Positions 1-64,000 of a DNA stretch of 64,000 bases are shown here, one piece after another (positions within the stretch are counted from its first letter, which is position 1; every line of letters begins with the position of its first letter). Source of the stretch: Candidatus Poribacteria bacterium (GTDB taxonomy: Bacteria > Poribacteria > WGA-4E > WGA-3G); the NCBI GenBank assembly GCA_965197475.1, contig CBDANF010000003.1:3712001-3776000 (forward strand), in the 5' to 3' direction. Under the pieces are notes generated by a model that was not told the DNA's origin, ran no database searches, and was given only the letters and a program-made list of their open reading frames with translations. The position numbers and the translations under genes were made by a program.

Positions 1-110
1 TCTGGTGACGACAGTTTAGCGTTCTTATAAGGTTGTTTATCTGGTGAAGCGGATTTAGATTTATTATCAGGTTGTTTGTCTGGTGCAGCGGGTTTTGATT
101 TATCCTTAGA
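1..110. repeat. Degenerate 39-bp tandem repeat (13-aa PDKQPxNKSKxAS units) in the low-complexity tail of the glycosidase
   Basis: TCTGGTG starts at 1, 40 and 79; GGTTGTTT recurs at the same period. Confidence 0.7.
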
Positions 111-1310
111 CGGAGTCCGGGCGGGTTGTGGTCGCTTGACACTCACCACCTGATTCCGAATGATCATCATTGATGAATAACCGCCATCCAAATTGACAGC
201 ATCTGTCGCGCCCCATTTCAGAAAAAGTTTCGCGAGTTTCTGCAACATAACACCGCGTCGCACACCCGGTTTCGCTCCAGTTATTGTGACAAAGAGGAGA
301 GCACCATCTGCTTTTTTACCAACTGCGGTGCGCGGATGCCAAAAACTGTGAAACGCACGATCAAATCCTTCACGTTCATACACTTCTGTTGTAGATGTGA
401 TACCATGCCTTAATAATAAGGGACCGCCGCCGATAATATGCGCAAAACTTGCCCACAAATTACTGTCCCCAACGCGTTCAGGAATAATTGTCTCGCTGAT
501 CTTCACCGAATCGCCACGAGCGATATGTTCCAACAGCAATGCCCGCTTCTTTCCATTTGCTGAAAGAACATAACCATCAGCAGGAATGCGTGAACTTCCC
601 TGTCCATCATAAATGTCCACCACCTCATCGTTTCGGACGGCAACTTCAACGCCATCATGCATCGTCAACGTTACGCTGTGAAAGTAGGGACGGTATAGTA
701 CCAGTTCGTTTCTCAAACGCCCCCGATTGATACCGTCAATTATTAATGCCGTGCCATTTGGCAAGACAAGTTCATGCCGGAGGGCAATTCGATCTATATA
801 CGCCTCAATTTTTCCATTGACGGTTCTAAACCCGATAACCCCGCGTCCCTGCTCTGGTTCGCTTACCCATTCACCATCAATTTTCAGTGCCCCGACCGAC
901 TCTCCGCGAAAAGTGCCTGCCATCTCATAGAACCCGCCATTAATTGCAATAGGTGCTTGGTGTCGTTTCGCAATTGAGGGTAAATGTTCGGTGCCGATAC
1001 CCGCGCTTAGGGCGCGATACGGATGGATATCTACCGCATCTGGCTCTACTGAAAGGATGTTCGTCAACACACCGTCATCCAGTATCTGCCGATGGACAAT
1101 TCCAGGCAACACCTGCTTTGTCTCATCACTTCGCTCAGGATCGGTATAAGATTTGAAATAGTCCGGTATTTTTCCAAACCGCACCTCTCTGCCTACCCAG
1201 ATACCGATACAGATACAGAAAAACGTTAGCAAGCCAATTATTGTCCACGTACGCGGGTAGCGTTTGATAAAACGGATACATCGCCGTCCTAAGTAGATAA
1301 TATCAAACAT
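1..1310 (-). CDS. Phosphodiester glycosidase (NAGPA/DUF2233-like) family protein, membrane-anchored; 3' end runs off the window
   Basis: Manual minus-strand translation from ATG at 1310 gives an N-terminal hydrophobic segment, AINGGFY, HPRTAVG and AVNLDGGYSS motifs. Absent from the ORF track because there is no stop in the window. Confidence 0.8.
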   Translation of the reverse strand, partial: MFDIIYLGRRCIRFIKRYPRTWTIIGLLTFFCICIGIWVGREVRFGKIPDYFKSYTDPERSDETKQVLPGIVHRQILDDGVLTNILSVEPDAVDIHPYRALSAGIGTEHLPSIAKRHQAPIAINGGFYEMAGTFRGESVGALKIDGEWVSEPEQGRGVIGFRTVNGKIEAYIDRIALRHELVLPNGTALIIDGINRGRLRNELVLYRPYFHSVTLTMHDGVEVAVRNDEVVDIYDGQGSSRIPADGYVLSANGKKRALLLEHIARGDSVKISETIIPERVGDSNLWASFAHIIGGGPLLLRHGITSTTEVYEREGFDRAFHSFWHPRTAVGKKADGALLFVTITGAKPGVRRGVMLQKLAKLFLKWGATDAVNLDGGYSSMMIIRNQVVSVKRPQPARTPSKDKSKPAAPDKQPDNKSKSASPDKQPYKNAKLSSP

Positions 1311-1375
1311 TTTCTGTCGTGTGAGAACTTTACTTTGGTCTTGTTTAAGTTCGCGGCACCCGCGACGTTTTTCGT

Positions 1376-2779
1376 TTATATAGGAGTAAGGTTTTCTACC
1401 CGACTTTCCCATTCATCACAGGTCGCGTGGGTTCGCCGTACCGAAGCACCAATATAATTCGTTGGGGCGCGGAGTGCCTCACGTTGCGGTTCCGTTAACT
1501 TATCAAGGAACGGTCGAAAGATCTCATCCTCCCATAATAGTGTTGTCAAAGTTTTTCCAGTTTGACGTACTTGTGCTATCAACTTACGGGTATGATCGTA
1601 GGCATCTGGAAATCCGTAATATGCCATCAATAGATATATCGGTTCTGCAATTGTGTCTTCTGCACTCATCTCAAGGTTGCGTTGCATGTTCTCTATCTTG
1701 ACATCCATTTCATCTAACGCACGCCGCAGTCGATAGATTGAATAATCAAACGCCGTAAATAATTCCGTCAAAAATCGACTGGATGCAGAATTGGTCAGGT
1801 CGCGCTGATGTTCCAAAATGCTATCCATAAAAACGGTCTGCATGCGGGGAACAAACGCTTTCCACAAACTTTTGATGTTCTCATACGCCTCTGGATTAAC
1901 TTTGTGAGGCATCGTGGACGAACCAACAAGTTGCGGGTTATACTTCCTGCCGACCTCAGCGATTTCGGTGCGGTAGAGGTGCCGCATATCATCAGCGAAA
2001 TTCGCAAGCACTGTATATGCCGCTGTGACATGATACGCCACATCGGAGATAAATTCCGGTTCCACACACTGTGTTGACGTGTGCGTATCCGATGGCTTCA
2101 AACCGAGTAGTGCGAGAAAATCTGTCTCAATCTGTTCTGGACTATCATGTATTAGCGATAATCCGTTAAATGCTCCCACCGCACCAGAAAATTGTCCGCG
2201 TAGATTTTGTCCCGCTTCATGAATCTTCTCAATTCGGGTGCCAAGACGACTGATGTAGAGTGCTAACGCATAACCGAACGTTATAGGTTCTGCGTGTTGA
2301 CCGTGCGTCCTACCAATTTGCGGTATCTCTGCATGTTCACGCGCTAAGGCAATCAACTGCTTTTCCAGTTCAACCATGTCCGGAACAATAACGTTTTCGA
2401 TCAGTGCTTTGAATCGCAAGGCTGTTGCAGTATCTAAAATGTCTGCTGAGGTTGCGAACAGATGCACATACGGACGTGCTTCCGGGCTAATTTTGCTCCG
2501 AATCACATTGACAAGTGATCGGATGTTATGTCGAATACGTTTCTGTTCCTCGTATACTTCTTCTGCTGTTACCAGTTCCACTGCTTGTTCGACTTCATCG
2601 GCAATCGCTGATGAACAGACACCATAGTTTGCCAACGTGCGTGTCAACGCTGCCTCCACCTTTGCCTGATAGGTGACATATCCTGCCTCAGAAACATAGG
2701 GCAGGAGACGTTTCATAAAAACATCATCGCCGCCATAATATCTGAAATCTAAGGGACTGATGGCTTCGTAAAGCTGCAT
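1376..2779 (-). CDS. purB: Adenylosuccinate lyase
   Basis: AISPLDFRY, GRTHGQHAEP and GSSTMPHKVNP fumarate-lyase signature; 467 aa. Confidence 0.95.
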   Translation of the reverse strand: MQLYEAISPLDFRYYGGDDVFMKRLLPYVSEAGYVTYQAKVEAALTRTLANYGVCSSAIADEVEQAVELVTAEEVYEEQKRIRHNIRSLVNVIRSKISPEARPYVHLFATSADILDTATALRFKALIENVIVPDMVELEKQLIALAREHAEIPQIGRTHGQHAEPITFGYALALYISRLGTRIEKIHEAGQNLRGQFSGAVGAFNGLSLIHDSPEQIETDFLALLGLKPSDTHTSTQCVEPEFISDVAYHVTAAYTVLANFADDMRHLYRTEIAEVGRKYNPQLVGSSTMPHKVNPEAYENIKSLWKAFVPRMQTVFMDSILEHQRDLTNSASSRFLTELFTAFDYSIYRLRRALDEMDVKIENMQRNLEMSAEDTIAEPIYLLMAYYGFPDAYDHTRKLIAQVRQTGKTLTTLLWEDEIFRPFLDKLTEPQREALRAPTNYIGASVRRTHATCDEWESRVENLTPI

Positions 2780-2806
2780 AGAACACTTTTCTCCAATTTT
2801 TTGGTT

Positions 2807-2905
2807 TATGGTGATTTATAAAAATAAATACTTTCACCACTCGGTAGGCGAGGTTTCCTAACCTCGCCGATGCAGAGTGTATAAAGAATTCTAAAATCTA
2901 CCATA
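2807..2905. mobile_element. MITE-like shell (TATGGT...ACCATA ends) enclosing a GTAG-type REP hairpin at 2844-2868
   Basis: Ends TATGGTGATTT / AAATCTACCATA are imperfect inverted repeats; internal GTAGGCGAGGTTTCCTAACCTCGCC palindrome. Confidence 0.55.
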
Positions 2906-2965
2906 ATTGTATATTAAATGAATGAGAATGTAAAGCGTTTTGTTGGTCGAAGCAACGGTAAACCT

Positions 2966-2994
2966 TTGATAATTCAACAAATTTGTGATATACT
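2966..2994 (+). promoter_or_regulatory. Sigma70-type promoter of the TA operon
   Basis: TTGATA-17 nt-TATACT, ending about 48 bp upstream of the antitoxin ATG. Confidence 0.6.
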
Positions 2995-3041
2995 TTGAAA
3001 CATATTCGCCAGCGGCATACCAATGACAATAGGAGAAAACA

Positions 3042-3338
3042 ATGAGCAAAGAAGTTTCTGCAATTGAACTGCAACAGAAGTTTGTTGAACTCCTTAATGG
3101 GGTTTACCACAACGGAGATCAGTTGATAATCAAAAATGCTAACAAGCCACTTGCTGCGATCGTTCCAATTGAAATCTATGATCGGTTGATTAAACAGCGA
3201 GAAGAAGCCTTTTCTGTGCTGGATAGAATTTGGGAGAAAGTACCAAAAGTGAGTGAAGAAGAAGCTCAAGACGATATAGAACAAGCAATTGATGAGACAC
3301 GCGCGGAGAAAGTATTGAAGAAAAGCGAGTTGTCTTGA
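3042..3338 (+). CDS. Phd/YefM family antitoxin
   Basis: N-terminal VSAIELQQKFVELLNGV...LIIKNANKPLAAIVPI fits the Phd/YefM pattern; immediately upstream of a PIN toxin; AGGAG RBS. Confidence 0.8.
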   Translation: MSKEVSAIELQQKFVELLNGVYHNGDQLIIKNANKPLAAIVPIEIYDRLIKQREEAFSVLDRIWEKVPKVSEEEAQDDIEQAIDETRAEKVLKKSELS

Positions 3339-3339
3339 T

Positions 3340-3762
3340 ATGCGTATCGTACTGGATACAAATCAGCATATCAGTGCGATTATTCAACCTAATGGGCGTC
3401 CAGCTCAAATCTTACGGCTTTGGCGTGCTGGTGTAATTGAACTTGCAATTTCTCCTCTCATATTGGAGGAGTTTGAGATAGTTGTATACCGACCACGTAT
3501 CCAACAAAAATACAACCTATCAGATGAGGATATTGCTGAGTATCTTGAGATGCTACGCGAATTTGCAATCATGGTCTCCGGGTCTATAACCGTTAATGCT
3601 GTACCAGATGATCCAGATGATAATATTATCATTGCTTGTGCATTGGAAGCGAAAGTTGATTTAATTATCAGTGGAGATAACCATTTGCTTGCGCTTGGTT
3701 CATATCAAGGAATTCCAATTGTCAAGGCAGCGGATTTTCTGAGTAATTACATTCCACGGTAG
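3340..3762 (+). CDS. PIN-domain (VapC-like) toxin
   Basis: MRIVLDTN, DDPDDN..IACA and IISGDNHLL PIN motifs. Confidence 0.9.
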   Translation: MRIVLDTNQHISAIIQPNGRPAQILRLWRAGVIELAISPLILEEFEIVVYRPRIQQKYNLSDEDIAEYLEMLREFAIMVSGSITVNAVPDDPDDNIIIACALEAKVDLIISGDNHLLALGSYQGIPIVKAADFLSNYIPR

Positions 3763-3874
3763 AATATGTTCTATAATTCTGGTAAACCTTCTTGGCATTT
3801 GAAAATTGAATCACTGTTACAAATAGAGATATTTTCGAATTTTTTATGCGAAACATTAGCATTGGAGGAATGTA

Positions 3875-4087
3875 ATGCATCAAGATGAATTAGACATTGA
3901 AACCTACAAACAGGGACGGAAACTCTTAAGGATTGCAAATCGTGCTGCTAAAAAAGCACAGGAAGAAAACCGCAAAAAAGGGATTCCTAATGTTTACGAT
4001 ATAAACGGACACCTCTATTATGAATTGCCAAATGGGGAACTCACCAAAGAGGATCCGATGCAGAATGAAGAAAGTACAGATGTTTAA
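3875..4087 (+). CDS. Small hypothetical protein (70 aa)
   Basis: GGAGG RBS; helix followed by RKKGIPNVY..NG.LYYELPNG, a pattern typical of small TA-associated proteins. Confidence 0.65.
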   Translation: MHQDELDIETYKQGRKLLRIANRAAKKAQEENRKKGIPNVYDINGHLYYELPNGELTKEDPMQNEESTDV

Positions 4088-4204
4088 ATTGCATTGATTG
4101 AGCACACCAAGTATCGGGACGCGGGTATGGAGGGATTGTAGTCCAATTCTGAGAATTTTTTATCCTTGAAACGAATTGTACTGTCTTATCAAAAATGCCC
4201 GAAT

Positions 4205-4616
4205 TTAGTTCTCATTTCGTTCACTTCTTTTTTGTTGAATTATAGTGAGAAGTTTTAATGCTTCGGATTCGTTTGGATAGAGCTCCAAAACCCTGTTAAG
4301 ATCAATTTTCGCTTCGTCGAATTTACTTTTTTGACAGTAAAGTTTTGCACGGTTCTTCAGTACTTCAGGATCATCCGAGTTGATTTTTAGAGATTTATTA
4401 AAATCCTTTATTGCCTCATCTAATTTTCCTGCGCTAGCGTAACCTATTCCGCGAAAATTAAATACTGTAGGATCATCTGCATTCAATTTGATAGCTTTGC
4501 TAAAGTCATTCATTGCATTGTCAATGTTGCCTAAATGCCAGTAAACCTTACCTCTCAGTCCTAATCCTTTAGGATTATATGGCTCAATTTTCAGTCCTTG
4601 ACTAAGATCAATTAGT
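4205..4616 (-). pseudogene. 3' fragment of a TPR-repeat protein cut off by the IS
   Basis: TPR motifs (RGKVYWHLGNIDNAMNDFSKAIKLN, RGIGYASAGKLDEAIKDFNKSL) begin at the IS end (4617). An orphan RBS plus ATG AGA TTT ACA lies at 5985-5973 on the other side of the IS. Confidence 0.75.
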
Positions 4617-5972
4617 CTGATATTTCTCAGAATGGTCTTGAACCTAATAATAATCAATAGAAACAAGGTATAGCACCATGAAAATGCGTTTTTGCTGTGT
4701 CCATTTTCCTTGACTTTTATAGCATGAGATAGCATCCTAATTACAGATTTGAATATAAACAAACATTAGGAGGATATCTCATGCTAACTCAGCTTATCAA
4801 ATCTACCACTTTTTTTCAAGAACTTCTATCTTCACAGTTTCGGACCTTGAAACAGCATTTTGTTCATACCTTAGTGTTTTTGTCAACCTGCCATCTGTTT
4901 GGGCTCACTAACCCGGATCAAGTGGCGGATGCGTTGTCTATTCCGAAAACGAGGCTATATCGGGAACTGAACACGATGAGTCTTTATCTCTGGCAGCATC
5001 TTTTTGTGCGTATCGGGTGTTCTATTGCGTTAGAGGTGCTACAGGAGGCAGTATCAAAAAGTGCTGCTTCTCTATCGCGTCTGTGTATCGTCATCAGTGT
5101 GGATGATACCTTTGTTTTCCGCTATGGAGAGGGTCTCGCCTACACATCCAATTGGTGGTCTTCTCAAGCAAAACAGCCGATGAAGGGGCAAAATATATTG
5201 GGGATCGTCCTAAAGATTGGAAATCAGATCATTCCGCTGAATATGCGACTGGTCAGCAAACAAGGACGCGGGAACACGGATAAACCCTCTTGTGTCATCA
5301 CTATGTTCAAGGAAGTGGTGTCCTTCTTTGAAGAGACCGGAATAGATATCCGAAACTATCCGATCACCTTCGATTCGTGGTATGGCAGCCACCACTTGAT
5401 TGACACCTTGCGAGAAATGGGATTTGAAACGATCCTTGTGCACGGAAAAAGCAACTATGTGATGACGATTGATGAAAAAAGGGCGAAACTCTCGGAACAT
5501 AAAAAGTCGATCAAACTCCTCTCCAATCAATGGGGGTGCGATAAACCGGTCTATCGGACTAAAGCCACAAGTCCAACTTTTGGAAAAGTAGTGGTGTTGT
5601 TCTTGGCAGACCGTGGCAAAGTCCGAACAATGCTCGTATTCGGGAAACCACTCCGTGCTTGTGAAATCCTGCGGATATGGTCTCAACACCACGGTATAGA
5701 ACAGTATTGGCGGCATCTAAAAACAGACCTAAACCTCGCATCCATGAGCCTAAAAGGACAGAATGGCGCGTATGTGAACTTAGGTGTGAAAGTGATGAGC
5801 TACCTTTTGATACAGCAGGTCAGTCGCTCCGTGCGAAAAACCTTTCATCAAGAACAACTTGAACTTTCAGGACAGAGGCAGATGCTGTCTGATCTCAGCG
5901 AGCATTTTCATGAACAAATACCAAGAAAACATTGATAAACATTGACATATGAAGAATTTTGATAAATATCAG
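4617..5972 (+). mobile_element. IS701/IS4-superfamily insertion sequence, copy 1 (1356 bp)
   Basis: Terminal IRs CTGATATTTCTCAGAAT / ATTTTGATAAATATCAG; near-identical second copy at 53126-54479 confirms the ends; no TSD. Confidence 0.9.
4781..5935 (+). CDS. DDE transposase (IS701-like), intact
   Basis: VDDT, FDSWY and IEQYWRHLK motifs forming the DDE triad. Confidence 0.85.
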   Translation: MLTQLIKSTTFFQELLSSQFRTLKQHFVHTLVFLSTCHLFGLTNPDQVADALSIPKTRLYRELNTMSLYLWQHLFVRIGCSIALEVLQEAVSKSAASLSRLCIVISVDDTFVFRYGEGLAYTSNWWSSQAKQPMKGQNILGIVLKIGNQIIPLNMRLVSKQGRGNTDKPSCVITMFKEVVSFFEETGIDIRNYPITFDSWYGSHHLIDTLREMGFETILVHGKSNYVMTIDEKRAKLSEHKKSIKLLSNQWGCDKPVYRTKATSPTFGKVVVLFLADRGKVRTMLVFGKPLRACEILRIWSQHHGIEQYWRHLKTDLNLASMSLKGQNGAYVNLGVKVMSYLLIQQVSRSVRKTFHQEQLELSGQRQMLSDLSEHFHEQIPRKH

Positions 5973-6044
5973 ATGTAAATCTCATTTGAATCTCCTTTTT
6001 TCTATGATGGGTTTATGGTTAAATCTAAAACACTGGGACATTCT

Positions 6045-7517
6045 TCATTTTCTGTTTTGCGAGTTATTACGGCGAGATGGTTGTTTTGCTTCAAGGAGAC
6101 GTTCCATCTGTTCCGCAAGTTCAGGGTCCTTTTCTTTAAGCTTCTGCAAGCCTTTATCGGGACCGTATCGTTCAATCATTTCATAAGCGCGGATGGTGCG
6201 TTCCGGGGCAAATTGCGCATCACCGCCGTTGAGGTGTGCCGCGAATTCCTTGGATAGGAAGTTACTGGGGTCAATAGAATCCTCCGCGTTCATGATGCTC
6301 TCCGCCCATTTGAGGAACTCTTCTAACTCTCGCTGTGCGGCAGCGTGTTGTTGTTGAAATTCTGCACGTGTGGCTTCGGAGCGTGCGGCTTTTCGGTTTT
6401 CCTTGTCTGCCAGTTGATTTTCCGATGGATGGCGTTCCTGGGATGGAAGTTCCGGTAGCCAAGGGGTTTCTTCAGCAACCGGTGCAAACGTTTCTTCGTG
6501 TGTCATCTCTCCAATGTCCATTAGCATTTCATCGGATTCAGATATCGGAGAAGGTGTGCGCGAAATCGGTGCATATACGGGGCTGCCTCTTTCAATGGCG
6601 AGTTTATGTGCTTCAACGAGACTGCCGTTTTCTATCGTTTGCTGCTTTCTGTAGTAGAGCCATGCAGTTTTGAGATCGCCGAGTCGTTCGGACGCTAATC
6701 CCAAACTAAAGAAATTAGGTGTAGGGTTGAGACTGTTCGCTTTCTTGAGATGCTGAATTGCCTCATCTGGATGGTCGTAATGTAGTCGATATCCTAATGC
6801 GTTTAGTGCGCCGATATTCTCAGGATCTCTGTTGACGATATCTCGGTATCCTGCAGCCGCTGTTGCGTTATCCGGTTCTGCACTCAACAGCACCATTTGG
6901 GCATCTGGGTTGCCCGAATCTCTGGCGAGGACACGTCTCGCGTAAGTTTCTCTGTCTTTCCAACGTGCCCTTACTTTATAGAGGTAGTCGATAGCACGGC
7001 GAGGTTCCAATTCGTCTAAAATGAGTGGGTTATAAATTTGATATGTTTCAAGGAAGGTGACAGCATCCTCTGGGACCCTATCGCCGACAAGCACATCATA
7101 GTTTCTTTTATATGCTGCCTCAGTTATAACTTTTTCGCCATTTTTTACCTCGTGCATTGTGCCTGCAAGAACCATTTCTTGAAATATCTGGTTAAGGCGC
7201 GTCTGGATATCTGTTGGGAGGAGTGGCGGCGGTGGAATAGCACTTGTGATAGGGGGGATAGGTCCAATATTCTTCAGGGTGGAGTTTTGGCGGGCATTGA
7301 CCTTGGTACGCACGCGTTTGATTTTTGGCGGCGGGGTGTGCGGTGCTGCACCGGGTAGAGGTGGTTTTGCGGCGTTATGGGTGTTTGCATCTACTGCTTC
7401 TTGTGTTGCGTTCTCGGTCAGTCCATCGTAAATAAGCAACCCAATGTAGAGTAGCAGGAGTGCACCGAGCGCGCCAAGTAGAGAAGATTTCCAAAATTCT
7501 TTTATGAATGTCATCAT
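6045..7517 (-). CDS. Membrane-anchored TPR-containing hypothetical protein
   Basis: AGGAGA RBS before ATG 7517; N-terminal TM helix, Pro-rich linker, TPR-like ALNALGYRL..EAIQHLKKA. Confidence 0.75.
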   Translation of the reverse strand: MMTFIKEFWKSSLLGALGALLLLYIGLLIYDGLTENATQEAVDANTHNAAKPPLPGAAPHTPPPKIKRVRTKVNARQNSTLKNIGPIPPITSAIPPPPLLPTDIQTRLNQIFQEMVLAGTMHEVKNGEKVITEAAYKRNYDVLVGDRVPEDAVTFLETYQIYNPLILDELEPRRAIDYLYKVRARWKDRETYARRVLARDSGNPDAQMVLLSAEPDNATAAAGYRDIVNRDPENIGALNALGYRLHYDHPDEAIQHLKKANSLNPTPNFFSLGLASERLGDLKTAWLYYRKQQTIENGSLVEAHKLAIERGSPVYAPISRTPSPISESDEMLMDIGEMTHEETFAPVAEETPWLPELPSQERHPSENQLADKENRKAARSEATRAEFQQQHAAAQRELEEFLKWAESIMNAEDSIDPSNFLSKEFAAHLNGGDAQFAPERTIRAYEMIERYGPDKGLQKLKEKDPELAEQMERLLEAKQPSRRNNSQNRK

Positions 7518-7629
7518 ATCCGTTTCTCCTATATTTCGCTGCATAGCGGTAGCAATGTTGATAACAGTTTTAAACAAGATGATAAAATTCACTACAATTT
7601 AAATCATAATTACGTTTTGTAACGTGCAC

Positions 7630-7658
7630 ATCATACTATAGGTTTCAAAAAATGTCAA
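7630..7658 (-). promoter_or_regulatory. Sigma70 promoter for the 6045-7517 gene
   Basis: Minus strand TTGACA-17 nt-TATGAT. Confidence 0.7.
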
Positions 7659-7879
7659 GTTAAAAATCGCAAATTTTTTGATGTTTTCACCTTCTTGTCA
7701 ATTCAATCATAAACGCGAATTTTGCAACAGCAATTAGTGCTCTTATAGTTTTGAACCTTTGATGGAACGTGTTTCAAATTTCACAGTGATAAAAAAGAGT
7801 GGATATTTTTTAACAGATATGATAAAATACATAATAACGAGTAAATTTGAACATGGGTATCCCAACAAGAGGAAAAGAC

Positions 7880-9793
7880 ATGAAAAGAAATTCTGTTTTA
7901 CGCGGTTGCCATGGATCCGGAGCAAACACACGTAAGGTATTCCGCCGATTTTTGAAATATAATCTATTTTACCTGACGCTCCTTTGCCTTGTGTTTTCGG
8001 CAAAGGCGCAAGAACGTTTTGTTGATGCGGTCGGACCCGTTACGGTTCGTGAGGTGACATCAATCTCCCCCTTGGTTGTGCCGTATATTACGTGGGGTGG
8101 TGAATCTGCGTTGTTCCACGCCAACGGTGGATTGACAACCCAGCCCGGTACAATCATGGAAAAACTTGGGTTGAACCTAAAATTGGTGCCAGGTGACAAT
8201 TTTCAGCAGCAGGTCAAAGACTATCTCTCAGGTAAATCCCCTATCCTACGTGGTACTTTTAGAATGATAGCCCAGGCAAGTGAAGCTGTGGGACGCGATC
8301 CCAACACAAAGCCCGTTGTCTTTGGACAGTTAACTTGGTCAGCAGGCGACCATTTCGTAGGACGTGCTAACATTCGCAAGATTTCCGATCTTAGCGGCAA
8401 AAAGATTGCCATTCAAAAGGGCGGTCCGCACGTTGGGATGCTCTACGATATGTTGAAAACTGCCCGACTCTCAAAAGCAAATGTCCAACTCGTGTGGGTA
8501 GACGAATTAACAGGTGCAAATGGACCGGCAGAACGTTTCCGAAACGACACATCTGTCGCAGGGTGTTTTGTCATTACGCCTGACATGATAGGATTGACAG
8601 GCGGTCCTGATAATACTGGCACAGGGGCAGAAGGCACCGTGAAAGGTGCACACGTCGTCGTTAGCACTGCTACACTCTCCCGTTCAATCGCTGATGTATA
8701 TGCATGCCGAAAGGATTTCTATGATACTTACAAGCCCCTTATTGAGCGATTTTTTGCTGGTTATCTGAAGGGGTCTGAAGAGGTCATTGCCCTTAAAAAA
8801 GTTTATGAAAAAAGTGGATCGACACAATACAATAAGCTGCTAACAACGATGCAGACTATCTACGGAAAAGATGTGCTGCCAACGCTTGAAGAGGATGCAC
8901 ACGGCTTAATTGCAGATTGCACTTTTGTCGGGCAGCCCGGCAATGTCGCCTTTTTCAACGACCCGACTAATACTATTACGGGTTTTGAAGGATTCAATAA
9001 AGCAGGATTGGATATGGCTGTCAATTGGGGATTTGCAAAGCAACGATACGCACTCCTCCCCTCAGACCTGAATTTCAACTCTAACACCTTCAAGAATCTG
9101 CTTGCCACAACTGTAACTGCCTCTACGCAGCTAAAACAGACGCGTTTCAAAAAGGAAACTGTCCGCGCAGAGATTGAATCGTTTAATGAAGACGCAGTGC
9201 TTGATGAGAAAACGCTTATCTCCTTTACTATTCAATTTGATGCGAATCAGGACACGTTTAGTGCTACTCAATATAGTAGTGAATTTGACAGAGTGCTTGA
9301 ACTCGCCGCTAAATATGGTAACGCTGCCATTGCGATAAAGGGTCATAGTGATCCGTCGCGGACACTAAGTGTGCTGGTTAAAACTGCGATCCAAAAAGGA
9401 ATTTTGAAGCGAACTGGTACGCGCGGAAACTACAGATATTTTATGAATGGTAAACCTTTTAGCCTCGAAAATACTGCCGAATTAATTCGTCTTATAGAGC
9501 AGAAGATATTTGACGATGGTAGCGGCGTTGAAAGTCCTTACCAAGTGATGCGTGCTGCGCTCAAGCTATCAGAACAACGTGGTGAAGCGGTTAAACAGGC
9601 AATCATCAATTATGCCCGGCAAAAAAATGCACGTATTGATATTGATCAGATTGTACCGGTCGGTGTCGGCATTAAGGAACCTATTATTCCGAAGCCGACA
9701 AGCCCCGCAGAGGCTGCGGAAAACCGGCGTGTTGAATTTGCACTCATCAAGGTTTCGGCGGAAGCGGTTGCTGCCTCCGATTTCGACTTTTAG
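7880..9793 (+). CDS. ABC-type (NMT1/SsuA-like) substrate-binding domain fused to a C-terminal OmpA-like peptidoglycan-binding domain
   Basis: Signal peptide (..LCLVFSAKAQE); WSAGDH, ISDLSGKKIA and IADVYACR; C-terminal IKGHSD, LSEQRGEAVK and ENRRVEF. Start codon uncertain (7847 or 7880). Confidence 0.8.
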   Translation: MKRNSVLRGCHGSGANTRKVFRRFLKYNLFYLTLLCLVFSAKAQERFVDAVGPVTVREVTSISPLVVPYITWGGESALFHANGGLTTQPGTIMEKLGLNLKLVPGDNFQQQVKDYLSGKSPILRGTFRMIAQASEAVGRDPNTKPVVFGQLTWSAGDHFVGRANIRKISDLSGKKIAIQKGGPHVGMLYDMLKTARLSKANVQLVWVDELTGANGPAERFRNDTSVAGCFVITPDMIGLTGGPDNTGTGAEGTVKGAHVVVSTATLSRSIADVYACRKDFYDTYKPLIERFFAGYLKGSEEVIALKKVYEKSGSTQYNKLLTTMQTIYGKDVLPTLEEDAHGLIADCTFVGQPGNVAFFNDPTNTITGFEGFNKAGLDMAVNWGFAKQRYALLPSDLNFNSNTFKNLLATTVTASTQLKQTRFKKETVRAEIESFNEDAVLDEKTLISFTIQFDANQDTFSATQYSSEFDRVLELAAKYGNAAIAIKGHSDPSRTLSVLVKTAIQKGILKRTGTRGNYRYFMNGKPFSLENTAELIRLIEQKIFDDGSGVESPYQVMRAALKLSEQRGEAVKQAIINYARQKNARIDIDQIVPVGVGIKEPIIPKPTSPAEAAENRRVEFALIKVSAEAVAASDFDF

Positions 9794-9814
9794 CTCGTTA
9801 GATAGGAGCCTCTT

Positions 9815-10729
9815 GTGAAACTGGTAAAAGCATGGTGTCTTCTTGTCCTCTATTTATTCGTTTTTGTTCAGGCAGGTATTGCAGAGAATGACCTTCATAC
9901 TGACAATATTGTCGTAATCCTTGATGCCTCTGGCTCTATGAGAGAAAAGTTTCGTGCAGACCAGACGAAGTCTAAGATGGACGCGGCTAAGGCAGCTCTC
10001 AAGGAGGTGTTGGCAAAAGTTCCTGATGGCACCAATATCGGGTTACTCGTATTCAGTGGTCGCAATATTCTGGACGATTGGGTGTATCCGTTGGGGCCAA
10101 AGGATACAGATAGACTGATAGCGGCGATTGATTTGCCACAGCCTGAGGGTGGCACCCCGCTCGGAAGATATATACGCATTGGGGCAAATCGTTTACTTGA
10201 GCAGCGGGAAAAACAGTATAACTACGGTAACTATCGGTTGTTGATTGTGACGGACGGTGAGGCACAAGATCAGGACAGAGTAGCGCAATATACACCTGAG
10301 ATTTTGAACCGACAGATTCGCGTGGACGTTATCGGTGTTGATATGAAAACCGATCACAAGTTGGCAACGGATGCGGATAGTTATCGCAGAGCGGACAATC
10401 CGGGTGAACTTGTGGCAGCAGTCTCGCAAATCTTTGCCGAAACTGGTGGAACTGGGACTGACATTGATGGTGAAGATGCATTTGAGGACATTGAACCGCT
10501 CTCATCGGAAGTCGCTTTAGACCTTATTCAACGAATTACAACACCGCCGAGAAATACCGCAATTACTGTCGCACCAGAAAAGACCGCGCCATTGCAACCG
10601 CAAACACCGTCGCCACAACCGATACCACAACCTGTCCAAAAACGCAGTAGTGGCAACAGCGGATGGATCATTATCGGTCTCATTGTCGTAATTGTAGGCT
10701 TTATTATTTTTAGACGAATGGGGAGATAG
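9815..10729 (+). CDS. vWA domain protein with signal peptide and C-terminal TM anchor
   Basis: MIDAS motif DASGS..GGTPL..VTDGE; Pro/Gln linker; C-terminal WIIIGLIVVIVGFIIFRR. Confidence 0.85.
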   Translation: MKLVKAWCLLVLYLFVFVQAGIAENDLHTDNIVVILDASGSMREKFRADQTKSKMDAAKAALKEVLAKVPDGTNIGLLVFSGRNILDDWVYPLGPKDTDRLIAAIDLPQPEGGTPLGRYIRIGANRLLEQREKQYNYGNYRLLIVTDGEAQDQDRVAQYTPEILNRQIRVDVIGVDMKTDHKLATDADSYRRADNPGELVAAVSQIFAETGGTGTDIDGEDAFEDIEPLSSEVALDLIQRITTPPRNTAITVAPEKTAPLQPQTPSPQPIPQPVQKRSSGNSGWIIIGLIVVIVGFIIFRRMGR

Positions 10730-10749
10730 TCGTTGGTTATCAAAAGTCC

Positions 10750-11145
10750 GTAGGTTGGGTTGAGTGCGCGAAACCCACAACTGTCAATTTAAGGAAATAA
10801 ACCTGTATTTTGGATGTGTGTAGCCCCAGAGGGGCGAAAGGTGTATAGAACAGTCGTAACGCCCATCCACAAAGCCCCAGCGGTGCGAAAGGTGTCCATT
10901 ATATGTGGTTGTAATACACCTCATGCAGCATGCCATACGCGCATGCTGCACCGCTGGGGCTCAAGAGGGTGTTGGACTGTTTTCTATACACATTCCGCAC
11001 CGCTGGTGCTGCTGCCTTCTTGAATCAACACCTTTTTTGCTTATAGCGCACACTAAGTTGACAGTTATGGGTTGAGTGCGCGAAACCCAACAGCATACAT
11101 CTATAGACACCATAAAATGTTAGGTTCACGCTGTTCAACCCGTCG
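10750..11145. repeat. Cluster of REP-like palindromes with a nested repeat element
   Basis: GTAGGTTGGGTTGAGTGCGCGAAACCC at 10750 and a second copy near 11069; CTGTCAATTTAAG ... TAAGTTGACAG enclose CCCCAG(A/C)GG..CGAAAGGTGT repeats. Confidence 0.7.
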
Positions 11146-11223
11146 ACTGTCATACGTGACATTCGACGTGGATTACCTAAATACTGTTTGCAATCATCGT
11201 TTATAGGTATTAGGAATAAAGAT

Positions 11224-12831
11224 ATGGAAGCCAAAAAAAGAAGCAGAATCATCATGGTGGCGAGTTGGCTGATTATCATCGGTATAATCGGACTTGCCTA
11301 TAAGTTTCTCGTTGAACCCCGTATTGGTGGTAGACGCGACAAACTCGTTGAAAAAACCAGTACGCAGCGATATGACCACGAAATTAAAGTGGCACACGAC
11401 TCTTTCCCCGGATACGCGATACTTCGATCAGACGCTGTAAAGAACCTACTGGATCGTCAATCGATTAAGCTTACCTTTGTTGACGATAAAGCCGATTATG
11501 TCCGCAGAGCACGCGACCTGAAAAGTGGTAAGGTGAAGATGGCAGTTTTTACCGTTGATGCCTACCTAAAAGCGGGTAATGTAATCGGTGATTTTCCTGG
11601 TTCAATTGTTCTCGTCATTGATGAATCCAAAGGTGCAGATGCGATTGTTGCACACAAGCGAGGCGTTGCAACCATCCCAAATTTGAGCAATCCGAAAGCG
11701 CGTATTGTGCTTACACCAGATTCACCGAGCGAAACACTCGCCCGAATTATGATTAACACGATGAGTCTACCGAGCCTCCCCGCTTCTTGGGCATCCGATG
11801 CAAACGGTGCTCAAGATGTCTATAAAAAACTCAAATCCGCGGATCCAGATGAGCCGTCCGCCTACGTTTTGTGGGAGCCTTACGTGACAAAGGCACTCGC
11901 GATTGATGGTGTGCATCTGCTGTTAGACAGTTCAAAACTGAAAGGTTATATTGTTGATGTGTTAGTGGTGCAGCGCGAATATTTAGACTCACAACGCGAA
12001 CTTGTTACACATGTTGTGCAGGCGTATCTGCGTGCAAACTATGATTATACTAACCAACCTGACGGGTTGCTGTCCTTAATCGAAGCGGACGCTAAGCAGT
12101 ACGGCGATGCACTTAACCGAAACGAGGCGAGTCAACTTGTTAAAGGCATTGAATGGCGGAACACCGTTGAGAATTACGCCCATTTCGGAGTAATTTCTGG
12201 GACAGAAGCAAAAGAGACTGAGAAACTTGAGACGATGATCGCTAAGATCATGCAAGTACTCGTCAAAACCAATTCACTCTCAGCAGACCCGTTGTCGGGG
12301 AAGTACGGAAACCTATTCTATGAAGGCATTTTGCGCTCACTTCACCATGATAAATTTCATCCCGGTGTGTTGAACGCAAGTGGCACGGACGGGTTAGATG
12401 ATATTTTCGTTGATACAGCACTTGTCGTAGAGGAGGAAGTTCGGGAAGAGACTGCGCTGAATCCGCTATCTGACACAAATTGGAACACGCTCGCGCCTGT
12501 CGCAGCGATGAAAATAGAACCGATCCAATTTGGTAGAGGGAATGCTCGCATTCATCGTGACAGCAAACGTGCCCTCACTGAAATTGCATCAAACCTTAAA
12601 TCGTTTCCGCAGTATTATCTCAGAGTTGTTGGTCACACGCGCAAAGAAGGAGACCCGGCGGCAAATAAAATTCTTGCTACACAACGATCTGATGCGGCTG
12701 CCAAGGCACTTAAAGAACTCGGTATCGGGAGCCACCGCATCCGTGCAATTGCGAGTACCCAAACCTCTACGAAGATGCAAGGAGGCGCAGCACAAAGCGT
12801 TACGTTTGAACTATTGGGAAAACCTTATTAG
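11224..12831 (+). CDS. Membrane-anchored substrate-binding/OmpA-like fusion protein
   Basis: N-terminal TM; DSFPGY, DESKGADAIV, LWEPYV and IVDVLVV; C-terminal VVGHT and LATQRSDAA. Confidence 0.8.
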   Translation: MEAKKRSRIIMVASWLIIIGIIGLAYKFLVEPRIGGRRDKLVEKTSTQRYDHEIKVAHDSFPGYAILRSDAVKNLLDRQSIKLTFVDDKADYVRRARDLKSGKVKMAVFTVDAYLKAGNVIGDFPGSIVLVIDESKGADAIVAHKRGVATIPNLSNPKARIVLTPDSPSETLARIMINTMSLPSLPASWASDANGAQDVYKKLKSADPDEPSAYVLWEPYVTKALAIDGVHLLLDSSKLKGYIVDVLVVQREYLDSQRELVTHVVQAYLRANYDYTNQPDGLLSLIEADAKQYGDALNRNEASQLVKGIEWRNTVENYAHFGVISGTEAKETEKLETMIAKIMQVLVKTNSLSADPLSGKYGNLFYEGILRSLHHDKFHPGVLNASGTDGLDDIFVDTALVVEEEVREETALNPLSDTNWNTLAPVAAMKIEPIQFGRGNARIHRDSKRALTEIASNLKSFPQYYLRVVGHTRKEGDPAANKILATQRSDAAAKALKELGIGSHRIRAIASTQTSTKMQGGAAQSVTFELLGKPY

Positions 12832-12838
12832 AATTATA

Positions 12839-12985
12839 ACGTGAGTTAGATAATAAGATCCAAATGTAGATGTCCGTTGGGTAGAGCGCAGCGAAACCCA
12901 GCAATTCAACCTCAACCGTTGGGGTGTAAAAATAGTTGGGTTTCACGTTGTTCTACCCAACCTACGGCATTTTTCGAACTCACGC
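12839..12985. mobile_element. 147-bp MITE with IS982-type ends and 7-bp TSD, carrying an inverted REP pair
   Basis: ACGTGAGTT...AACTCACGC ends match the IS982 end at 31540; flanked by direct repeat AATTATA (12832-12838 and 12986-12992). Confidence 0.8.
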
Positions 12986-13032
12986 AATTATAGTGAAAGA
13001 AAATATGTAGACATCTGTAGGAGGACAGAAAC

Positions 13033-13932
13033 ATGTCAATCAATAGAAAACAGACAAAGAAAACCAAGCATCGTTTCTCACGCCGTGCCTTCATCAAAAG
13101 TTCTGTGGGACTTGCGACTTCCGCGGCGGCTGGCGGCGGATTGCTTCGGTCAGCGGAGGCACAGTCCCAGTTTGGAGAATATATCCTTTATGATTCTACA
13201 CGCGATATGCACTGGGCTTATAATACACGCACTGGCAGGCGAGAATTCATTGAACACCATCACCCTGGCATGGATCCGACAGGCGAAAAATTCACATTTG
13301 TCCGGCTCAAATACCCCGGCGGCGATTGGTATACCAATCTCGTCAACACTTATCTCTGGCAATCAGATCTAATGTTTTCGCAGGTGCTTGCCAAGAATAC
13401 CGCAATTGATGTTAACCTGCGTAACCATCCACAGTACGTAGACATAGATGATTCTTGGCTGTTTAATTATCCGTTTCTCTATATGACAGGACACGGCAGA
13501 ACCCGGAGCGGAATGCGGCTTTCTGATGCTCAGATCCGCAAGTTGAGAGAATACTTTGAACGTGGCGGCTTCCTCCACGTCGAAGATTGTGATGCACGTC
13601 TTAACAACTACCGCGGCGGCTTGCGCCCGCATATCTACGAAATGATGCGGCAGGTCTATTCGGAAAAGAAATTTGAACATCTGGAGATGAGTCATCCGAT
13701 TTATCACACCCTCTATCCGCACGATGAGTACCTCGGCGGCGATAAACGTATCCGCGGCATCTCCGATTACGACGAGGCAATCATGGATGGAGACCGCGTG
13801 ATTGTCTATTTTTGTCCCAGCGATCTAAATTGTGCGTGGGAGGGCAGACCGTGTAGTCCCGGCGGCGAGGAACAACGGATGTGGGCATTTGAGCAGGGTA
13901 TGAATGTTGTGGCGTATGCCCTTACGCGGTAA
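13033..13932 (+). CDS. Tat-exported DUF4159 domain protein
   Basis: SRRAFIK twin-arginine motif plus AEA cleavage site; YPFLYMTGHG, GGFLHVEDC, HPIY, DLNCAWE and GMNVVAYAL. Confidence 0.8.
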   Translation: MSINRKQTKKTKHRFSRRAFIKSSVGLATSAAAGGGLLRSAEAQSQFGEYILYDSTRDMHWAYNTRTGRREFIEHHHPGMDPTGEKFTFVRLKYPGGDWYTNLVNTYLWQSDLMFSQVLAKNTAIDVNLRNHPQYVDIDDSWLFNYPFLYMTGHGRTRSGMRLSDAQIRKLREYFERGGFLHVEDCDARLNNYRGGLRPHIYEMMRQVYSEKKFEHLEMSHPIYHTLYPHDEYLGGDKRIRGISDYDEAIMDGDRVIVYFCPSDLNCAWEGRPCSPGGEEQRMWAFEQGMNVVAYALTR

Positions 13933-13964
13933 TTTATAGTCAAATCGAAACAAGGAATACCACG

Positions 13965-13989
13965 GTAGGAGCGGTTTCCTAACCGCTCC
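13965..13989. repeat. GTAG-type REP hairpin between convergent genes; may act as a terminator
   Basis: GTAGGAGCGGTTTCCTAACCGCTCC followed by a T-run. Confidence 0.65.
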
Positions 13990-13992
13990 TTT

Positions 13993-15240
13993 TTATGTAC
14001 GTGTGAATGTCCGTGGAAGTTGTGCAAACAGTTTTTCGCGAAAACGTTCGTAGGCAAGGTTTGTCCCTGCGATGTTACCCGATGCGGGTCCGATTTGGAG
14101 TTGCGCAACGGTGCCTGAGCCAAACAGATTCTCGATTGGGTGGAATTGTAAATTGGAATCTAACTGCGGAAAACCACAGACAAGTGGGATCGGGTGCTGC
14201 CGAATTAGTTCTCTTAGGAATCCGTAACGGCGAAGATTAAATCTATACCCCGTTGCAAGAATAACACGGTGAACATTCGTAATCATTCCGTGTGTTGTTT
14301 CAACCTTTAAGCCCTGTGCAGAGTTATCCTCTTTCACAGCGACAATGTTGTGGATATTGGTTTCAGGATAGATATGTACTTTTGCGGTATCCTTCAGAGT
14401 TTCCATCACATCGGAAGTGATGCTACCTTCCCCTCTGTTTTCTTGGATAATTTGGTATCGCCGCTGAAAATCGGTCTCGCTTTCAAATTCGGTAAGTGCT
14501 TTGGGACCTAACCAGATCGGCGGAAAATCGAACTGTTCTGTCTTCAACTGCTTCCGAGCAATTAGCACCACGTGATACCCGCGTTCACTGAGACTTCTCG
14601 TAAGCGTTCCTGCTGTCAATCCACCCCCAACTATCACCATTTTACCGCTATTCTCTACCCATTGTTTGCAATTCACTGAAAATTGGGATGCGTGTACAAT
14701 CCTATCCGGATATTGGCGTTGCCATTCGGCAAACTCAGGTGGTACGTAAGCGCAATCCTCAGCACCGATAGCAACAATAACACAACGACTGCGAAACCCT
14801 TGATTGTTTGCCGAAATCAAGCGAAACGGATATTTTCCTGCCCCTTTGTCCCACCGTAATTTAGCCACCTCAAACTGATAGTAGACAGGATACTTCACGA
14901 TTTCAGCAAGTGCATCGTTGCAGAAATCCCAAAAGATCGCGGTAGATGGTTGCGAGTATGGCGGTGCCAATTCATTTGTTCGGTTGTGGCATTCAGCATA
15001 TTCAACGATACCTAAAGGATCGGGGGTAATATGATGCACTGCTGGGGAACGGAGAAACGTCATACCTTGACATTCCGTTTTGCTTCTCCATTCGGTGAGC
15101 GGTTGAGGATGCCGGTCTAAGATTGCGATGTGTCGTGCTGCTGTCGGCATGTCGCGTAGCAATCGGAGGGCAATAGAGATGCCGTGAATGCCGCCGCCGA
15201 TAATGGTAATCGGTATGTTACGATGAGCAAGAGTTTTCAT
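13993..15240 (-). CDS. FAD/NAD(P)-binding oxidoreductase (lysine/ornithine N-monooxygenase-like)
   Basis: IIGGGIHG, VGGGLTA and ILATGY dinucleotide-binding motifs. Confidence 0.75.
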   Translation of the reverse strand: MKTLAHRNIPITIIGGGIHGISIALRLLRDMPTAARHIAILDRHPQPLTEWRSKTECQGMTFLRSPAVHHITPDPLGIVEYAECHNRTNELAPPYSQPSTAIFWDFCNDALAEIVKYPVYYQFEVAKLRWDKGAGKYPFRLISANNQGFRSRCVIVAIGAEDCAYVPPEFAEWQRQYPDRIVHASQFSVNCKQWVENSGKMVIVGGGLTAGTLTRSLSERGYHVVLIARKQLKTEQFDFPPIWLGPKALTEFESETDFQRRYQIIQENRGEGSITSDVMETLKDTAKVHIYPETNIHNIVAVKEDNSAQGLKVETTHGMITNVHRVILATGYRFNLRRYGFLRELIRQHPIPLVCGFPQLDSNLQFHPIENLFGSGTVAQLQIGPASGNIAGTNLAYERFREKLFAQLPRTFTRT

Positions 15241-15257
15241 ATTCGCATTACAAAAGC

Positions 15258-16097
15258 TTAATCTGTATGGGGTCCGGGTAGGTGTACACTTTTTAGCGCG
15301 AAGGTTTGTGTCTGAAATGTATCGGTAGCGCGGTAACGGCTGAATCTATACCGAACAACACCGACTGAAGGCGCAACCCAATATACTGCAGGAGGACTAA
15401 TCAGACGAATTGACGGGTCATCACTGATGCCGTAAACTATCTCCTCGTAAACAAGATATGTATTGTAACTTCCCGCAGGCACGGTAACTGGCACATTCTT
15501 ATCTGCGACAAAACGGGTAGCAGAAACAGGTATTCCTGCAGTTTTTTCAAAAACAACCCATTCCTTGCCGACTTCCAATGGAAAATCCCATAGCCGACGT
15601 GGTGGAAAATGTTTTTGGTGAATTACTGGATTTTCGAACGAATGTAAGATATCAAATGCGGATTCTATAAACGCTTGCGGTGTTTTTGTAAAGTAGGTAG
15701 CCAAAATTGGATATGAGCATCCTTCAAAAAAATCAGTATCTAATCGAATGTAGTATGCATTCCCTGCCAAGTGATCAACTACTTCAAGGTCGCATTCGTC
15801 GAGTTCGGCGGGACTAATTTCCCTGATGGTCGTTTGTTGGCGATGTGTCGTTCCGCTGATGTCGCGAGTGCCGCCAATGCGTAGCGTGTGTTCCTGCCCA
15901 GTGTCAACATTGATGTATGTCCATGCTGATCCCGTATCTGTCGGGAAATCAATAGCGTTGAACACTCCTACTGTATCGGGTGAGGGCAGTGTGGTTTCAC
16001 CGTGCGGATCAATCAGTCCTTCTTCGCCACAACTCATGAGAAGCAGTAATAGAACGAGAATGACATAACGAGATACTGAGAACCGATAACTATTCAT
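15258..16097 (-). CDS. Hypothetical lipoprotein
   Basis: ATG at 16097 overlaps the upstream stop (TAATG); lipobox LLLMSC; C-terminal VTVPAGSY...WVAPSVGVV motif shared with 43649-44563. Confidence 0.75.
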   Translation of the reverse strand: MNSYRFSVSRYVILVLLLLLMSCGEEGLIDPHGETTLPSPDTVGVFNAIDFPTDTGSAWTYINVDTGQEHTLRIGGTRDISGTTHRQQTTIREISPAELDECDLEVVDHLAGNAYYIRLDTDFFEGCSYPILATYFTKTPQAFIESAFDILHSFENPVIHQKHFPPRRLWDFPLEVGKEWVVFEKTAGIPVSATRFVADKNVPVTVPAGSYNTYLVYEEIVYGISDDPSIRLISPPAVYWVAPSVGVVRYRFSRYRATDTFQTQTFALKSVHLPGPHTD

Positions 16098-18742
16098 TAT
16101 TTCACCACAGAGAATTTTCCGGTACTTTGGAATCCATTTCCATCGGTAGCACGGAAAAAGTAAAGTCCGGTGCAGACGTTTTCGCCGCGTTGGTTTGTGC
16201 AATCCCATTCGGATGCGTTATCAATTACCTTAATTAAATTGCCTAATACATCGTAGATTTCAACTTTTAATCCTTTTGGATAAAAGGTTAGATGCCCCCC
16301 TTGCCCAGCACGAAGCGGATTAGGTGCAACCAATACGTTTCGGTTTGTGTTATTCACAACATACTTGAAGGTTTGTCCTTGCCAAATTTTATTCCCTGTT
16401 ATACCAGAAGGCGTTTTCCCGCTAATCTTATAGAGATAGATGCCTGTCGGTGGAAAACCGTTTGTGCGTAGGGTTCCGCGCCATTTTGTCGCCGACTCTT
16501 GCGTCAAAATGATGGTATAACTGTCTTTGTTAGGACTTTTTACCAACAACTGCGGAGCACTTTGCAGGGAACGTGTGCTTTGAACTTCAACATACCACTC
16601 ACCTGTGCGATGTGGTTGTGTAGTAATGAAGAATGCAGGTGCCTCGTTTGCTGTATCAACACTTGGCGTAATACTATCCGGTGCTATGCTTGGTGTTCCC
16701 ATAATGCCTATCGCGTCAACAGGCACAACGGCATATAAATAATGAACCTTTTTGTAATAATAAACGTGATCTGGATCGGTAAAGTCTAAATCAACATCTT
16801 GGAAGATGGTAGTATCTTCAAATTGGGTTTGATTTAGACTCACACGTCCAACGATAGTTATATTATCTTCAGGGATGCCGTTACCATCGCGGTCAGTAGC
16901 GGCGATCACTTCATCGGAATTTTGAAAAGGTTGGGGGACATCCGTTTCGTGCTGTAGTAGAGAGCGTTTTCTGACGATTACAACTCCCCGAATACCAGCT
17001 AGATTGTCAATATTCCACGTCACAAGAGGTCCATTAGTGCCTTGAGAGACTTGAGCGTTTGAAAGTTGACCTGTCGGAGGTGCACCTGCCATATAACTGA
17101 TAGAACCGCCAAAAGTACCACCGGGAATTATAACCTGTTCAACATCAGGGTGCATATTAATAAGAACGAGCGTAATTTCCTGAATGTCTCCTCCAAAATC
17201 TGTGAACGTCATTTGCGCTTCTTGGGAGCGTTGATAGGTGAATGCTTCTCTGATTTCGGTGCTTCCGTTCCGTTTTTTGACGACAAATTTGGCTGCCCAT
17301 CCACGCAGTCCCGTAAATGTGTGTCGGTTTAATTCCCTTTGAATTCTTGCTTGGTCGGTTTGTGTCAAGTTACTCATATCTATGGGTGCAAGGTCTGCAC
17401 CATCAATTTTAATTCCGAATTCCGGCATAATACCTGCTGGACGGAAGACAATATACCGACACGAAAAATGTTCTGGCATTGCTTCTGAATTGAAATCGGT
17501 ATGAATCGGATAATGCGTGTGAACGTCGTTTAGATGAATGGCAACAGGTGGAAACCGATCTGCGTTCCTATAGCCGGGAAGTTCGCTGTTTGTATTGGCG
17601 CGAGTATGTGTGAAATAGTTCCACACCGTAAAAGTTTTGAATGCTTCGGCAAGCGTCGTGCCGTTATTGATAAAGACATCGTCGAAATTAGCCATCTCAC
17701 GATAGCTTCCATCGGTGGAGTCTCTGTAAAATTGCCGTATGATGTCATAGCCAAACCTTTCTGCCATATACAGTGCCCATACTACCGAACCGTACTCGTG
17801 GTCACCGATGCGGCTTTCAAGCGAAATATCGGGAATGAGAAACCAACGGCGGAGTTGATGGATGTAATAGTTGTAAGAATTTGTTTCGTTAGGTTCATCA
17901 GGATCGGGGAGCGTATCGCCATCGTCAATTACTCCACCATCGTAAGTCATAACTTCTATCCACGTAGCGGATGCCTCCATGAACCATGTCGGCATATAGG
18001 CATTGTAGGCGAACTGAATGCCGTGCAAAAATTCATGTGCACACGTTGTTTCAAGATAACGTATTCCCTCCGCTTTTCCAACATAATCGTAAATACGGGA
18101 ATTGATCATGAAATAGGGTGCCACTGTCAACGCAGTGGATAATACACGACCTTCAAACCAGTCTGCGGTTGTGATACCGAGTGCGGGGAATGTAAAGAGA
18201 TATACATCAAATCTACGGTCGCCTCCATTTTGTGCTGCCCAAATATCAATGTATGGGGTCTTGAAACCCATCAGGTCAATTTGGAGGTGATGAGCACGTT
18301 CCATAGCATCAGCACAGAGATCGACATAATCAGGAACACCGTTGCGCGGGTGAAAATCCTCAAGCGGCGGGGCATGCGGTCCAACGCGCGTGTAATGAAG
18401 TCTGAAGTGCGGTGTGTTGAAATGTTCTGACAATTTGATATCACCGAAAAAACTACCGGGGAGTCCAGGTCGTAGGAAAATTGGCTTAAGTTCCTGACGA
18501 TATGTTGAAGGGATATTTTGCCAATTCTTTGCGATGGTGACAAAACTATCGGTTGCGCATTCCGTTATTTCGTTTAGGGTGTATCTTGGCTTGAGATTGG
18601 TGAACTTTCGGGCAGTTTGGATTGCACTTTGGAGTTCAGCGTCTGGGGGGAGTGTGTTTCCGACAGATAGAAATGTTACAAAGAATAGGATAATGGGAAT
18701 AGACAGTGATTTCATTGTTTGTGTTAGTTTATGTGTGTACAT
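16097..18742 (-). CDS. Secreted putative zinc metalloprotease with C-terminal T9SS/FlgD-Ig-like sorting domain
   Basis: HEFLHGIQFAY...WFMEASATW (HExxH plus downstream E); C-terminal VAPNP...IYDVLGNLIK...WDCTNQRG...GLYFF. Start may be 18715. Confidence 0.75.
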   Translation of the reverse strand: MYTHKLTQTMKSLSIPIILFFVTFLSVGNTLPPDAELQSAIQTARKFTNLKPRYTLNEITECATDSFVTIAKNWQNIPSTYRQELKPIFLRPGLPGSFFGDIKLSEHFNTPHFRLHYTRVGPHAPPLEDFHPRNGVPDYVDLCADAMERAHHLQIDLMGFKTPYIDIWAAQNGGDRRFDVYLFTFPALGITTADWFEGRVLSTALTVAPYFMINSRIYDYVGKAEGIRYLETTCAHEFLHGIQFAYNAYMPTWFMEASATWIEVMTYDGGVIDDGDTLPDPDEPNETNSYNYYIHQLRRWFLIPDISLESRIGDHEYGSVVWALYMAERFGYDIIRQFYRDSTDGSYREMANFDDVFINNGTTLAEAFKTFTVWNYFTHTRANTNSELPGYRNADRFPPVAIHLNDVHTHYPIHTDFNSEAMPEHFSCRYIVFRPAGIMPEFGIKIDGADLAPIDMSNLTQTDQARIQRELNRHTFTGLRGWAAKFVVKKRNGSTEIREAFTYQRSQEAQMTFTDFGGDIQEITLVLINMHPDVEQVIIPGGTFGGSISYMAGAPPTGQLSNAQVSQGTNGPLVTWNIDNLAGIRGVVIVRKRSLLQHETDVPQPFQNSDEVIAATDRDGNGIPEDNITIVGRVSLNQTQFEDTTIFQDVDLDFTDPDHVYYYKKVHYLYAVVPVDAIGIMGTPSIAPDSITPSVDTANEAPAFFITTQPHRTGEWYVEVQSTRSLQSAPQLLVKSPNKDSYTIILTQESATKWRGTLRTNGFPPTGIYLYKISGKTPSGITGNKIWQGQTFKYVVNNTNRNVLVAPNPLRAGQGGHLTFYPKGLKVEIYDVLGNLIKVIDNASEWDCTNQRGENVCTGLYFFRATDGNGFQSTGKFSVVK

Positions 18743-18755
18743 TATTCTTATTTAA

Positions 18756-18993
18756 ATGTGAGTTCGGTATAAGAAATTTGACGTTCTTGAAGATTTTTAT
18801 TTCTGGTTACCTATTTACGCAATTATGGATATTCTCTACAAACATATTGATAATTTCAGAGTAAATGCAAAATGGTTGCGTTGACAAAATGTTGATAACT
18901 CTTATTAGAACTGACTTCATGGGTAGTTTTGCAGTATAGGCTTTTTCAGAGTGAGTACTCTGAAAAGAAAACAATACTTTGGTCAATTCACGT
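18756..18993. mobile_element. Degenerate IS982-type MITE (238 bp)
   Basis: ATGTGAGTTCGG ... CAATTCACGT ends; flanks TATTTAA / TATTGAG resemble a decayed 7-bp TSD. Confidence 0.5.
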
Positions 18994-19022
18994 TATTGAG
19001 CTAACTTGCAGAATTTGCAAGT

Positions 19023-19185
19023 TATGGTAAAATTCATAATTACTTATACGCTGCTGTAGCGCAAACTGTCAGTTCACACAGATACGGAAACACAAACTAA
19101 CAGTTTGTGCTACAACATAGGACGGTAGGTGCGGTTTCAAACCGAACTTCCCAAAAGTGTTCACATATTTTAGGATTTTACTATA
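19023..19185. mobile_element. TA-bounded MITE-like shell containing GTAG REP hairpins
   Basis: TATGGTAAAATTC ... GGATTTTACTATA (11/13 inverted match); internal GTAGCGCAAACTG..CAGTTTGTGCTAC and GTAGGTGCGGTTTCAAACCG. Confidence 0.6.
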
Positions 19186-19231
19186 TTATACACGCTGGAG
19201 GGATAAAATTCAAGGCGAAACGAAGATATTA

Positions 19232-20116
19232 CAGAGCCATTCAATTTTCGAAATACATATTGTTGTATAGGTTATCATCATGTGTGGCCTGACTTTTCAC
19301 GCCACACATGATGGACTTCACCTTAGAGATTAGTCTAAAATCATTTGAGGTGAAAAATGACAAAACAAAAGTCTTGTCATCTACTTGAAATGTTAGTAGA
19401 AGTTCCTGATTCTCGCAAGTCACAAGGCAAACGCCATCCGCTCCCAGCTATTTAGGTCTCACGGTTGTCGCAATGCTGTGTGGGTATCGCAGTTATAGTG
19501 CTGTTGAAAACGGACACGGTTGGATACAAACACGCACGCTTACTGCCAGCACCGCCTCACAGACTATTTGGCATGGCCGGGGCTTGCACAAGTAATACCA
19601 TTTCTAAGTGAGTATATTGCATTAATTCGTAGGTTGGGTAGAGCGGAGCGAAACCAATAGCTGTCAACTTAAGAAAATATCTGTGTTTTTATGAACACTT
19701 CTCAATAGGCATGATGATTGAGACTGTCCTACATATAGTCCCTACGGGGTTGAAGACGACATATCATTATCACAAAAATCCTTAAGTTGACACATAAGGG
19801 TAGAGCGGAGCGAACCCAACAAAAGTGTGAAAAGTTGGGTTTCACTGGCCACCTCGCTGGAATGTGTAAGTATGTAATTTAAGATATGTTTGGCTATCAG
19901 CATTTTCTTTCTCAGTTTCGTTCTACCCAACCTACAGGTTACTATGACAATTTGTCAATTAGATATGGTATAATGTGTGCATTACGAAATGCGGTGATCA
20001 GTCTTTTGCGCACATCTGGATACGCTGAAATAGCATATTCACGCCGATATTTTGCCGCACATCCAGAGCAAGCACTCAAATTCATCGGGAGAGATACCGA
20101 AAATTGAATGGCTCTG
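19232..20116 (+). mobile_element. Internally deleted ISAs1-family element with nested REP cluster (about 19629-19934)
   Basis: Perfect IRs CAGAGCCATTCAATTTTCG / CGAAAATTGAATGGCTCTG; fragments VPDSRKSQGKRHPL, VVAMLCG, ENGHGWIQTR and ALRNAVISLLR typical of ISAs1 transposases; frameshifts. Confidence 0.85.
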
Positions 20117-20608
20117 TATTTTGATGCCAGTGCCCTTGTCAAACGTTATACCCAAGAAATTGGTAGTGATAAAGTCAATTTCATTTTCACTAATGTTCCT
20201 TTGAACCGCCTAATGTGTTTAATTCAAGGTGTTGTTGAACTGTTTTGGATTTGTGTGAGAAAGAAAAATGATGGTCGAATTACAAACCTTGATTTTTCTC
20301 AAGCGGGAATTAACTTTAATTATGAAATAATCGACAGTTACTCAGATTTCAAGACGATTTCCATTCCAGATACGCTTGTTTTAATCTCAATGTCTTTGAT
20401 TAAAACCTACTCGCTCAATAGCGTTATCGCAATGGTATTGCGCTCAGCGTTGGACATCGCAACAGAACTTCGTAATACCGGTGACACGTTAGTACTCATA
20501 GCCTCAGACCAACGTCTTCTCAGAGCAGCTCAAACTGAAGGACTGTTTGTCTTTAACCCAAAAATTGATCCACTACAGATACTTACAAATTGGATAACGC
20601 ATATATGA
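20108..20608 (+). CDS. Orphan VapC/PIN toxin, probably inactivated; start codon supplied by the ISAs1 IR
   Basis: YFDASALVKRY..E.GS and ASDQRLLRAA..EGL motifs; NSVIA occupies the usual xxDA position. Confidence 0.75.
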   Translation: MALYFDASALVKRYTQEIGSDKVNFIFTNVPLNRLMCLIQGVVELFWICVRKKNDGRITNLDFSQAGINFNYEIIDSYSDFKTISIPDTLVLISMSLIKTYSLNSVIAMVLRSALDIATELRNTGDTLVLIASDQRLLRAAQTEGLFVFNPKIDPLQILTNWITHI

Positions 20609-21657
20609 ATACAAAAATTGGTATAGGTATAATAAGTTTTGCACATGGACACGCGAACTCATACTGCAACAAGATGCAGACGTTTGACGATGTCAAACTC
20701 ATTGGATGTTGGGACGATAACCTTGAACGCGGCAAAAACGCCGCATCACAATTTGGAATGAACTTCTCACCTCACCTTGAAGATGTTGTCAATAACCCTG
20801 AAATAGATGCTGTTATCGTAACTTGTGAGACAAATCGTCACGCGGAGATGGTGGAGGCAGCAGCATCAGAAGGCAAACACATCCTTTGTCAAAAACCGAT
20901 GGCACTTACCTTGGAAGATTGTGATAAGATTGCTGAGGCGGTGCAAAAATCTGGTGTTAAATTCATGATGGCGCATCAGATGCGTCGTGACTCTGCCAAT
21001 ATAGCAATGAAAGAATTGATTGAGAGCGGTGTGTTGGGTAAAATTGGGATGCTGCGCCGCCGACACTGCATCAACGTTCTCTTTAACAAGGCTTTTGTAA
21101 CGGGCCCGAGTCGTTGGCACATTGATCCAGTAAAAAATATGGGCATGTTCATGGATGATGCGTCTCATGCTACCGATTTTATCTACTGGATGCTCGGTAA
21201 GCCAAGCAGTGTCATTGCTGAAATAGATAACGTTTTAACAGATGTTGCCCCTGATGACACGGGTGTTGCTGTCTATCGGTTTCCGAGTGGTGCAATGACA
21301 ATTCTGATAAATACCTCTGTGACACTTGCCGGTGAAAATACGACTGAAATCTATGGTGATGAAGGCGTTGTCATTCAGAACTATGGGGATGGACCTTCGT
21401 GTAACGTTCCACGTTCTGAAGACGCAGTGGCGTTAAAACTTTATACGCGAGATGAACCGTCATGGAAAGACCTTGGGATCGAAATCCCAAACAGCCACGG
21501 AGAACGGATTGCTGGTGTCCCACGTCCGTTTATTGACTGCTTGAAAAATGATACGGAGTCTGATGTAACAGTAGAAGATGGAAGGGTTTCTGTGGAGATG
21601 GTTTTGGGCGCGTATCGTTCGGCACAAGAGGGCAGGCGTGTTAAGTTTCCGTTATAA
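20605..21657 (+). CDS. Gfo/Idh/MocA family oxidoreductase
   Basis: GKHILCQKPMA and GMFMDDASHATD motifs; ATGA overlap with the PIN gene. Confidence 0.9.
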   Translation: MNTKIGIGIISFAHGHANSYCNKMQTFDDVKLIGCWDDNLERGKNAASQFGMNFSPHLEDVVNNPEIDAVIVTCETNRHAEMVEAAASEGKHILCQKPMALTLEDCDKIAEAVQKSGVKFMMAHQMRRDSANIAMKELIESGVLGKIGMLRRRHCINVLFNKAFVTGPSRWHIDPVKNMGMFMDDASHATDFIYWMLGKPSSVIAEIDNVLTDVAPDDTGVAVYRFPSGAMTILINTSVTLAGENTTEIYGDEGVVIQNYGDGPSCNVPRSEDAVALKLYTRDEPSWKDLGIEIPNSHGERIAGVPRPFIDCLKNDTESDVTVEDGRVSVEMVLGAYRSAQEGRRVKFPL

Positions 21658-21698
21658 AGGAAAATAGAATACTATCCGAATTTACTCCAAACGCTGCT

Positions 21699-22433
21699 TT
21701 AAGGACTGTTTCGGCGCATGATACTCAGAATCTGTCCTGTCATGCCGCTGTCAGGAGACTGGGTTGCGAGGAACAGCGCAGATGCGACAACCTGCTCTGG
21801 CTCCTTCCACGGATCACTTTGTGCTCTGATGATATTGTCATCTTTCCAAACAGGTTTTGAGAGTTCTGTTTTAACTGGACCGGGTATCAGGACATTGGCG
21901 ATGATACCGTCCTGCCACACCTCTTCAGCAATTGCTTGTGTCAACCCGTGCAAAGCCGCTTTAGATGCACAATAGATGCTAAGGTTCGCATGACCAACCT
22001 GTCCCATTCCTGATCCAATGTTGATGATATTTCCACTTTTCTGCTGCTGCATAATAGGCAACACCGCACGGCAACAGTGGACGACACCCATGACGTTGAT
22101 CTTCCATACCTCATCCCACGCCTCATCGGTAGTGTCTAAAAACAAGCCTCTTGGATTGATACCAGCGTTATTGACAAGGATATCTATTTGTCGGAAACTA
22201 TCCATAGTCTTCTTGACAAGATTTTCCACTTCAGTACGATTCCGTATATCAGTTGGCACTGCAAGAACATTTCCACCATTTGCTGAAATCACATCTGCTA
22301 CGTTATTAAGTTGATCATGGCTTCGTGCTGCGATCACAACATAAGCACCTTCTGCAGCGTAAGCAATGGCAATTGCTCTGCCGATTCCCCGTCCAGCACC
22401 AGTAACAATAGCGACTTTGTTAGTTAGTTGCAT
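21699..22433 (-). CDS. SDR family NAD(P)-dependent oxidoreductase
   Basis: TGAGRGIG, NNAG and YCASK motifs. Confidence 0.92.
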   Translation of the reverse strand: MQLTNKVAIVTGAGRGIGRAIAIAYAAEGAYVVIAARSHDQLNNVADVISANGGNVLAVPTDIRNRTEVENLVKKTMDSFRQIDILVNNAGINPRGLFLDTTDEAWDEVWKINVMGVVHCCRAVLPIMQQQKSGNIINIGSGMGQVGHANLSIYCASKAALHGLTQAIAEEVWQDGIIANVLIPGPVKTELSKPVWKDDNIIRAQSDPWKEPEQVVASALFLATQSPDSGMTGQILSIMRRNSP

Positions 22434-22485
22434 AGATGTTCCTTCCGTTTTATATCAAATGAATATGCATTTGTTTTATAGGTAG

Positions 22486-23310
22486 TTAAGAATCGCTTGA
22501 ACCTTTCCATACGTTAATAAGACGGGTCAATTGTGCGCGACTTGATTGAACTTTACGTTTTAAATCAGAGGCGAGAGTCGTAAGTAGGTCCCTCCCACTT
22601 TTATCTTCGGATTCTACTTGCTGCTTCAAGTGATAGGTACGCCCTGCCTTAACCCTGTTTATCTCGGACCGCAATTCACTCGTTGCTCTATTAAGGTTTC
22701 GCAATTCGGATTGTAGCCGTTCCCTTTTTTCTGCAATTGTATATTCAGAATCAATCGGAAAGTCAGTTTCTCCGAAACTTAAACGCTTCAAGATTTCAAC
22801 GTCTTGCTCCTGATATGCACGATTTATAAGCGGCATTAACTGTTCTCGCCGGTTTTGCTCTTCAGAATGCTTTGCTTTGTCTGGATGAAACCTTTTAGCA
22901 AGTTTACGGTAGAGATTTTGCAAGAACTTCACTTCTTGATCTGGAAGTTCGTTTTTTTGAGATTTTTGCTGATCTTCTTTCTCCGTTTCACAAGCATCAA
23001 TGCGTGAACGGTTTTCCCTGAAGCACGATTTAACCCGTGCTTCAATTTCTGTCTCACTCACATCTTCTCGGCGTAATTGCAGTCGAAGACGATACTCCTT
23101 TGTTTCAAGCTCAACCTTATCAAGCTCAAGGTAATAACGTCCAATGTGAGCATTGTACCTGTGCTGGAATAGGTCAACCTCTGATTGCAGGTGATCCATA
23201 GTCACAGTAAGTTCTTCAACCTGTTCACGTTTTTCCTCAATAGCATTAAGTAATCGATGAATTTCCTTTTCCTCATTGCTATTGATGTAAACTAAGGTAG
23301 TCGGTTTCAT
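22486..23310 (-). CDS. Coiled-coil protein with central J-domain
   Basis: [13 protein letters not shown]...LINRAY; ATGA overlap with infA. Confidence 0.8.
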
Positions 23311-23669
23311 GGCTTACGATATGTGATACGGCCTCGTGTCAAATCATAGGGAGACAGTTCTACGGTTACCTTGTCACCCGGCTCAATTTTGATCCAGAAT
23401 TTTCTCATTCTACCAGAAATATGGGCGAGAATTTTATGCTTGTTATCCAACTCGACACGAAACATGGCGTTTGGTAAAGGTTCAACAACAACACCTTCGA
23501 CCTCAATTTTACCATTTTGAAGTTGGGTTCGTTGAGTAGATTCTTTATCAAGATCGGCATCTACAGAATCATCTCGTTGTTTTTTAAGTTTTTGTTTACG
23601 ATTTGATCCGCCTTTTTTACCGGACCTTGGTTGGAATTTCCGCTTTTTTCCTGCGGGTTTACGTTTCAA
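23307..23669 (-). CDS. infA: Translation initiation factor IF-1 with ~50-aa N-terminal extension
   Basis: [54 protein letters not shown]; TTG start after AGGAGA. Confidence 0.93.
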
Positions 23670-23728
23670 AATATGGGTCTCCTTTCAAAAATAGATTTTG
23701 TTAGTCTCTTTGAAAAAACAAACAGACG

Positions 23729-24523
23729 CTAAGATTCATCATCAAAACTAAAAGATTTACCTGATTCAACAACAAGTTCCCTAAAATAATTTACTGCTAA
23801 TCGCAGCTGCTTTTCGGAATCTGCTCTATCAGAGTGAGTTGAAACGAGGTCAACGGGCATTTTATTGCCTTCCACATTACGTAGGGCAACATAAGCCTTT
23901 AGATATACATCTGGATGACGTTCCATCACTTTCTGCATCAGTGGTGAAACTTCCGCTTCAAACATATTTACATAAATCCGTGCGGTACTAATCTCAGCAC
24001 GGTAACGTTCGCCTATCAAGGGTTGAATATGAGTTTCGAAAATCGCTTTCATCTCGCGTGGTGGACCTGGCATCATCATAATAGTAGATTGCTTATGAGT
24101 AACACTTATGCAGGGTGCCCATCCCGCAGGATTCTGAAGTACTTGTGCTGTTTCTGGCACAGTTGCCATCTTGGTTAGTGCTTCATTAAGCGGATCGTTT
24201 TCAGACATCTCACGGCGTTTTCGGTATTCTGCCATGGTCTCTTCATTCACAACAGGTTTTGTGCCAATGAGTGATGCGACAACAGTCACGGTCATATCAT
24301 CCGGTGTTGGTCCGAGTCCTCCCGTTGTAAGAATAAGTGCTGTTTCACGTTGAATTGCACCATCCAACGCATCAGTCATCTCATCAAAATTATCGCGTAG
24401 CATAGTTACTCGGTGTAATTCCCCACCGTATTGTAGTATCTGCTGTGCAATCCAGTGGGCGTTGGTATCCTGAATTTGTCCGAGGACTAACTCAGTTCCA
24501 ATTGAAAACAGTTCTATCGCCAC
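23729..24523 (-). CDS. CinA-like molybdopterin-binding domain protein (no PncC domain)
   Basis: IGTELVLGQIQDTNAHW, TTGGLGPTPDD and MPGPPREM motifs. Confidence 0.88.
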   Translation of the reverse strand: MAIELFSIGTELVLGQIQDTNAHWIAQQILQYGGELHRVTMLRDNFDEMTDALDGAIQRETALILTTGGLGPTPDDMTVTVVASLIGTKPVVNEETMAEYRKRREMSENDPLNEALTKMATVPETAQVLQNPAGWAPCISVTHKQSTIMMMPGPPREMKAIFETHIQPLIGERYRAEISTARIYVNMFEAEVSPLMQKVMERHPDVYLKAYVALRNVEGNKMPVDLVSTHSDRADSEKQLRLAVNYFRELVVESGKSFSFDDES

Positions 24524-24594
24524 CTAATTCTCCCTTTTACAAAACCTGTTTAAGGAACTCATACGCTCCGACACCGTAAAAACTATATCCCGTT

Positions 24595-24783
24595 TCAAAC
24601 AAGATCGAGCATCTCCGCATATTGTAACACATTTGATATATAGTTGTCTATACAATGACGTAAAACACGCTGCCATTCTTCCGCTTCTGCTACAGTCGTT
24701 GCCCGGAATTCCAATTCGCGTGGTATTTCAGCATATAATTGGTGCGAAAAATCTAAGGTGTCAAGGTATTGTTCACTGGACAT
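24595..24783 (-). pseudogene. Truncated N-terminus of a probable alpha/beta-hydrolase
   Basis: YAEIPRELEFRATTVAEAEEWQRVLR resembles the N-termini of acetylxylan esterase/dienelactone hydrolase-like proteins, then degenerates. Confidence 0.4.
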
Positions 24784-25011
24784 CTTTTTCACTTTTTAGT
24801 AACGCAATAAGTAGTTTTGGACATGATAAAATCTGTGAATTTTAATTTCTCATCTATAAGTGTTTATACAGATAATCTGATTGCAATTCATTTGTATAAT
24901 ACTGCTATTTATAGTTTGTATCAAATGACCCCATGAGTTATACTATTAGTATTCGTTAAACTAACGAGTAGATGTCCTCGGATCCCCGATAATCTATTCA
25001 TGGAGGTCAAT

Positions 25012-25812
25012 ATGAACCGCAAGAAGGATACCGCTTACGGTATCACTCGGCTCGAATCCAAGAATGCCAGAGCCGCGATTATTCAGAAGATTTCAGCAGA
25101 CTTTAATCTAATGCCTCTCGTTGCTGAAGCCTACTATAAACAGATTTCCACCTACTTTGAACAACACGCCGATGTGCACCTGACATCAGGGCAAATCTGC
25201 TACGAGGCAGTCGCCGCAGAGGAACCCGCAGGTAAACATATCGCTTTAGCGAAAAAAGTTTCCTGTCGGCTAACTCTCAATGACACAAACGCCGATCTTG
25301 AAGTCTTAGCGAATTATGGTCTCGCAGGACTCAGACGGCATCGGATCCTCCGATTGACCCAAGAAGCTTATGACCAAGATGCCTTACTGAGCTACGAGGA
25401 TTTAGCTGTATTATTAACCACCAGTCCTGCTACAGTCAAACGCGACATTCGACACTTGAAGCAGGATGGGTATTTCGTTATGACGCGCGGGACGAAACAC
25501 GACATGGGCCCCGGCACTTCTCATAAAACCCAGGTCCTGGAGTTATATTTCAAAGCCTATACCTTCACCGAAATCGAGAAAAAGACGAACCACAGCGAAC
25601 GAGCTGTCTACCGCTACTTGAAAGACTTTACACAAGTCGCTACGCTCCATCATCAAGGCTTTCCTAACGCACAGATACGCCTGATCACCCATCTATCTGA
25701 CCGGTTGATCCGCGAGTATCTCTCACTCTATGAGGAATACCAACACACAGATCGCATGACCCAACTCCTTCACCCAGAACCTGAGGACACAAAAAAGGGG
25801 GACCTCTCATGA
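25012..25812 (+). CDS. DUF1670-like multi-HTH protein A
   Basis: GGAGG RBS; EAYDQDALLSYEDLAVLL, TRGTKHDMGPGTSHK and NHSERAVYRY motifs. Confidence 0.8.
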   Translation: MNRKKDTAYGITRLESKNARAAIIQKISADFNLMPLVAEAYYKQISTYFEQHADVHLTSGQICYEAVAAEEPAGKHIALAKKVSCRLTLNDTNADLEVLANYGLAGLRRHRILRLTQEAYDQDALLSYEDLAVLLTTSPATVKRDIRHLKQDGYFVMTRGTKHDMGPGTSHKTQVLELYFKAYTFTEIEKKTNHSERAVYRYLKDFTQVATLHHQGFPNAQIRLITHLSDRLIREYLSLYEEYQHTDRMTQLLHPEPEDTKKGDLS

Positions 25813-26693
25813 GCAAACCTCTAACCCGCACGCAAATCAACGAGAAGAAATTCAGACGCATCAACGATAAGTCCCTACGACAGTTGCTCATTCACCGCTT
25901 TCTCAATGACTATGGTTATGACAAAGGCGAAGTCACTGCCACCGCCATTGTTGATGATATTCTTAAGACCGTTGAAGACTATTTCGTGATTACCCTTCCT
26001 TTGGAGAAACTCGCCACCGGCGATCAACTCCCGGATGAGCGTTTCTTGAGTTATGGACAACTCGTTTGGATGGCCGTCCCTATTGAAGAGCATCCAGAAA
26101 GAGGAAAGTCCATCGTCAAAACCCGCATGAAACCCGTCATCCTGACTTACCTCGCCGCAGAGGATATTGAATCCTTTCGCAACGGTTTCACCTCCCGGCA
26201 ATTGCGGATCAATCGCTTGGTCCGCTGGTGTCATCAAGCTTATGACCAAGGGGCATTATTGACACAACTCGACTTGGCAGTTTTGCTCAATGTCTGCGAT
26301 GCCGTTGTCTGTGATTATGTTAATGAATGGCAAAAAACCACTGGAGAACTCTTGCCCACCCGTGGCAATATCCATGACTTATCGGGGGCTATTACCCATA
26401 AGAAAGAGATCATAACCCTCTATCTTCAAGGACATCTCACCCCCAGGATTGCCGCAAAGACCAAACACTCTAAGGAGGCAGTTGACCGATACATTCGCGA
26501 TTATGAGAGCGTCAAAGTCGTTCGGAAAGCAACCGCAGATATTGATAAAATCTCACAGATTACACGACTTTCTAAACGCGTCATCTCTCAATATCTCGAC
26601 CTCATACCGCAGCACCAACTCCAAGCCATAGATGCAGACCTTGCCAATTCAGACTCAAACGATGAAGCCACTCACCAAGGAGAAGCCCAATGA
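25809..26693 (+). CDS. DUF1670-like multi-HTH protein B (paralog of A)
   Basis: ATGA overlap with A; QAYDQGALLTQLDLAVLL, TRGNIHDLSGAITHK and KHSKEAVDRY motifs. Confidence 0.8.
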   Translation: MSKPLTRTQINEKKFRRINDKSLRQLLIHRFLNDYGYDKGEVTATAIVDDILKTVEDYFVITLPLEKLATGDQLPDERFLSYGQLVWMAVPIEEHPERGKSIVKTRMKPVILTYLAAEDIESFRNGFTSRQLRINRLVRWCHQAYDQGALLTQLDLAVLLNVCDAVVCDYVNEWQKTTGELLPTRGNIHDLSGAITHKKEIITLYLQGHLTPRIAAKTKHSKEAVDRYIRDYESVKVVRKATADIDKISQITRLSKRVISQYLDLIPQHQLQAIDADLANSDSNDEATHQGEAQ

Positions 26694-26760
26694 GACCCTA
26701 ATCCTATGTTCCCGACGAACTTTACTTCGCAAAACCGGGGCAGGTGCCTTGAAAATATGG

Positions 26761-26789
26761 TTGACAACCGCTACTGGTTTTGCTATACT
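26761..26789 (+). promoter_or_regulatory. Near-consensus sigma70 promoter inside the right end of the element
   Basis: TTGACA-17 nt-TATACT with extended -10 TGn. Confidence 0.75.
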
Positions 26790-26795
26790 TTAGAC

Positions 26796-26921
26796 ACGTT
26801 TATCGCTAAACGCATCATTTCTCAAAGAGGATGCTCGCGATCCCAACGCAACCCACTCATCAACGATCGCTGGGAAGCCAATAAACATCAGCCTTCCAGC
26901 TATCCTATGGTCATTTGATAC
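26796..26921 (+). ncRNA. Putative structured non-coding RNA (~125 nt)
   Basis: Consecutive stems CGTTTA/TAAACG, GCATC..CTC/GAG.GATGC, GCGATC/GATCGC and GCTGGGAAGC/GCCTTCCAGC immediately after the promoter; no RBS or convincing ORF. Confidence 0.45.
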
Positions 26922-27064
26922 TATTTAAGAAACGACACGATATCTTCACTTATATTACCACAATAATGGAAGAATGGCGGCGTCTAATTTCGTTATAAAA
27001 GGTTTATATCTCTATAACAGATTGTAAAAATTCAACATATAGTAATCTCAATATAGACTCTTAT

Positions 27065-28270
27065 CTACAAAGTAATGCCCAACTCCTTTGCAATTGTATA
27101 AACATCTTTATCACCACGTCCAGATAGGCATACTACGATGGTTTTGCCGTCACCAAGTTTCGGCGCAAGTTCACGTAGGTACGCAATGGCATGCGCGGAT
27201 TCTAATGCTGGAATGATTCCCTCAGTCTCCGACAACAACTGAAATCCTTCCACGGCCTCTGTATCGGTAATCGGCACATATTCCGCTCTACCAATTTCTC
27301 GATAATAACTGTGTTCCGGACCTACACCAGGGTAATCTAACCCCGCGGAAATCGAATGGGCAGGTGTTATCTGTCCATCATCTTCTTGCAATAGATAGCA
27401 CTTTGCACCGTGAAAAACACCAACACTTCCTGCAATGAGCGGTGCGGCGTGCCGTCCGCTACGGATACTCTCACCTGCTGCTTCAACACCGATAAGGCGA
27501 ACAGACTCGTCATGATAAAATGGATGGAACATACCGAGAGAATTACTGCCACCGCCAACACAGGCAACGACACAATCCGGTAAGATACCCTCCTGTTCTA
27601 AAATTTGTGCTTTCGCTTCTTCGCCGATAACAGCTTGGAAGTCTCTAACGATCATGGGGTAAGGATGCGCCCCGACAACTGAGCCGAGAAGCAAATATGT
27701 TGTGCGGACATTTGTAACCCAATCTCGGAAACAGGCATTGATGGCATCTTTGAGCGTACGTGAACCTGAATTGATAGGCACAACTTTTGTTCCCATCAAC
27801 CGCATGCGGAATACGTTGAGTGCTTGTCGTTCTATATCCTCTTCACCCATATAGACTTCGCATTCCATATCAAACTTAGCAGCGACGGTTGCTGTCGCTA
27901 CGCCGTGTTGCCCCGCACCGGTCTCGGCGATGATACGTTTTTTGCCCATCCACCGTGCAAGCAATATCTGTCCGATTGCACTGTTGATCTTGTGTGCGCC
28001 TGTATGGTTCAGGTCTTCTCTTTTAAGGTATATTTTTGCGCCACCGAGGGTTTCAGTTAACCGTTCTGCATAGTAGAGCGGATTTGGTCTCCCGACATAT
28101 TCACTGAGGTAATACCGAAATTCCTTTTGAAAATCGGAATTATCTTTGAGTGTTGTGTATGCCTCTTCCAATTCTAAAAGTGCGGGCATAAGAGTTTCGG
28201 GGACATATCTTCCACCGAACTGTCCGAAGTGTCCTGTTGCATCAGGAAGTTGTTGCATGTAGTTCTCCAT
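27065..28270 (-). CDS. trpB: Tryptophan synthase beta chain
   Basis: [23 protein letters not shown] and [15 protein letters not shown] motifs. Confidence 0.97.
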
Positions 28271-28294
28271 TTTGTGTTGTGTTTAGTTGTGCTA

Positions 28295-29311
28295 TTATGT
28301 TTTCTTTTTCATGAGTGATTTCGTACGAAGGTTTGGACGTTCCAAAACCGATGGGTTTACAACCGATTCCGGCAGTTGACCAGTTAATACTTGTGCCACA
28401 CACGTAGCGGCGGTGACCTCTAATTCAAGGATTGATTCTTCAGAGATAAAAGCAGCGTGCGGTGTGATGACCACATTGTCAAGACTGAACAGAGCTTCCT
28501 CCGATTGTGGCGGTTCGGTTTCCAATACATCCAAACCTGCACCTGCAATCTCACCATTTCGCAGTGCGTCAGTAAGTGCTGCTGTGTTTACAATCCCGCC
28601 TCGCGCAGTGTTGATTAGGAACGTTGTCGGTTTCATTATACGAAATTCGTCAAAACTGAACATGTGTTCTGTCTCAGGTGTCAAAGGTGCGTGAATCGTG
28701 ATAAAATCTGATGTTTTGAGAAGTTCTTGAAAAGAGACTTTTTCCGCACCGTGATATCGAATTAATTCAGATGAGGCACGCGGAGAATAGATTTTCACAG
28801 CAAGTCCAAATGCTTTCGCTTTTGGGATAATCGCCTTTCCGATGTGTCCGAATCCTACAATACCTAAAGTTTTTCCACGTAATCTGAACATCTGAGGTCC
28901 GATATTCTGATCCCATATACCAGATTTAACTGCCGCATTGAAACGTGGTATTTTTCTGACACAAGCGAGCAGAAGTGCCATCGCGTGGTCAGAGACTTCA
29001 TCAACACAATATGTTGGAACATTAGTAACGATGATCCCGTTCTCAGTGGCACTTTTCACATCAATGTTGTCTAACCCGATACCGCAACGAGCGATAATTT
29101 GACACTTTTTGGCTGCGTCAATGACACACTTGCGAATCGGTTTCCAACATGTGAGAATACCGTCCACCGTCGGCGCGAGGGTGAGGAGTTCTGCTTCCTC
29201 ACCTGTTTCCGCCACAGTAAGTTCTGCCCCAACTTTTGCAAGTACCTGTCGTTCGGGTTCAATAGATGACCAAGCGTAATCGGTTATGAGGACTTTCCAT
29301 TTGTTTAACAT
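28295..29311 (-). CDS. D-isomer-specific 2-hydroxyacid dehydrogenase (SerA/CtBP-like)
   Basis: GIGLDNID, GIVGFGHIG, INTARGG and TPHAAF motifs; likely start MLNKW at 29311. Confidence 0.88.
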   Translation of the reverse strand: MLNKWKVLITDYAWSSIEPERQVLAKVGAELTVAETGEEAELLTLAPTVDGILTCWKPIRKCVIDAAKKCQIIARCGIGLDNIDVKSATENGIIVTNVPTYCVDEVSDHAMALLLACVRKIPRFNAAVKSGIWDQNIGPQMFRLRGKTLGIVGFGHIGKAIIPKAKAFGLAVKIYSPRASSELIRYHGAEKVSFQELLKTSDFITIHAPLTPETEHMFSFDEFRIMKPTTFLINTARGGIVNTAALTDALRNGEIAGAGLDVLETEPPQSEEALFSLDNVVITPHAAFISEESILELEVTAATCVAQVLTGQLPESVVNPSVLERPNLRTKSLMKKKT

Positions 29312-29398
29312 ATTTGTTGAAATCTCGGTTAAAAAACCGTTCCTACAAGAGACATCCATATCAAGGAGACGATTAGTGATTGTCTTCGGCATCTCTAA

Positions 29399-29569
29399 CT
29401 AAGATGATTCGGGATGTGGCTTACTGCTCTGCTTGAGGAGTTCAATCTCTGCGCGAAGTTCTTTAAGTTCTGTACGGAGTTCATCTTGCCCATGTTGTTT
29501 GATCATAGTAAAGACCTGTTGCACTCCAATTACTACCAATGTTACTGCCATAATGACTATTAACAACAT
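29399..29569 (-). CDS. Small TM/coiled-coil protein (56 aa), possibly 5'-truncated by IS3
   Basis: MLLIVIMAVTLVVIGV...ELRTELKELRAEIELLK; ATG abuts the IS3 terminus. Confidence 0.5.
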   Translation of the reverse strand: MLLIVIMAVTLVVIGVQQVFTMIKQHGQDELRTELKELRAEIELLKQSSKPHPESS

Positions 29570-29608
29570 TGAAGTGCTACCGTTTATTCAGACCAAAATT
29601 TAGCAAAG

Positions 29609-30439
29609 TTAAGACAAGTTTTTTTGCTCAAATTCCACAGGTGTCAAATACCCTAACGCAGAGTGAGGGCGTTTGTGATTATACACTTGTGTAATAAAAT
29701 GCCCAATGCGGGCTCTCGCTTCGTGGATGTCCTCATAGTCGTTGAGATGAACTTCTTCTTCCTTGAGCGTGCGGATAAGTCTTTCAGCATATCCGTTCTC
29801 CCAAGGACACCCTCTCCGGGCGACTGAAATCTCAATCCCATGATGCCTAAGCAGTGAGATGGACGCATTTGAAAGATATTGAACGCCTTGATCAGAATGA
29901 TGGATCTCTGGGACATTTTGACATAATGCTGTCTCCAAAGGTTTCAACGTTAGAGATTGCGTCAAGTGTTGACTGATATACCACCCTCTGATCATGCGAG
30001 TGAAGACATCCATGAGCAGACAAACATAGATAAAGTGTCCTTTGAGGCGGACGTAGGTGATATCGCCCACCCAGACCTGATCACATCGGGAGACATCAAG
30101 GTTTTCAAGGCGATTGCTCCAGGGACGCACACCCGCAACGGATGTCGTGGTTTGACAGACACGCTTGACAGAAACCGAGAGGTTGACGGACTTCATCAAT
30201 CGGGCAACACGTTTATACCCGATGGTGTATCCGTTACGCACCAACAACTGTGTGGGACGCCTATATCCGTATGTTGGATATAGCAAAGATAACGTCTCTA
30301 TTTCATCCTGGAGGCCCGCTTCACACGGGGCCTGCTTGGAGTGATAATAGAGGTTGCTTCGGTTGAAACCGAGTGTCTCACATATCTGCCGAACCGAAAA
30401 GTCTGTCCGTAATGCCGTAACCATTTCTCGTTGCTCCAT
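29609..30439 (-). CDS. IS3 transposase OrfB (rve DDE)
   Basis: WVGDITY, HHSDQGVQY and ENGYAERLIRTLKEE motifs. Confidence 0.92.
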   Translation of the reverse strand: MEQREMVTALRTDFSVRQICETLGFNRSNLYYHSKQAPCEAGLQDEIETLSLLYPTYGYRRPTQLLVRNGYTIGYKRVARLMKSVNLSVSVKRVCQTTTSVAGVRPWSNRLENLDVSRCDQVWVGDITYVRLKGHFIYVCLLMDVFTRMIRGWYISQHLTQSLTLKPLETALCQNVPEIHHSDQGVQYLSNASISLLRHHGIEISVARRGCPWENGYAERLIRTLKEEEVHLNDYEDIHEARARIGHFITQVYNHKRPHSALGYLTPVEFEQKNLS

Positions 30440-30444
30440 CGGGG

Positions 30445-30735
30445 TTAGCTCAAGTAAGTTGAGGCTTTTTTTTGGATGTCAAGTGCCAAGGTCAACCGCC
30501 CAACGAGTTGCTCAAGTTGGGCGATCCGCTCCGCAGAGGCATCAGACTGTTTATCAGCGGGTTCAAAGAGGGTCGCCGCTTTTTCAAGAAGCTGTCGCTT
30601 CCACTTTGAAAGTTGTTCATCGATGAGGTTATGTCGCCGACACACTTCTGCTTGGGAACTTTCAACGCTGAGAGCCTCAAGAACAACTTCGGCTTTAAAC
30701 TCGGGGGTGAAGTTTCTTCGTTTTCGTTTCGCCAT
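30445..30735 (-). CDS. IS3 transposase OrfA (HTH)
   Basis: RRNFTPEFKAEVV...LSKWKRQ; ends in IQKKA at the frameshift window. Confidence 0.9.
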   Translation of the reverse strand: MAKRKRRNFTPEFKAEVVLEALSVESSQAEVCRRHNLIDEQLSKWKRQLLEKAATLFEPADKQSDASAERIAQLEQLVGRLTLALDIQKKASTYLS

Positions 30736-30792
30736 CGGATACTCCTTTCAAGTAGATGGATATTATACCATAATCTTGTCTTAGAGAGTGGC

Positions 30793-31540
30793 CCGAATTT
30801 CCGATGGCAGTACAAGAACATGTCTGTGGCAGTCTCCGCTGGGCGTTTCCAAACCTTGTCAGCTATAGTCGGTTTGTGCAACTTGCCAAAGAGGTTTTGA
30901 TGCCGTTGTCTATTTATCTGAACACTCGTTTCGGTGAATGTAGTGGAACTTCCTTTATTGGCTCAACGACACTTCCAGTTTGCCACAATCGTCGGATTTC
31001 AACGCATCGTGTCTTTGCTGATGGGGCAGAGCGATCCAAAACCTCTATGGGGTGGTTCTATGGGTTCAAACTGCATCTCGTTATCAACGATCAAGGCGAT
31101 CTTCTGTCTGCTATGGTGACACCCGGAAACACGGATGACCGGCAACCCGTTCCACAGTTGACCAAAGGACTATTTGGTAAACTTTATGCTGATAAAGGAT
31201 ATATCAACAAAAAACTGCGAAATGAACTGCGGGAAGGTGGTGTGTCACTCGTTTACAAAGTGCGCAAGAACATGAAGTCAGAACCCTTGTCTGATATTGA
31301 CGCAGAACTCCTGAAAAAACGGATGCTCATTGAGTCAGTAAATAAAGAACTCAAAAGCCAGACAGAAATCCAACATACACGGCACAGAAGTTATGCTAAT
31401 TTTCAGGTGAATACAGTTGCTGCCTTGATCGCATATACCAATCTGAAGAAGAAACCTTCACTCAAACGCAAAGAACTTAAGGAAATTAAATATCCGTTTC
31501 CAATGATAAGTAACCACTAAACTATTTATCAAACTCACGT
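30793..31540 (+). pseudogene. 5'-truncated IS982-family transposase with right IR
   Basis: FPNLVSYSRFV, GWFYGFKLHLV, LYADKGYI and RMLIESV motifs; first catalytic Asp reads G (FIGST); end TTATCAAACTCACGT. Confidence 0.85.
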
Positions 31541-31579
31541 TAAGGTTAAAACCTCGCAAGCGAAAACCGATTACCATTT

Positions 31580-34500
31580 CTATAACACATCGCGTAGGAA
31601 ACGTGCAGTGTGCGATTCCCCAACCTTGGCGACCTCTTCAGGTGTGTCCATCGCAATAAGATATCCACCGTCATCGCTGCCCTCTGGACCCAAATCGATA
31701 ACCCAGTCAGCCGATTTGATAACATCCATGTTGTGTTCCACAGCGACAATCGTATTACCAGCGTCAACAAGTTTATTGAGCACGTTAAGTAGTTTTTGGA
31801 CATCATCAAAGTGCAATCCGGTCGTCGGTTCATCCATGATATAGAGGGTAGTTCCGGTTTGACGACGGGCAAGTTCCTTCGCAAGTTTGACGCGCTGCGC
31901 CTCACCGCCTGATAACGTTGTCGCAGCTTGTCCCAACTGGATATAGTCCAAACCGACATCCGCTAATGTTTGGAGTGGACGTTTGATGCGATTGATATTG
32001 CTGAATAGGTCAAGTGCTTCCAACACTGTCATCTGTAATACTTCGGCAATGTTTTTGCCCTTGTAACGAACTTCAAGTGTTTCAGCATTATACCCTGTGC
32101 TGTTACAGTTCTCGCAAGGTATCCATACGTCAGGAAGGAAGTGCATCTCCACGCGATTAAAACGGTGCCCATCACATACTTCGCACTGCCCGTAAGAAAG
32201 GTTAAAACTGAAGCGTCCGCGGTTAAATCCGCGAAGTTTAGCATCCGGTAACTCGGCAAACATTTCACGAATTTTGGTGAATAGATCAGTATAGGTTGCA
32301 GGATTTGAACGAGGTGTCTCACCAATCGGTTTCTGATCAACGTGGATAACCCGTTCGATTGAACTTGTTCCTTGGATACTATCGTACTTGGCTGTTCCAT
32401 ACGGATTGTTTGTTTGTTCGCTTCCTTTTCTGATGGAGCGTCGAGTTTCCAAAGCCGGTCTTAGTGTGCCTTCAATAAGTGAACTCTTTCCGCACCCTGA
32501 AACACCTGTAACGCATGTGAGTGTTCCATACGGGATTTCAATGTCTATGTTTTTAAGGTTGTTTGTCTTCGCACCGAACAACTTCAGCCATTTTCCTGAG
32601 CCTTTGCGCCGAACAGCTGGCACAGGGATTTGCATCTCATTAGAGAGATAGGCTTGTGTCACCCCCTTAACTTGAGTGTTAAGTGTTGTTTCACCTGAGT
32701 CCCCTGCAGTCTTTGTAAGTGTTGGGGAGGGATAGGATATAGGTTCCGAATCGGTAAAGGCAGTAGGCGAACCGGTAGCGACTATTTCACCCCCCTGCTT
32801 ACCCGCTTTAGGACCGAAATCAATGATATGGTCTGCGGCTAAAATAGTATCCCGATCGTGTTCAACCACAAGCACGCTATTGCCAATATCGCGTAAATCC
32901 TTCATCGCTAAAATCAACCGTTCTTGATCGCGTGGGTGCAAACCGATACTCGGTTCATCAAGGATGTAAGTTACGCCAGTGAGTCCAGTGCCAAGTTGGC
33001 TCGCGAGACGTATTCTGCGGATTTCTCCGCCAGAGAGCGTTGGGGCAGGTCTGTCCAATCCAAGATATCCGAGTCCGATGTCCTCTAAGAAATTGAGACG
33101 AATCTGAATTTGACGTAGCAGCTGCGCTTCAAACTCAGGCGAAGTATGGGCGTGGAGTGTAGGATGCGTTGCTCTTGAGGTAGATACATCCCTTACCTGC
33201 TCTCTGGCTGCTATTGCTGCTTGCGCACCCGCGCTTGTTGTGAGGTGTTTTTCTATTGCTTTCACGCGCGTGCCGAAAAATTTTATGATCTCCGAAATTG
33301 ACATCGCCATCAATTCAGCAATGGTTTTATCAGAGAATTTGACGTTACGGGGGAATTCATCCAACCGAGTACCCTGGCAGGCTGTACATATTTTATGTCT
33401 TACCGAATCAGATCCACCGAGACCATCACAGTAGCCGCATGCCCCTAACTTATTGTTAAATGAGAAGTGTCGAGGAGTCAGCTGCGGAAAATTCCGACCG
33501 CATTTTGAACACATCGCATGTTCACTGAAGAAATATCTGTTTGGTTTCCCACTATCTTTTTTCTCCTCTATAATAACAAAGCCTTCACTTTCTATCAGTG
33601 CTAATTCTACTGCTTCTGTGAAACGGCTCTTTTCGTCATCAGCAAGTTGAACGCGGTCAATAACAAGAAAGACTTCATGGCGACGCCGTTTGTGGATTTC
33701 TGGTGTTTCATCAAGTCGACAAATCTCACCGTCAATTTGGACACGCGCGAAACCTCTTTTTTGCAACCTGCGAAACGCATCGGCATAGTCCTCATTCCCT
33801 TTCAAGCCTGGGGTACGGTCCGCATCTATTACCACTTCAAAATCAGTCATTCGAGAAAGGTTATCAGAGATTTTCTGTATATTTTGAATACGAAAATTTG
33901 TAAGTGGTGACAAAATATCTACTCTCTTTTCTGGTACGAGTTGGTAAACATGCTCAACTATTTCCTGTGCGGTCTGAGGGCGGACCTCTATTTGGCAATC
34001 AGGGCAGTGCGGTTGCCCCCATCTTGCATAAAGGGTTCGTAGACCTTCATGGATTTCGGTAATCGTTGCCACTGTGGAGCGCGGGTTTTGGCTGGGACTT
34101 GAATGCGATATTGCAATCGCTGGCGACAACCCTTCAATCTTTGAGACTTTAGGCTTTTCCATAGTTCCAATAAATTGGCGAGCATAAGTGCTAAGCGTCT
34201 CAATATAACGACGTTGTCCTTCAGCATAAATGGTATCAAGCGCAAGCGATGTTTTGCCAGACCCGCTAACGCCAGTAAATGCGGTTAACCGTTGATGCGG
34301 AATTTCAATATCAATGCTTTTCAGATTGTTTTCTTGCGCACCACGTACGAGAATGGATTTAGAGGTTACAGTGTCCGTTTCATCAAGAACGGGCTGCGGC
34401 ACGATACCGTTTTCTGTGATATTGTGTTTTGTGTCTAAGGACTTCCAGAGATCGAATTCACCATGGAGGGCTTGCCCCGTATAGGATTCTGGTATATCTT

Positions 34501-37333
34501 TAACCTCTTCAGGCGTGCCTATAGCGACAATTTCACCGCCACCGATACCACCTTCAGGACCTAAGTCAATAAGATAATCCGCTGAATTGACTACCTCAAG
34601 ATTGTGTTCAACCACGACCACAGTGTTACCATCGTCAACCAAGCGATGGAGAATGGTCAAAAGTTTGTTTACATCGTCAAAGTGTAGACCAGTTGTGGGT
34701 TCATCAAGTATGTAGAGCGTTTTGCCAGTGCTTCGTTTAGAAAGTTCCTTTGAGAGTTTAATCCGTTGTGCTTCACCACCGGAAAGCGTAGGCGCAGGTT
34801 GTCCAAGTTTGATATATTCCAAACCAACATCGTGAAGTAATTGTAATCCTCTCGCAATTTTGGGGAGATCGGAGAAATGGGCAAGGGCAGTTTCAATATC
34901 CATTTCAAGCACATCGGAAATACTTTTCTCTTTATATTTAATGGTGAGCGTTTCGTTGTTATAACGTTTTCCGTTACACACATCGCATTCTACCCAAACG
35001 TCTGCAAGCAATCCCATGTCAACTTTTTTAGCACCATTGCCGGTGCATGCTTCACATCTTCCACCGGGAACGTTGAAACTAAATCGTCCCGGTTTATATC
35101 CGCGTAGTTTGGCATCAGGCAAGTTCGTATAGAAGGCTCGGATTGCATCAAATACCTTTGTATAGGTTGCGGGATTAGAGCGGGGTGTCCGTCCGATGGG
35201 TGCCATGTTAATGTTAATAATTTTATCAATGACATCGGGAACGGGGACGGTTTCGTCTTCAATGATACCTTGAATTCTGTCGTAGTCACCTGGCACAGTT
35301 TTCGCCTTCATTAGGTCTCGTGCAAGTGCGCTGTAGAGAATATCATGGATGAGCGAACTTTTTCCTGAACCGCTCACACCTGTCACACAGCACAAAGTAC
35401 CAACTGGGATTTTAGGACTAATCTCTTTTAGGTTGTTTTGACGCGCGTTGCAGATTTGCACCCACCGATCGCCTATAGATCGTCGCGACTCAGGGTGCAC
35501 AATCTCTTTTTCACCTCGTAGATATTCGCCTGTAAGAGAGTCGCACTCTTTTATGAATTGGTCAGGTGTTCCCATACCGGTAATCTGCCCGCCTTTTATA
35601 CCAGCACCCGGTCCAAAATCAACTAACCAATCGGCAACTAACATAGTCGCTTCATCGTGTTCAACGACGATAACAGTATTGCCTTGATCACGGAGGTTTA
35701 AAAGTGTTTTCAGCAAGCCGGCATGGTCACGAGGATGTAATCCGATGCTTGGTTCATCAAGCACATAAGTCACATCGCGAAGTCCAGCACCGACCTGGCT
35801 TGCCAAGCGGATTCGTTGTGCTTCGCCACCGGACAGTGTCGGCGCGGAACGCGACAAGGTGAGATATCCTAATCCAACGTCCATGAGAAAACCCATGCGT
35901 GATCGGATCTCTTTTAACAGTTCTGACGCGATGAAAGCCTCGCGATCCGGAAGTTCAACAGTATTGAAAAAGGTTGTTGCGTCCTGAATTGACATATCAA
36001 GGACATTAGTGATGTTCATTCCATCTATGGTGGTGGCTTTAACCCCTTCTTTCAAGCGAGTTCCATCACATGCCTGGCACGGCATCTTGACAAAATAATC
36101 GGGAAGGTTAGAGTCTCCATCTTCGTTAACGTCTAACCAGAGAAATCGTTGCTCATGTGCAGGAATCAGTCCTTGAAATCTGCCGCGAAACTTTTTCCGC
36201 CGCCGCCTGCTATCTCTTGAAGGCTGGTAAAAAGTGAGCACAGTGTCACCAGTGCCATATAGGATGGCATGCTGCTGCTCATGTGTCAAATCCTTCCAAG
36301 CGGTTTTTAAACTGAACTTAAGATGTGATGCAAGGGTACGGAGGACAATTTTCTCTTCAGGCCCCGGTTTTTCCCACAAAAGTATCGCGCCTTCAAGGAC
36401 AGGTAGCGTTTCATCTACGATGATTAGCCGTGGAGAAATTGCCATTTGCAGACCTAATCCTCGACAATGCTCACACATACCGTAAGGACTGTTAAAGGAA
36501 AAGTGGCGAGGTTCAGGCACATCGTAACTAATTTGGCAGTTTGTGCAGGCATACTGTCTACTAAATAGGAGATCTTCGCCATTCGAAGCCGTTCGTGAGG
36601 TATCACTATCTGAAGACACAACATTCACAATTAGACTATCATCTCCAATTGTAAGCGCAGTTTCTACGGCATCAGCAACGCGACTATGTATATCGTCTTT
36701 AATAATGATTCTATCGACGACAATATCAATGTTGTGGGTTTGATTCGGGTTGAGCGAGATGTCTGAACTGATTTCGTGTACTTCACCATCAATTCGAGCG
36801 CGAACAAAGCCCATCTTGCGAGCGTCTGATAACTCTTTACGATATTCTCCGCGCCTACCTCTCACGATAGGTGCTAAAATCATGAGGCGTGTACGAGGGG
36901 GGAAACTGATTATCCGTGTAACGATGTCGGCGATCGTTTGTGAACCTACCTCTTGTCCACATTCAAGGCAGTTGAATTGTCCTGCGCGGGCAAATAAAAC
37001 GCGAAGGTAATCGTATATTTCGGTTACGGTCGCAACCGTTGAGCGGGGGTTATGTCCTGTGGAACCTTGGTCAATGGCAATTGATGGTGACAAACCGACT
37101 ATCTTATCAACTTCGGCTTTACCGAGTTGTCCCAAAAATTGTCGTGCATAAGCGGAGAGCGATTCTATATATCGCCTTTGTCCTTCGGCATACACGGTAT
37201 CAATAGCAAGTGAGGATTTGCCTGAACCACTGACCCCAGTGAAAACAATCAACTTATCTTTCGGTAATTGGATATCAATATTTTTTAGGTTATGTTCTCT
37301 TGCGCCGTGTATGTCAATTGACGCTTCTGCCAT
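31580..37333 (-). CDS. uvrA: Excinuclease ABC subunit A, double-length (two fused UvrA units)
   Basis: Four Walker A (GVSGSGKSS x2, [18 protein letters not shown]) and four LSGGE motifs; 1917 aa. Confidence 0.95.
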
Positions 37334-37398
37334 AGCATTATTCCTCTTTTAATAGTTGTCGGTTATCGGTAGACTATCCGCTTTTTAACCTTCATCTG

Positions 37399-38352
37399 CT
37401 ATAAATCTAAAAACCCACCTAATTCTCTGAGTTTACGCACGTCTCTACGCCAATCCGATTTGACAGTCACGTATAATTCTAAAAAGACAGAGGTATCCAA
37501 GAACTTCTCTATATCAAGACGTGCCAATTCGCCAACGCGTTTAATCAACTTCCCGCCTTTACCAATAATTATCTGCTTTTGTGACTGCCTTTCAGTGTAA
37601 ACAATTGCTCGGATATAAATGATTTCTTCCGAGTTGCGGCGTTGCCTTTTCTCAAATTCCTCTATCACAACAGCAGATGCATAAGGGACTTCACGTTGCG
37701 TGATAAGCATTATTTTCTCTCTGATTGTTTCGGAGATGAAAAATCGTTCCGGTAGATCGCTGAGTTGATCTTCCGGGAAATAGCGCGGTCCTGGCAGCAA
37801 ATAGGACTCGGTTTGCTCCAGCAGAAGCGGCACACCATCAGCAGTTTGGGCAGAGATCGGTATCATTGCACCAAATTCAAACTTTTCACTGTAATTGTCG
37901 AAAAGAGGTAATAGGGTCGGTTTGGCAACCAGGTCTATCTTGTTTAGAACGAGAATTGTTTTGGCAACTTTGATGCGGCGAAGTCGTTCTATAATCTTGT
38001 CTTCAATCTCTTTAATAGGGTGTGCAACATCAATAACGAAAAGAATTACGTCCGCATCGCGTAAAGCCCCATAAGCAGTTCGCACCATCTCAGATTGCAA
38101 GCGGTACTTCGGATCCATCAGTCCTGGCGTATCAACAAAAACCATCTGATGTGTGTCGGTGGTAACAATCCCGCGAATCTGATTGCGAGTTGTTTGCGGT
38201 TTGGGGGTGACTATCGCTAATTTCTGTCCTAAGATGGTATTAAGCAGGGTTGATTTTCCAACGTTGGGTGCACCGATGATACTTACGTATCCAGACCTGA
38301 AGTTTTCATCTTCGGGCAAGTTTTCCGAACCTTGATATGTAACTTCTGACAT
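37399..38352 (-). CDS. era: GTPase Era
   Basis: GAPNVGKS, PQTTR, DTPG, NKID and KH-domain IIGKGG motifs. Confidence 0.96.
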   Translation of the reverse strand: MSEVTYQGSENLPEDENFRSGYVSIIGAPNVGKSTLLNTILGQKLAIVTPKPQTTRNQIRGIVTTDTHQMVFVDTPGLMDPKYRLQSEMVRTAYGALRDADVILFVIDVAHPIKEIEDKIIERLRRIKVAKTILVLNKIDLVAKPTLLPLFDNYSEKFEFGAMIPISAQTADGVPLLLEQTESYLLPGPRYFPEDQLSDLPERFFISETIREKIMLITQREVPYASAVVIEEFEKRQRRNSEEIIYIRAIVYTERQSQKQIIIGKGGKLIKRVGELARLDIEKFLDTSVFLELYVTVKSDWRRDVRKLRELGGFLDL

Positions 38353-38438
38353 GTGTTGACCTAATACTTGAATAATATGTGTGGTATGAAAAAATAAACG
38401 ACATAAACTTAATTACCACGGTGTTGTGTTTTTGTACC

Positions 38439-38672
38439 TTAACTATTCTTTGAGAAATCTCGTTTACAAGAAAGACATTTTGGAATATTTGTAATTATCC
38501 TCAAACCGCATCCTGGACAGAATCGCCCTGGGTAGAACAAATGTCTACGGTATCTTCTGCCAAATCTGTCTATTTCGGTATAGTTGGAATTTGGAAAAAC
38601 CACTATAAACAATAGTATAATGAAAACAACAAGAAATCCGAAGAAAATACTGAAACCAGAAAGAGGATCCAT
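38439..38672 (-). CDS. Small membrane protein with zinc ribbon
   Basis: AAGGAG RBS; TM helix; CPGC...CLSC. Confidence 0.65.
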   Translation of the reverse strand: MDPLSGFSIFFGFLVVFIILLFIVVFPNSNYTEIDRFGRRYRRHLFYPGRFCPGCGLRIITNIPKCLSCKRDFSKNS

Positions 38673-38803
38673 TTTTTTACTCCTTCAACAATAATTATCA
38701 TAAAATATGGATAGTGTTGCGAATTTCAAAGCTTGATTCAATACAGAATAAATTGCTTCTTAATCATTATAATAATTTAGTCCAAAACTAAAGTGTCTTT
38801 TCT

Positions 38804-38829
38804 GTAGGAGCGACCCTCCTGGTCGCGAC
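38804..38829. repeat. GTAG-type REP hairpin
   Basis: GTAGGAGCGACCCTCCTGGTCGC. Confidence 0.55.
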
Positions 38830-38866
38830 TTCATAAAAAACGTGAACACCACGCCTGCGTTGTTTC

Positions 38867-39667
38867 CTAAGCAGTTTTAGCTAAATCTTCCACGCTCAAC
38901 GCGTCTTCACCGAATACGCTTCTAAAGGTTGAACCGTGACGGGATCGCGTTTCGCCATGCATGTAGCAGACACTAAAAGCCCGTCGTGGAATATCCGTTT
39001 GGTTTGTACCTGAACTGTGAAGCATCCAATTATGTAGCAAAACCACCTCTCCTGCTTTCAATTCCAGAGGATGCGGTGTAGAATTTTCAACAATGTCGTC
39101 AATCTGTTCTTGTGTCAGAAATCCAGAACCGTGTGAAGGATTAATAAGGCTGCTGTGTGAACCGGGAATAATGTGCATACATCCATTCTCTATCGTTGCT
39201 GGGTCCAAGGCGGTATAAATGGTAATCTGCGGGTCACGGTCAAGGTCTGTCCATCTATCTTGATGCCAAACGAGATAGGTGCCTTCGCGTGCAGGCTTAT
39301 TCATAAACATTGCTCGGAAACATAAAATTGGAACGTCATCCCCATAGATTTTCGCACACGCTTCCTTGAAGGTAGGGTTCTGGAGATACGATAAAAAATA
39401 CGGATCAAATTCAAGATTCTGAATTTTCCGATACAACAACGTTGCCCCCTTATGTCCTGCAGACTGAGGGCCGGGGGCGTTTGTTCCGGGTGCTCTGTCA
39501 AGCTGCATCATGATTTGGTTATAATCAAGGGGTGCCTTACCCAGCATGATGTCATCCATGCGTTGCTGTAAATCAGCTAATTCATCATCAGTGGCAACCT
39601 GACCGATGCGAACGTAACCGTATTCCGAAAAATGCTCCCACTGTTCATCTGTTATCAGCTGTTCCAT
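38867..39667 (-). CDS. Phytanoyl-CoA dioxygenase (PhyH) family Fe(II)/2OG enzyme
   Basis: WHQD, NGCMHIIPGSH and LHSSGTN...RR motifs. Confidence 0.9.
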   Translation of the reverse strand: MEQLITDEQWEHFSEYGYVRIGQVATDDELADLQQRMDDIMLGKAPLDYNQIMMQLDRAPGTNAPGPQSAGHKGATLLYRKIQNLEFDPYFLSYLQNPTFKEACAKIYGDDVPILCFRAMFMNKPAREGTYLVWHQDRWTDLDRDPQITIYTALDPATIENGCMHIIPGSHSSLINPSHGSGFLTQEQIDDIVENSTPHPLELKAGEVVLLHNWMLHSSGTNQTDIPRRAFSVCYMHGETRSRHGSTFRSVFGEDALSVEDLAKTA

Positions 39668-39839
39668 TCATTGCCTCCATCCATGTGAACATATCGGGTT
39701 ATAAAATCTTTTTTATTGAAGTGTTCGTCTTTTAAAGTATAGCATGTAAGTATAACATAATTGCCAACAAAATTGAAAAATATTATTGAGTTACAACATA
39801 AAAAGTTAAAATAGATTAATTTTCAATATTTGAAAATAA

Positions 39840-39868
39840 TGCAACATTTTATAACCTAAAGTGCGTCT
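39840..39868 (+). promoter_or_regulatory. ECF-type promoter
   Basis: TGCAAC-17-GCGTCT; motif repeated before all four ECF genes. Confidence 0.75.
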
Positions 39869-39906
39869 AATTAATCAAGTGAATGTAAAAACTCCGGAGG
39901 ATTCCC

Positions 39907-42876
39907 ATGAAAAAGAAGGATGCTGAGATGATTCAGCGTACATTAGACGGTGACCAATCGGCATTCACCGCTTTAGTAGAAAAATACCAAAAGGGTGTGC
40001 ACGCACTCGCATGGCAGAAAATTGGCGATTTCCATATTGCCCAGGAGATTACACAAGACGCTTTTCTCCGAGCATACCAGAAACTCGGGACATTGAAGAA
40101 CCATAACCTGTTTTCTGGATGGCTCTATGTTATTGCCACACGCTTGTGTTGTGAATGGCTCCGTAAGAAACGTCTACCCATGCAATCCTTAGAAACCGTT
40201 GATAACAATGAGGTGGACCAAGTGGCATATACACAATACATGGAAGAACAGCGAGAGGCAGATGCCGACGAAAATCGGCGTGAACTGGTTAGAGATTTGC
40301 TCAAAAAATTACCAGAGAGTGAACGCACAGTGATGACACTTCACTATCTTGGTGAAATGACGTGTGAATCGATTGGCGAATTCCTTGGTGTATCTTCAAA
40401 TACCATTAGGAGTCGTCTGAGTCGCGCACGTAATAGATTAAAGAAGGAGGAAAATATGATAAAAGAAAACCTTAGCAGTTTCCAACTCCCGACACAAATG
40501 ACAGAAAACATTATGAAGGAAATTTCACGATTTAATCCAGTAGCACCTTCAGGTAGTAAACCGTTGGTACCATTGGCTGTTTCTGCTGTCTCTGCTGTTT
40601 TTGTTTTATTACTGATGGGAATTGGGGCACAAAACCTATACCGCTTTCAGAAACCGTATAGCTTAAACGCACAATCAGAACCGATGATTGAAATATCAGA
40701 AGCACAACTTGTCATTGATTCTCCAGCAAGACCTGCTGTTAGAAATCATGTCGGACATTCGGATATAACAGGTAAGAGCAACGGTGAAGGTCAGAAACCC
40801 GATGATCCGCTATTCGCTGCAGCAAATGCAGATGGAACTGAAGTATCAAAGTCGAAATCACAGTGGGTACAAACAAAAGGACCAGAAGGCGGTGCAGTAT
40901 CCACCCTCTTCAAAACAACGCGTGGGAACATATACGCCGGTGCCGAGCACGGTCTCTACAGACTCACAGATGATGGACAGGCGTGGAAATTTATTAGCAA
41001 AATCAAGGGACCTTCACGCTCTACAAAAGCAACAAGAAGGATGTGGTGGCCCGTCGTAGAACGTCAGGATATTCTCTACCTTGCGACCAATAAAGAGATA
41101 TTAGCTTCTTCAGATAGAGGCGAAAATTGGGAAACACTCTGTAAGTGTCCAGAAGGTCAACTTGTCGGCATGGTGATAACTGATGGGAACCAAGGCTCGC
41201 GAAGCAACATAGTTGTTTATTTAGCTTATACTAACGGAATATATCGCACGGTTGATTTTGGTAAATCATGGATTCCGCTCTCAGGGAGGGTAACAGACAG
41301 GAAAATTCGCGCAATAGCTGCCATTGAAAATACTGTCTTTGCTGGTACCGATAAGGGGCTTTTTCGTTTCAATAATGAAATATGGGAACATTTACCCATC
41401 AGTCAAGAGGATAGATCTGGCAAAACAACTGATTCAATTTTTGCATTAACAACCTCAGACAATAGGTTATACGTCTCAGCAAAGAAGAAGAATGCAGCAA
41501 TAAATCGTAACCAGACACATCAACAAATTGAAATAAAGACATCATCAGGCGACCTTGATCGGATAGAAGTAACTGATAATACGGGCGATTCTCAACTACC
41601 TAATGATTTTGCTATTTATCGTTCAATTGACCTCGGCGAGTCGTGGGATTCTATTACTCCGAAATTAGATGGTGACTTGAAAAAAGATAGTTATACGGTT
41701 GATGTTCCATCTTTATTGACCAACAAGGATGGCATCATAAACCCATTACTATTAAATATAACAGAGATCACTGCATCCGGGAAAAAGGTAATAGTGATGA
41801 CGAGTAAAGCAGAATATTATTCAGGTGATGCAGGTGAAAATTGGACACGCATAGAACATCCTGACAATGTAGCGTATGCTTCAGATACAGCACTGTTGAA
41901 TGGGAACACTTTCTATAGAGGCGGAACACAAGGAATTCAGCGTTCTACTGATGCGGGCAAATCATGGCATCAATTTAATACCGGACTTGTGAATACAAAT
42001 GTCAAACATTTAAATGTTATAAACGGGGTACTCTTTGCTAACACAGAAACAGGGTTTGTCAATTCTACTGATAGAGGTGAATCGTGGACTCCAGTTCTCG
42101 GACATATAGGCCACCTCACACATATTGTAGAATTCGACGATGAACTCTATGTAAGAGCTTATGCAAAAGGAACATCCAGATACTTGCGATTATCTTCTGA
42201 AGACAATAGTCTCAAAAGTATATCTGAAATACCCAGTTTAAAATTTATGAAAGATAACAAGTCGATTGAAATTGTGATAGACGAAAATAGAATTCGCATG
42301 AAACCATCTCTCGGAAGTTTTGCTGTTACAGACACTGCTTACTACGTGAAATATAATGACAAACTTTTCAGATGGAGTATTGGCACTCTGAATTGGTACG
42401 ACATTGGAGTAACGGATATGGATAAATTTGCCGTTTCAGGTGAAACTGTTTACGTTGGTAAGCAGAATGGACATCTGCTGCAATCGTTTGATGAGGGAAA
42501 CACTTGGAACGATATGAGTACTGTCATTGCAAATTTACCGTTTACTGTTGAAAGTTTCAATACAATTACGTTTGCTGGTGAAACTGTCTATGTAGCAACC
42601 GACAAAGGTGTTATTCGTTCAAGTTATGGTACTGATTGGCACATTCTCACCGACGTAGAGGGAACACCTCTCGTCGTAGACAGGTTTGCAGTGGATGGTA
42701 CAACGGTATTCGGTCATGCTGGGCAAAAGGTGTATCAGGTTAAAGAAGATTCGGATACATGGGAGCAGATCAAGCGAGAAATCCCATATCCTGTTAACTG
42801 TTTTGATGTGGATGGGAATATGCTTTATGTTGGAACAAGCGGACGAGGTGTGCTCAGCTTCACGCTTGACGAGTAG
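39907..42876 (+). CDS. ECF sigma factor fused to TM helix and extracytoplasmic BNR/beta-propeller domain (paralog 1)
   Basis: Sigma2 (AQEITQDAF, FSGWLYVIA), sigma4 (LPESER..IGEFLGVSSNTIRSRLSRAR), TM segment, SxDxGxxW repeats. Confidence 0.9.
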   Translation: MKKKDAEMIQRTLDGDQSAFTALVEKYQKGVHALAWQKIGDFHIAQEITQDAFLRAYQKLGTLKNHNLFSGWLYVIATRLCCEWLRKKRLPMQSLETVDNNEVDQVAYTQYMEEQREADADENRRELVRDLLKKLPESERTVMTLHYLGEMTCESIGEFLGVSSNTIRSRLSRARNRLKKEENMIKENLSSFQLPTQMTENIMKEISRFNPVAPSGSKPLVPLAVSAVSAVFVLLLMGIGAQNLYRFQKPYSLNAQSEPMIEISEAQLVIDSPARPAVRNHVGHSDITGKSNGEGQKPDDPLFAAANADGTEVSKSKSQWVQTKGPEGGAVSTLFKTTRGNIYAGAEHGLYRLTDDGQAWKFISKIKGPSRSTKATRRMWWPVVERQDILYLATNKEILASSDRGENWETLCKCPEGQLVGMVITDGNQGSRSNIVVYLAYTNGIYRTVDFGKSWIPLSGRVTDRKIRAIAAIENTVFAGTDKGLFRFNNEIWEHLPISQEDRSGKTTDSIFALTTSDNRLYVSAKKKNAAINRNQTHQQIEIKTSSGDLDRIEVTDNTGDSQLPNDFAIYRSIDLGESWDSITPKLDGDLKKDSYTVDVPSLLTNKDGIINPLLLNITEITASGKKVIVMTSKAEYYSGDAGENWTRIEHPDNVAYASDTALLNGNTFYRGGTQGIQRSTDAGKSWHQFNTGLVNTNVKHLNVINGVLFANTETGFVNSTDRGESWTPVLGHIGHLTHIVEFDDELYVRAYAKGTSRYLRLSSEDNSLKSISEIPSLKFMKDNKSIEIVIDENRIRMKPSLGSFAVTDTAYYVKYNDKLFRWSIGTLNWYDIGVTDMDKFAVSGETVYVGKQNGHLLQSFDEGNTWNDMSTVIANLPFTVESFNTITFAGETVYVATDKGVIRSSYGTDWHILTDVEGTPLVVDRFAVDGTTVFGHAGQKVYQVKEDSDTWEQIKREIPYPVNCFDVDGNMLYVGTSGRGVLSFTLDE

Positions 42877-42911
42877 TTTTACCTAATCACCTAACCTTCT
42901 TTATTTGAAAG

Positions 42912-43370
42912 AAAAAACAGTTTGTTTTACTTTTCCGGACAATAGGTAGGAGTGCTTACTGACAAGTACACCTCATAAGTTAGGTAGAACTCGTGAAACC
43001 TAACAAATTCGGTAATCCACATAAAGTTGTCGCTGAAAATGAATTGAAACCTTAATTCACAAAATCTATTTTGCAGGTATATATTAAATTCACAGATGAC
43101 TGTGTAGTTTTTATATATAACGTGAGTCGTGAGTTCGGTATAAGCAATTTTTTGTAGAGCAAACTTTTAGTTTGCGTTCCACGGGCGCATAAACTAAAAG
43201 TTTGTGCTACAACACACTCGGTAAATCTGGTTTCCTAAACACACCGAATCAAAGTGTCCAAGTAATTCTAAAATTCACTATATTAGCGAAATGCATCATT
43301 TGCAATTTCCGTTCTTAAGTAATACGCAATTAACGCGATTTGTAGCGCGAGGTCTCCGTGCCTCGCAATG
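42912..43370. repeat. Decayed repeat/REP cluster; 42912-43005 is a degenerate direct copy of 44651-44761
   Basis: AAAAAACAGTTT.TT.TACTTTTCC.GACA...GTAGAACTCG.GAAACC.AACA in both; IS982-type end at 43120; REPs near 43154 and 43342. Confidence 0.6.
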
Positions 43371-43648
43371 CTAACCGCTATTAGAAAACTTCTAATCCCG
43401 TTAATTTGGTATAAGTTGTTGATAGTCTAACAAAATAGAAACTAAATAGGAAAGAATATCCATTTTAATACCCAATCATTATACAATTTTGTAATACAGA
43501 AAAGGGACTCTCTTTTCTGCTTTGGTCTCTAAAATATAATAAATTCCCAAACATAGTATAATTTTACTATAGTACGAACAATTTTATTCTGTCAGGACTT
43601 CCGTTCTGATCAGGTAAAGAAAGTTAAATACAAATTGGAGGATAAACA

Positions 43649-44563
43649 ATGTTGAATTATTTTCGGTCAATTTCCGCTTTACTGCTTATATTTTGTTTAG
43701 GTGTAACGCTACTCGCTAACGAACAAGCAACCTACTATTTTCCGGATAAACTCGGTAGTTCTTGGGTTTATGTAGATCAAGATGGAAATGAACTCACTCG
43801 GTACGCTATTGAGGAAAAAGATGTTGAAGGTGAGACATTTCGTGCCTTTAGTTATGAACCCGCAATTGAAGATTGGGAAAATTATGATTGGATTATACAT
43901 CCCTTCCTATATCAAGTCAATGAAAATTGGATTTCATTTTATGCCGGTAGTGATATAGAAGATGTGATCAAATCGCGCATGAGTGAAAATATGCAGGAAA
44001 CACAGGAGCAATTACAGGAGCAGTTGAACCAACAAGAGATTGTCGATCAACTCCCACCTGGAGTCACCATTGATTTGGATTATACCGTTGATCCCACAGC
44101 ACAAGATCATTTCTATCTTTTGCTAACACCTGCTACTTTTAATGAAGAATGGATTGCTATGGAATATCAATATAAATTGGATATGTCTCTTAGTATTCAG
44201 GTTGATCTGCACACAACCGAAGATCACCCTATCAATTCATCCTCGGTTAAAGTTGTACAAACCGGAAAAGTTATTGGAACAGAAACCGTTGAAACTGAAG
44301 CAGGAACTTTTAAAGACTGCTTAAAAATTGAGTATCGTACTGTTGAAACTACTACAAGCACAAAACTTCCTGCAGAGCAATCTCAACCTCTTCTTGAACA
44401 AGAAGCCAACGAAGAACAAGAAGTTGACGAATCAATTAAAACATTGTGGCTAGCCCCAAACGTGGGAATCGTCAAATTCAAGAATGAAGATGAGGATATA
44501 GCTCTTGAATTAAAAAGTTATGAAATCAAATCTGATAACTCGGAAAACGAGGAGAACAAATAA
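43649..44563 (+). CDS. Secreted hypothetical protein
   Basis: GGAGG RBS; signal peptide; YFP..LGSSWVY and VETEAGTFKDCLKIEY...WLAPNVGIVK. Confidence 0.8.
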   Translation: MLNYFRSISALLLIFCLGVTLLANEQATYYFPDKLGSSWVYVDQDGNELTRYAIEEKDVEGETFRAFSYEPAIEDWENYDWIIHPFLYQVNENWISFYAGSDIEDVIKSRMSENMQETQEQLQEQLNQQEIVDQLPPGVTIDLDYTVDPTAQDHFYLLLTPATFNEEWIAMEYQYKLDMSLSIQVDLHTTEDHPINSSSVKVVQTGKVIGTETVETEAGTFKDCLKIEYRTVETTTSTKLPAEQSQPLLEQEANEEQEVDESIKTLWLAPNVGIVKFKNEDEDIALELKSYEIKSDNSENEENK

Positions 44564-44627
44564 TCCATAAGACTTGCTTGAACTCACTTACCTCGGATCA
44601 ATGATCCTTGAAGTAGAAATTCACAAT

Positions 44628-44718
44628 GTAGAATAAACTGTGTCTTTTCTAAAAAAACAGTTTATTCTACTTTTCCAGACAGTAGATAGGCGCGCTTACA
44701 AAGCGCGCCTATCTACTG
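44628..44718. terminator. Two long perfect hairpins downstream of the secreted gene
   Basis: GTAGAATAAACTGT/ACAGTTTATTCTAC (14 bp) and CAGTAGATAGGCGCGCTT/AAGCGCGCCTATCTACTG (18 bp). Confidence 0.55.
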
Positions 44719-44953
44719 CAAGTATACCCCATAGATTAAGTAGAACTCGCGAAACCCAACACGACACTTTTCAGTCATTTTGACAAAATACTACACACCA
44801 TCCTGATTTACTATAGTTGGCAATTGTCTAACTTTGTGCTATACTCCTTAAAGCAATACTCTCCAATAAAGCGATTTCTTCATAATCTTTTTACCGAAGC
44901 AAACTGCACCAAATTAGTTTGCCGCTCTCAATCACGTACTTTTTTCTCAAAAA

Positions 44954-44981
44954 TGCAACCTTCAAATGCCAAATAGCATCT
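44954..44981 (+). promoter_or_regulatory. ECF-type promoter
   Basis: TGCAAC-16-GCATCT; an additional TTGGCA-17-TATACT lies at 44817-44845. Confidence 0.65.
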
Positions 44982-45018
44982 TTAACTTAAAAGATTAGTT
45001 TTGTTTGTGAGGTGTTCC

Positions 45019-47861
45019 ATGAAACATGATGATGCTGAGTTGATTGAACGCACACTTGAAGGTGATTCCCAAGCCTTTGCTGCACTTGTAGAAAAATACC
45101 AAGAGCAGATACACGCGCTGGCGTGGCAGAAAATTGGTGATTTTCACATCGCGCAAGAGATAACACAAGATGCCTTCATCACAGCGTATCAAAAACTTTC
45201 AACCCTCACACATCACAACCGCTTTGCGGGATGGCTATATGTCATTACCAGTAACAAGTGTAATATGTGGCACCGAAAGAAAAAACCGCAACTTCAATCT
45301 CTGGAGGAAACAGACCCTATGGAGTTAGAAGAGGTGTATTATTCAGATTATGTGTCTCGGCAACGTGAAGAAGCAGCGAATAAAAATCAGCGAGCGATTG
45401 TTCGGAAGTTGCTCAATAAACTCCGAGAAAGTGAACGGACAGTCGTAACGATGCATTACCTTGCAGGCTTAACATGTGAAGAGATTGGTAGGTTTTTGGG
45501 TGTGTCGCCGAACACGGTTAAAAGTCGGCTGCATCGCGCCCGAGAGAGGTTAAAGAAGGAGGAAGCAGTGATTCAAGAAAATCTTAGCAGTTTCCAACTG
45601 CCAGCACAAATGACAGAAAACATCATGAAGGAAATTTCACGTCTTAATCCAATAGCACCTTCAGGAAATAAACCTTTAGTACCGTTAGCAATATCCGCTG
45701 CATCAGCAATAATAGTTTTTTTGCTGATAGGCTTTGGGGCGCAAAATCTAATTCGGTTTCAAAAGCCTTATAGTATAAAGGCAACATCAAAACCAACGAT
45801 TGAAATCGTTGACACACAAATAGTCTTGGAATCCTCTGCCAAACCTTCAATAAACAATCAAGTTGGACGTTCGGATGTTCTCAGTAACAATGATGGAACG
45901 GGACAGGAACCGGATACATCACTATTTACTGGAGCACAGACGGATGATACTGAAAGAACTAATTTCAAAGGTAAATGGAAACAGACGAATGGACCTTACG
46001 GTGGCAAGATAACAACGCTTTATGAAACCACTAATGGCGTGCTCTTCGCGGGGACAGAGAACGCAGGTATTTTTCGCTCCACTGATAATGGAAACAACTG
46101 GACACCAGTTAATACTGGATTAAACAATGAAGGGCGATTTATGGATGTTACTGCATTCGCGGAAAAGGGGAATAAGATCTATGCAGGCAGGTGGGAGGCA
46201 TTATACGTTTCTACTGATATTGGCAACACCTGGCAACCTGTATCTGCTATCCAACGCCCTGGGGAAATCAGTGGTATTGTGATCCTTGATGACCATATCT
46301 ACGTTAGTACACATTTCAAAGGTGTTTGGCAGTCTAAAGATGGTAATTCATGGGCACAAATCAATGACGGACTTGGAACGACGACGTTTCATGGGATGCT
46401 CTTAGAGAATGACCTGCTAACAGTGATGGAGGTTTTTAGACTCTCAAGTCATGGGACAATGCTGGTTGCTACTACAAGAAAAGGACTCTTTCGTAGAACA
46501 GGGAATGAAGACTCGTGGACACTTACCAATCCAGTTGACGTTGAGCATTCAGATGGGGTTGAGTCGGAAAACAATTCGCAAGATAAACCAGGATTAAATT
46601 CTTCACCTAAGCAACATTCTTCATCTGATTTACATGTTGAGTCGTTCGCTTCAATGAAACATTTACTTTTTTTGAGTGGATATATGGGGAAAAAATCTGG
46701 GATCTTCCGGTCAAATGACGTAGGCGACTCATGGACGCTCATCACCCCAGAAAAAGTAAAAGAAGAAAGTGATGACGTTCAGACAATTGCCGTGCAAGGT
46801 GGGAGGCTATACGCTGGCACTTCTGACGGTTTGATCTATCTTTCGGAGGATATGGGTGATTCATGGATATCAATCAATGATGGGGTAATGCATGGTGATG
46901 TATTATCATTGTTACCAATCAATGATAATACTGTCTTCATAGGCACATCTAAAAATGGAGTCTTTCGCACAACAGACGCAGGGGATTCTTGGGTAGAATG
47001 TAACACTGGCATAATAAATACATCTGTCAGAAAATTAGAGGTCATTGGTGATAAACTATACACCGTTGTTGGTAGAAAAATTGTCTATTCTGCCGACGGT
47101 GGAGATACATGGTTGCCTATAAACGATCCTTCAAAGCAGAGCAAATGTGGTGTTCTAACCATTTGTGTATCAGATGGAGAGCTCTACATCGGTGCTTACT
47201 TTGGTGATGATAAATATATTCCATCTCATCTTGGTGGTGAGGGTGATAGTGTTTACAGGTTGAATAGAAAAAATAAAACTTTGGTTGAACTTTTCACAGA
47301 TATGGAATTGTAAGTATGGATGTAGTTGGCAATACATTTTATATGGGCACATGGGACAGTGGAGTCTTCCAGTGGGATCAGAAAACGGGTCTTACCAAAC
47401 TTGGTTTGGTACATCACAACATCTGGCTAATATCTGCAAATAGTGAGAATGTGATTGCGGTTACTGGAGATAGTGAAATCTACCGTTTTAAAGAGAACCG
47501 TTGGGAGCCTATTCACTCAACGGATATGATTGATGGCGGTTTGTCTGATCTCAAATGGGTTGGTTCAACGTTATATGTAACCATTTGGAACAAGGGGGTA
47601 TTTCGTTCCAGGGATGGAGGCGATACTTGGGCACCCATCAACGATGGTCTGGATGAGATATCTGCTACATCAATTGGAACAGATGGTACTGAGGTGTATG
47701 TCAGTACATCTACAGGTATTTTCCAATGGATAGAAGAGAAACAACATTGGAAGTCGATTGGTTCTCTTACACAACAGGTTTCATCTTTAGCAGTAGTTGA
47801 CGGTTTTCTTTACGCTGGTACTGTCAATAGCGGAGTGTATAAAATTCGGATTGAGCAATAA
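45019..47861 (+). pseudogene. ECF sigma-TM-beta-propeller paralog 2, frameshifted near 47300
   Basis: ORFs 45019-47313 and 47316-47861 are one propeller; the second frame reads GIVSMDVVGNTFY across the break. Confidence 0.8.
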
Positions 47862-48181
47862 ACTGCTTATAGTTGATTTACAGTTTACATTATTCTTTTC
47901 GGCGCGCTTACATGAAGATTAAGAAAACAAATCGGTCCTTTGGCGAGGTTAGGAAACCTCGCCAGCAAGGGTAAACCTGCCTCGTGTGGACAGAAAAGGA
48001 CCGAATTTTAAAATTAATCTTCATCAAGCGCGCCTACCAGTAAATTATAATGCGCGCCTATTAGTAGGTTTTATAACACTCCTATTAGTAGGGTGCTTTT
48101 TTATAATTCTCCACAAATCCCTTCTCACATTTGAAAAAAATTATCGTTCTTCCCTCCAAATTTGCATTTTTTTCCAAAATA

Positions 48182-48209
48182 TGCAATTCTATACCACAAA
48201 ATCGCGTCT
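48182..48209 (+). promoter_or_regulatory. ECF-type promoter
   Basis: TGCAAT-16-GCGTCT. Confidence 0.7.
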
Positions 48210-48247
48210 ATATATTATGAAAGATCAATTTGCTATTGAGGTATCAG

Positions 48248-51223
48248 ATGACATACGATGATTCTGATCTGATTCAACAAACATTAGAAGGTGATCAGCA
48301 AGCGTTTGCTGCACTTGTGGAAAAATACCAAAAACAGATACACGCGTTGGCGTGGCAGAAAATTGGTGATTTCCACATTGCGCAAGAGATTACGCAGGAT
48401 GCGTTCTTTACAGCATTCCAAAAACTTTCGACGCTCACAGACCATAATCGTTTTGCGGGGTGGCTATACGTGATTGCAAACCGCAAATGTATTGCGTGGC
48501 ACAGAAAGAAATCACCACAACCACAATCGTTAGAAGCGACAGACACAGTTGAATTAGAGGAGGTGTACTATTCAGAATATATGACCCAACAACGCGAAGA
48601 AGCAGCAAATCAAAAAAGACGTGCAATAGTCCAGAAATTGCTAAGTAAGCTACAAGAAAGCGAGCGAACAGTAGTCAATCTGTATTACATCGCAGAGATG
48701 ACATGTGAAGACATCGGCAAGTTTTTGGGTGTATCTCCGAACACGGTTCGCAGTAGACTTCACCGTGCAAGGAATAAAATGAAAAAGGATGAAACAATGA
48801 TTAAAGAAAACCTTAGCAGTTTCCAACTGCCGACACAATTAACGGAAAATATTATGAAAGAGATTTCACGCCTCAATCCAATAGTACCTTCTGGAAGCAA
48901 ACCTCTGGTGCCGTTAGCCATATCTGCTGCCTCAGCCATTTTAGTTGTCCTATTGATGGGAATTGGTGCGCAACATCTATATCGTTTTCAGAAACCGTAT
49001 CGTTTTGATGCGCAATCAGAACCGACAATTGAAATAACAGAAACGCAACTTGTCATTGACACGCCAGCAAAACCTGCTGTTCGGACCGCAATTGGTCGTT
49101 CAAATGTTTCAGGTAAGAACAACGGTACGGGACAGAAATCAGATGCCTCTCTGTTCGCTGCAGCACAAGCTCAAGAGTCAGAGATTCTAAAGTCCAAACA
49201 GAAATGGATTCAGGCAAAGGGACTGGAAGGGGGTGCAGTCACTTATCTCTTTGCAACAACTCGCGGTGACATGTACGCAGGCACACTCAGTGGTCTCTAT
49301 AGGCTTACAGATGATGGAAGTGCGTGGAAACTCATCAACACCCGTAATATACTTTCACCCAGCGCAGAAATTGAGGGAGAGGGTTGGGGACAAATGGTAG
49401 AGAGTGGTGATACCCTCTACTTTGCCACGAAAACAGAAGTGTTAGCGTCTACAGATAGAGGTGAAAAATGGAGGACGCTCGGCAAGCATCCGGGAGGTGT
49501 GCCTATTGGCATGGTAATAACGGATCACACATTTTATCTCGGTCACCGTGAAGGGGTATTCCGTTCCAAGGATGGTGGCACATCATGGATGCCGTGGACA
49601 CATTTAATCAATGAGCAAACAGGCAACAAAATTCGCGCAATTGCCGCTATTAAAAGTACTCTCTTTGCAGGAACCGATAAAGGTCTTTATCGTCTCAATG
49701 ACGATATCTGGGAAAAAATATCCATCGGCCAGGGGAATGCACAGGAAAAAGAAATTGGCATTCATGATTTGGCAGTTGTAGGAAATCAACTCTTTGTTGT
49801 AGTCTTACCGATAAAACTAAGAGGGACCTATGCAGTTAAGTTGCCCTTAGGAGATAAAAAATCAGTTAGTAATTTCGGTTGGAAGCTTTATCATTCAATT
49901 GATAGCGGTGATTCATGGAATTTGATTGCACACAAAGACAAAATTATCAATATGAGAAAGTCTTATTTTCCATTACAAGTATTAGGACCCAGGATGCACC
50001 AATTTCCGTTTACAGGGATGGGACCCAACTTGAATGTAAAGATAGCCGCAGTAAAAGGTAGAATCGTAGTAATAGATAGCGATTACCAGTCCTACTCAAT
50101 TGATGGAGAAGGAAATTGGGTATTAGATGATACTTCAAATAACGGCAGTATACACAACATAACTCCAGTCCCTGTGATGTTAAACCCAAATACCATATAT
50201 ACTTCCAACGCATACGGCATTTATCGTAGTACGGATGGTGGCAAGTCATGGCAACAATTTAATTCAGGGTTAACAGGAACCTCCATCTTGACTTTAGTTG
50301 CTGTTAATGATGCCCTTTATGCGATTACACCTGAAGGACTTGTCACCTCAACTGATGGAGGTGAATTGTGGACAAATGTTTTCCTCGTAGGGGGAGATTT
50401 TACTATGAGTCTGAAGATTTTCCACGAGTCAGTCTATGTAAGAACTGATAGAATGTTAGCGCAAGCAAGTACCATTGTCAAAAATGTGCAAGTTCCCGAG
50501 ATGAAAATAGGGGATATGAAAATTAATCGTTTATCAACAAAAAACGGTAAGAAAACCTTCATTCGTGAAACCCCCACTTTTGAACAAAGTAACCTACCTG
50601 CTATTGGAACGGTACCCGGAAACTTTGCCGTTAGTGGTACAACCTATTATGCAGAATACACCAAAAAACTCTTCAGATGGAAACCTGGTGCTACTGAATG
50701 GTACGACACAGGATTAATAGATAAAGGTGAACCGCCTCCTTTTGACGAATTCGCTGACATCCTTGATTATACCGGTTTCAAACTTGCTGTTTCGGGTGAG
50801 ACGGTTTACGTCGGCAAAAGAGATGGACACCTCATGCAATCTTTTGATGAAGGAGATACTTGGAACGATGTCACAGCAAATTTACCACTTTCTGTTGACC
50901 ATTTTAACTCAATAGCCTTCGTGGGACAAACTATCTATGTGGCAACCGACAAAGGTGTCGTGTCGTCAAGAAACGGCACTGATTGGCATATTATAACTGA
51001 TGGAAAAGAAAAACACCTTGTCGTTGATAGATTTGCAGTAGATGGCACAACGGTATATGGTCAAGTTGGGCAAAAAGTATACCAATTAAAAAAGAATTCA
51101 GACGTATGGGAACAGATTACACCAGAAATTCCATACCCTGTTTCTTGTTTTGATGTTGATCGGAAGACACTCTATGTTGGAACGTTCGGTAGTGGTGTGC
51201 TTCGTTTCATGCTTGATGAATAA
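48248..51223 (+). CDS. ECF sigma-TM-beta-propeller paralog 3
   Basis: GAGGT RBS before ATG 48248; same architecture as paralog 1. Confidence 0.9.
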   Translation: MTYDDSDLIQQTLEGDQQAFAALVEKYQKQIHALAWQKIGDFHIAQEITQDAFFTAFQKLSTLTDHNRFAGWLYVIANRKCIAWHRKKSPQPQSLEATDTVELEEVYYSEYMTQQREEAANQKRRAIVQKLLSKLQESERTVVNLYYIAEMTCEDIGKFLGVSPNTVRSRLHRARNKMKKDETMIKENLSSFQLPTQLTENIMKEISRLNPIVPSGSKPLVPLAISAASAILVVLLMGIGAQHLYRFQKPYRFDAQSEPTIEITETQLVIDTPAKPAVRTAIGRSNVSGKNNGTGQKSDASLFAAAQAQESEILKSKQKWIQAKGLEGGAVTYLFATTRGDMYAGTLSGLYRLTDDGSAWKLINTRNILSPSAEIEGEGWGQMVESGDTLYFATKTEVLASTDRGEKWRTLGKHPGGVPIGMVITDHTFYLGHREGVFRSKDGGTSWMPWTHLINEQTGNKIRAIAAIKSTLFAGTDKGLYRLNDDIWEKISIGQGNAQEKEIGIHDLAVVGNQLFVVVLPIKLRGTYAVKLPLGDKKSVSNFGWKLYHSIDSGDSWNLIAHKDKIINMRKSYFPLQVLGPRMHQFPFTGMGPNLNVKIAAVKGRIVVIDSDYQSYSIDGEGNWVLDDTSNNGSIHNITPVPVMLNPNTIYTSNAYGIYRSTDGGKSWQQFNSGLTGTSILTLVAVNDALYAITPEGLVTSTDGGELWTNVFLVGGDFTMSLKIFHESVYVRTDRMLAQASTIVKNVQVPEMKIGDMKINRLSTKNGKKTFIRETPTFEQSNLPAIGTVPGNFAVSGTTYYAEYTKKLFRWKPGATEWYDTGLIDKGEPPPFDEFADILDYTGFKLAVSGETVYVGKRDGHLMQSFDEGDTWNDVTANLPLSVDHFNSIAFVGQTIYVATDKGVVSSRNGTDWHIITDGKEKHLVVDRFAVDGTTVYGQVGQKVYQLKKNSDVWEQITPEIPYPVSCFDVDRKTLYVGTFGSGVLRFMLDE

Positions 51224-51242
51224 TTTTAAGGAGTTAAAACAC

Positions 51243-51950
51243 ATGAAAACCTTATACTCAATATCCGCAACTATAGTTATTCTTGCTATTGGGTTTACCG
51301 CCTACATGTGGTACGATACAAACAAGTTTGTTGAAAGTCTCCCACAAGTAAAAGAGGTCGGTTCAGAGGGCGAGAAACCTATAGACACGAATTCTGGGGT
51401 GCCGCTGCAAACAGTAGGTGAGCAGGACACCTCCGAAAAAACCGAATCGGGACACGGAACCCATCACCACCATGATATGGGGGAAGAGGCACCCAATTCG
51501 CTAGAAGTAACCAAACTGGAAGATGACATGAATCATTCCCATGCACTTAAGCATTCGGATACTTCACAAAAAGTTTCCGAAGAACACAAAAGTACCGTCC
51601 GCTTTTTCGATATGACGACAAACCAACAAATAGCGAAACTGAGAACGTGGCTTGTTAAGAATCATGACAATCCTGCTGAAATCGACGAATTTTTGCAATT
51701 GGAGAGAAAGACTATAGAGAATCGCGTTTCTCTTTCAAATGGATATTCCGTACTGAACATGCACATAGATGATCAGATAAGACATGCGGAACTTCAAGTG
51801 AAACTTTATCCACATCTCGGAAACGAGGGTCATCTTCAACATTTACTCAAAACAAAGACAGAAATAGAGTCTGGGAAATTAATCCCCATAAACGAGTTTC
51901 CCAGAGAAATGTGGGAACAAATCACCCTTAACATAGATCCAATTGAGTAG
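51243..51950 (+). CDS. Membrane-anchored hypothetical protein with His-rich segment
   Basis: AAGGAG RBS; N-terminal TM; GHGTHHHHD. Confidence 0.7.
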   Translation: MKTLYSISATIVILAIGFTAYMWYDTNKFVESLPQVKEVGSEGEKPIDTNSGVPLQTVGEQDTSEKTESGHGTHHHHDMGEEAPNSLEVTKLEDDMNHSHALKHSDTSQKVSEEHKSTVRFFDMTTNQQIAKLRTWLVKNHDNPAEIDEFLQLERKTIENRVSLSNGYSVLNMHIDDQIRHAELQVKLYPHLGNEGHLQHLLKTKTEIESGKLIPINEFPREMWEQITLNIDPIE

Positions 51951-51954
51951 TTTT

Positions 51955-52092
51955 ATGTCGGCTTTCTATCAGAAAATTCTAAGTTGTTTACTGTTTTTCT
52001 GCTTCCTGTTTTTCGCCTTCTGGATCCGCATCCAAGGCGTAGAACGTATCATCCCATGTCAGTTTACCGAAAATGCTGCCTATTTCTACTAA
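51955..52092 (+). pseudogene. Possible N-terminal remnant of an STT3/GT-C-like membrane glycosyltransferase
   Basis: TM helix followed by FWIRIQGVER...FTENAAYFY-stop, resembling the STT3 R...E.D.YF pattern. Confidence 0.35.
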
Positions 52093-52318
52093 AGATGGGA
52101 ATCACCAAGCATTGTAAAAAACAGGTGTACACCGACTAACATAGTGCAGTAAATTCTTGCTATCCTTTTTAACGTTAAAAGACTCTATTATGTATACCGA
52201 ATCGATCAGAGTGTAATCAGGATGGACAGGAAAAACAGCCTTGTCCACTCTCCAAACGGTCCTGCTTGCTGGATGCAGCAGAACAAAAGGATAACTTCAA
52301 TCTTATAGGAGGAACACC

Positions 52319-53071
52319 ATGAAACGCAAACAATACTGGGGGCTTGTCGCTCTCATTATTCTAATGGCTGGGGTCGCCGTGTTATGGGTTCAACACGAAC
52401 GCTCAGATATCCGGCAACCTCAACAGGAGGCTGCTGAGGCAGACAAGTTAAAGGAAAGCGACAAGAAAAAAGAAACGCCAGAGGTGGTAAATGATCGCAG
52501 TGTCGGTGCTGAAAAAGCTAATATAGGAAAGGTCTCTGATGCAGATGTAGAAAAATTACACAAGGAGGTTGCTGCGGAGGGAAAAGTTTCTGATGCAGAT
52601 GTAGAAAAATTACTCAAGAAGGTTACTGCGGAGGAAGAAGAGGTGAAGGAAGTCCTCTCGGTTGAAGAGATAGCAAAACGAGAAATCAGGCAGCAACAGA
52701 AGAAGATTTTTACGCAAATCAAGGCATTGATAGCAGCAGAAGGAGGAGCTGTAAGCACTTCAACAATTGGCCGACAAAAGATGGATGAGTTCCTCCAGCT
52801 GCAAAGAGAGTTGTTTAATCTTCAGCAAGAAATAGATGGAATCCCGAATCTCAAGGTGAAGACCTTCTTTGATCTTGCAGTGATGGTGAACAGCAGCTTG
52901 AACCGAAATGATCAAATGCCTGTTTCTGAATATATAAAATTAGCGGATTACATGGAAACAGCAGGTGATGTTGAAGCCTCAATTAAGATGCGCGCCGTGG
53001 CACAACGTGCCATTGACAATGGAGACGAAGTTATTAAACCTGAGCACATAGCGGCAGAGGCAGCTAAATAA
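52319..53071 (+). CDS. Membrane-anchored helical hypothetical protein
   Basis: AGGAGG RBS; MKRKQYWGLVALII TM segment. Confidence 0.75.
   Translation: MKRKQYWGLVALIILMAGVAVLWVQHERSDIRQPQQEAAEADKLKESDKKKETPEVVNDRSVGAEKANIGKVSDADVEKLHKEVAAEGKVSDADVEKLLKKVTAEEEEVKEVLSVEEIAKREIRQQQKKIFTQIKALIAAEGGAVSTSTIGRQKMDEFLQLQRELFNLQQEIDGIPNLKVKTFFDLAVMVNSSLNRNDQMPVSEYIKLADYMETAGDVEASIKMRAVAQRAIDNGDEVIKPEHIAAEAAK
52526..52633 (+). repeat. 54-bp in-frame tandem duplication
   Basis: GKVSDADVEKLHKEVAAE / GKVSDADVEKLLKKVTAE. Confidence 0.85.
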
Positions 53072-53125
53072 TAAAGCACCTGCTGTCACCTCTATGAGGT
53101 TTTATGAAACGTCTGAATTATCTAC

Positions 53126-54479
53126 CTGATATTTCTCAGAATGGTCTTCAACCTAATAATCATCAATAGAAACAAGGTGTAACACCATGGAAATGCGTTT
53201 TTGCTGTGTCCATTTTCCTTGACTTTTATAGCATGAGAGCCCATCCTAATTACAGTTTCAGACATAAAATGCATTAGGAGGACATCTCATGCTAACTCAG
53301 CTTATCAAATCTATAACCTTTTTTCAACTACTTCTATCTTCACAGTTTCGCACCTTGAAACAGGGTCTTGTTCATACCTTAGTGTTTTTGTCAATCTGTC
53401 ATCTGTTTGGACTTACTAACCCGAATCAAGTGGCGGATGCGCTGTCTATTCCGAAAGCGAGACTATATCGGGCACTGAATACGATGAGTCTTTATCTCTG
53501 GCAGCATCTTTTTGTGCGTATCGGGTGTTCTATTGCGTTAGAGGTGCTACAGGAGGCAGTATCAAAAAGTGCTTCTACCCTATCGCGTCTGTGTATCGTC
53601 ATCAGTTGGATGATACCTTTGTTTTCCGTTATGGAGCGGAACTCTCCTACGTATCTGATTGGTGGTCTTCTCAAGCAAATCAGCCGATGAAGGGACAAAA
53701 TATATTGGGGATCACAATAAAGATTAAAAATCAGATCATTCCGCTGAATATGCGACTGATCAGCAAACAAGGACGCGGGAACACGGATAAACCCTCCTGT
53801 GTCATCACTATGTTCAAGGAAGTGGTGTTCTTCTTTGAAGAGACCGGAATAGATATCCGAAACTATCCGATCACCTTCGATGCGTGGTATGGCAGCCACC
53901 ACTTGATTGACACCTTGCGAGAAATGGGATTTGAAACGATCCTTGTGCACGGAAAAAGCAACTATGTGATGACGATTGATGAAAAAAAGGTGAAACTCTC
54001 GGAGCATAAAAAGTCGATCAAACTCCTCTCCAATCAATGGGGTTGCGATAAACCGGTCTATCGCACTAAAGCCACAAGTCCAACTTTTGGAAAAGTAGTG
54101 GTGTTGTTCTTGGCAGACCGTGGCAAAATCCGAACAATGCTGGTATTCGGGAAACCGCTGCGTGCGTGTGAAATCCTACGGATATGGTCTCAACACCACG
54201 GTATAGAACAGTATTGGCGGCATCTAAAAACAGACCTAAACCTCGCATCCATGAGCCTAAAAGGACGGAATGGCGCGTATGCGAACTTAGGTGTGAAAGT
54301 GATGAGCTACCTTTTGATACAGCAGGTCAGTCGCTCCGTGCGAAAAACCTTTCATCAAGGACAACTTGAACTTTCAGGACAGAGGCAGATGCTGTCTGAT
54401 CTCAGCGAGCATTTTCATGAACAAATACCAAGAAAACATTGATAAACATTGACATATGAAGAATTTTGATAAATATCAG
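53126..54479 (+). mobile_element. IS701-like element, copy 2 (1354 bp)
   Basis: Same IRs and internal sequence as 4617-5972; no TSD. Confidence 0.9.
53289..54442 (+). pseudogene. Frameshifted IS701-like transposase
   Basis: ATCAGTTGGATGAT versus ATCAGTGTGGATGAT in copy 1: a 1-bp deletion near 53606. Confidence 0.85.
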
Positions 54480-54570
54480 TCATTATTCTTTTGACGTGTG
54501 GTGTTTGTAGTCGCGCAATTCACGTGCCTCTTATTTTCATTTTCAAACAATTTATTAAGGAGTATTTGAT

Positions 54571-56415
54571 ATGCTTACCAAAGATTTCGTGCAGAACTAT
54601 CCACAAGAAAACCGGCTCTTTTTACCGGAAAAGGCAATTGCTCGGTTCGCCAGAGGGAGTGTATCTGCGACGGCAATATCCCCAGATGGAAATCTTATTG
54701 CTGTGGCATCCCGCATTGGTGTGTGGCTCTACGAAGCGCATACCGAGGATTTTGTAAGGCTAATCGCAGTAGATGGCACAGGTCTCCTTTCAAGGGTCGC
54801 CTTTTCTCCAGATGGCACTCAGATCGCAACGGGGGATTGGGATGGTATTGCGACACTGTGGGATGTTGCTACCGGAACAGAACTTGTTTCCTTCACTAAT
54901 ACAGATTATGTGACTTCAGTCGCTTTTTCTCCGGATGGAAAGTTTTTGGCAACTGGCACTCGGAATGATAAAGCAACACTGTGGGATATTGATACCGGTG
55001 TGGCACGATGGACTATTTCCCACGAAGATTGTGTGACTTCAACTACATTTTCGCTGGATGGATTGCTTTTGGCAACCAGTAGTTGGGATAGCACGGCAAA
55101 TTTGTGGGATGTAGAAACGGGTGAAAATCGTCGGTGTTTCAGCCATCAGAAGAAGGAGGTAGATATTACATTTGACTCGGGGCATGATTTCACCGTTAAT
55201 GATGGTGGTATTAATTGCATTGCCTTTTCACCGAATGGTCAATTTTTCGCCACAGGCGATCGCATTGCAAGCGACAGAGATGGTTGCACGACACTGTGGG
55301 ATGTTTAGAGTGGCGAAGCAATATGGGATTTCACTCATGAAAAATCTGCTACATCCATTGTTTTCTCAATAGATAATAGGTATATGGCAACCCGTTTTTC
55401 GGGCGGAGAGACGGACGTGCGTTGTATTACTGATGGTACTTCGGCATCTCTTAATGAGGGAAAATGGCCAAAAAGTACAAGGAAACCGCCTCTAAATCAT
55501 CCACGGGATTTATACGGTTGGCTCGTAAGTTTTTCGCCGGATGGGAAACACTTGATTAGTATGGCAGAATGTTCTGCAATCAAGGTGTGGGATGTCATAT
55601 CTGGAAAAAACATCAAGACAATTGATCGGGATATGGGACAAGCGGAATCTTTAACGTTTTCTGCCGAAGGCAACTATATTGGATTAAGCCGTTTCGTCGA
55701 GGATACAGCCACGTTATGGGTAGATGAGGAACAGATGGCAGTGTTCTCTATCAAAGATATTACGGCTGCTGCTATCTCTTTAGATAGCAAACTTGTGGCA
55801 ATTGGCGGTTTTGATGGAATGATCAACCTCTGGAGCGTAGAGACACAAGCACAGTTACAGACATTTTTTGGGCATACAGGATTAATTAAGACCCTTGCTT
55901 TCTCGCCTGATTGCACACGGTTAGTGAGTGGGGGTGGGCACAAAATGGAAATACAGGAAAAAGATGGAGCTGAATATATATTCATGAGTGGAGATAGCCC
56001 TATGGACCAAACCGCCAAAGTCTGGGATATTGAAACAGGAATGGAGATTGCCATTCTTCAACATCCCACCGTAGTTGGGGTGGTTGTCTTCTCACCTGAT
56101 AGCACACGCCTTGCCACAGCCTCTGGAAAAAAAGTTTATCTATGGGATACAAGGACGTGGCAAGAAAATGTTGCATTTGAAACAGGATCGGTTGAGTCAT
56201 TTGCATTTTCACCGAATGGCACTTTCCTTGCCGTTGGAGGTACAGGTCGGAACCCGAAAATTCAGATATGGAATGTAGAGACGGCAGAACTCGTTGTAGA
56301 ATTTTCTGGACATAAGAGTGATGTGGAATCTGTTGCGTTTTCTCCCGATGGCACGCTACTCGCAAGTGGAGGCTTTGACGGTGTTATCTATTTATGGGAT
56401 ATGATACCAAATTAA
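54571..56415 (+). pseudogene. WD40-repeat protein with in-frame TAG at 55306-55308
   Basis: The two ORFs are in the same frame; LWDV*SGEAIW corresponds to LWDVESGE; paralog of 57117-58652. Confidence 0.85.
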
Positions 56416-56429
56416 CTTGATCCCACTCG

Positions 56430-56760
56430 GTAGGTGCCGTTTCTAACCGCACCCATAGGCGTCAATTTAGTGGTTTTTCAAATATGAGAATGCTCTTTAG
56501 TCCCGCCGAATGCCATACGCGCATTCGGCGTTGATTTGGTAGGGACGATATGTTTATAGCAACAGAAGCACCCCCAATTCTTTGGTTTTCCCATAGGGGC
56601 GGAATGTTTATAGCGTTTTATTTCACATTTCGCTCGGACGGAGTTAAAGAGATGGATTATCTCGTTTCTATAAACATATTGTCCCTATAGGACTAAATAT
56701 AGGACAGTCTCAATAGTCAGGCCTATTGAGAAGTGTTCATAAACGGACAGACATTTTCTT
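56430..56760. repeat. REP plus composite repeat; ~56690-56760 is an inverted copy of ~19670-19745
   Basis: GTAGGTGCCGTTTCTAACCGCACC; shared GGACAGTCTCAAT..GCCTATTGAGAAGTGTTCATAAA. Confidence 0.65.
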
Positions 56761-57021
56761 CTGATATTTCTCATAATTATTCCGAACCTAATAACCACCA
56801 CCCTAAAGCACGTGGACAGACATAAAAATGCGTATTCGTCATGATGATTTTGCCTGTTTTTTTCGTAGGTAAACCCATTTAATTGACAATTTCACTCTGT
56901 TTTGTGTTGAAAATAAAGTGATTTTCTCGGACAATAGGTGCATATCAATTAGCATTTTCATTATCTCATATTGAGAAAGCGTTGATAGATATTGACTTCT
57001 GAGCGTTTTGAGAAATATCAG
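56761..57021. mobile_element. 261-bp non-autonomous MITE of the IS701-like element
   Basis: CTGATATTTCTCA / TGAGAAATATCAG perfect 13-bp IR matching the IS left end; subterminal AACCTAATAA shared; CTT direct repeat on both flanks. Confidence 0.85.
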
Positions 57022-57116
57022 CTTAGTTATTGTTCTTTTGACGTGTGCTGTTTGTAGTCGCGCAATTCACGTGCCTCTTATTTTTATTTTCAAATTGTTT
57101 TTACGGAGTGTTTAAT

Positions 57117-58652
57117 ATGCAAACCAAAGATTTCGTGCAGAACTATCCACAAGAAAACAGGCTCTTTTTACCTGAAAAGGCAATTGCTCGGTTCGGCAGG
57201 GGAGGTATATCTGATACTGCCATTTCTCCAGATAGGAATCTTATTGCTGTGGCATCCCGTATCGGTGTATGGCTCTACGAAGCGCACACTGAGGATTTTG
57301 TAAGATTATTCGCTGTAGAAGGCACGGGACTTCTCTCTGCTGTTACTTTTTCTCCAGACAGTACCCGAATCGCAACGGGAAATTGGGATGGTATTGCGAC
57401 ACTGTGGGACGTTGCTACCGGAACAGAGATCGTTGCCTTCAAGAATACAGATTATGTGAGTTCAGTTGCCTTTTCGCCCGATGGCACGCTTTTGGCAGCT
57501 GGCACTCGGAATGGTAATGCGACACTGTGGGATATTGATACTGGTGAAGCGCGTTGGACTATCCCTCACAACGATTCTGTGTCTTCAGTTGATTTTTCTC
57601 AGGATGGGTTGCTTTTGGCTACCCGTTTTTCGGAGGGTGAAACCGATGTGCGTTGTGTTGCTGATGGCACTTCGGCATATCTTCAAGACGGAAGATGGAC
57701 AGATAGAAAAATAAAGGATCTCTCTCTCACGCATCCACGCAGTTGGTACAGTTGGCTTGTCAGTTTTTCGCCTGATGGAAGACACGTAGTTGGTATGTCA
57801 GAACTTTCTGCTATCAAGGTATGGGATATCGTATCTGGAAAAGACATCAAGACAATTGATCGAGAGGTGGGACAAGCGAAATCACTAACGTTTTCAGCCG
57901 AAGGAAACTATATTGGATTAAGCCGTTCAGAAAATGCAGCTATTCTATTGATAGATGAAGAACAGAAAGCTGCATTTGATCATCAGACAGAAGTTCTGTC
58001 TGCCGCAGTTTCTCCAAGTGCTATGCTTGCAGCTACGGGCGGTATAGATAGAGAGGTCAAACTCTGGAATATCGCGACACAAGAACATTTACGGACGTTT
58101 TCTGGTCATATAGGGGCAGTGTATGTTGTCACATTCTCACCTGATGATACACTTCTGGTAAGTGGGGGAGGACGCAATTTTGAAATACAGGAAGAAGATG
58201 GATTCCTTTATTTCATTTCTCCTGAGGGGAGTCCTATTGACCAGACTGCAAAGGTCTGGGAGGTTGGCACAGGGAAAGAGATTGCTACCCTCGAACATCC
58301 TTCTTTGGTCAGAGAAGTTACCTTTTCACCTGATAGCACCTATCTTGCCACAACCTCTGAAAACAAGGTTTATCTATGGGATACAAAGACGGGGCAGAAA
58401 AATGTGACACTTGAAACAGTCAGGGTTGAGTCATTTGTATTTTCTCCGAACAGTTCTCTTCTCGTTGTTGGCGGTAGAGGAAAAAATGCGAATATTCAAA
58501 TCTGGGATGTGGAAACAGCACAGCTCGTTGTAGAATTTTCTGGTCATAAAAGTGATGTAGAATCTGTTACTTTTTCGCCAGATGGGACGCTTTTGGCAAG
58601 TGGAGGCTATGACGGTGTCATCTATTTATGGGATATGAAACCGTATCAGTAA
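57117..58652 (+). CDS. WD40-repeat protein
   Basis: GGAG RBS before MQTKDF; many FSPDG...LWD repeats. Confidence 0.9.
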   Translation: MQTKDFVQNYPQENRLFLPEKAIARFGRGGISDTAISPDRNLIAVASRIGVWLYEAHTEDFVRLFAVEGTGLLSAVTFSPDSTRIATGNWDGIATLWDVATGTEIVAFKNTDYVSSVAFSPDGTLLAAGTRNGNATLWDIDTGEARWTIPHNDSVSSVDFSQDGLLLATRFSEGETDVRCVADGTSAYLQDGRWTDRKIKDLSLTHPRSWYSWLVSFSPDGRHVVGMSELSAIKVWDIVSGKDIKTIDREVGQAKSLTFSAEGNYIGLSRSENAAILLIDEEQKAAFDHQTEVLSAAVSPSAMLAATGGIDREVKLWNIATQEHLRTFSGHIGAVYVVTFSPDDTLLVSGGGRNFEIQEEDGFLYFISPEGSPIDQTAKVWEVGTGKEIATLEHPSLVREVTFSPDSTYLATTSENKVYLWDTKTGQKNVTLETVRVESFVFSPNSSLLVVGGRGKNANIQIWDVETAQLVVEFSGHKSDVESVTFSPDGTLLASGGYDGVIYLWDMKPYQ

Positions 58653-58670
58653 AACGCAAGGAGATATTTT

Positions 58671-60761
58671 ATGGAAAACAAAAAGTCAGTAGTTCCCGTT
58701 CCAGTAGGGAACTACGGAGATGACGTAACTACATGGGCACTCCCCGAAGGTGCAGTTGCTCGATTAGGGCGCGGCTGGGTGCCTGATATTGCGTTTTCCT
58801 CAGATGAACGTTATCTTGCTGTCGGAACTTGGGTAGGACTATGGTTGTATGACTTGGAAATGCTATCTCCTGTCGCATTATGGGAAACGAAACGGGGTAT
58901 GGTTGGATGTGTTACCTTTTCACCTAACGGAAAATGGATTGCTGTCAGCAATTCAGATCGAATTTTAAAAGTATTGGATATCCGGAATAGTGCATGCTTA
59001 ACACAAGTAGAGTCGGATGATTATATTACAGGACTAACTTTTTCACCTGATAGTCAATATCTTGCAGCTGCCTATGCAAGTTCTCATACCGTTGAAATCT
59101 GGCATGCAAAAACTGGCGAACTGTTTGCTAAATTCACTGCAAACGTTAAGAAAGCTCGTTTTACCCGTCCTATCTGTTTTTCACCTGATACGCAACTGAT
59201 AGCATCTACGTGCATCATTGACACGGATCACAATGCAGATGCAATAGTAGTCTGGGATATGGAAAGTGGTCAACAAATTGCATCTCTCATTGCACACACC
59301 AAAGAGATAACTAAGATCTGCTTTTCACCGTGTGGACAGTTTCTCGCCTCTGGCGGTGAAGATGGCGCAGTGTACGTCTGGAATGTTAACACTTGGCAAC
59401 AGGTGCAGGCATACACAGATTTTGGTGACGTATATCGCATCATTCCTTCCTATTCACCGGAGGGAATCCTCCGTGCTGCGATTATGGCTTATGAGGATAC
59501 CGCTCCTTCCACTATCTCTGTTTGTAACTTGGAAAGCGGAGAACAACTTTATACTGATCAAATATTAGGAAATACCGAAGACTATTCCTATTTCAATCAT
59601 TGGGGTAAAACCATAGTCTTTTCGAACGGTTCGCAGCTTGCTTATGAATGCAGACACGATTTCATCAACGTGTGGACACTTGCTAACTCTAACACGCGCC
59701 AGCTTACCCATTCGCCTATCTCTTATCCTACATCGGTAGTGTTTTCGGATGATGGAAACACCTTAGCCGCTGAACATTATCACGAGGGTGTAGTGTTATG
59801 GGATGTTGCAAGCAGGCGTTCACGTCCTGCAGTTAAAGTGGAATCTGCTGAGAAAAATCAGTTTGTATATAAATCTGAGAGCGAAAAACTCCATGTCGCT
59901 AGCATCAAAGATGACACTGTTACACTTTGGGAGGCTGATCGCGATAGAACTCCGCTTATTGAAGGAACAGGACGCAAATATTGGAGTGCATTTCCTGCAT
60001 TATCACCAACAGGAACACTTTTCGCTTATGCTGACGCAGATGGCAACCTAAAAGTGTGGGATGTGCAAAGTGGGGAGAAACTTCATGAATTAACACATCC
60101 GCTTTATCAAGACGATGAAGATGATGAAGATGATGAAGATAACGAAGATAAAATTAGTGAGTTAGCGTTCAGTCCCGATGGAAGTCTTCTCACAAGTGAG
60201 TCGCGTTTCACACCTATTCGGCTGTGGGATATGGAACATGGTGAAGAAATAATCGCATTTCCGGGTGATAGCCTTGGAGGAATCATAGGATTTTCTCCCT
60301 GTGGCAAGTATCTCGCTTGTCTTGGAGAATATGTCCAATTGTGGGACATCACCCATGGCGAAATGTTCATAACGTCTATAACACAAGATCAGGTGACAGA
60401 CGAGTTCGCGTTTTCGCCGTGTGGGCGGTACTTGGCTGCAGGTATGAACGAAATTATGCTGTGGGACATCACGCGCTGTGAACTCCACATGCATCTCTCG
60501 CTGCCAAAGGAATGTCAGAAAATGTTTCCATTAGCATTTTCGCAGTGTGGGGACTATTTTGCCGCAGGCGCATGGTGGCAACCCGGTATGGAGAAGATGC
60601 CGATCTGTTTGTGGGAAGTAGAAACGGGTAAACATCTTGTCACCTTTTGGGGACATGGCACAGACATGCAGGCACTGGCATTTTCACCTGATAATAAACT
60701 CTTAGCGAGTGCAAGTTATGATGGCTCCATACTCCTATGGGATTTGATGCCTTATCTGTAA
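58671..60761 (+). CDS. WD40-repeat protein with acidic loop ((GATGAAGAT)3 at 60114-60140)
   Basis: TWALPEGAVARLGRG start; FSPxG and GH..WD repeats. Confidence 0.9.
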   Translation: MENKKSVVPVPVGNYGDDVTTWALPEGAVARLGRGWVPDIAFSSDERYLAVGTWVGLWLYDLEMLSPVALWETKRGMVGCVTFSPNGKWIAVSNSDRILKVLDIRNSACLTQVESDDYITGLTFSPDSQYLAAAYASSHTVEIWHAKTGELFAKFTANVKKARFTRPICFSPDTQLIASTCIIDTDHNADAIVVWDMESGQQIASLIAHTKEITKICFSPCGQFLASGGEDGAVYVWNVNTWQQVQAYTDFGDVYRIIPSYSPEGILRAAIMAYEDTAPSTISVCNLESGEQLYTDQILGNTEDYSYFNHWGKTIVFSNGSQLAYECRHDFINVWTLANSNTRQLTHSPISYPTSVVFSDDGNTLAAEHYHEGVVLWDVASRRSRPAVKVESAEKNQFVYKSESEKLHVASIKDDTVTLWEADRDRTPLIEGTGRKYWSAFPALSPTGTLFAYADADGNLKVWDVQSGEKLHELTHPLYQDDEDDEDDEDNEDKISELAFSPDGSLLTSESRFTPIRLWDMEHGEEIIAFPGDSLGGIIGFSPCGKYLACLGEYVQLWDITHGEMFITSITQDQVTDEFAFSPCGRYLAAGMNEIMLWDITRCELHMHLSLPKECQKMFPLAFSQCGDYFAAGAWWQPGMEKMPICLWEVETGKHLVTFWGHGTDMQALAFSPDNKLLASASYDGSILLWDLMPYL

Positions 60762-60822
60762 CGTGCTTCACATTGTCTTTGTTTCTAAATATCTACTGAG
60801 AATAACACTAAGGAATTTAGTC

Positions 60823-62934
60823 ATGCAAAAAACGATTCAAATTCAGGATATGTCAGATAGGGATGCTTTCACCACCTGGAGATTACCACAGGGTGCAATT
60901 GCGCGCTTCGGACAAGGGCAGGTCATTGATTTAGCTGTTTCACCGGATGGGAGGTGTCTCGCTGTTGGAAGTTGGGCAGGCGTGTGGTGGTATGACCTCA
61001 CCACACGCACCCCTATTACGCTGTTTGAAACGGATCGGGGTATGATTGACTGTATTGCCCTATGCTCCGCAACTGAAAAACCGTGGTTAGCCATCTTAAA
61101 TTCTGATAGTAATGGTAATCAGGTGGTCAAAGTGTGGAATGTGCAAACAGGGGATTTGGGGGCTGTTATGGACATGCCTCCGCAGCCTATTAGAGATTTA
61201 CTCTGTTTTTCTCCATCGGGACAATGGCTTGCTGCGATTTGTGGAAGTATTGCAGAACTAAATGCCGAGTGTGCTGTTTATATCTGGCATGCGGCAACTG
61301 GTGCCCTGGACACAGAACTAAAGGACGTTCCTGAAGAAATTGGATTGCCTAACGATGAAAATGAACAATTTTACAATTCACCAGGTGCTTTGACATTTTC
61401 ACACGACAATCGCTTTCTTGCATGGTGTATCACTCCCTATGCGCTTGCAAGTGCGGGGTTCGCCGATTTCATTTCCGTATGGGATATAACAACCTGTGAA
61501 CGCATCACTCGCCTCATGGGACATCCCGAAGGTGTGCAATCTCTCAGTTTTTCACCTTGTGGACAGTTCCTTGCCGCTGGAGGGGTAAAGGGGACTGTTC
61601 AAATATGGGATACTTCCACTTGGCAGCTGCATCAGACATATCCATCGTTCGGTGATCATCTGATGAATGTTTCCTATACCCCCGATGGCATCCTGCGTGC
61701 AGCGGGCATCTCTCATGATGAGACCACAATTGCTATATGGGACGTGGGACAGCGTGAAAAACGTTACGTTTTTGAGAATTGGGAGATTGAAAGTTCTCGC
61801 TTTTCCCACGGAATGCATCTCGCTTTGAAAAGCGATTTTGAAGTGAAAGTAAAGACGGTGAGGGATACTGATGCTTTATCTATACTGCCATGGGAACTCG
61901 GTTATCCACATTCTATGGTATTTTCACTTGATGGAAAAACACTCTGTACAGGGTACCGTAATTTTGGAGGTATTGTGCTATGGGACGTAGCAAGTCATTG
62001 CCACCAGCATGTAGACGTTGAACCGCGCTGTGAGACCTATGCCGTTTTTGTAACCTACATAGGAAAACTCTGTGTCGCCGGTTTCCCACCGGAACCTTCT
62101 GATGAGTCCTTCTGGGGAGATGTGCTTTTTTTGTGGGAGCTTGGACAAAGTGAACCGATAGCCAAACTGACGGTTCCTGAGCCTGATCGGTTCGCGATGG
62201 CATATTCACCCACCACAAATCTCCTTGCCTGTGGGAATGGAACCGATATTGATGACTGGCATGAAAATGACCCTGAAAACGGTGCCGTCTATGTATGGGA
62301 TGTCGCAAGCGGACAGATGCAACACATACTCAGAGGTAAACATACGGATGGTATCAATTTTGTGAAGTTCAGTCCAGATGGCACACGCCTTATCAGCAGA
62401 GATACTGACAGCACAGTTCGGTTGTGGGACGTGATGTGCGGTGAAGAAATCGGTGAATTCCCAGAAAATTTTTTGATGCATGGTCCTTTTGACGAGGAAT
62501 ACATAGACACGTTAGAAGAACGGTTTGAAGAGTTAACCGCTTTTGTACCCCAGGTGTTTTCTCCATGTGGAAATCTAATTGCTGGTAAGTTTAGCGATGA
62601 TAGAATACTTGTGTGGGATATTGAGCAGTGTGAAGCACGCGTGGCAATACACATACCTCTTGTAGTGTCAAATACTGAAACTAGTATCCCCTCTGTAGAT
62701 CCGATAGAGTTTTCTCCTTGCGGACAGTATTTGGCTTATGGTGAAGTTTGGGAACCAGGTGTAGAGAAAGTTCCTGTTCGGTTATGGGATATTCGCACCG
62801 GTGAAAATATCGTCACTTTTCTGGGACATCCAACAGATATTCAATGTCTTGCGTTTTCACCGGATAGCACTATCTTGGCAAGTGGTGGTTTTGATGGCAC
62901 CATCCTCCTTTGGGATCTAACGCCATATCTGTAA
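60823..62934 (+). CDS. WD40-repeat protein
   Basis: AAGGA RBS before MQKT; TWRLPQGAIARFGQG; WD repeats. Confidence 0.9.
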   Translation: MQKTIQIQDMSDRDAFTTWRLPQGAIARFGQGQVIDLAVSPDGRCLAVGSWAGVWWYDLTTRTPITLFETDRGMIDCIALCSATEKPWLAILNSDSNGNQVVKVWNVQTGDLGAVMDMPPQPIRDLLCFSPSGQWLAAICGSIAELNAECAVYIWHAATGALDTELKDVPEEIGLPNDENEQFYNSPGALTFSHDNRFLAWCITPYALASAGFADFISVWDITTCERITRLMGHPEGVQSLSFSPCGQFLAAGGVKGTVQIWDTSTWQLHQTYPSFGDHLMNVSYTPDGILRAAGISHDETTIAIWDVGQREKRYVFENWEIESSRFSHGMHLALKSDFEVKVKTVRDTDALSILPWELGYPHSMVFSLDGKTLCTGYRNFGGIVLWDVASHCHQHVDVEPRCETYAVFVTYIGKLCVAGFPPEPSDESFWGDVLFLWELGQSEPIAKLTVPEPDRFAMAYSPTTNLLACGNGTDIDDWHENDPENGAVYVWDVASGQMQHILRGKHTDGINFVKFSPDGTRLISRDTDSTVRLWDVMCGEEIGEFPENFLMHGPFDEEYIDTLEERFEELTAFVPQVFSPCGNLIAGKFSDDRILVWDIEQCEARVAIHIPLVVSNTETSIPSVDPIEFSPCGQYLAYGEVWEPGVEKVPVRLWDIRTGENIVTFLGHPTDIQCLAFSPDSTILASGGFDGTILLWDLTPYL

Positions 62935-62957
62935 TTTCTTTCCAATTATGACAATTC

Positions 62958-62986
62958 TGCAACCTTTCCACCTAATAATCGCGTCA
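62958..62986 (+). promoter_or_regulatory. ECF-type promoter
   Basis: TGCAAC-17-GCGTCA. Confidence 0.7.
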
Positions 62987-63026
62987 CCAAGAATTGTAAG
63001 TCTAAATTGATTATAGGAGTTCTCAA

Positions 63027-64000
63027 ATGGAAAGAGACGATGTTGAACTGATTCAAAGTATATTATCAGGTGACCAAGCTGCTTTCAGTATTTTGGTAAA
63101 AAATACCAAAAAAGTGTTCACGCGCTTGCATGGCGGAAAATTGGCGATTTCCATATCGCTGAAGAAATTACACAAGACACCTTCCTCCATGTGTACAAGA
63201 AACTGACCACACTGAAGAACCCAAAGCAGTTTGCGGGATGGTTGTATGTAATCGCTGATCGACGTTGCATCGCGTGGCTACGAAAGAAGAAACTGGATAT
63301 GCAATTGATGGAAGCCATCAGTGAAGAAACATTGGAGAAGACTGCTTATGCCAGTTATGTAACAAAACAGCGTGAAAAAGCAGCAGTTGAACATCAACGT
63401 AAAATTGTTCAAAGACTTCTGGAAAAACTACCGGAGAGCGAACGTACGGTGATGGTCCTCCACTATCTCGGAGAAATGACCTGCAAGGAGATAAGCAAGT
63501 TTTTAGGTGTGTCCCCGAACACGGTTAAAAGCCGACTTCAACGTGCTCGCAAACGATTAAGAAATGAAGAATCTATAATTCGAGAAACCCTTGGCGGGAT
63601 CCGACTCCCTGCCAACCTAACTGAGAACATCAGGCAGCAGATTGACAAAGTGAAACAGATGTCCCCATCGGGAGCGAAACCGTTTTCACCTCTTGCAGCT
63701 TTAGGCATATCTGCTATTTTGGTAATTTTGCTAATGGGAGCGAGCAATCAAATCATCACTAATTTTCAGCAACCGTATAGTGTTGACGCAGAATCAGAAA
63801 CTACAATTGAAATTGTTGACGCGCCTCTTGTTCTTGATATACAATCAAAACCCGATTTACAAAATCGGGTTGGGCGTGATGCTATTGTTGATAAAAACAG
63901 CGACAAAGGTCTAACAAAAGGAACAAAAAAAGTGGAAAATAACTTGGCACAAGATCCTATGCAATGGCACTTACCTGAAGATGCTAAAGCCCGTTTCGGT
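63027..64000 (+). pseudogene. ECF sigma-TM-WD40 paralog 4, frameshifted in the A-tract 63098-63103; runs off the window
   Basis: MERDDVELIQSILSGDQAAFSILV, then KYQKSVHALAWRKIGDFH in another frame (six A where seven are needed); ends QWHLPEDAKARFG. Confidence 0.8.

Follow-up and report, generated by a model that had tools for sequence, protein, structure and literature searches.

A probable new family of insertion sequences that carries a pair of DUF1670 paralogs and inserts at the ends of T9SS sorting-domain genes

The window, a 64,000-nucleotide stretch of the genome of a Candidatus Poribacteria bacterium, contains an insertion sequence of 2,014 bp (positions 24911-26924), with the ends 5'-ATAG...CTAT-3' and a TT repeat on both sides. 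The element encodes nothing besides two DUF1670 (PF07900) proteins, OrfA and OrfB. We consider it probable that the insertion sequence is autonomous and belongs to a family not yet described, with these two paralogs as its transposition proteins. An initial annotation of the window had proposed a mobile element bounded by inverted repeats, with a DUF1670 pair as its only genes and without a recognizable transposase; the additional copies and the empty sites described below support that proposal. The features of the element and its flanks are the following:

24905-24910, minus strand: relic of the original target, AAA TAG, the final Lys and stop codons of a gene with a T9SS sorting domain
24909-24910: left TT copy of the 2-bp repeat, within the target relic
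24911-26924, plus strand: insertion sequence, with boundaries common to 18 full-length copies (92-100% identity)
24911-24930, plus strand: left terminal inverted repeat, ATAG TTTG TATCAAATGACC, conserved in all copies
25000-25812, plus strand: orfA, DUF1670 protein of 270 aa (PF07900, E 4e-62)
25791-25797, plus strand: A_AAA_AAG heptamer followed by G5, in register with orfA; candidate recoding site for OrfAB
25809-26693, plus strand: orfB, DUF1670 paralog of 294 aa (PF07900, E 1.2e-61)
26694-26908, plus strand: 3' non-coding region, variable between genera except for the last ~85 bp
26909-26924, plus strand: right terminal inverted repeat, GGTCATTTGATACTAT, the same in aligned ends of other lineages
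26925-26926, plus strand: right TT copy of the 2-bp repeat, with which the right flank begins

The perfect 13-bp inverted repeat first noticed around the gene pair (24918-24930 and 26909-26921) is present and is not a product of chance, as all 38 occurrences of the 13-mer in the 5.70-Mb genome are at an end of one of 20 element copies. The bounds drawn from it, 24918-26921, enclose a real element but fall short of its ends by 7 bp on the left and 3 bp on the right. The complete terminal inverted repeats are about 20 bp long (left, ATAG[TTTG]TATCAAATGACC; right, ATAGTATCAAATGACC), and the left end agrees with the right one, when the latter is reverse-complemented, at 16 of 16 positions, with one 4-nt indel. 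Among the elements examined, GGTCATTTGATACTAT is identical in the aligned ends of those from Poribacteria, Ignavibacteria, Bacteroidetes, KSB1 and Pseudomonadota-MAG sources, while the consensus of the left end in other phyla is A[AT]AGTTT..CA[AT]ATGACC. In the DNA runs, the summed contig depth jumps at the bin edges 24905 and 26925. The difference in composition between interior and flanks, also pointed out initially, is real but uninformative: the GC content is 0.47-0.49 in the element and 0.33-0.38 in the adjoining intergenic stretches, but 0.42-0.50 in the neighboring genes.

A 6-bp direct repeat, TATTTA, does lie at 24906-24911 and 26922-26927. It is not a target duplication, however, because the left TATTT belongs to the host and the right TAT to the element, so that only TT is repeated. 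Young copies identical to one another carry TACTT or CACTT on the left and always TATTT on the right, which excludes a duplication of either 6 bp (TATTTA) or 5 bp (TAYTT); a duplication of TA is contradicted by empty sites of the REP type in a related genome, G029. TT opens the right flank in 20/20 copies of this genome and in 59/60 external copies, a pattern in which a 2-bp duplication and a TT borne by the element look the same at the sequence level. Joined ends would give CTAT-TT-ATAG, an inverted repeat centered on the dinucleotide.

Eighteen full-length copies are present in the genome, nine of them at 99.5% identity or more, together with two deletion derivatives (one internal-deletion copy and one of 432 bp) that keep both ends. 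The left flanks of the copies are unrelated, barring one duplicated 3-kb flank. The sorting-domain DNA adjoining the copies is 65-78% identical between sites, as opposed to 92-100% for the element itself. The element is mobile and has recently been active; multiple copies with identical ends, empty sites and terminal inverted repeats, the general marks of an insertion sequence, are all found.

Empty sites were read at base level in three relatives (G037, G039 and G032, compared with the occupied G010; one extra 6-bp flank indel is needed) and inferred from adjacent match coordinates in five others (G005, G006, G002, G012 and G046). In G002, the site corresponding to the left flank of the window copy, which is located at a synteny break, is unoccupied, and the orthologous flank runs straight into a sorting-domain gene end (...acagcTATTT, continuing directly with CAAAATCAACATC). 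Synteny in relatives without an empty site, named at the outset as an outcome that would speak against mobility, was thus not what we found. In G029, 74 unoccupied REP-like palindromes match the predicted empty site and 4 are occupied. For 66 copies of other genomes, no empty site was found in the genome under study, apart from one weak pair 2.9 kb apart. Nor were empty sites found in five relatives for two of its own copies (L002 and L003); there, synteny is confined to the side of the sorting domain, and the opposite flank is rearranged or repetitive. A search for an element remnant at one unoccupied site (C2:537457) gave nothing significant.

These comparisons leave very little room for the notion that no transposable element exists, and that the copies are regulator genes of the host which duplication or gene conversion has multiplied beside sorting-domain genes. 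The constant neighbor is, to be sure, one gene family, and G003 and G010 each hold a single intact copy, conserved at the same locus, which would also fit a regulator useful to the host and to that extent counts against an autonomous element. Nevertheless, the boundaries are sharp and identical next to unrelated left flanks, and the adjoining sorting-domain DNA is far more diverged than the element. The precise empty sites already contradict the notion, and insertions in REP-like palindromes and at other sites outside the C-terminal domains (CTD), deletion derivatives with both ends retained, and a patchy distribution all argue in the same direction.

The element has a distinct target. With an HMM built from 33 unoccupied domains of this genome, the right flank was recognized as the terminal part of a gene with a T9SS type-A sorting domain in 18/20 of its copies and 50/60 external ones, in one orientation; all four flank-encoded C-termini that were tested match TIGR04183, with 34.0-44.0 bits against a cut-off of 23. 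The left flank carries the corresponding signature, i.e., a reverse-complemented stop codon plus YTT, in 18/20 own and 49/60 external copies. The insertion point is the final Lys codon. Because the right end of the element supplies A+TAG, AAA-TAG is rebuilt and the target gene still ends in ...K-stop. The conserved target DNA encodes ...(R/K)KM(L/V)I(L/R)K-stop, and 53 such sorting-domain ends exist in this genome. In the clade of G029 and G020, the insertions lie instead in the loop of a REP-like palindrome, and some others are found at further non-CTD sites. This integration logic is unusual, in that conserved DNA which codes for a secretion signal serves as a safe site available in many copies, and the gene that is entered is repaired.

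Insertion of this kind, site- and orientation-specific and into diverged repeats, recalls the IS110/IS1111 elements, which likewise enter repeats, REP-like palindromes among them, duplicate little or nothing of the target and have non-coding ends. By analogy with the IS110-type bridge RNA, a non-coding RNA from the 215-bp 3' part might steer target choice or catalysis, with the DUF1670 proteins as its partners. Besides that likeness, the 4-nt insert in the left inverted repeat, the sizeable non-coding ends and the RNA-library contigs that reach across the 3' end to 26926 would fit such an RNA. We nonetheless regard it as improbable. The 3' region has no Rfam match at E up to 1, and it is not conserved between genera beyond its terminal portion, which alone aligns with 77%-identical relatives. 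Its likeness to the target does not exceed what chance gives (best E 0.26, whereas 200 shuffles reach 8e-4), so that a sorting-domain-like segment in the 70-aa ORF at 26706-26918 was rejected; this ORF has no family match either. Unlike IS110/IS1111, moreover, the element has clear terminal inverted repeats, and has neither a DEDD domain nor a matching RNA family.

Both proteins are unambiguous members of DUF1670, in agreement with the initial annotation: OrfA matches PF07900 with 209.9 bits over profile positions 3-220 of 220, and OrfB with 208.3 bits over positions 31-220, the cut-off being 25. The two genes overlap at ATGA, the ATG of orfB lying across the stop codon of orfA, and their description as paralogs with common motifs holds (35% identity over 192 residues, E 1e-27, BLASTP; motifs visible in the alignment). 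All 39 PF07900 matches of the genome fall inside element copies, and orfB is intact in 19/19 of the copies that hold it. In 18 comparisons, dN/dS ranged from 0.03 to 0.15 (0.09-0.15 for orfA and 0.03-0.08 for orfB), which indicates that both genes are under purifying selection.

The frame of orfB is -1 relative to orfA and is open from 25785, i.e., from upstream of the heptamer. A run of the form A6G-A9 lies within the overlap in 16/20 diverse elements, and natural orfA-orfB fusions exist; in one copy of this genome, C3:685919, the two genes are fused through one extra G in the A-tract. A KK is conserved at 83-88% across the family. The A-run, the natural fusions and the conserved KK suggest that the pair works as a unit.

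No known transposase domain was found with Pfam, NCBIfam or a predicted-structure search of the PDB, nor in fused forms of the proteins. Specifically, neither OrfA nor OrfB matches rve or another DDE model of Pfam at E up to 1, or DEDD_Tnp_IS110 or Transposase_20 (Pfam and NCBIfam, E up to 1), and no resolvase, Phage_integrase or Y1/Y2 HUH domain was matched in these two collections. An IS3-type gene elsewhere in the window (29609-30439) does match rve. The sole match among the NCBIfam transposase models is a weak IS1 HTH hit (E 0.056), and several HTH models match the DUF1670 proteins. A structure model of OrfA with a pLDDT of 87.5 consists of helices and one beta hairpin; it contains three HTH-like helical units, in line with the three or so HTHs per protein suggested initially, and no alpha/beta catalytic domain. 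Foldseek comparison of this model with the PDB returned 0 matches at E 0.001 or below, with winged-helix regulators ranking top, and a profile search of PDB sequences gave nothing under E 0.37. An earlier model from 49 close sequences had a pLDDT of 65, at which the fold search was uninformative, and the predicted OrfA-OrfB complex scored 0.16 against a mark of 0.32, which is evidence for neither side. The Protein Atlas returned DUF1670 clusters alone. The absence of a DDE, HUH, serine or tyrosine recombinase signature, as originally reported, is therefore upheld by the family and fold searches. Nor do full-length copies carry a known transposase in longer or fused forms.

Within the family, R163 is invariant and D99, E133, D134, H175, H198, Y206 and Y240 are near-invariant. 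The motif TRG.KHD.GPG.SHK would, in our analysis, be a conserved basic linker joining tandem HTH units.

OrfA and OrfB, and OrfAB, are most likely the transposition machinery of the element, with a putative catalytic role. We further propose, as a tentative reading for which the odds are a little short of even, that DUF1670 represents a transposase or site-specific recombinase of a new class: almost all-helical and multi-HTH, with OrfA, OrfB and a recoded OrfAB, and lacking every catalytic fold recognized so far (DDE/RNase H, DEDD, HUH, serine, tyrosine, Cas1). Its recognition sequence would be a coding motif of ~20-30 bp at T9SS sorting-domain gene ends, where it would insert with a 2-bp stagger and rebuild the last codon and stop. 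Members of the family are spread over many bacterial phyla and archaea. In this mechanism, the multi-HTH proteins would bind the element ends plus the conserved target DNA; -1 frameshifting or slippage at A_AAA_AAG(G5) would produce the OrfAB fusion; and OrfAB, or an A/B hetero-oligomer, would break and join DNA through an active site of a new kind, for which the conserved residues listed above are candidates. Against an enzyme stand the lack of a catalytic fold or motif in the searches described and the location of several conserved residues in motifs of the HTH-recognition-helix type (HS..V.RY), by which they may only bind DNA. Against the preferred explanation as a whole, the assembled contigs (as distinct from reads) showed no circle junction, excision product or go-back joint in the parts covered.

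It is conceivable, if rather unlikely, that in a mobile element of this kind the DUF1670 proteins only bind DNA, for recognition of the ends, target choice and regulation, and that an unlinked enzyme recruited by the pair cuts and joins, be it a recombinase or nuclease of the host or a transposase that belongs to a different insertion sequence. The resemblance of the proteins to HTH/winged-helix arrays without a known catalytic fold would agree with this, and classical DDE transposases are present in the genome, e.g., an IS3-family pair and a DDE_Tnp_1_3 gene 3-4 kb away. The sharp differences in copy number between related genomes could also reflect presence or absence of a helper. However, the genome contains no further element with identical or similar ends: exact ends occur in none (the assembly is 92.7% complete, so this absence is not absolute), and with up to three mismatches there are 35 matches, at background level compared with 59-105 for shuffled patterns. 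A master element with the same ends and a known transposase, as expected for a MITE-like non-autonomous status, was likewise not found. The same architecture in distant bacterial phyla and the presence of the family in an archaeon mean that a helper would have to be near-universal, and the recoding to OrfAB together with strong purifying selection on both ORFs is what is seen in transposases such as those of IS1 and IS3. The choice posed initially, between the A/B pair as the enzyme and a non-autonomous derivative, is thus narrowed but not settled, since no catalytic fold or motif could be shown.

Elements of the IS3 family, and IS1, have two overlapping ORFs and use programmed -1 frameshifting at A_AAA_AAG. 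The present element resembles them as a small insertion sequence with consecutive ORFs in the 0 and -1 frames, whose overlap contains an in-register A_AAA_AAG (here a candidate recoding site), and with an upstream protein rich in HTHs, terminal inverted repeats and a short repeat in the flanks. It differs from IS3 in that neither ORF has an rve/DDE domain, the two ORFs belong as paralogs to a single DNA-binding family, the repeat measures 2 bp instead of 3-5 bp, and ATAG...CTAT forms the ends. IS630/Tc1-mariner elements, too, are flanked by a 2-bp repeat at a fixed dinucleotide and bind DNA through tandem HTH units joined by a conserved basic linker, which TRG.KHD.GPG.SHK may represent in DUF1670, but here the dinucleotide is TT, not TA, target specificity goes far beyond it, and a DDE/D domain is lacking. 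A 2-bp core common to element and target is known from the IS607-type serine-recombinase elements; in contrast to these, no resolvase-type domain (Pfam) is found, and the structure model lacks an alpha/beta catalytic domain. Finally, IS1397 and ISKpn1 (REP sequences) and Tn7 (attTn7 downstream of glmS) also use an abundant or conserved safe site and leave the host gene intact. They do so with DDE transposases or with TnsABC+D, whereas the present element itself rebuilds the last codon and stop of its target gene.

If the pair is indeed the enzyme, a class would be added to the short list of transposase chemistries, and one that is compact and highly site- and orientation-specific, and thus of interest to genome engineering. 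In addition, the large orphan family DUF1670 would gain a function, in a mobile element of wide distribution. No literature on DUF1670, PF07900 or such an element was found among titles and abstract openings. The family comprises 1,762 clusters at 50% identity (E 0.001 or below). Relatives that share the ends come from Ignavibacteria, Gemmatimonadota, KSB1, Bacteroidetes and other MAGs, and ends, gene pair and target are the same in other phyla; homologous pairs lacking the inverted repeats, another outcome anticipated in the initial annotation, did not emerge. A match of PF07900 in the archaeon Methanosarcina acetivorans speaks against reliance on a host enzyme confined to one lineage. A tblastn search of plasmids with OrfA gave no match.

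In Poribacteria, 41/151 genomes contain matches, from 1 to 18 or more each. Some genomes have expanded to 9 or more copies, as against none in close relatives. Copy number among related genomes is 1 in G003 and G010, 18 in the genome studied here and at least 7 in G044; the element reshapes these genomes as they evolve. Outside this phylum, one Ignavibacteriales MAG holds four copies at 99.3-99.8% identity. Many homologs, including some of ~30-40% identity, lie on contigs of 1.5-2.9 kb.

The element of the window is present in multiple copies in its own genome (G000, a Candidatus Poribacteria assembly of 5.70 Mb in 3 contigs, C1 to C3, 92.7% complete with 7.0% contamination). Re-reading of the window bore out the initial annotation, namely a pair of DUF1670 (PF07900) genes bounded by a perfect 13-bp inverted repeat, and a BLASTN search of G000 with 24918-26921 yielded 18 full-length copies and two derivatives. 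Four of the 18, including the window copy, are 100% identical, another 5 are 99.5-99.95% identical, and the remaining 9 are 92.2-97.3% identical. One derivative is a copy without positions 68-301; the other, of 432 bp, consists of both ends only (1-286 and 1854-2004). The 13-mer occurs in G000 solely at the ends of these 20 copies, and none of the 39 PF07900 matches in the genome falls outside them. When up to 3 mismatches were allowed, the 16-nt end was found at 35 other places in G000, against 59-105 for five shuffled patterns, i.e., at background level; no helper element with related ends was found in this 92.7%-complete assembly. The 432-bp derivative lies at a locus that is also occupied in two related Poribacteria genomes, G003 and G010:

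G000:C3:94120-94551, 432-bp derivative
G003:C1:2600478-2602497, single full-length copy of G003
G010:C102:68617-70661, single full-length copy of G010

The far-side flanks differ among the three; their common position may go back to a shared ancestor or to repeated insertion at one hot site. Separately, copies C2:1160548 and C3:845190 of G000 have 3 kb of left flank in common at 98% identity, with different right flanks, a pattern that indicates segmental duplication or recombination between copies.

In an alignment of the junctions of all copies, 7 further bp on the left of the 13-mer (ATAGTTT) and 3 on its right (TAT) are also conserved. Identical copies differ from one another further to the left (TAC, TAT or CAC), but all have TT on either side. 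As judged from these junctions, the element occupies window positions 24911-26924, i.e., 2,014 bp with the ends 5'-ATAG...CTAT-3', and its terminal repeats are ATAG[TTTG]TATCAAATGACC on the left and ATAGTATCAAATGACC on the right. The 6-bp direct repeat TATTTA noted initially is present around the window copy, but it is not a target duplication; the flanking repeat of the element is TT alone. TT adjoins the right end in 20/20 own and 59/60 external copies, and the left end in 18/20 and 59/60, respectively; both own misses are offset artefacts in indel-bearing copies. The external set comprises those 60 of 80 fetched loci from other genomes in which both ends were found by regular expressions, the other 20 having been dropped for want of a recognisable end pair.

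Empty sites, for which the initial annotation had proposed a search, were found in relatives and are of three kinds. First, the locus of the G010 copy is uninterrupted in G037, G039 and G032, as read at base level, and likewise in G005, G006, G002, G012 and G046, by match coordinates. The empty form reads GAAATAGTATCATGC... and the occupied one GAA/ATAG..element..CTAT/AAATA[AACACA]GTATTATGC... (slashes mark junctions), a comparison that requires one additional 6-bp indel in the flank. Second, relatives of 77% identity in the clade of G029 and G020 occupy the palindrome AAACCGAGTTTTTTCTTCAAAACTCGGTTT, which is present in 74 copies in G029 and 36-37 in G020. The occupied palindrome, GAGTTTT[TT]ATAG...CTAT[TT]CTTC, corresponds to the empty form with the element and one TT added, and a duplication of TA is thereby excluded. 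Third, the left flank of the window copy is orthologous to G002 DNA that runs directly into the end of a gene for a type-A sorting domain (...acagcTATTT/CAAAATCAACATC...). The element is mobile; the opposite view, that it does not move, finds little to support it and is extremely improbable. The TT may be a 2-bp duplication, or it may be carried by the element and inserted bluntly; both would fit the sequence. The palindrome itself is REP-like and often arrayed at a spacing of ~190-490 bp (G029:C1 and G020:C1, e.g., loci L062-L078).

The left flanks of the own copies are unrelated, whereas the first 270-390 bp of nearly all right flanks share 65-78% mutual identity, far below that between the elements. 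The opposite strand of these right flanks codes for C-termini with the pattern ...AAYWDGxNxxGExVASGVYFYTLTAGDFTATRKMLILK, and each of the 4 flank C-termini tested (4/4) reached TIGR04183, the T9SS type-A sorting domain, with 34-44 bits (cut-off 23). G000 contains 53 sorting-domain gene ends, of which 18 are occupied, always in one orientation, as ...AAA TAG/TATC. A target HMM built from 33 unoccupied ends only was positive (E of 0.001 or below) in the right flanks of 18/20 own and 50/60 external copies; the 10 external negatives comprise 5 REP-type sites, 1 contig end and 4 others. The left flank is the reverse complement of a stop codon followed by YTT in 18/20 own and 49/60 external copies (TTACTT 24, TTATTT 15, CTATTT 12, CTACTT 10, TCACTT 6). 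Read in gene orientation, this is AAR and then TAA, TAG or TGA, i.e., the original last Lys codon and stop, which places the insertion point, on the reading of these flanks, within or just before that codon. Because the element end supplies A and TAG, the target protein is unchanged. The 35 unoccupied ends look no different from the pre-insertion consensus rebuilt from 50 external sites, TTcaCnGCaACnCGgAAaATGnTgATtcTGAA/aTAA, and many targets are therefore still free. An RNA-guided mode of action has little in its favor, and we consider it very unlikely.

The two genes, orfA (25000-25812, 270 residues) and orfB (25809-26693, 294 residues), are linked and under selection. Canonical ORFs of 270 and 294 residues are found in 14 of the 18 full-length copies; the variants among own copies are one of 269 and 294, one with an extended orfA, one orfA-orfB fusion (564 residues) and two with a broken orfA. 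In every one of the 19 own copies that hold orfB, the gene is intact. In 18 comparisons with diverged own copies and relatives, dN/dS is 0.09-0.15 for orfA and 0.03-0.08 for orfB, two saturated Ignavibacteria comparisons giving no value. Synonymous divergence from the window copy is discordant between orfA and orfB in C2:37436 (0.44 vs 0.05) and C3:3438316 (0.01 vs 0.26), and these copies are therefore mosaics from recombination between subfamilies.

The sequence A_AAA_AAG, at 25791-25797 in register with orfA, is followed by G5, and the orfB (-1) frame is already open there. In IS1, IS3 and other elements, motifs of this kind cause frameshifting or transcript slippage. A run of A6G to A9 lies within the overlap in 16/20 diverse elements; of the four others, one is already fused, one is aberrant and two have no run. 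The orfB frame is -1 in Poribacteria and +1 in other phyla, with A7-A9 runs. The fused own copy differs by one additional G in the A_AAA_AAG(G5) tract, and the fusion in locus L138 is also at this tract. When longer proteins were searched, only 5 relatives were found, all DUF1670-DUF1670 fusions of 529-559 residues; relatives of 930-950 residues contain three DUF1670 units each and no other domain. Conservation of KK at this site across the family is 83-88%. We infer that recoding at A_AAA_AAG would yield a fused product, OrfAB.

As the initial annotation had noted, the pair has no recognisable recombinase signature. The best match to NCBIfam, including the NCBI transposase family models, is a weak one to an IS1 HTH (E 0.056), and a profile search of PDB sequences gave nothing below E 0.37. 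A structure model of OrfA, built from 103 diverse sequences (pLDDT 87.5, pTM 0.63), consists of N-terminal helices, a beta hairpin (65-72, 86-92), a long helix (96-125) and three HTH-like units; Foldseek against the PDB gave no match at E 0.001 or below, the best being the winged-helix arrays of SelB and MntR. A known transposase or recombinase fold is absent from the pair. In the 103-sequence alignment R163 is the sole invariant residue, and G64, G78, D99, R118, Q126, L130, E133, D134, T145, G164, G170, H175, H198, Y206, F210 and Y240 are at least 90% conserved; OrfB retains most conserved OrfA residues, but has L at E133. The element resembles IS3/IS1-type elements in gene layout and putative recoding, IS1111 and REP-targeting elements in site choice, and IS630 and serine-recombinase elements in its 2-bp repeat, and differs from all of these in having no recognised catalytic domain.

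By title, related records belong to Candidatus Poribacteria MAGs, and a single genome often has many copies. Relatives of 61-68% identity occur in MAGs of Gemmatimonadota, Ignavibacteria, KSB1, Bacteroidetes, Phycisphaeraceae and Pseudomonadota; four copies of ~1.86 kb, 99.3-99.8% identical, were found in one Ignavibacteriales MAG, and these agree with the Poribacteria element in gene pair, right end (GGTCATTTGATACTAT), left-end pattern and target. PF07900 is found in 41/151 sampled Poribacteria genomes (1 to at least 18 matches each), patchily even inside the genus (10/38), and also in Methanosarcina acetivorans, a control genome. The DUF1670 profile gathers 1,762 clusters at 50% identity (E 0.001 or below). 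Many homologs, some at ~30-40% identity, lie on contigs of 1.5-2.9 kb, and distant metagenomic relatives likewise form tandem pairs, on contigs of 1.8-2.2 kb, in some of which inverted repeats lie ~1.75 kb apart. One source names one distant member 'transposase'; all other names encountered were 'hypothetical', 'biotin operon repressor' or 'response regulator'. In the literature library searched, we found no paper on DUF1670/PF07900 or such an element, which may have an earlier ISfinder entry as an unclassified IS.

We favor, with some confidence, the interpretation that the DUF1670 pair are the transposition proteins and probably the enzyme: they would bind the element ends and the target, and would catalyse transposition. 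In the main rival explanation they are DNA-binding specificity factors that recruit an unlinked enzyme, as their all-HTH appearance would allow; however, G000 has no element with related ends, and the family is spread over phyla and into archaea, and we regard this explanation as possible but rather unlikely.

The neighborhood of the window copy is rich in mobile DNA, with two classical IS genes nearby. The genes noted around it are:

23729-24523, cinA-like gene
27065-28270, trpB-like gene
29609-30735, minus strand, IS3-type pair (HTH_Tnp_1 and rve)
30804-31520, plus strand, DDE_Tnp_1_3 transposase
31580-37333, minus strand, ORF of 1,917 residues, in which two UvrA interaction-domain stretches and, along its length, ABC ATPase matches suggest two UvrA-like units fused in tandem

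The cinA-like and trpB-like genes were adjacent in none of 30 relatives searched, and are far apart in those with both on one contig (e.g., G003, G006 and G017). Because, in addition, the left flank of the window copy once adjoined a sorting-domain gene and its present right flank is not a sorting domain, this copy lies at the joint of a rearrangement, for which recombination between two copies is the simplest explanation; C2:1160548 and C3:845190, with their shared left and different right flanks, are a similar case.

At the bin edges 24905 and 26925, two DNA runs show an increase in summed contig depth from hundreds to tens of thousands, and contigs that join 24945 to 26776, and similar position pairs, indicate that further short derivatives exist. 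Contigs from two RNA-library runs of a single study span 24915-26926 with 0-1 differences and leave the flanking bins 24703-24904 uncovered, which is compatible with transcription or with DNA carry-over of a many-copy element. A 2,152-nt contig of DNA run X1 matches 26925-27093 without differences by its last 169 letters, and its other 1,983 letters have no match in the window; it may be a trpB-side allele without the window copy. Elsewhere in G000, a sequence of ~540 bp to the left of copy C3:3207241 (L002:4380-4922) has more than 20 matches in G006 (G006:C1) at 78% identity, and is another repeated element, probably a mobile one.

Follow-up and report, generated by a model that had tools for sequence, protein, structure and literature searches.

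An outward-pointing promoter and a structured RNA region at the right end of a DUF1670 insertion element in Candidatus Poribacteria

INTRODUCTION

What might a strong promoter do near the end of an insertion element when it points outward and no gene lies behind it? The question is raised by a DUF1670 element in the window analyzed here, a stretch of 64,000 nucleotides from a Candidatus Poribacteria genome. The first-pass annotation of this DNA had proposed that the promoter drives a multihairpin RNA serving the two DUF1670 proteins as a guide or scaffold, with open loops as specificity determinants, and had kept a regulatory RNA or an outward promoter as fallback readings. IS110 bridge RNAs are noncoding RNAs from the element end that bind the element protein. 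A full-text literature search for DUF1670 or PF07900 found no paper, and nothing relevant on Poribacteria insertion sequences or transposases was found by title or by the start of the abstract. Here, we compare the element with its relatives and ask which of these readings its promoter, its RNA region, and its target sites favor.

RESULTS

The promoter lies in a mobile element present in about 20 copies

The region had been taken for the end module of a DUF1670 gene pair, and this description was borne out: the pair sits in a real mobile element, bounded by 13-nt inverted repeats and present in about 20 copies in the genome. Its main features are the following.

24911 to 26924, plus strand: DUF1670 insertion element (ATAG...CTAT), about 2.0 kb, with TT at 24909-24910 and at 26925-26926
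24918 to 24930, no strand assigned: left inverted repeat GTATCAAATGACC, 13 nt
25000 to 25812, plus strand: ORF1, DUF1670 protein of 270 aa (PF07900, E = 4e-62)
25809 to 26693, plus strand: ORF2, DUF1670 protein of 294 aa (PF07900, E = 1.2e-61)
26909 to 26921, no strand assigned: right inverted repeat GGTCATTTGATAC, 13 nt

The ORF1 and ORF2 genes overlap and begin 91 nt inside the left end, and their products are 35% identical. The genome carries the element as 18 full-length copies, one copy with an internal deletion, and one short derivative (454 nt), with identities of 92 to 100%; a model of the RNA region matches 20 places in it. Across the Poribacteria phylum, PF07900 was present in 40 of 176 genomes. 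Adding 80 further loci to the earlier set gave 89 oriented elements, all with the same inverted repeat, and 50 distinct 240-nt right ends, which sort into RNA groups A (33), B (8), C (4), and D (5; 5' part shorter by 33 nt).

Pfam matches of ORF1 and ORF2 were limited to PF07900 and helix-turn-helix families, and nothing in NCBIfam rose above the cutoff. In an AlphaFold2 model (pLDDT 84.7), ORF2 consists largely of helices, helix-turn-helix units among them, plus two short strands; its fold found no PDB match at E ≤ 0.001, the neighbors being generic helix-turn-helix proteins at E ≥ 0.14. By these profile and model-based searches, the pair appears to lack a recognized catalytic domain or transposase fold. 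The DUF1670 family comprises 1,252 cluster representatives at E ≤ 0.001 and 1,540 close homologues. Fused forms in the family carry two to three DUF1670 stretches.

The outward promoter is conserved beyond chance

Downstream of ORF2, three features frame the question.

26694 to 26760, plus strand: spacer from the ORF2 stop to the promoter, 67 nt, identity 0.724, evolving like neutral sequence
26761 to 26789, plus strand: sigma-70-type promoter, with the -35 at 26761-26766, TG at 26781-26782, and the -10 at 26784-26789; the start is predicted
27065 to 28270, minus strand: PALP-family (trpB-like) gene, convergent with the promoter

The promoter combines the -35 hexamer TTGACA, a 17-nt spacer, TG (followed here by c), and the -10 hexamer TATACT. 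It had been singled out as the best sigma-70 match noticed, and we found it at these coordinates with a score of 11/12 plus TG, the top of 12 promoter-like sites between 24000 and 29000, as scored against a sigma-70 pattern that may not be that of Poribacteria itself. Shuffled versions of the same interval held a mean of 9.1 promoter-like sites versus the 12 real ones. From the promoter position, a transcript is predicted to start at about 26794-26797. No gene follows on the plus strand, and the next gene is indeed the convergent trpB-like one, a member of the PALP family.

Conservation in homologues, which a genuine promoter should display, was evident among the 50 distinct Candidatus Poribacteria right ends. 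TG and the -10 hexamer are present in nearly all of them (1.93 and 1.95 bits, respectively), and the base between the two carries 0.74 bits. The -35 occurs as TTGACA, TTGGCA, or TTGATA at a distance of 17 to 18 nt, across a spacer whose letters vary. A -35 and -10 separated by 17 ± 1 nt, a conserved TG, and a variable spacer are together the pattern of an extended -10 sigma-70 promoter, which predicts activity. We conclude from this conservation, which exceeds chance, that the promoter is real.

Mean pairwise identity among the 33 group A representatives places the onset of constraint at the promoter. Because the 67-nt spacer after ORF2 (0.724) is about as conserved as third codon positions (0.713 to 0.740) and everything from the promoter onward is more so, constraint begins at the -35: identity is 0.837 in the promoter, 0.817 in the 5' domain of the RNA region, 0.867 in the palindrome P4 with its loop, and 0.996 in the inverted repeat. 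The left 40 nt reach 0.956 (33 representatives). These sequence comparisons show purifying selection on the promoter and the predicted transcribed region.

A predicted 5' hairpin and a palindrome follow the promoter

The region downstream of the predicted start contains the following elements.

26797 to 26848, plus strand: 5' domain, a long hairpin in the group consensus folds
26798-26800 with 26845-26847, plus strand: stem P1, consensus fold
26803-26807 with 26836-26840, plus strand: stem P2, consensus fold
26812-26816 with 26830-26834, plus strand: stem P3, consensus fold
26856 to 26860, plus strand: conserved CTCAT, then a variable 5-nt segment at 26860-26864 (TCAAC in this copy)
26865 to 26904, no strand assigned: palindrome P4, arms GATCGCTGGGAAG and CTTCCAGCTATC, loop 26878-26891 (CCAATAAACATCAG); z = -3.7

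The 126 nt from 26796 to 26921 fold with a minimum free energy of -27.8 kcal/mol (z = -2.47), and only 3 of 200 shuffled controls were as stable, in line with the claim of a structured RNA. Four back-to-back stems had been drawn. Those at 26812-26834 (P3) and 26869-26900 (P4) recur in our folds; those at 26797-26812 and 26837-26870 do not, and the consensus has P1 and P2 instead. The RNA region ends, as described earlier, at the inverted repeat at 26909-26921. A pseudoknot between GTTTAT and ATAAAC was rejected, since the pairing is not retained among relatives: the 5' word becomes GTTGAT or GTGGAT with the loop unchanged.

Consensus folds gave the 5' hairpin plus P4 in all four groups, group D having a short hairpin in the 5' place. 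The z score of the 5' domain was -2.1 in this copy, -2.6 to -4.3 in most close relatives, and -2.1 to -5.0 in groups A and D; its stability was not significant in groups B and C (-1.8 to +0.9). P4 was significantly stable in most representatives (z of -3 to -5).

Covariation lends weak support to an RNA structure. In group A, aligned simply with MAFFT, 91.4% of cells are paired, and the one compensatory cell found there is no excess over shuffles (352 of 500 reach it). Over all 50 sequences, two-sided changes affect 10 pairs and 37 cells (reached by 7/500 and 0/500 shuffles, respectively, with slid controls giving 4 to 6 pairs), in a covariance-model alignment that leans toward the model and with changes that stem from few independent lineages. 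The search for covariation that had been suggested thus came out negative in the closest group and weakly positive across groups, on the model-fitted alignment. In that alignment, the compensatory changes fall almost only in P1 and P2; P4 has a compensatory change in 1 of 11 pairs and many unpaired cells. RNAalifold did not yield a useful consensus when run on the full MAFFT alignment of 50 sequences. Cells that pair on the plus strand only (G-U; 78) are just slightly more numerous than those that pair on the minus strand only (A-C; 59), and these counts do not favor either strand.

Rfam gave no match at E ≤ 1 between 24000 and 28000. A small protein gene was rejected for the 70-aa frame at 26706-26918, which is interrupted by early stops or shifts in 35 of the 50 right ends and has no Pfam match. 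The hairpins were also rejected as minus-strand terminators for the host gene, since by eye no U-tract follows them.

A possible origin of the region is seen within the element itself.

26561 to 26655, plus strand: 3' coding part of ORF2 that resembles the RNA module in a local alignment with 26793-26894

The alignment of 26561-26655 with 26793-26894 scores 51, compared to 28.5 ± 5.1 in shuffles (1 of 500 reaches 51), and the two parts share a direct repeat of 18/20 nt. The RNA module probably arose by duplication of the ORF2 3' end in the Poribacteria lineage; a diverged duplication of this kind fits a late addition.

The element lands at the last codon of T9SS-type genes or in a REP-like palindrome

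Of the 19 copies that this genome carries, 17 have as their right flank the reverse complement of a gene end, ...ASGVYFY..TAGDFTATRKMLIL; the one analyzed here, beside the PALP-family gene, is one of the 2 that lie away from the end of a T9SS-domain gene. In one of these target genes, the T9SS type A sorting domain (TIGR04183) was identified at 42 bits (cutoff, 23). The terminal CTATTT of the element provides AAA-TAG on the reverse strand, so that Lys and the stop are regenerated at the end of the target gene. At empty paralogous sites, the gene end reads AAR followed by TAA or TAG, which implies that TT is either duplicated or the crossover core. At occupied sites, the last bases of the left flank are the stop codon and the third base of the Lys codon in reverse complement. 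An IS608-like reading of the left-flank TTAC was rejected, as this word is that same reverse complement of the stop and third Lys-codon base. By our pattern, 17 of 37 gene ends of the target type are occupied in this genome.

A second target was found in elements of the genomes G035, G026, G060, and G059, which sit after TT in the loop of a REP-like palindrome, AACCGAGTTTT-TTCYTC-AAAACTCGGTT. The palindrome occurs 409 times in G059, 70 times in G035, 42 times in G060, 35 times in G026, and once in the genome studied here. This REP-targeting sublineage retains the promoter-RNA module. Judged by its flanks, the element targets the last codon of genes that end in a T9SS sorting domain and, in one sublineage, the loop of the REP-like palindrome.

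Target class follows ORF2, and a guide role of the RNA module is not supported

Six nucleotides discriminate perfectly between the two target classes, and all of them lie in ORF2 and none in the RNA; at these six, element L082 has the letters of every T9SS-class element and of no REP-class element. The ORF2 residues that follow the class lie at about 127-199, in a block that spans the first helix-turn-helix (NVCDAV versus NVRDPV). Over the block, ESFRN, TSRQ, RIN, NVCDAV, and SGA stand opposite EHYYS, SSRE, RIH, NVRDPV, and SAA. Among 114 distinct insertions, the R/P form of ORF2 accounts for 11 at REP sites, 2 at degenerate sites, and none at T9SS sites; of the 101 with other forms, none is at a REP site. 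Since the lineages are not independent, the link between ORF2 and target is a correlation that rests mainly on one recombinant-looking element. Most likely, target choice follows the helix-turn-helix region of ORF2 and not the RNA.

The RNA of L082 (T9SS-type site), which belongs to group B, differs from that of L033 (REP site) at 6 positions, none of which L082 shares with other T9SS-type RNAs. The RNA sequence thus does not follow the change of target class. The longest words shared by RNA and target measured 4 to 8 nt in 15 pairings, each reached by 7 to 100% of 300 dinucleotide shuffles.

The variable 5-nt segment was compared with the insertion-site flanks, as had been proposed for the loop sequences; it equals flank positions 5 to 9 in 17.8% of 73 insertions, compared to 8.7% when flanks are permuted across genomes (P = 0.0012). 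When flanks were permuted within genomes, the association was gone (exact match, P = 0.20; first variable base, P = 0.33; 4 informative genomes). Of the copies in this genome, 6 of 10 with a TCAAC-type segment sit at TCAAC sites, compared to 0 of 5 of the TTAAT type. Mutual information between RNA and flank columns reached 0.247, below the 95% permutation level of 0.323. These numbers give a weak hint that the segment tracks the target, and the segment was rejected as a guide because its match is significant only without genome control. From these comparisons, a guide role of the RNA module is not supported: class follows ORF2, words shared with the target are at chance level, and the module is absent from relatives elsewhere (see below). 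The idea of a guide or scaffold with open loops as specificity determinants accordingly lacks support, and what survives of the first-pass annotation is the pair of alternatives it kept in reserve, namely, that the RNA is regulatory or that the promoter simply reads outward.

The module is an accessory missing from relatives in other phyla and from short derivatives

Relatives of ORF2 with 56 to 63% identity occur in Ignavibacteria, Bacteroidetes, Cloacimonadota, KSB1, Calditrichota, Marinimicrobia, Fidelibacterota, Eisenbacteria, and others. Their elements keep the repeat GGTCAT(T/A)TGATACTAT and the kind of target, the flanking genes carrying TIGR04183 above the cutoff in 7 of 7 tested. The 3' noncoding regions measure 50 to 228 nt in 26 parsed loci, a range that leaves out six loci (L191-L195 and L202), and the 5' leaders measure about 60 nt. 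The promoter pattern was found inside the element in 0 of the 31 loci from other phyla scanned, and no counterpart of the RNA hairpins was seen in the 26 parsed loci. Ignavibacteria-type elements have a terminator-like hairpin in the 3' noncoding region. Among the elements examined, the promoter-RNA module appears to be an accessory confined to Poribacteria.

Within Poribacteria, the RNA model matched 84 of 151 genomes, far more than carry DUF1670 genes. The 19 extra matches inspected were right-end remnants or short elements with both ends (about 210, 455, and 540 bp), and only 2 of the 19 included the promoter coordinates. Short elements with both ends retain element positions 1907-2018, 1914-2018, or 1942-2018 only (77 to 112 nt). 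What they keep comprises CTCAT, P4, and the inverted repeat; the promoter and the 5' hairpin are missing. They occupy T9SS-type sites and are flanked by TT. Short derivatives that lack the promoter thus lie at proper sites, which indicates that the promoter part is not needed in cis for movement. Because these derivatives keep P4, and because P4 lacks compensatory change, the terminal ~80 nt can be taken as a cis-acting DNA site. The best account of P4 is a DNA site that works in cis and also folds once transcribed, and the terminal ~80 nt probably form a palindromic binding site for the helix-turn-helix proteins.

RNA-library contigs cross the right end, and joined ends were not found in assemblies

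Metatranscriptome contigs from 4 runs in 3 studies, which may contain DNA, span the element and both of its junctions with the flanks. Strandless contigs from 3 of these runs (X2, X5, and X6) bridge the right junction into T9SS-type flanks. A junction of the right end, 0 to 8 nt, and the left end was found neither in 176 Poribacteria genomes nor in metagenome contigs, in a search of assemblies, which rarely retain such forms. The sole trace of a junction is locus L106, where one right-end-like 16-mer is followed by TT and a left end. With no junction found, a circular or tandem intermediate is pure conjecture. A duplex between the RNA core and the ORF1 leader gave z scores from +0.82 to -3.38, at or below -2 in 2 of 10 representatives, and the places of pairing differ.

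DISCUSSION

A proposed outward promoter with a hairpin leader

The reading we prefer, to which we give an even chance, takes the module for an outward promoter specific to this lineage and followed by a 5'-hairpin leader; its transcription would cross the right end and serve regulation. A strong sigma-70 promoter, about 165 nt inside the right end and pointing outward, would start a transcript whose first ~55 nt are predicted to fold as a hairpin and which would continue through the last ~80 nt of the element and beyond. The part that works at the RNA level would be the promoter with the 5' hairpin, which may stabilize the transcript, and CTCAT, P4, and the inverted repeat would be kept as a cis-acting site for the helix-turn-helix proteins. 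Outward transcription would serve the element's own regulation. It would most likely do so by reading across a right-end/left-end junction, in a circle or a tandem, into ORF1-ORF2, which is our preferred mechanism, and it may also oppose host transcription that enters the right end from a convergent target gene. The REP-targeting sublineage keeps the module at sites where a convergent host gene is not guaranteed, which favors a role for the element itself.

That same retention weighs against a reading that we consider possible and clearly less probable, in which the module is a stand-alone small RNA riding in the element, like Ssr9 in ISPpu9, or an antisense transcript acting on the convergent host gene. 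ISPpu9 offers a precedent in a small RNA gene that is dispensable for transposition (PMC12288879). With the orientation fixed at T9SS-type sites, the transcript there would always be antisense to the host gene's 3' end, and RNA-library contigs do bridge the right junction in 3 of 4 runs, although these are strandless and may contain DNA. Free-standing copies with ends of their own were not seen among the 19 extra matches. A trans-acting cofactor of the DUF1670 proteins, serving either as a scaffold or as a guide for fine-tuning that reads wobble positions in the final target codons, is unlikely in our judgment; full-length copies would then supply the RNA to the short derivatives. Its position downstream of the transposase genes is that of the seekRNA in IS1111 (PMC11187229), the RNA has a strong promoter of its own, and the proteins have no recognized catalytic domain. 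The match between segment and flank across genomes, and the TCAAC and TTAAT copies of this genome, would suit a cofactor too. Against it stand the loss of that match within genomes, mutual information below the permutation level, RNA-target words at chance, the mapping of the class switch to ORF2, and the elements of other phyla that have no module.

It is less likely still that the RNA has no function and that the conserved block, promoter-like words included, consists of DNA binding sites for element proteins. P4 does look like a protein-bound palindrome, with conserved arms, a compensatory change in a single pair, and many unpaired cells; it is evident from the short derivatives that the terminal part is required in cis; and the G-U and A-C counts do not favor either strand. 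However, TG-n-TATACT with a free n, at 17 to 18 nt from the -35 over a variable spacer, is the pattern of promoter selection, and P1 and P2 change on both sides between groups. In addition, the promoter part is absent from the short derivatives, hence dispensable in cis, yet conserved in autonomous copies. A more far-reaching version of the cofactor idea is, in our estimate, equally improbable: the Poribacteria DUF1670 pair would have recruited a promoter-driven RNA, born of the ORF2 3' duplication, as a trans-acting cofactor that loads on the right-end complex and whose 5-nt segment biases the choice among paralogous T9SS ends. If true, this would be an early stage on the way to an RNA-assisted recombinase without a known catalytic fold.

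Significance of the element and its module

On our preferred reading, an outward promoter with a hairpin leader, the module would be a clean natural case in which to study the effects of outward transcription on an insertion element, because the promoter is conserved, relatives in other phyla have no module, and short derivatives have lost it. More novel than the module is the DUF1670 element family itself. Here, a 2-kb element appears to be moved by two helix-turn-helix proteins that lack a recognizable transposase fold, with codon-level precision, to the ends of genes for T9SS substrates, in Poribacteria and in several other phyla examined, and the landing site has been re-aimed to a REP-like palindrome alongside changes in a handful of ORF2 residues. 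Protein-encoded retargeting, and a recombination chemistry that may be new, can be tested directly in this family.

Comparison with known systems

IS911 reportedly forms a promoter at its circle junction (Ton-Hoang et al. 1997), and the pOUT promoter of IS10 is a strong outward promoter that yields RNA-OUT, a short stable hairpin RNA. The DUF1670 element resembles both in a strong promoter that lies near one end and points outward; it would resemble junction promoters if, as we propose, its transposase genes come under control of this promoter only when the ends are joined, and RNA-OUT in its predicted short stable hairpin RNA from a strong promoter. Unlike that of IS911, the DUF1670 promoter is complete inside one end, about 165 nt from the tip, and is not assembled from two ends, and joined ends were not found in 176 genomes or in metagenome contigs. 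Unlike RNA-OUT, the DUF1670 RNA showed no consistent complementarity to the ORF1 leader (z ≤ -2 in 2 of 10).

The omega-RNA of TnpB in IS200/IS605 elements overlaps the right end of the element and is transcribed toward the flank, and the DUF1670 RNA region likewise overlaps the right end and would be transcribed toward the flank. The DUF1670 element differs from IS200/IS605 in having neither TnpB nor an HUH transposase, in its terminal inverted repeats and TT duplication, and in the lack of an Rfam match.

The closest RNA-guided case is the seekRNA of IS1111, which comes from a noncoding region downstream of the transposase gene (PMC11187229). The DUF1670 element shares with seekRNA and bridge RNA systems a noncoding region beside the transposase gene, on the downstream side as in IS1111, and it is site specific, with one lineage on REP-like palindromes; its RNA has stem-loops and a promoter of its own. 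It is unlike IS110 and IS1111 in that no DEDD (RuvC-like) transposase was found beside the RNA. Unlike a seekRNA, the DUF1670-element RNA has no words matching the two target strands beyond chance and stays unchanged when the target class changes, and family members in other phyla have no such RNA.

The Pseudomonas putida element ISPpu9, whose transposase belongs to a family other than DUF1670, carries the small RNA gene Ssr9 downstream of its transposase gene, and Ssr9 is dispensable for transposition (PMC12288879). The two elements share a small RNA module behind the transposase gene of an insertion sequence that targets repeated sites. Dispensability was shown for Ssr9 and is suggested for the DUF1670 module by relatives and derivatives without it. 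Ssr9 circularizes alone and has separate copies, whereas the DUF1670 promoter and 5' hairpin were not seen to move alone. Ssr9 in ISPpu9 is the closest described case of a small RNA module that rides behind a transposase gene and is not needed for transposition.

Target sites of the DUF1670 element and residues that track with target class

Judged from its copies in this genome, the DUF1670 element (24909-26926 in the window, plus strand) targets the last codon of genes with a terminal T9SS type A sorting domain; insertion restores the Lys codon and stop of the target gene. Of the gene ends of this type in the element's own genome, 17 of 37 were occupied, where the 37 are gene ends defined and counted by our own sequence pattern.

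One sublineage inserts elsewhere, after the TT in the loop of a REP-like palindrome (AACCGAGTTTT-TTCYTC-AAAACTCGGTT). This palindrome was present in 409, 70, 42, and 35 copies in four Poribacteria genomes (G059, G035, G060, and G026, respectively) and in 1 copy in the own genome. The loci concerned are L021, L032, L033, L040, L044, L051-L057, and L077-L080.

T9SS- and REP-targeting elements were separated without exception by a block at residues ~127 to 199 of ORF2 (25809-26693), which includes NVCDAV in the first helix-turn-helix of T9SS-targeting elements versus NVRDPV in that of REP-targeting elements. Locus L082, with a REP-lineage backbone carrying a T9SS-type ORF2 block, looks like a recombinant.

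Nonautonomous short derivatives of the element (about 210 to 540 bp), located at proper target sites, retained 90 to 127 nt of the left end and 77 to 161 nt of the right end, and some contained unrelated repeated inserts (L221-L223, L228, L230, and L233; in the own genome, G000:C3:94110-94558).

Element ends and possible origin of the RNA module

The following features bear on the ends:
24909-24999, left end
26561-26655 (+), 3' coding part of ORF2
26793-26894 (+), RNA module

At the left end of the window element and its relatives, we observed a weaker promoter-like site, TTGTAT-17-TA(T/C/A)ACT, whose -35 falls within the left inverted repeat, and a conserved ribosome-binding stretch, CATGGAGGTCA. 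In genome G081, the left end of element L106 is immediately adjoined by a right-end-like 16-nt word, GGTTATTTGATACTAT, followed by TT; no further element sequence was found upstream of this word. This arrangement is possibly left over from ends that were once joined. The RNA module is similar to the 3' coding part of ORF2, and both run in the same direction, which suggests that the module originated by tandem duplication of that part.

Variants in other phyla and fused proteins

At an Eisenbacteria-labeled locus and two related ones (L185, L186, and L207), the flanking dinucleotide was CG, not TT, and the host gene ended in Arg plus stop, not Lys plus stop; the L207 element ended in CTAC. Ignavibacteria/Bacteroidetes-type elements carried a hairpin, AGGGAAACGA...TCGTTTCCCT, 3' of ORF2, followed by a T-rich run, and elements of several other phyla shared the subterminal word ATGCCT(A/T)A(A/G)AAAACC (loci for hairpin and word: L188, L189, L196-L198, L201, L203, L204, and L208). 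Proteins P0133, P0134, P0136, P0149, and about 20 others, of about 500 to 950 amino acids, each contained DUF1670 two or three times, as fused versions of what the window encodes as a gene pair.
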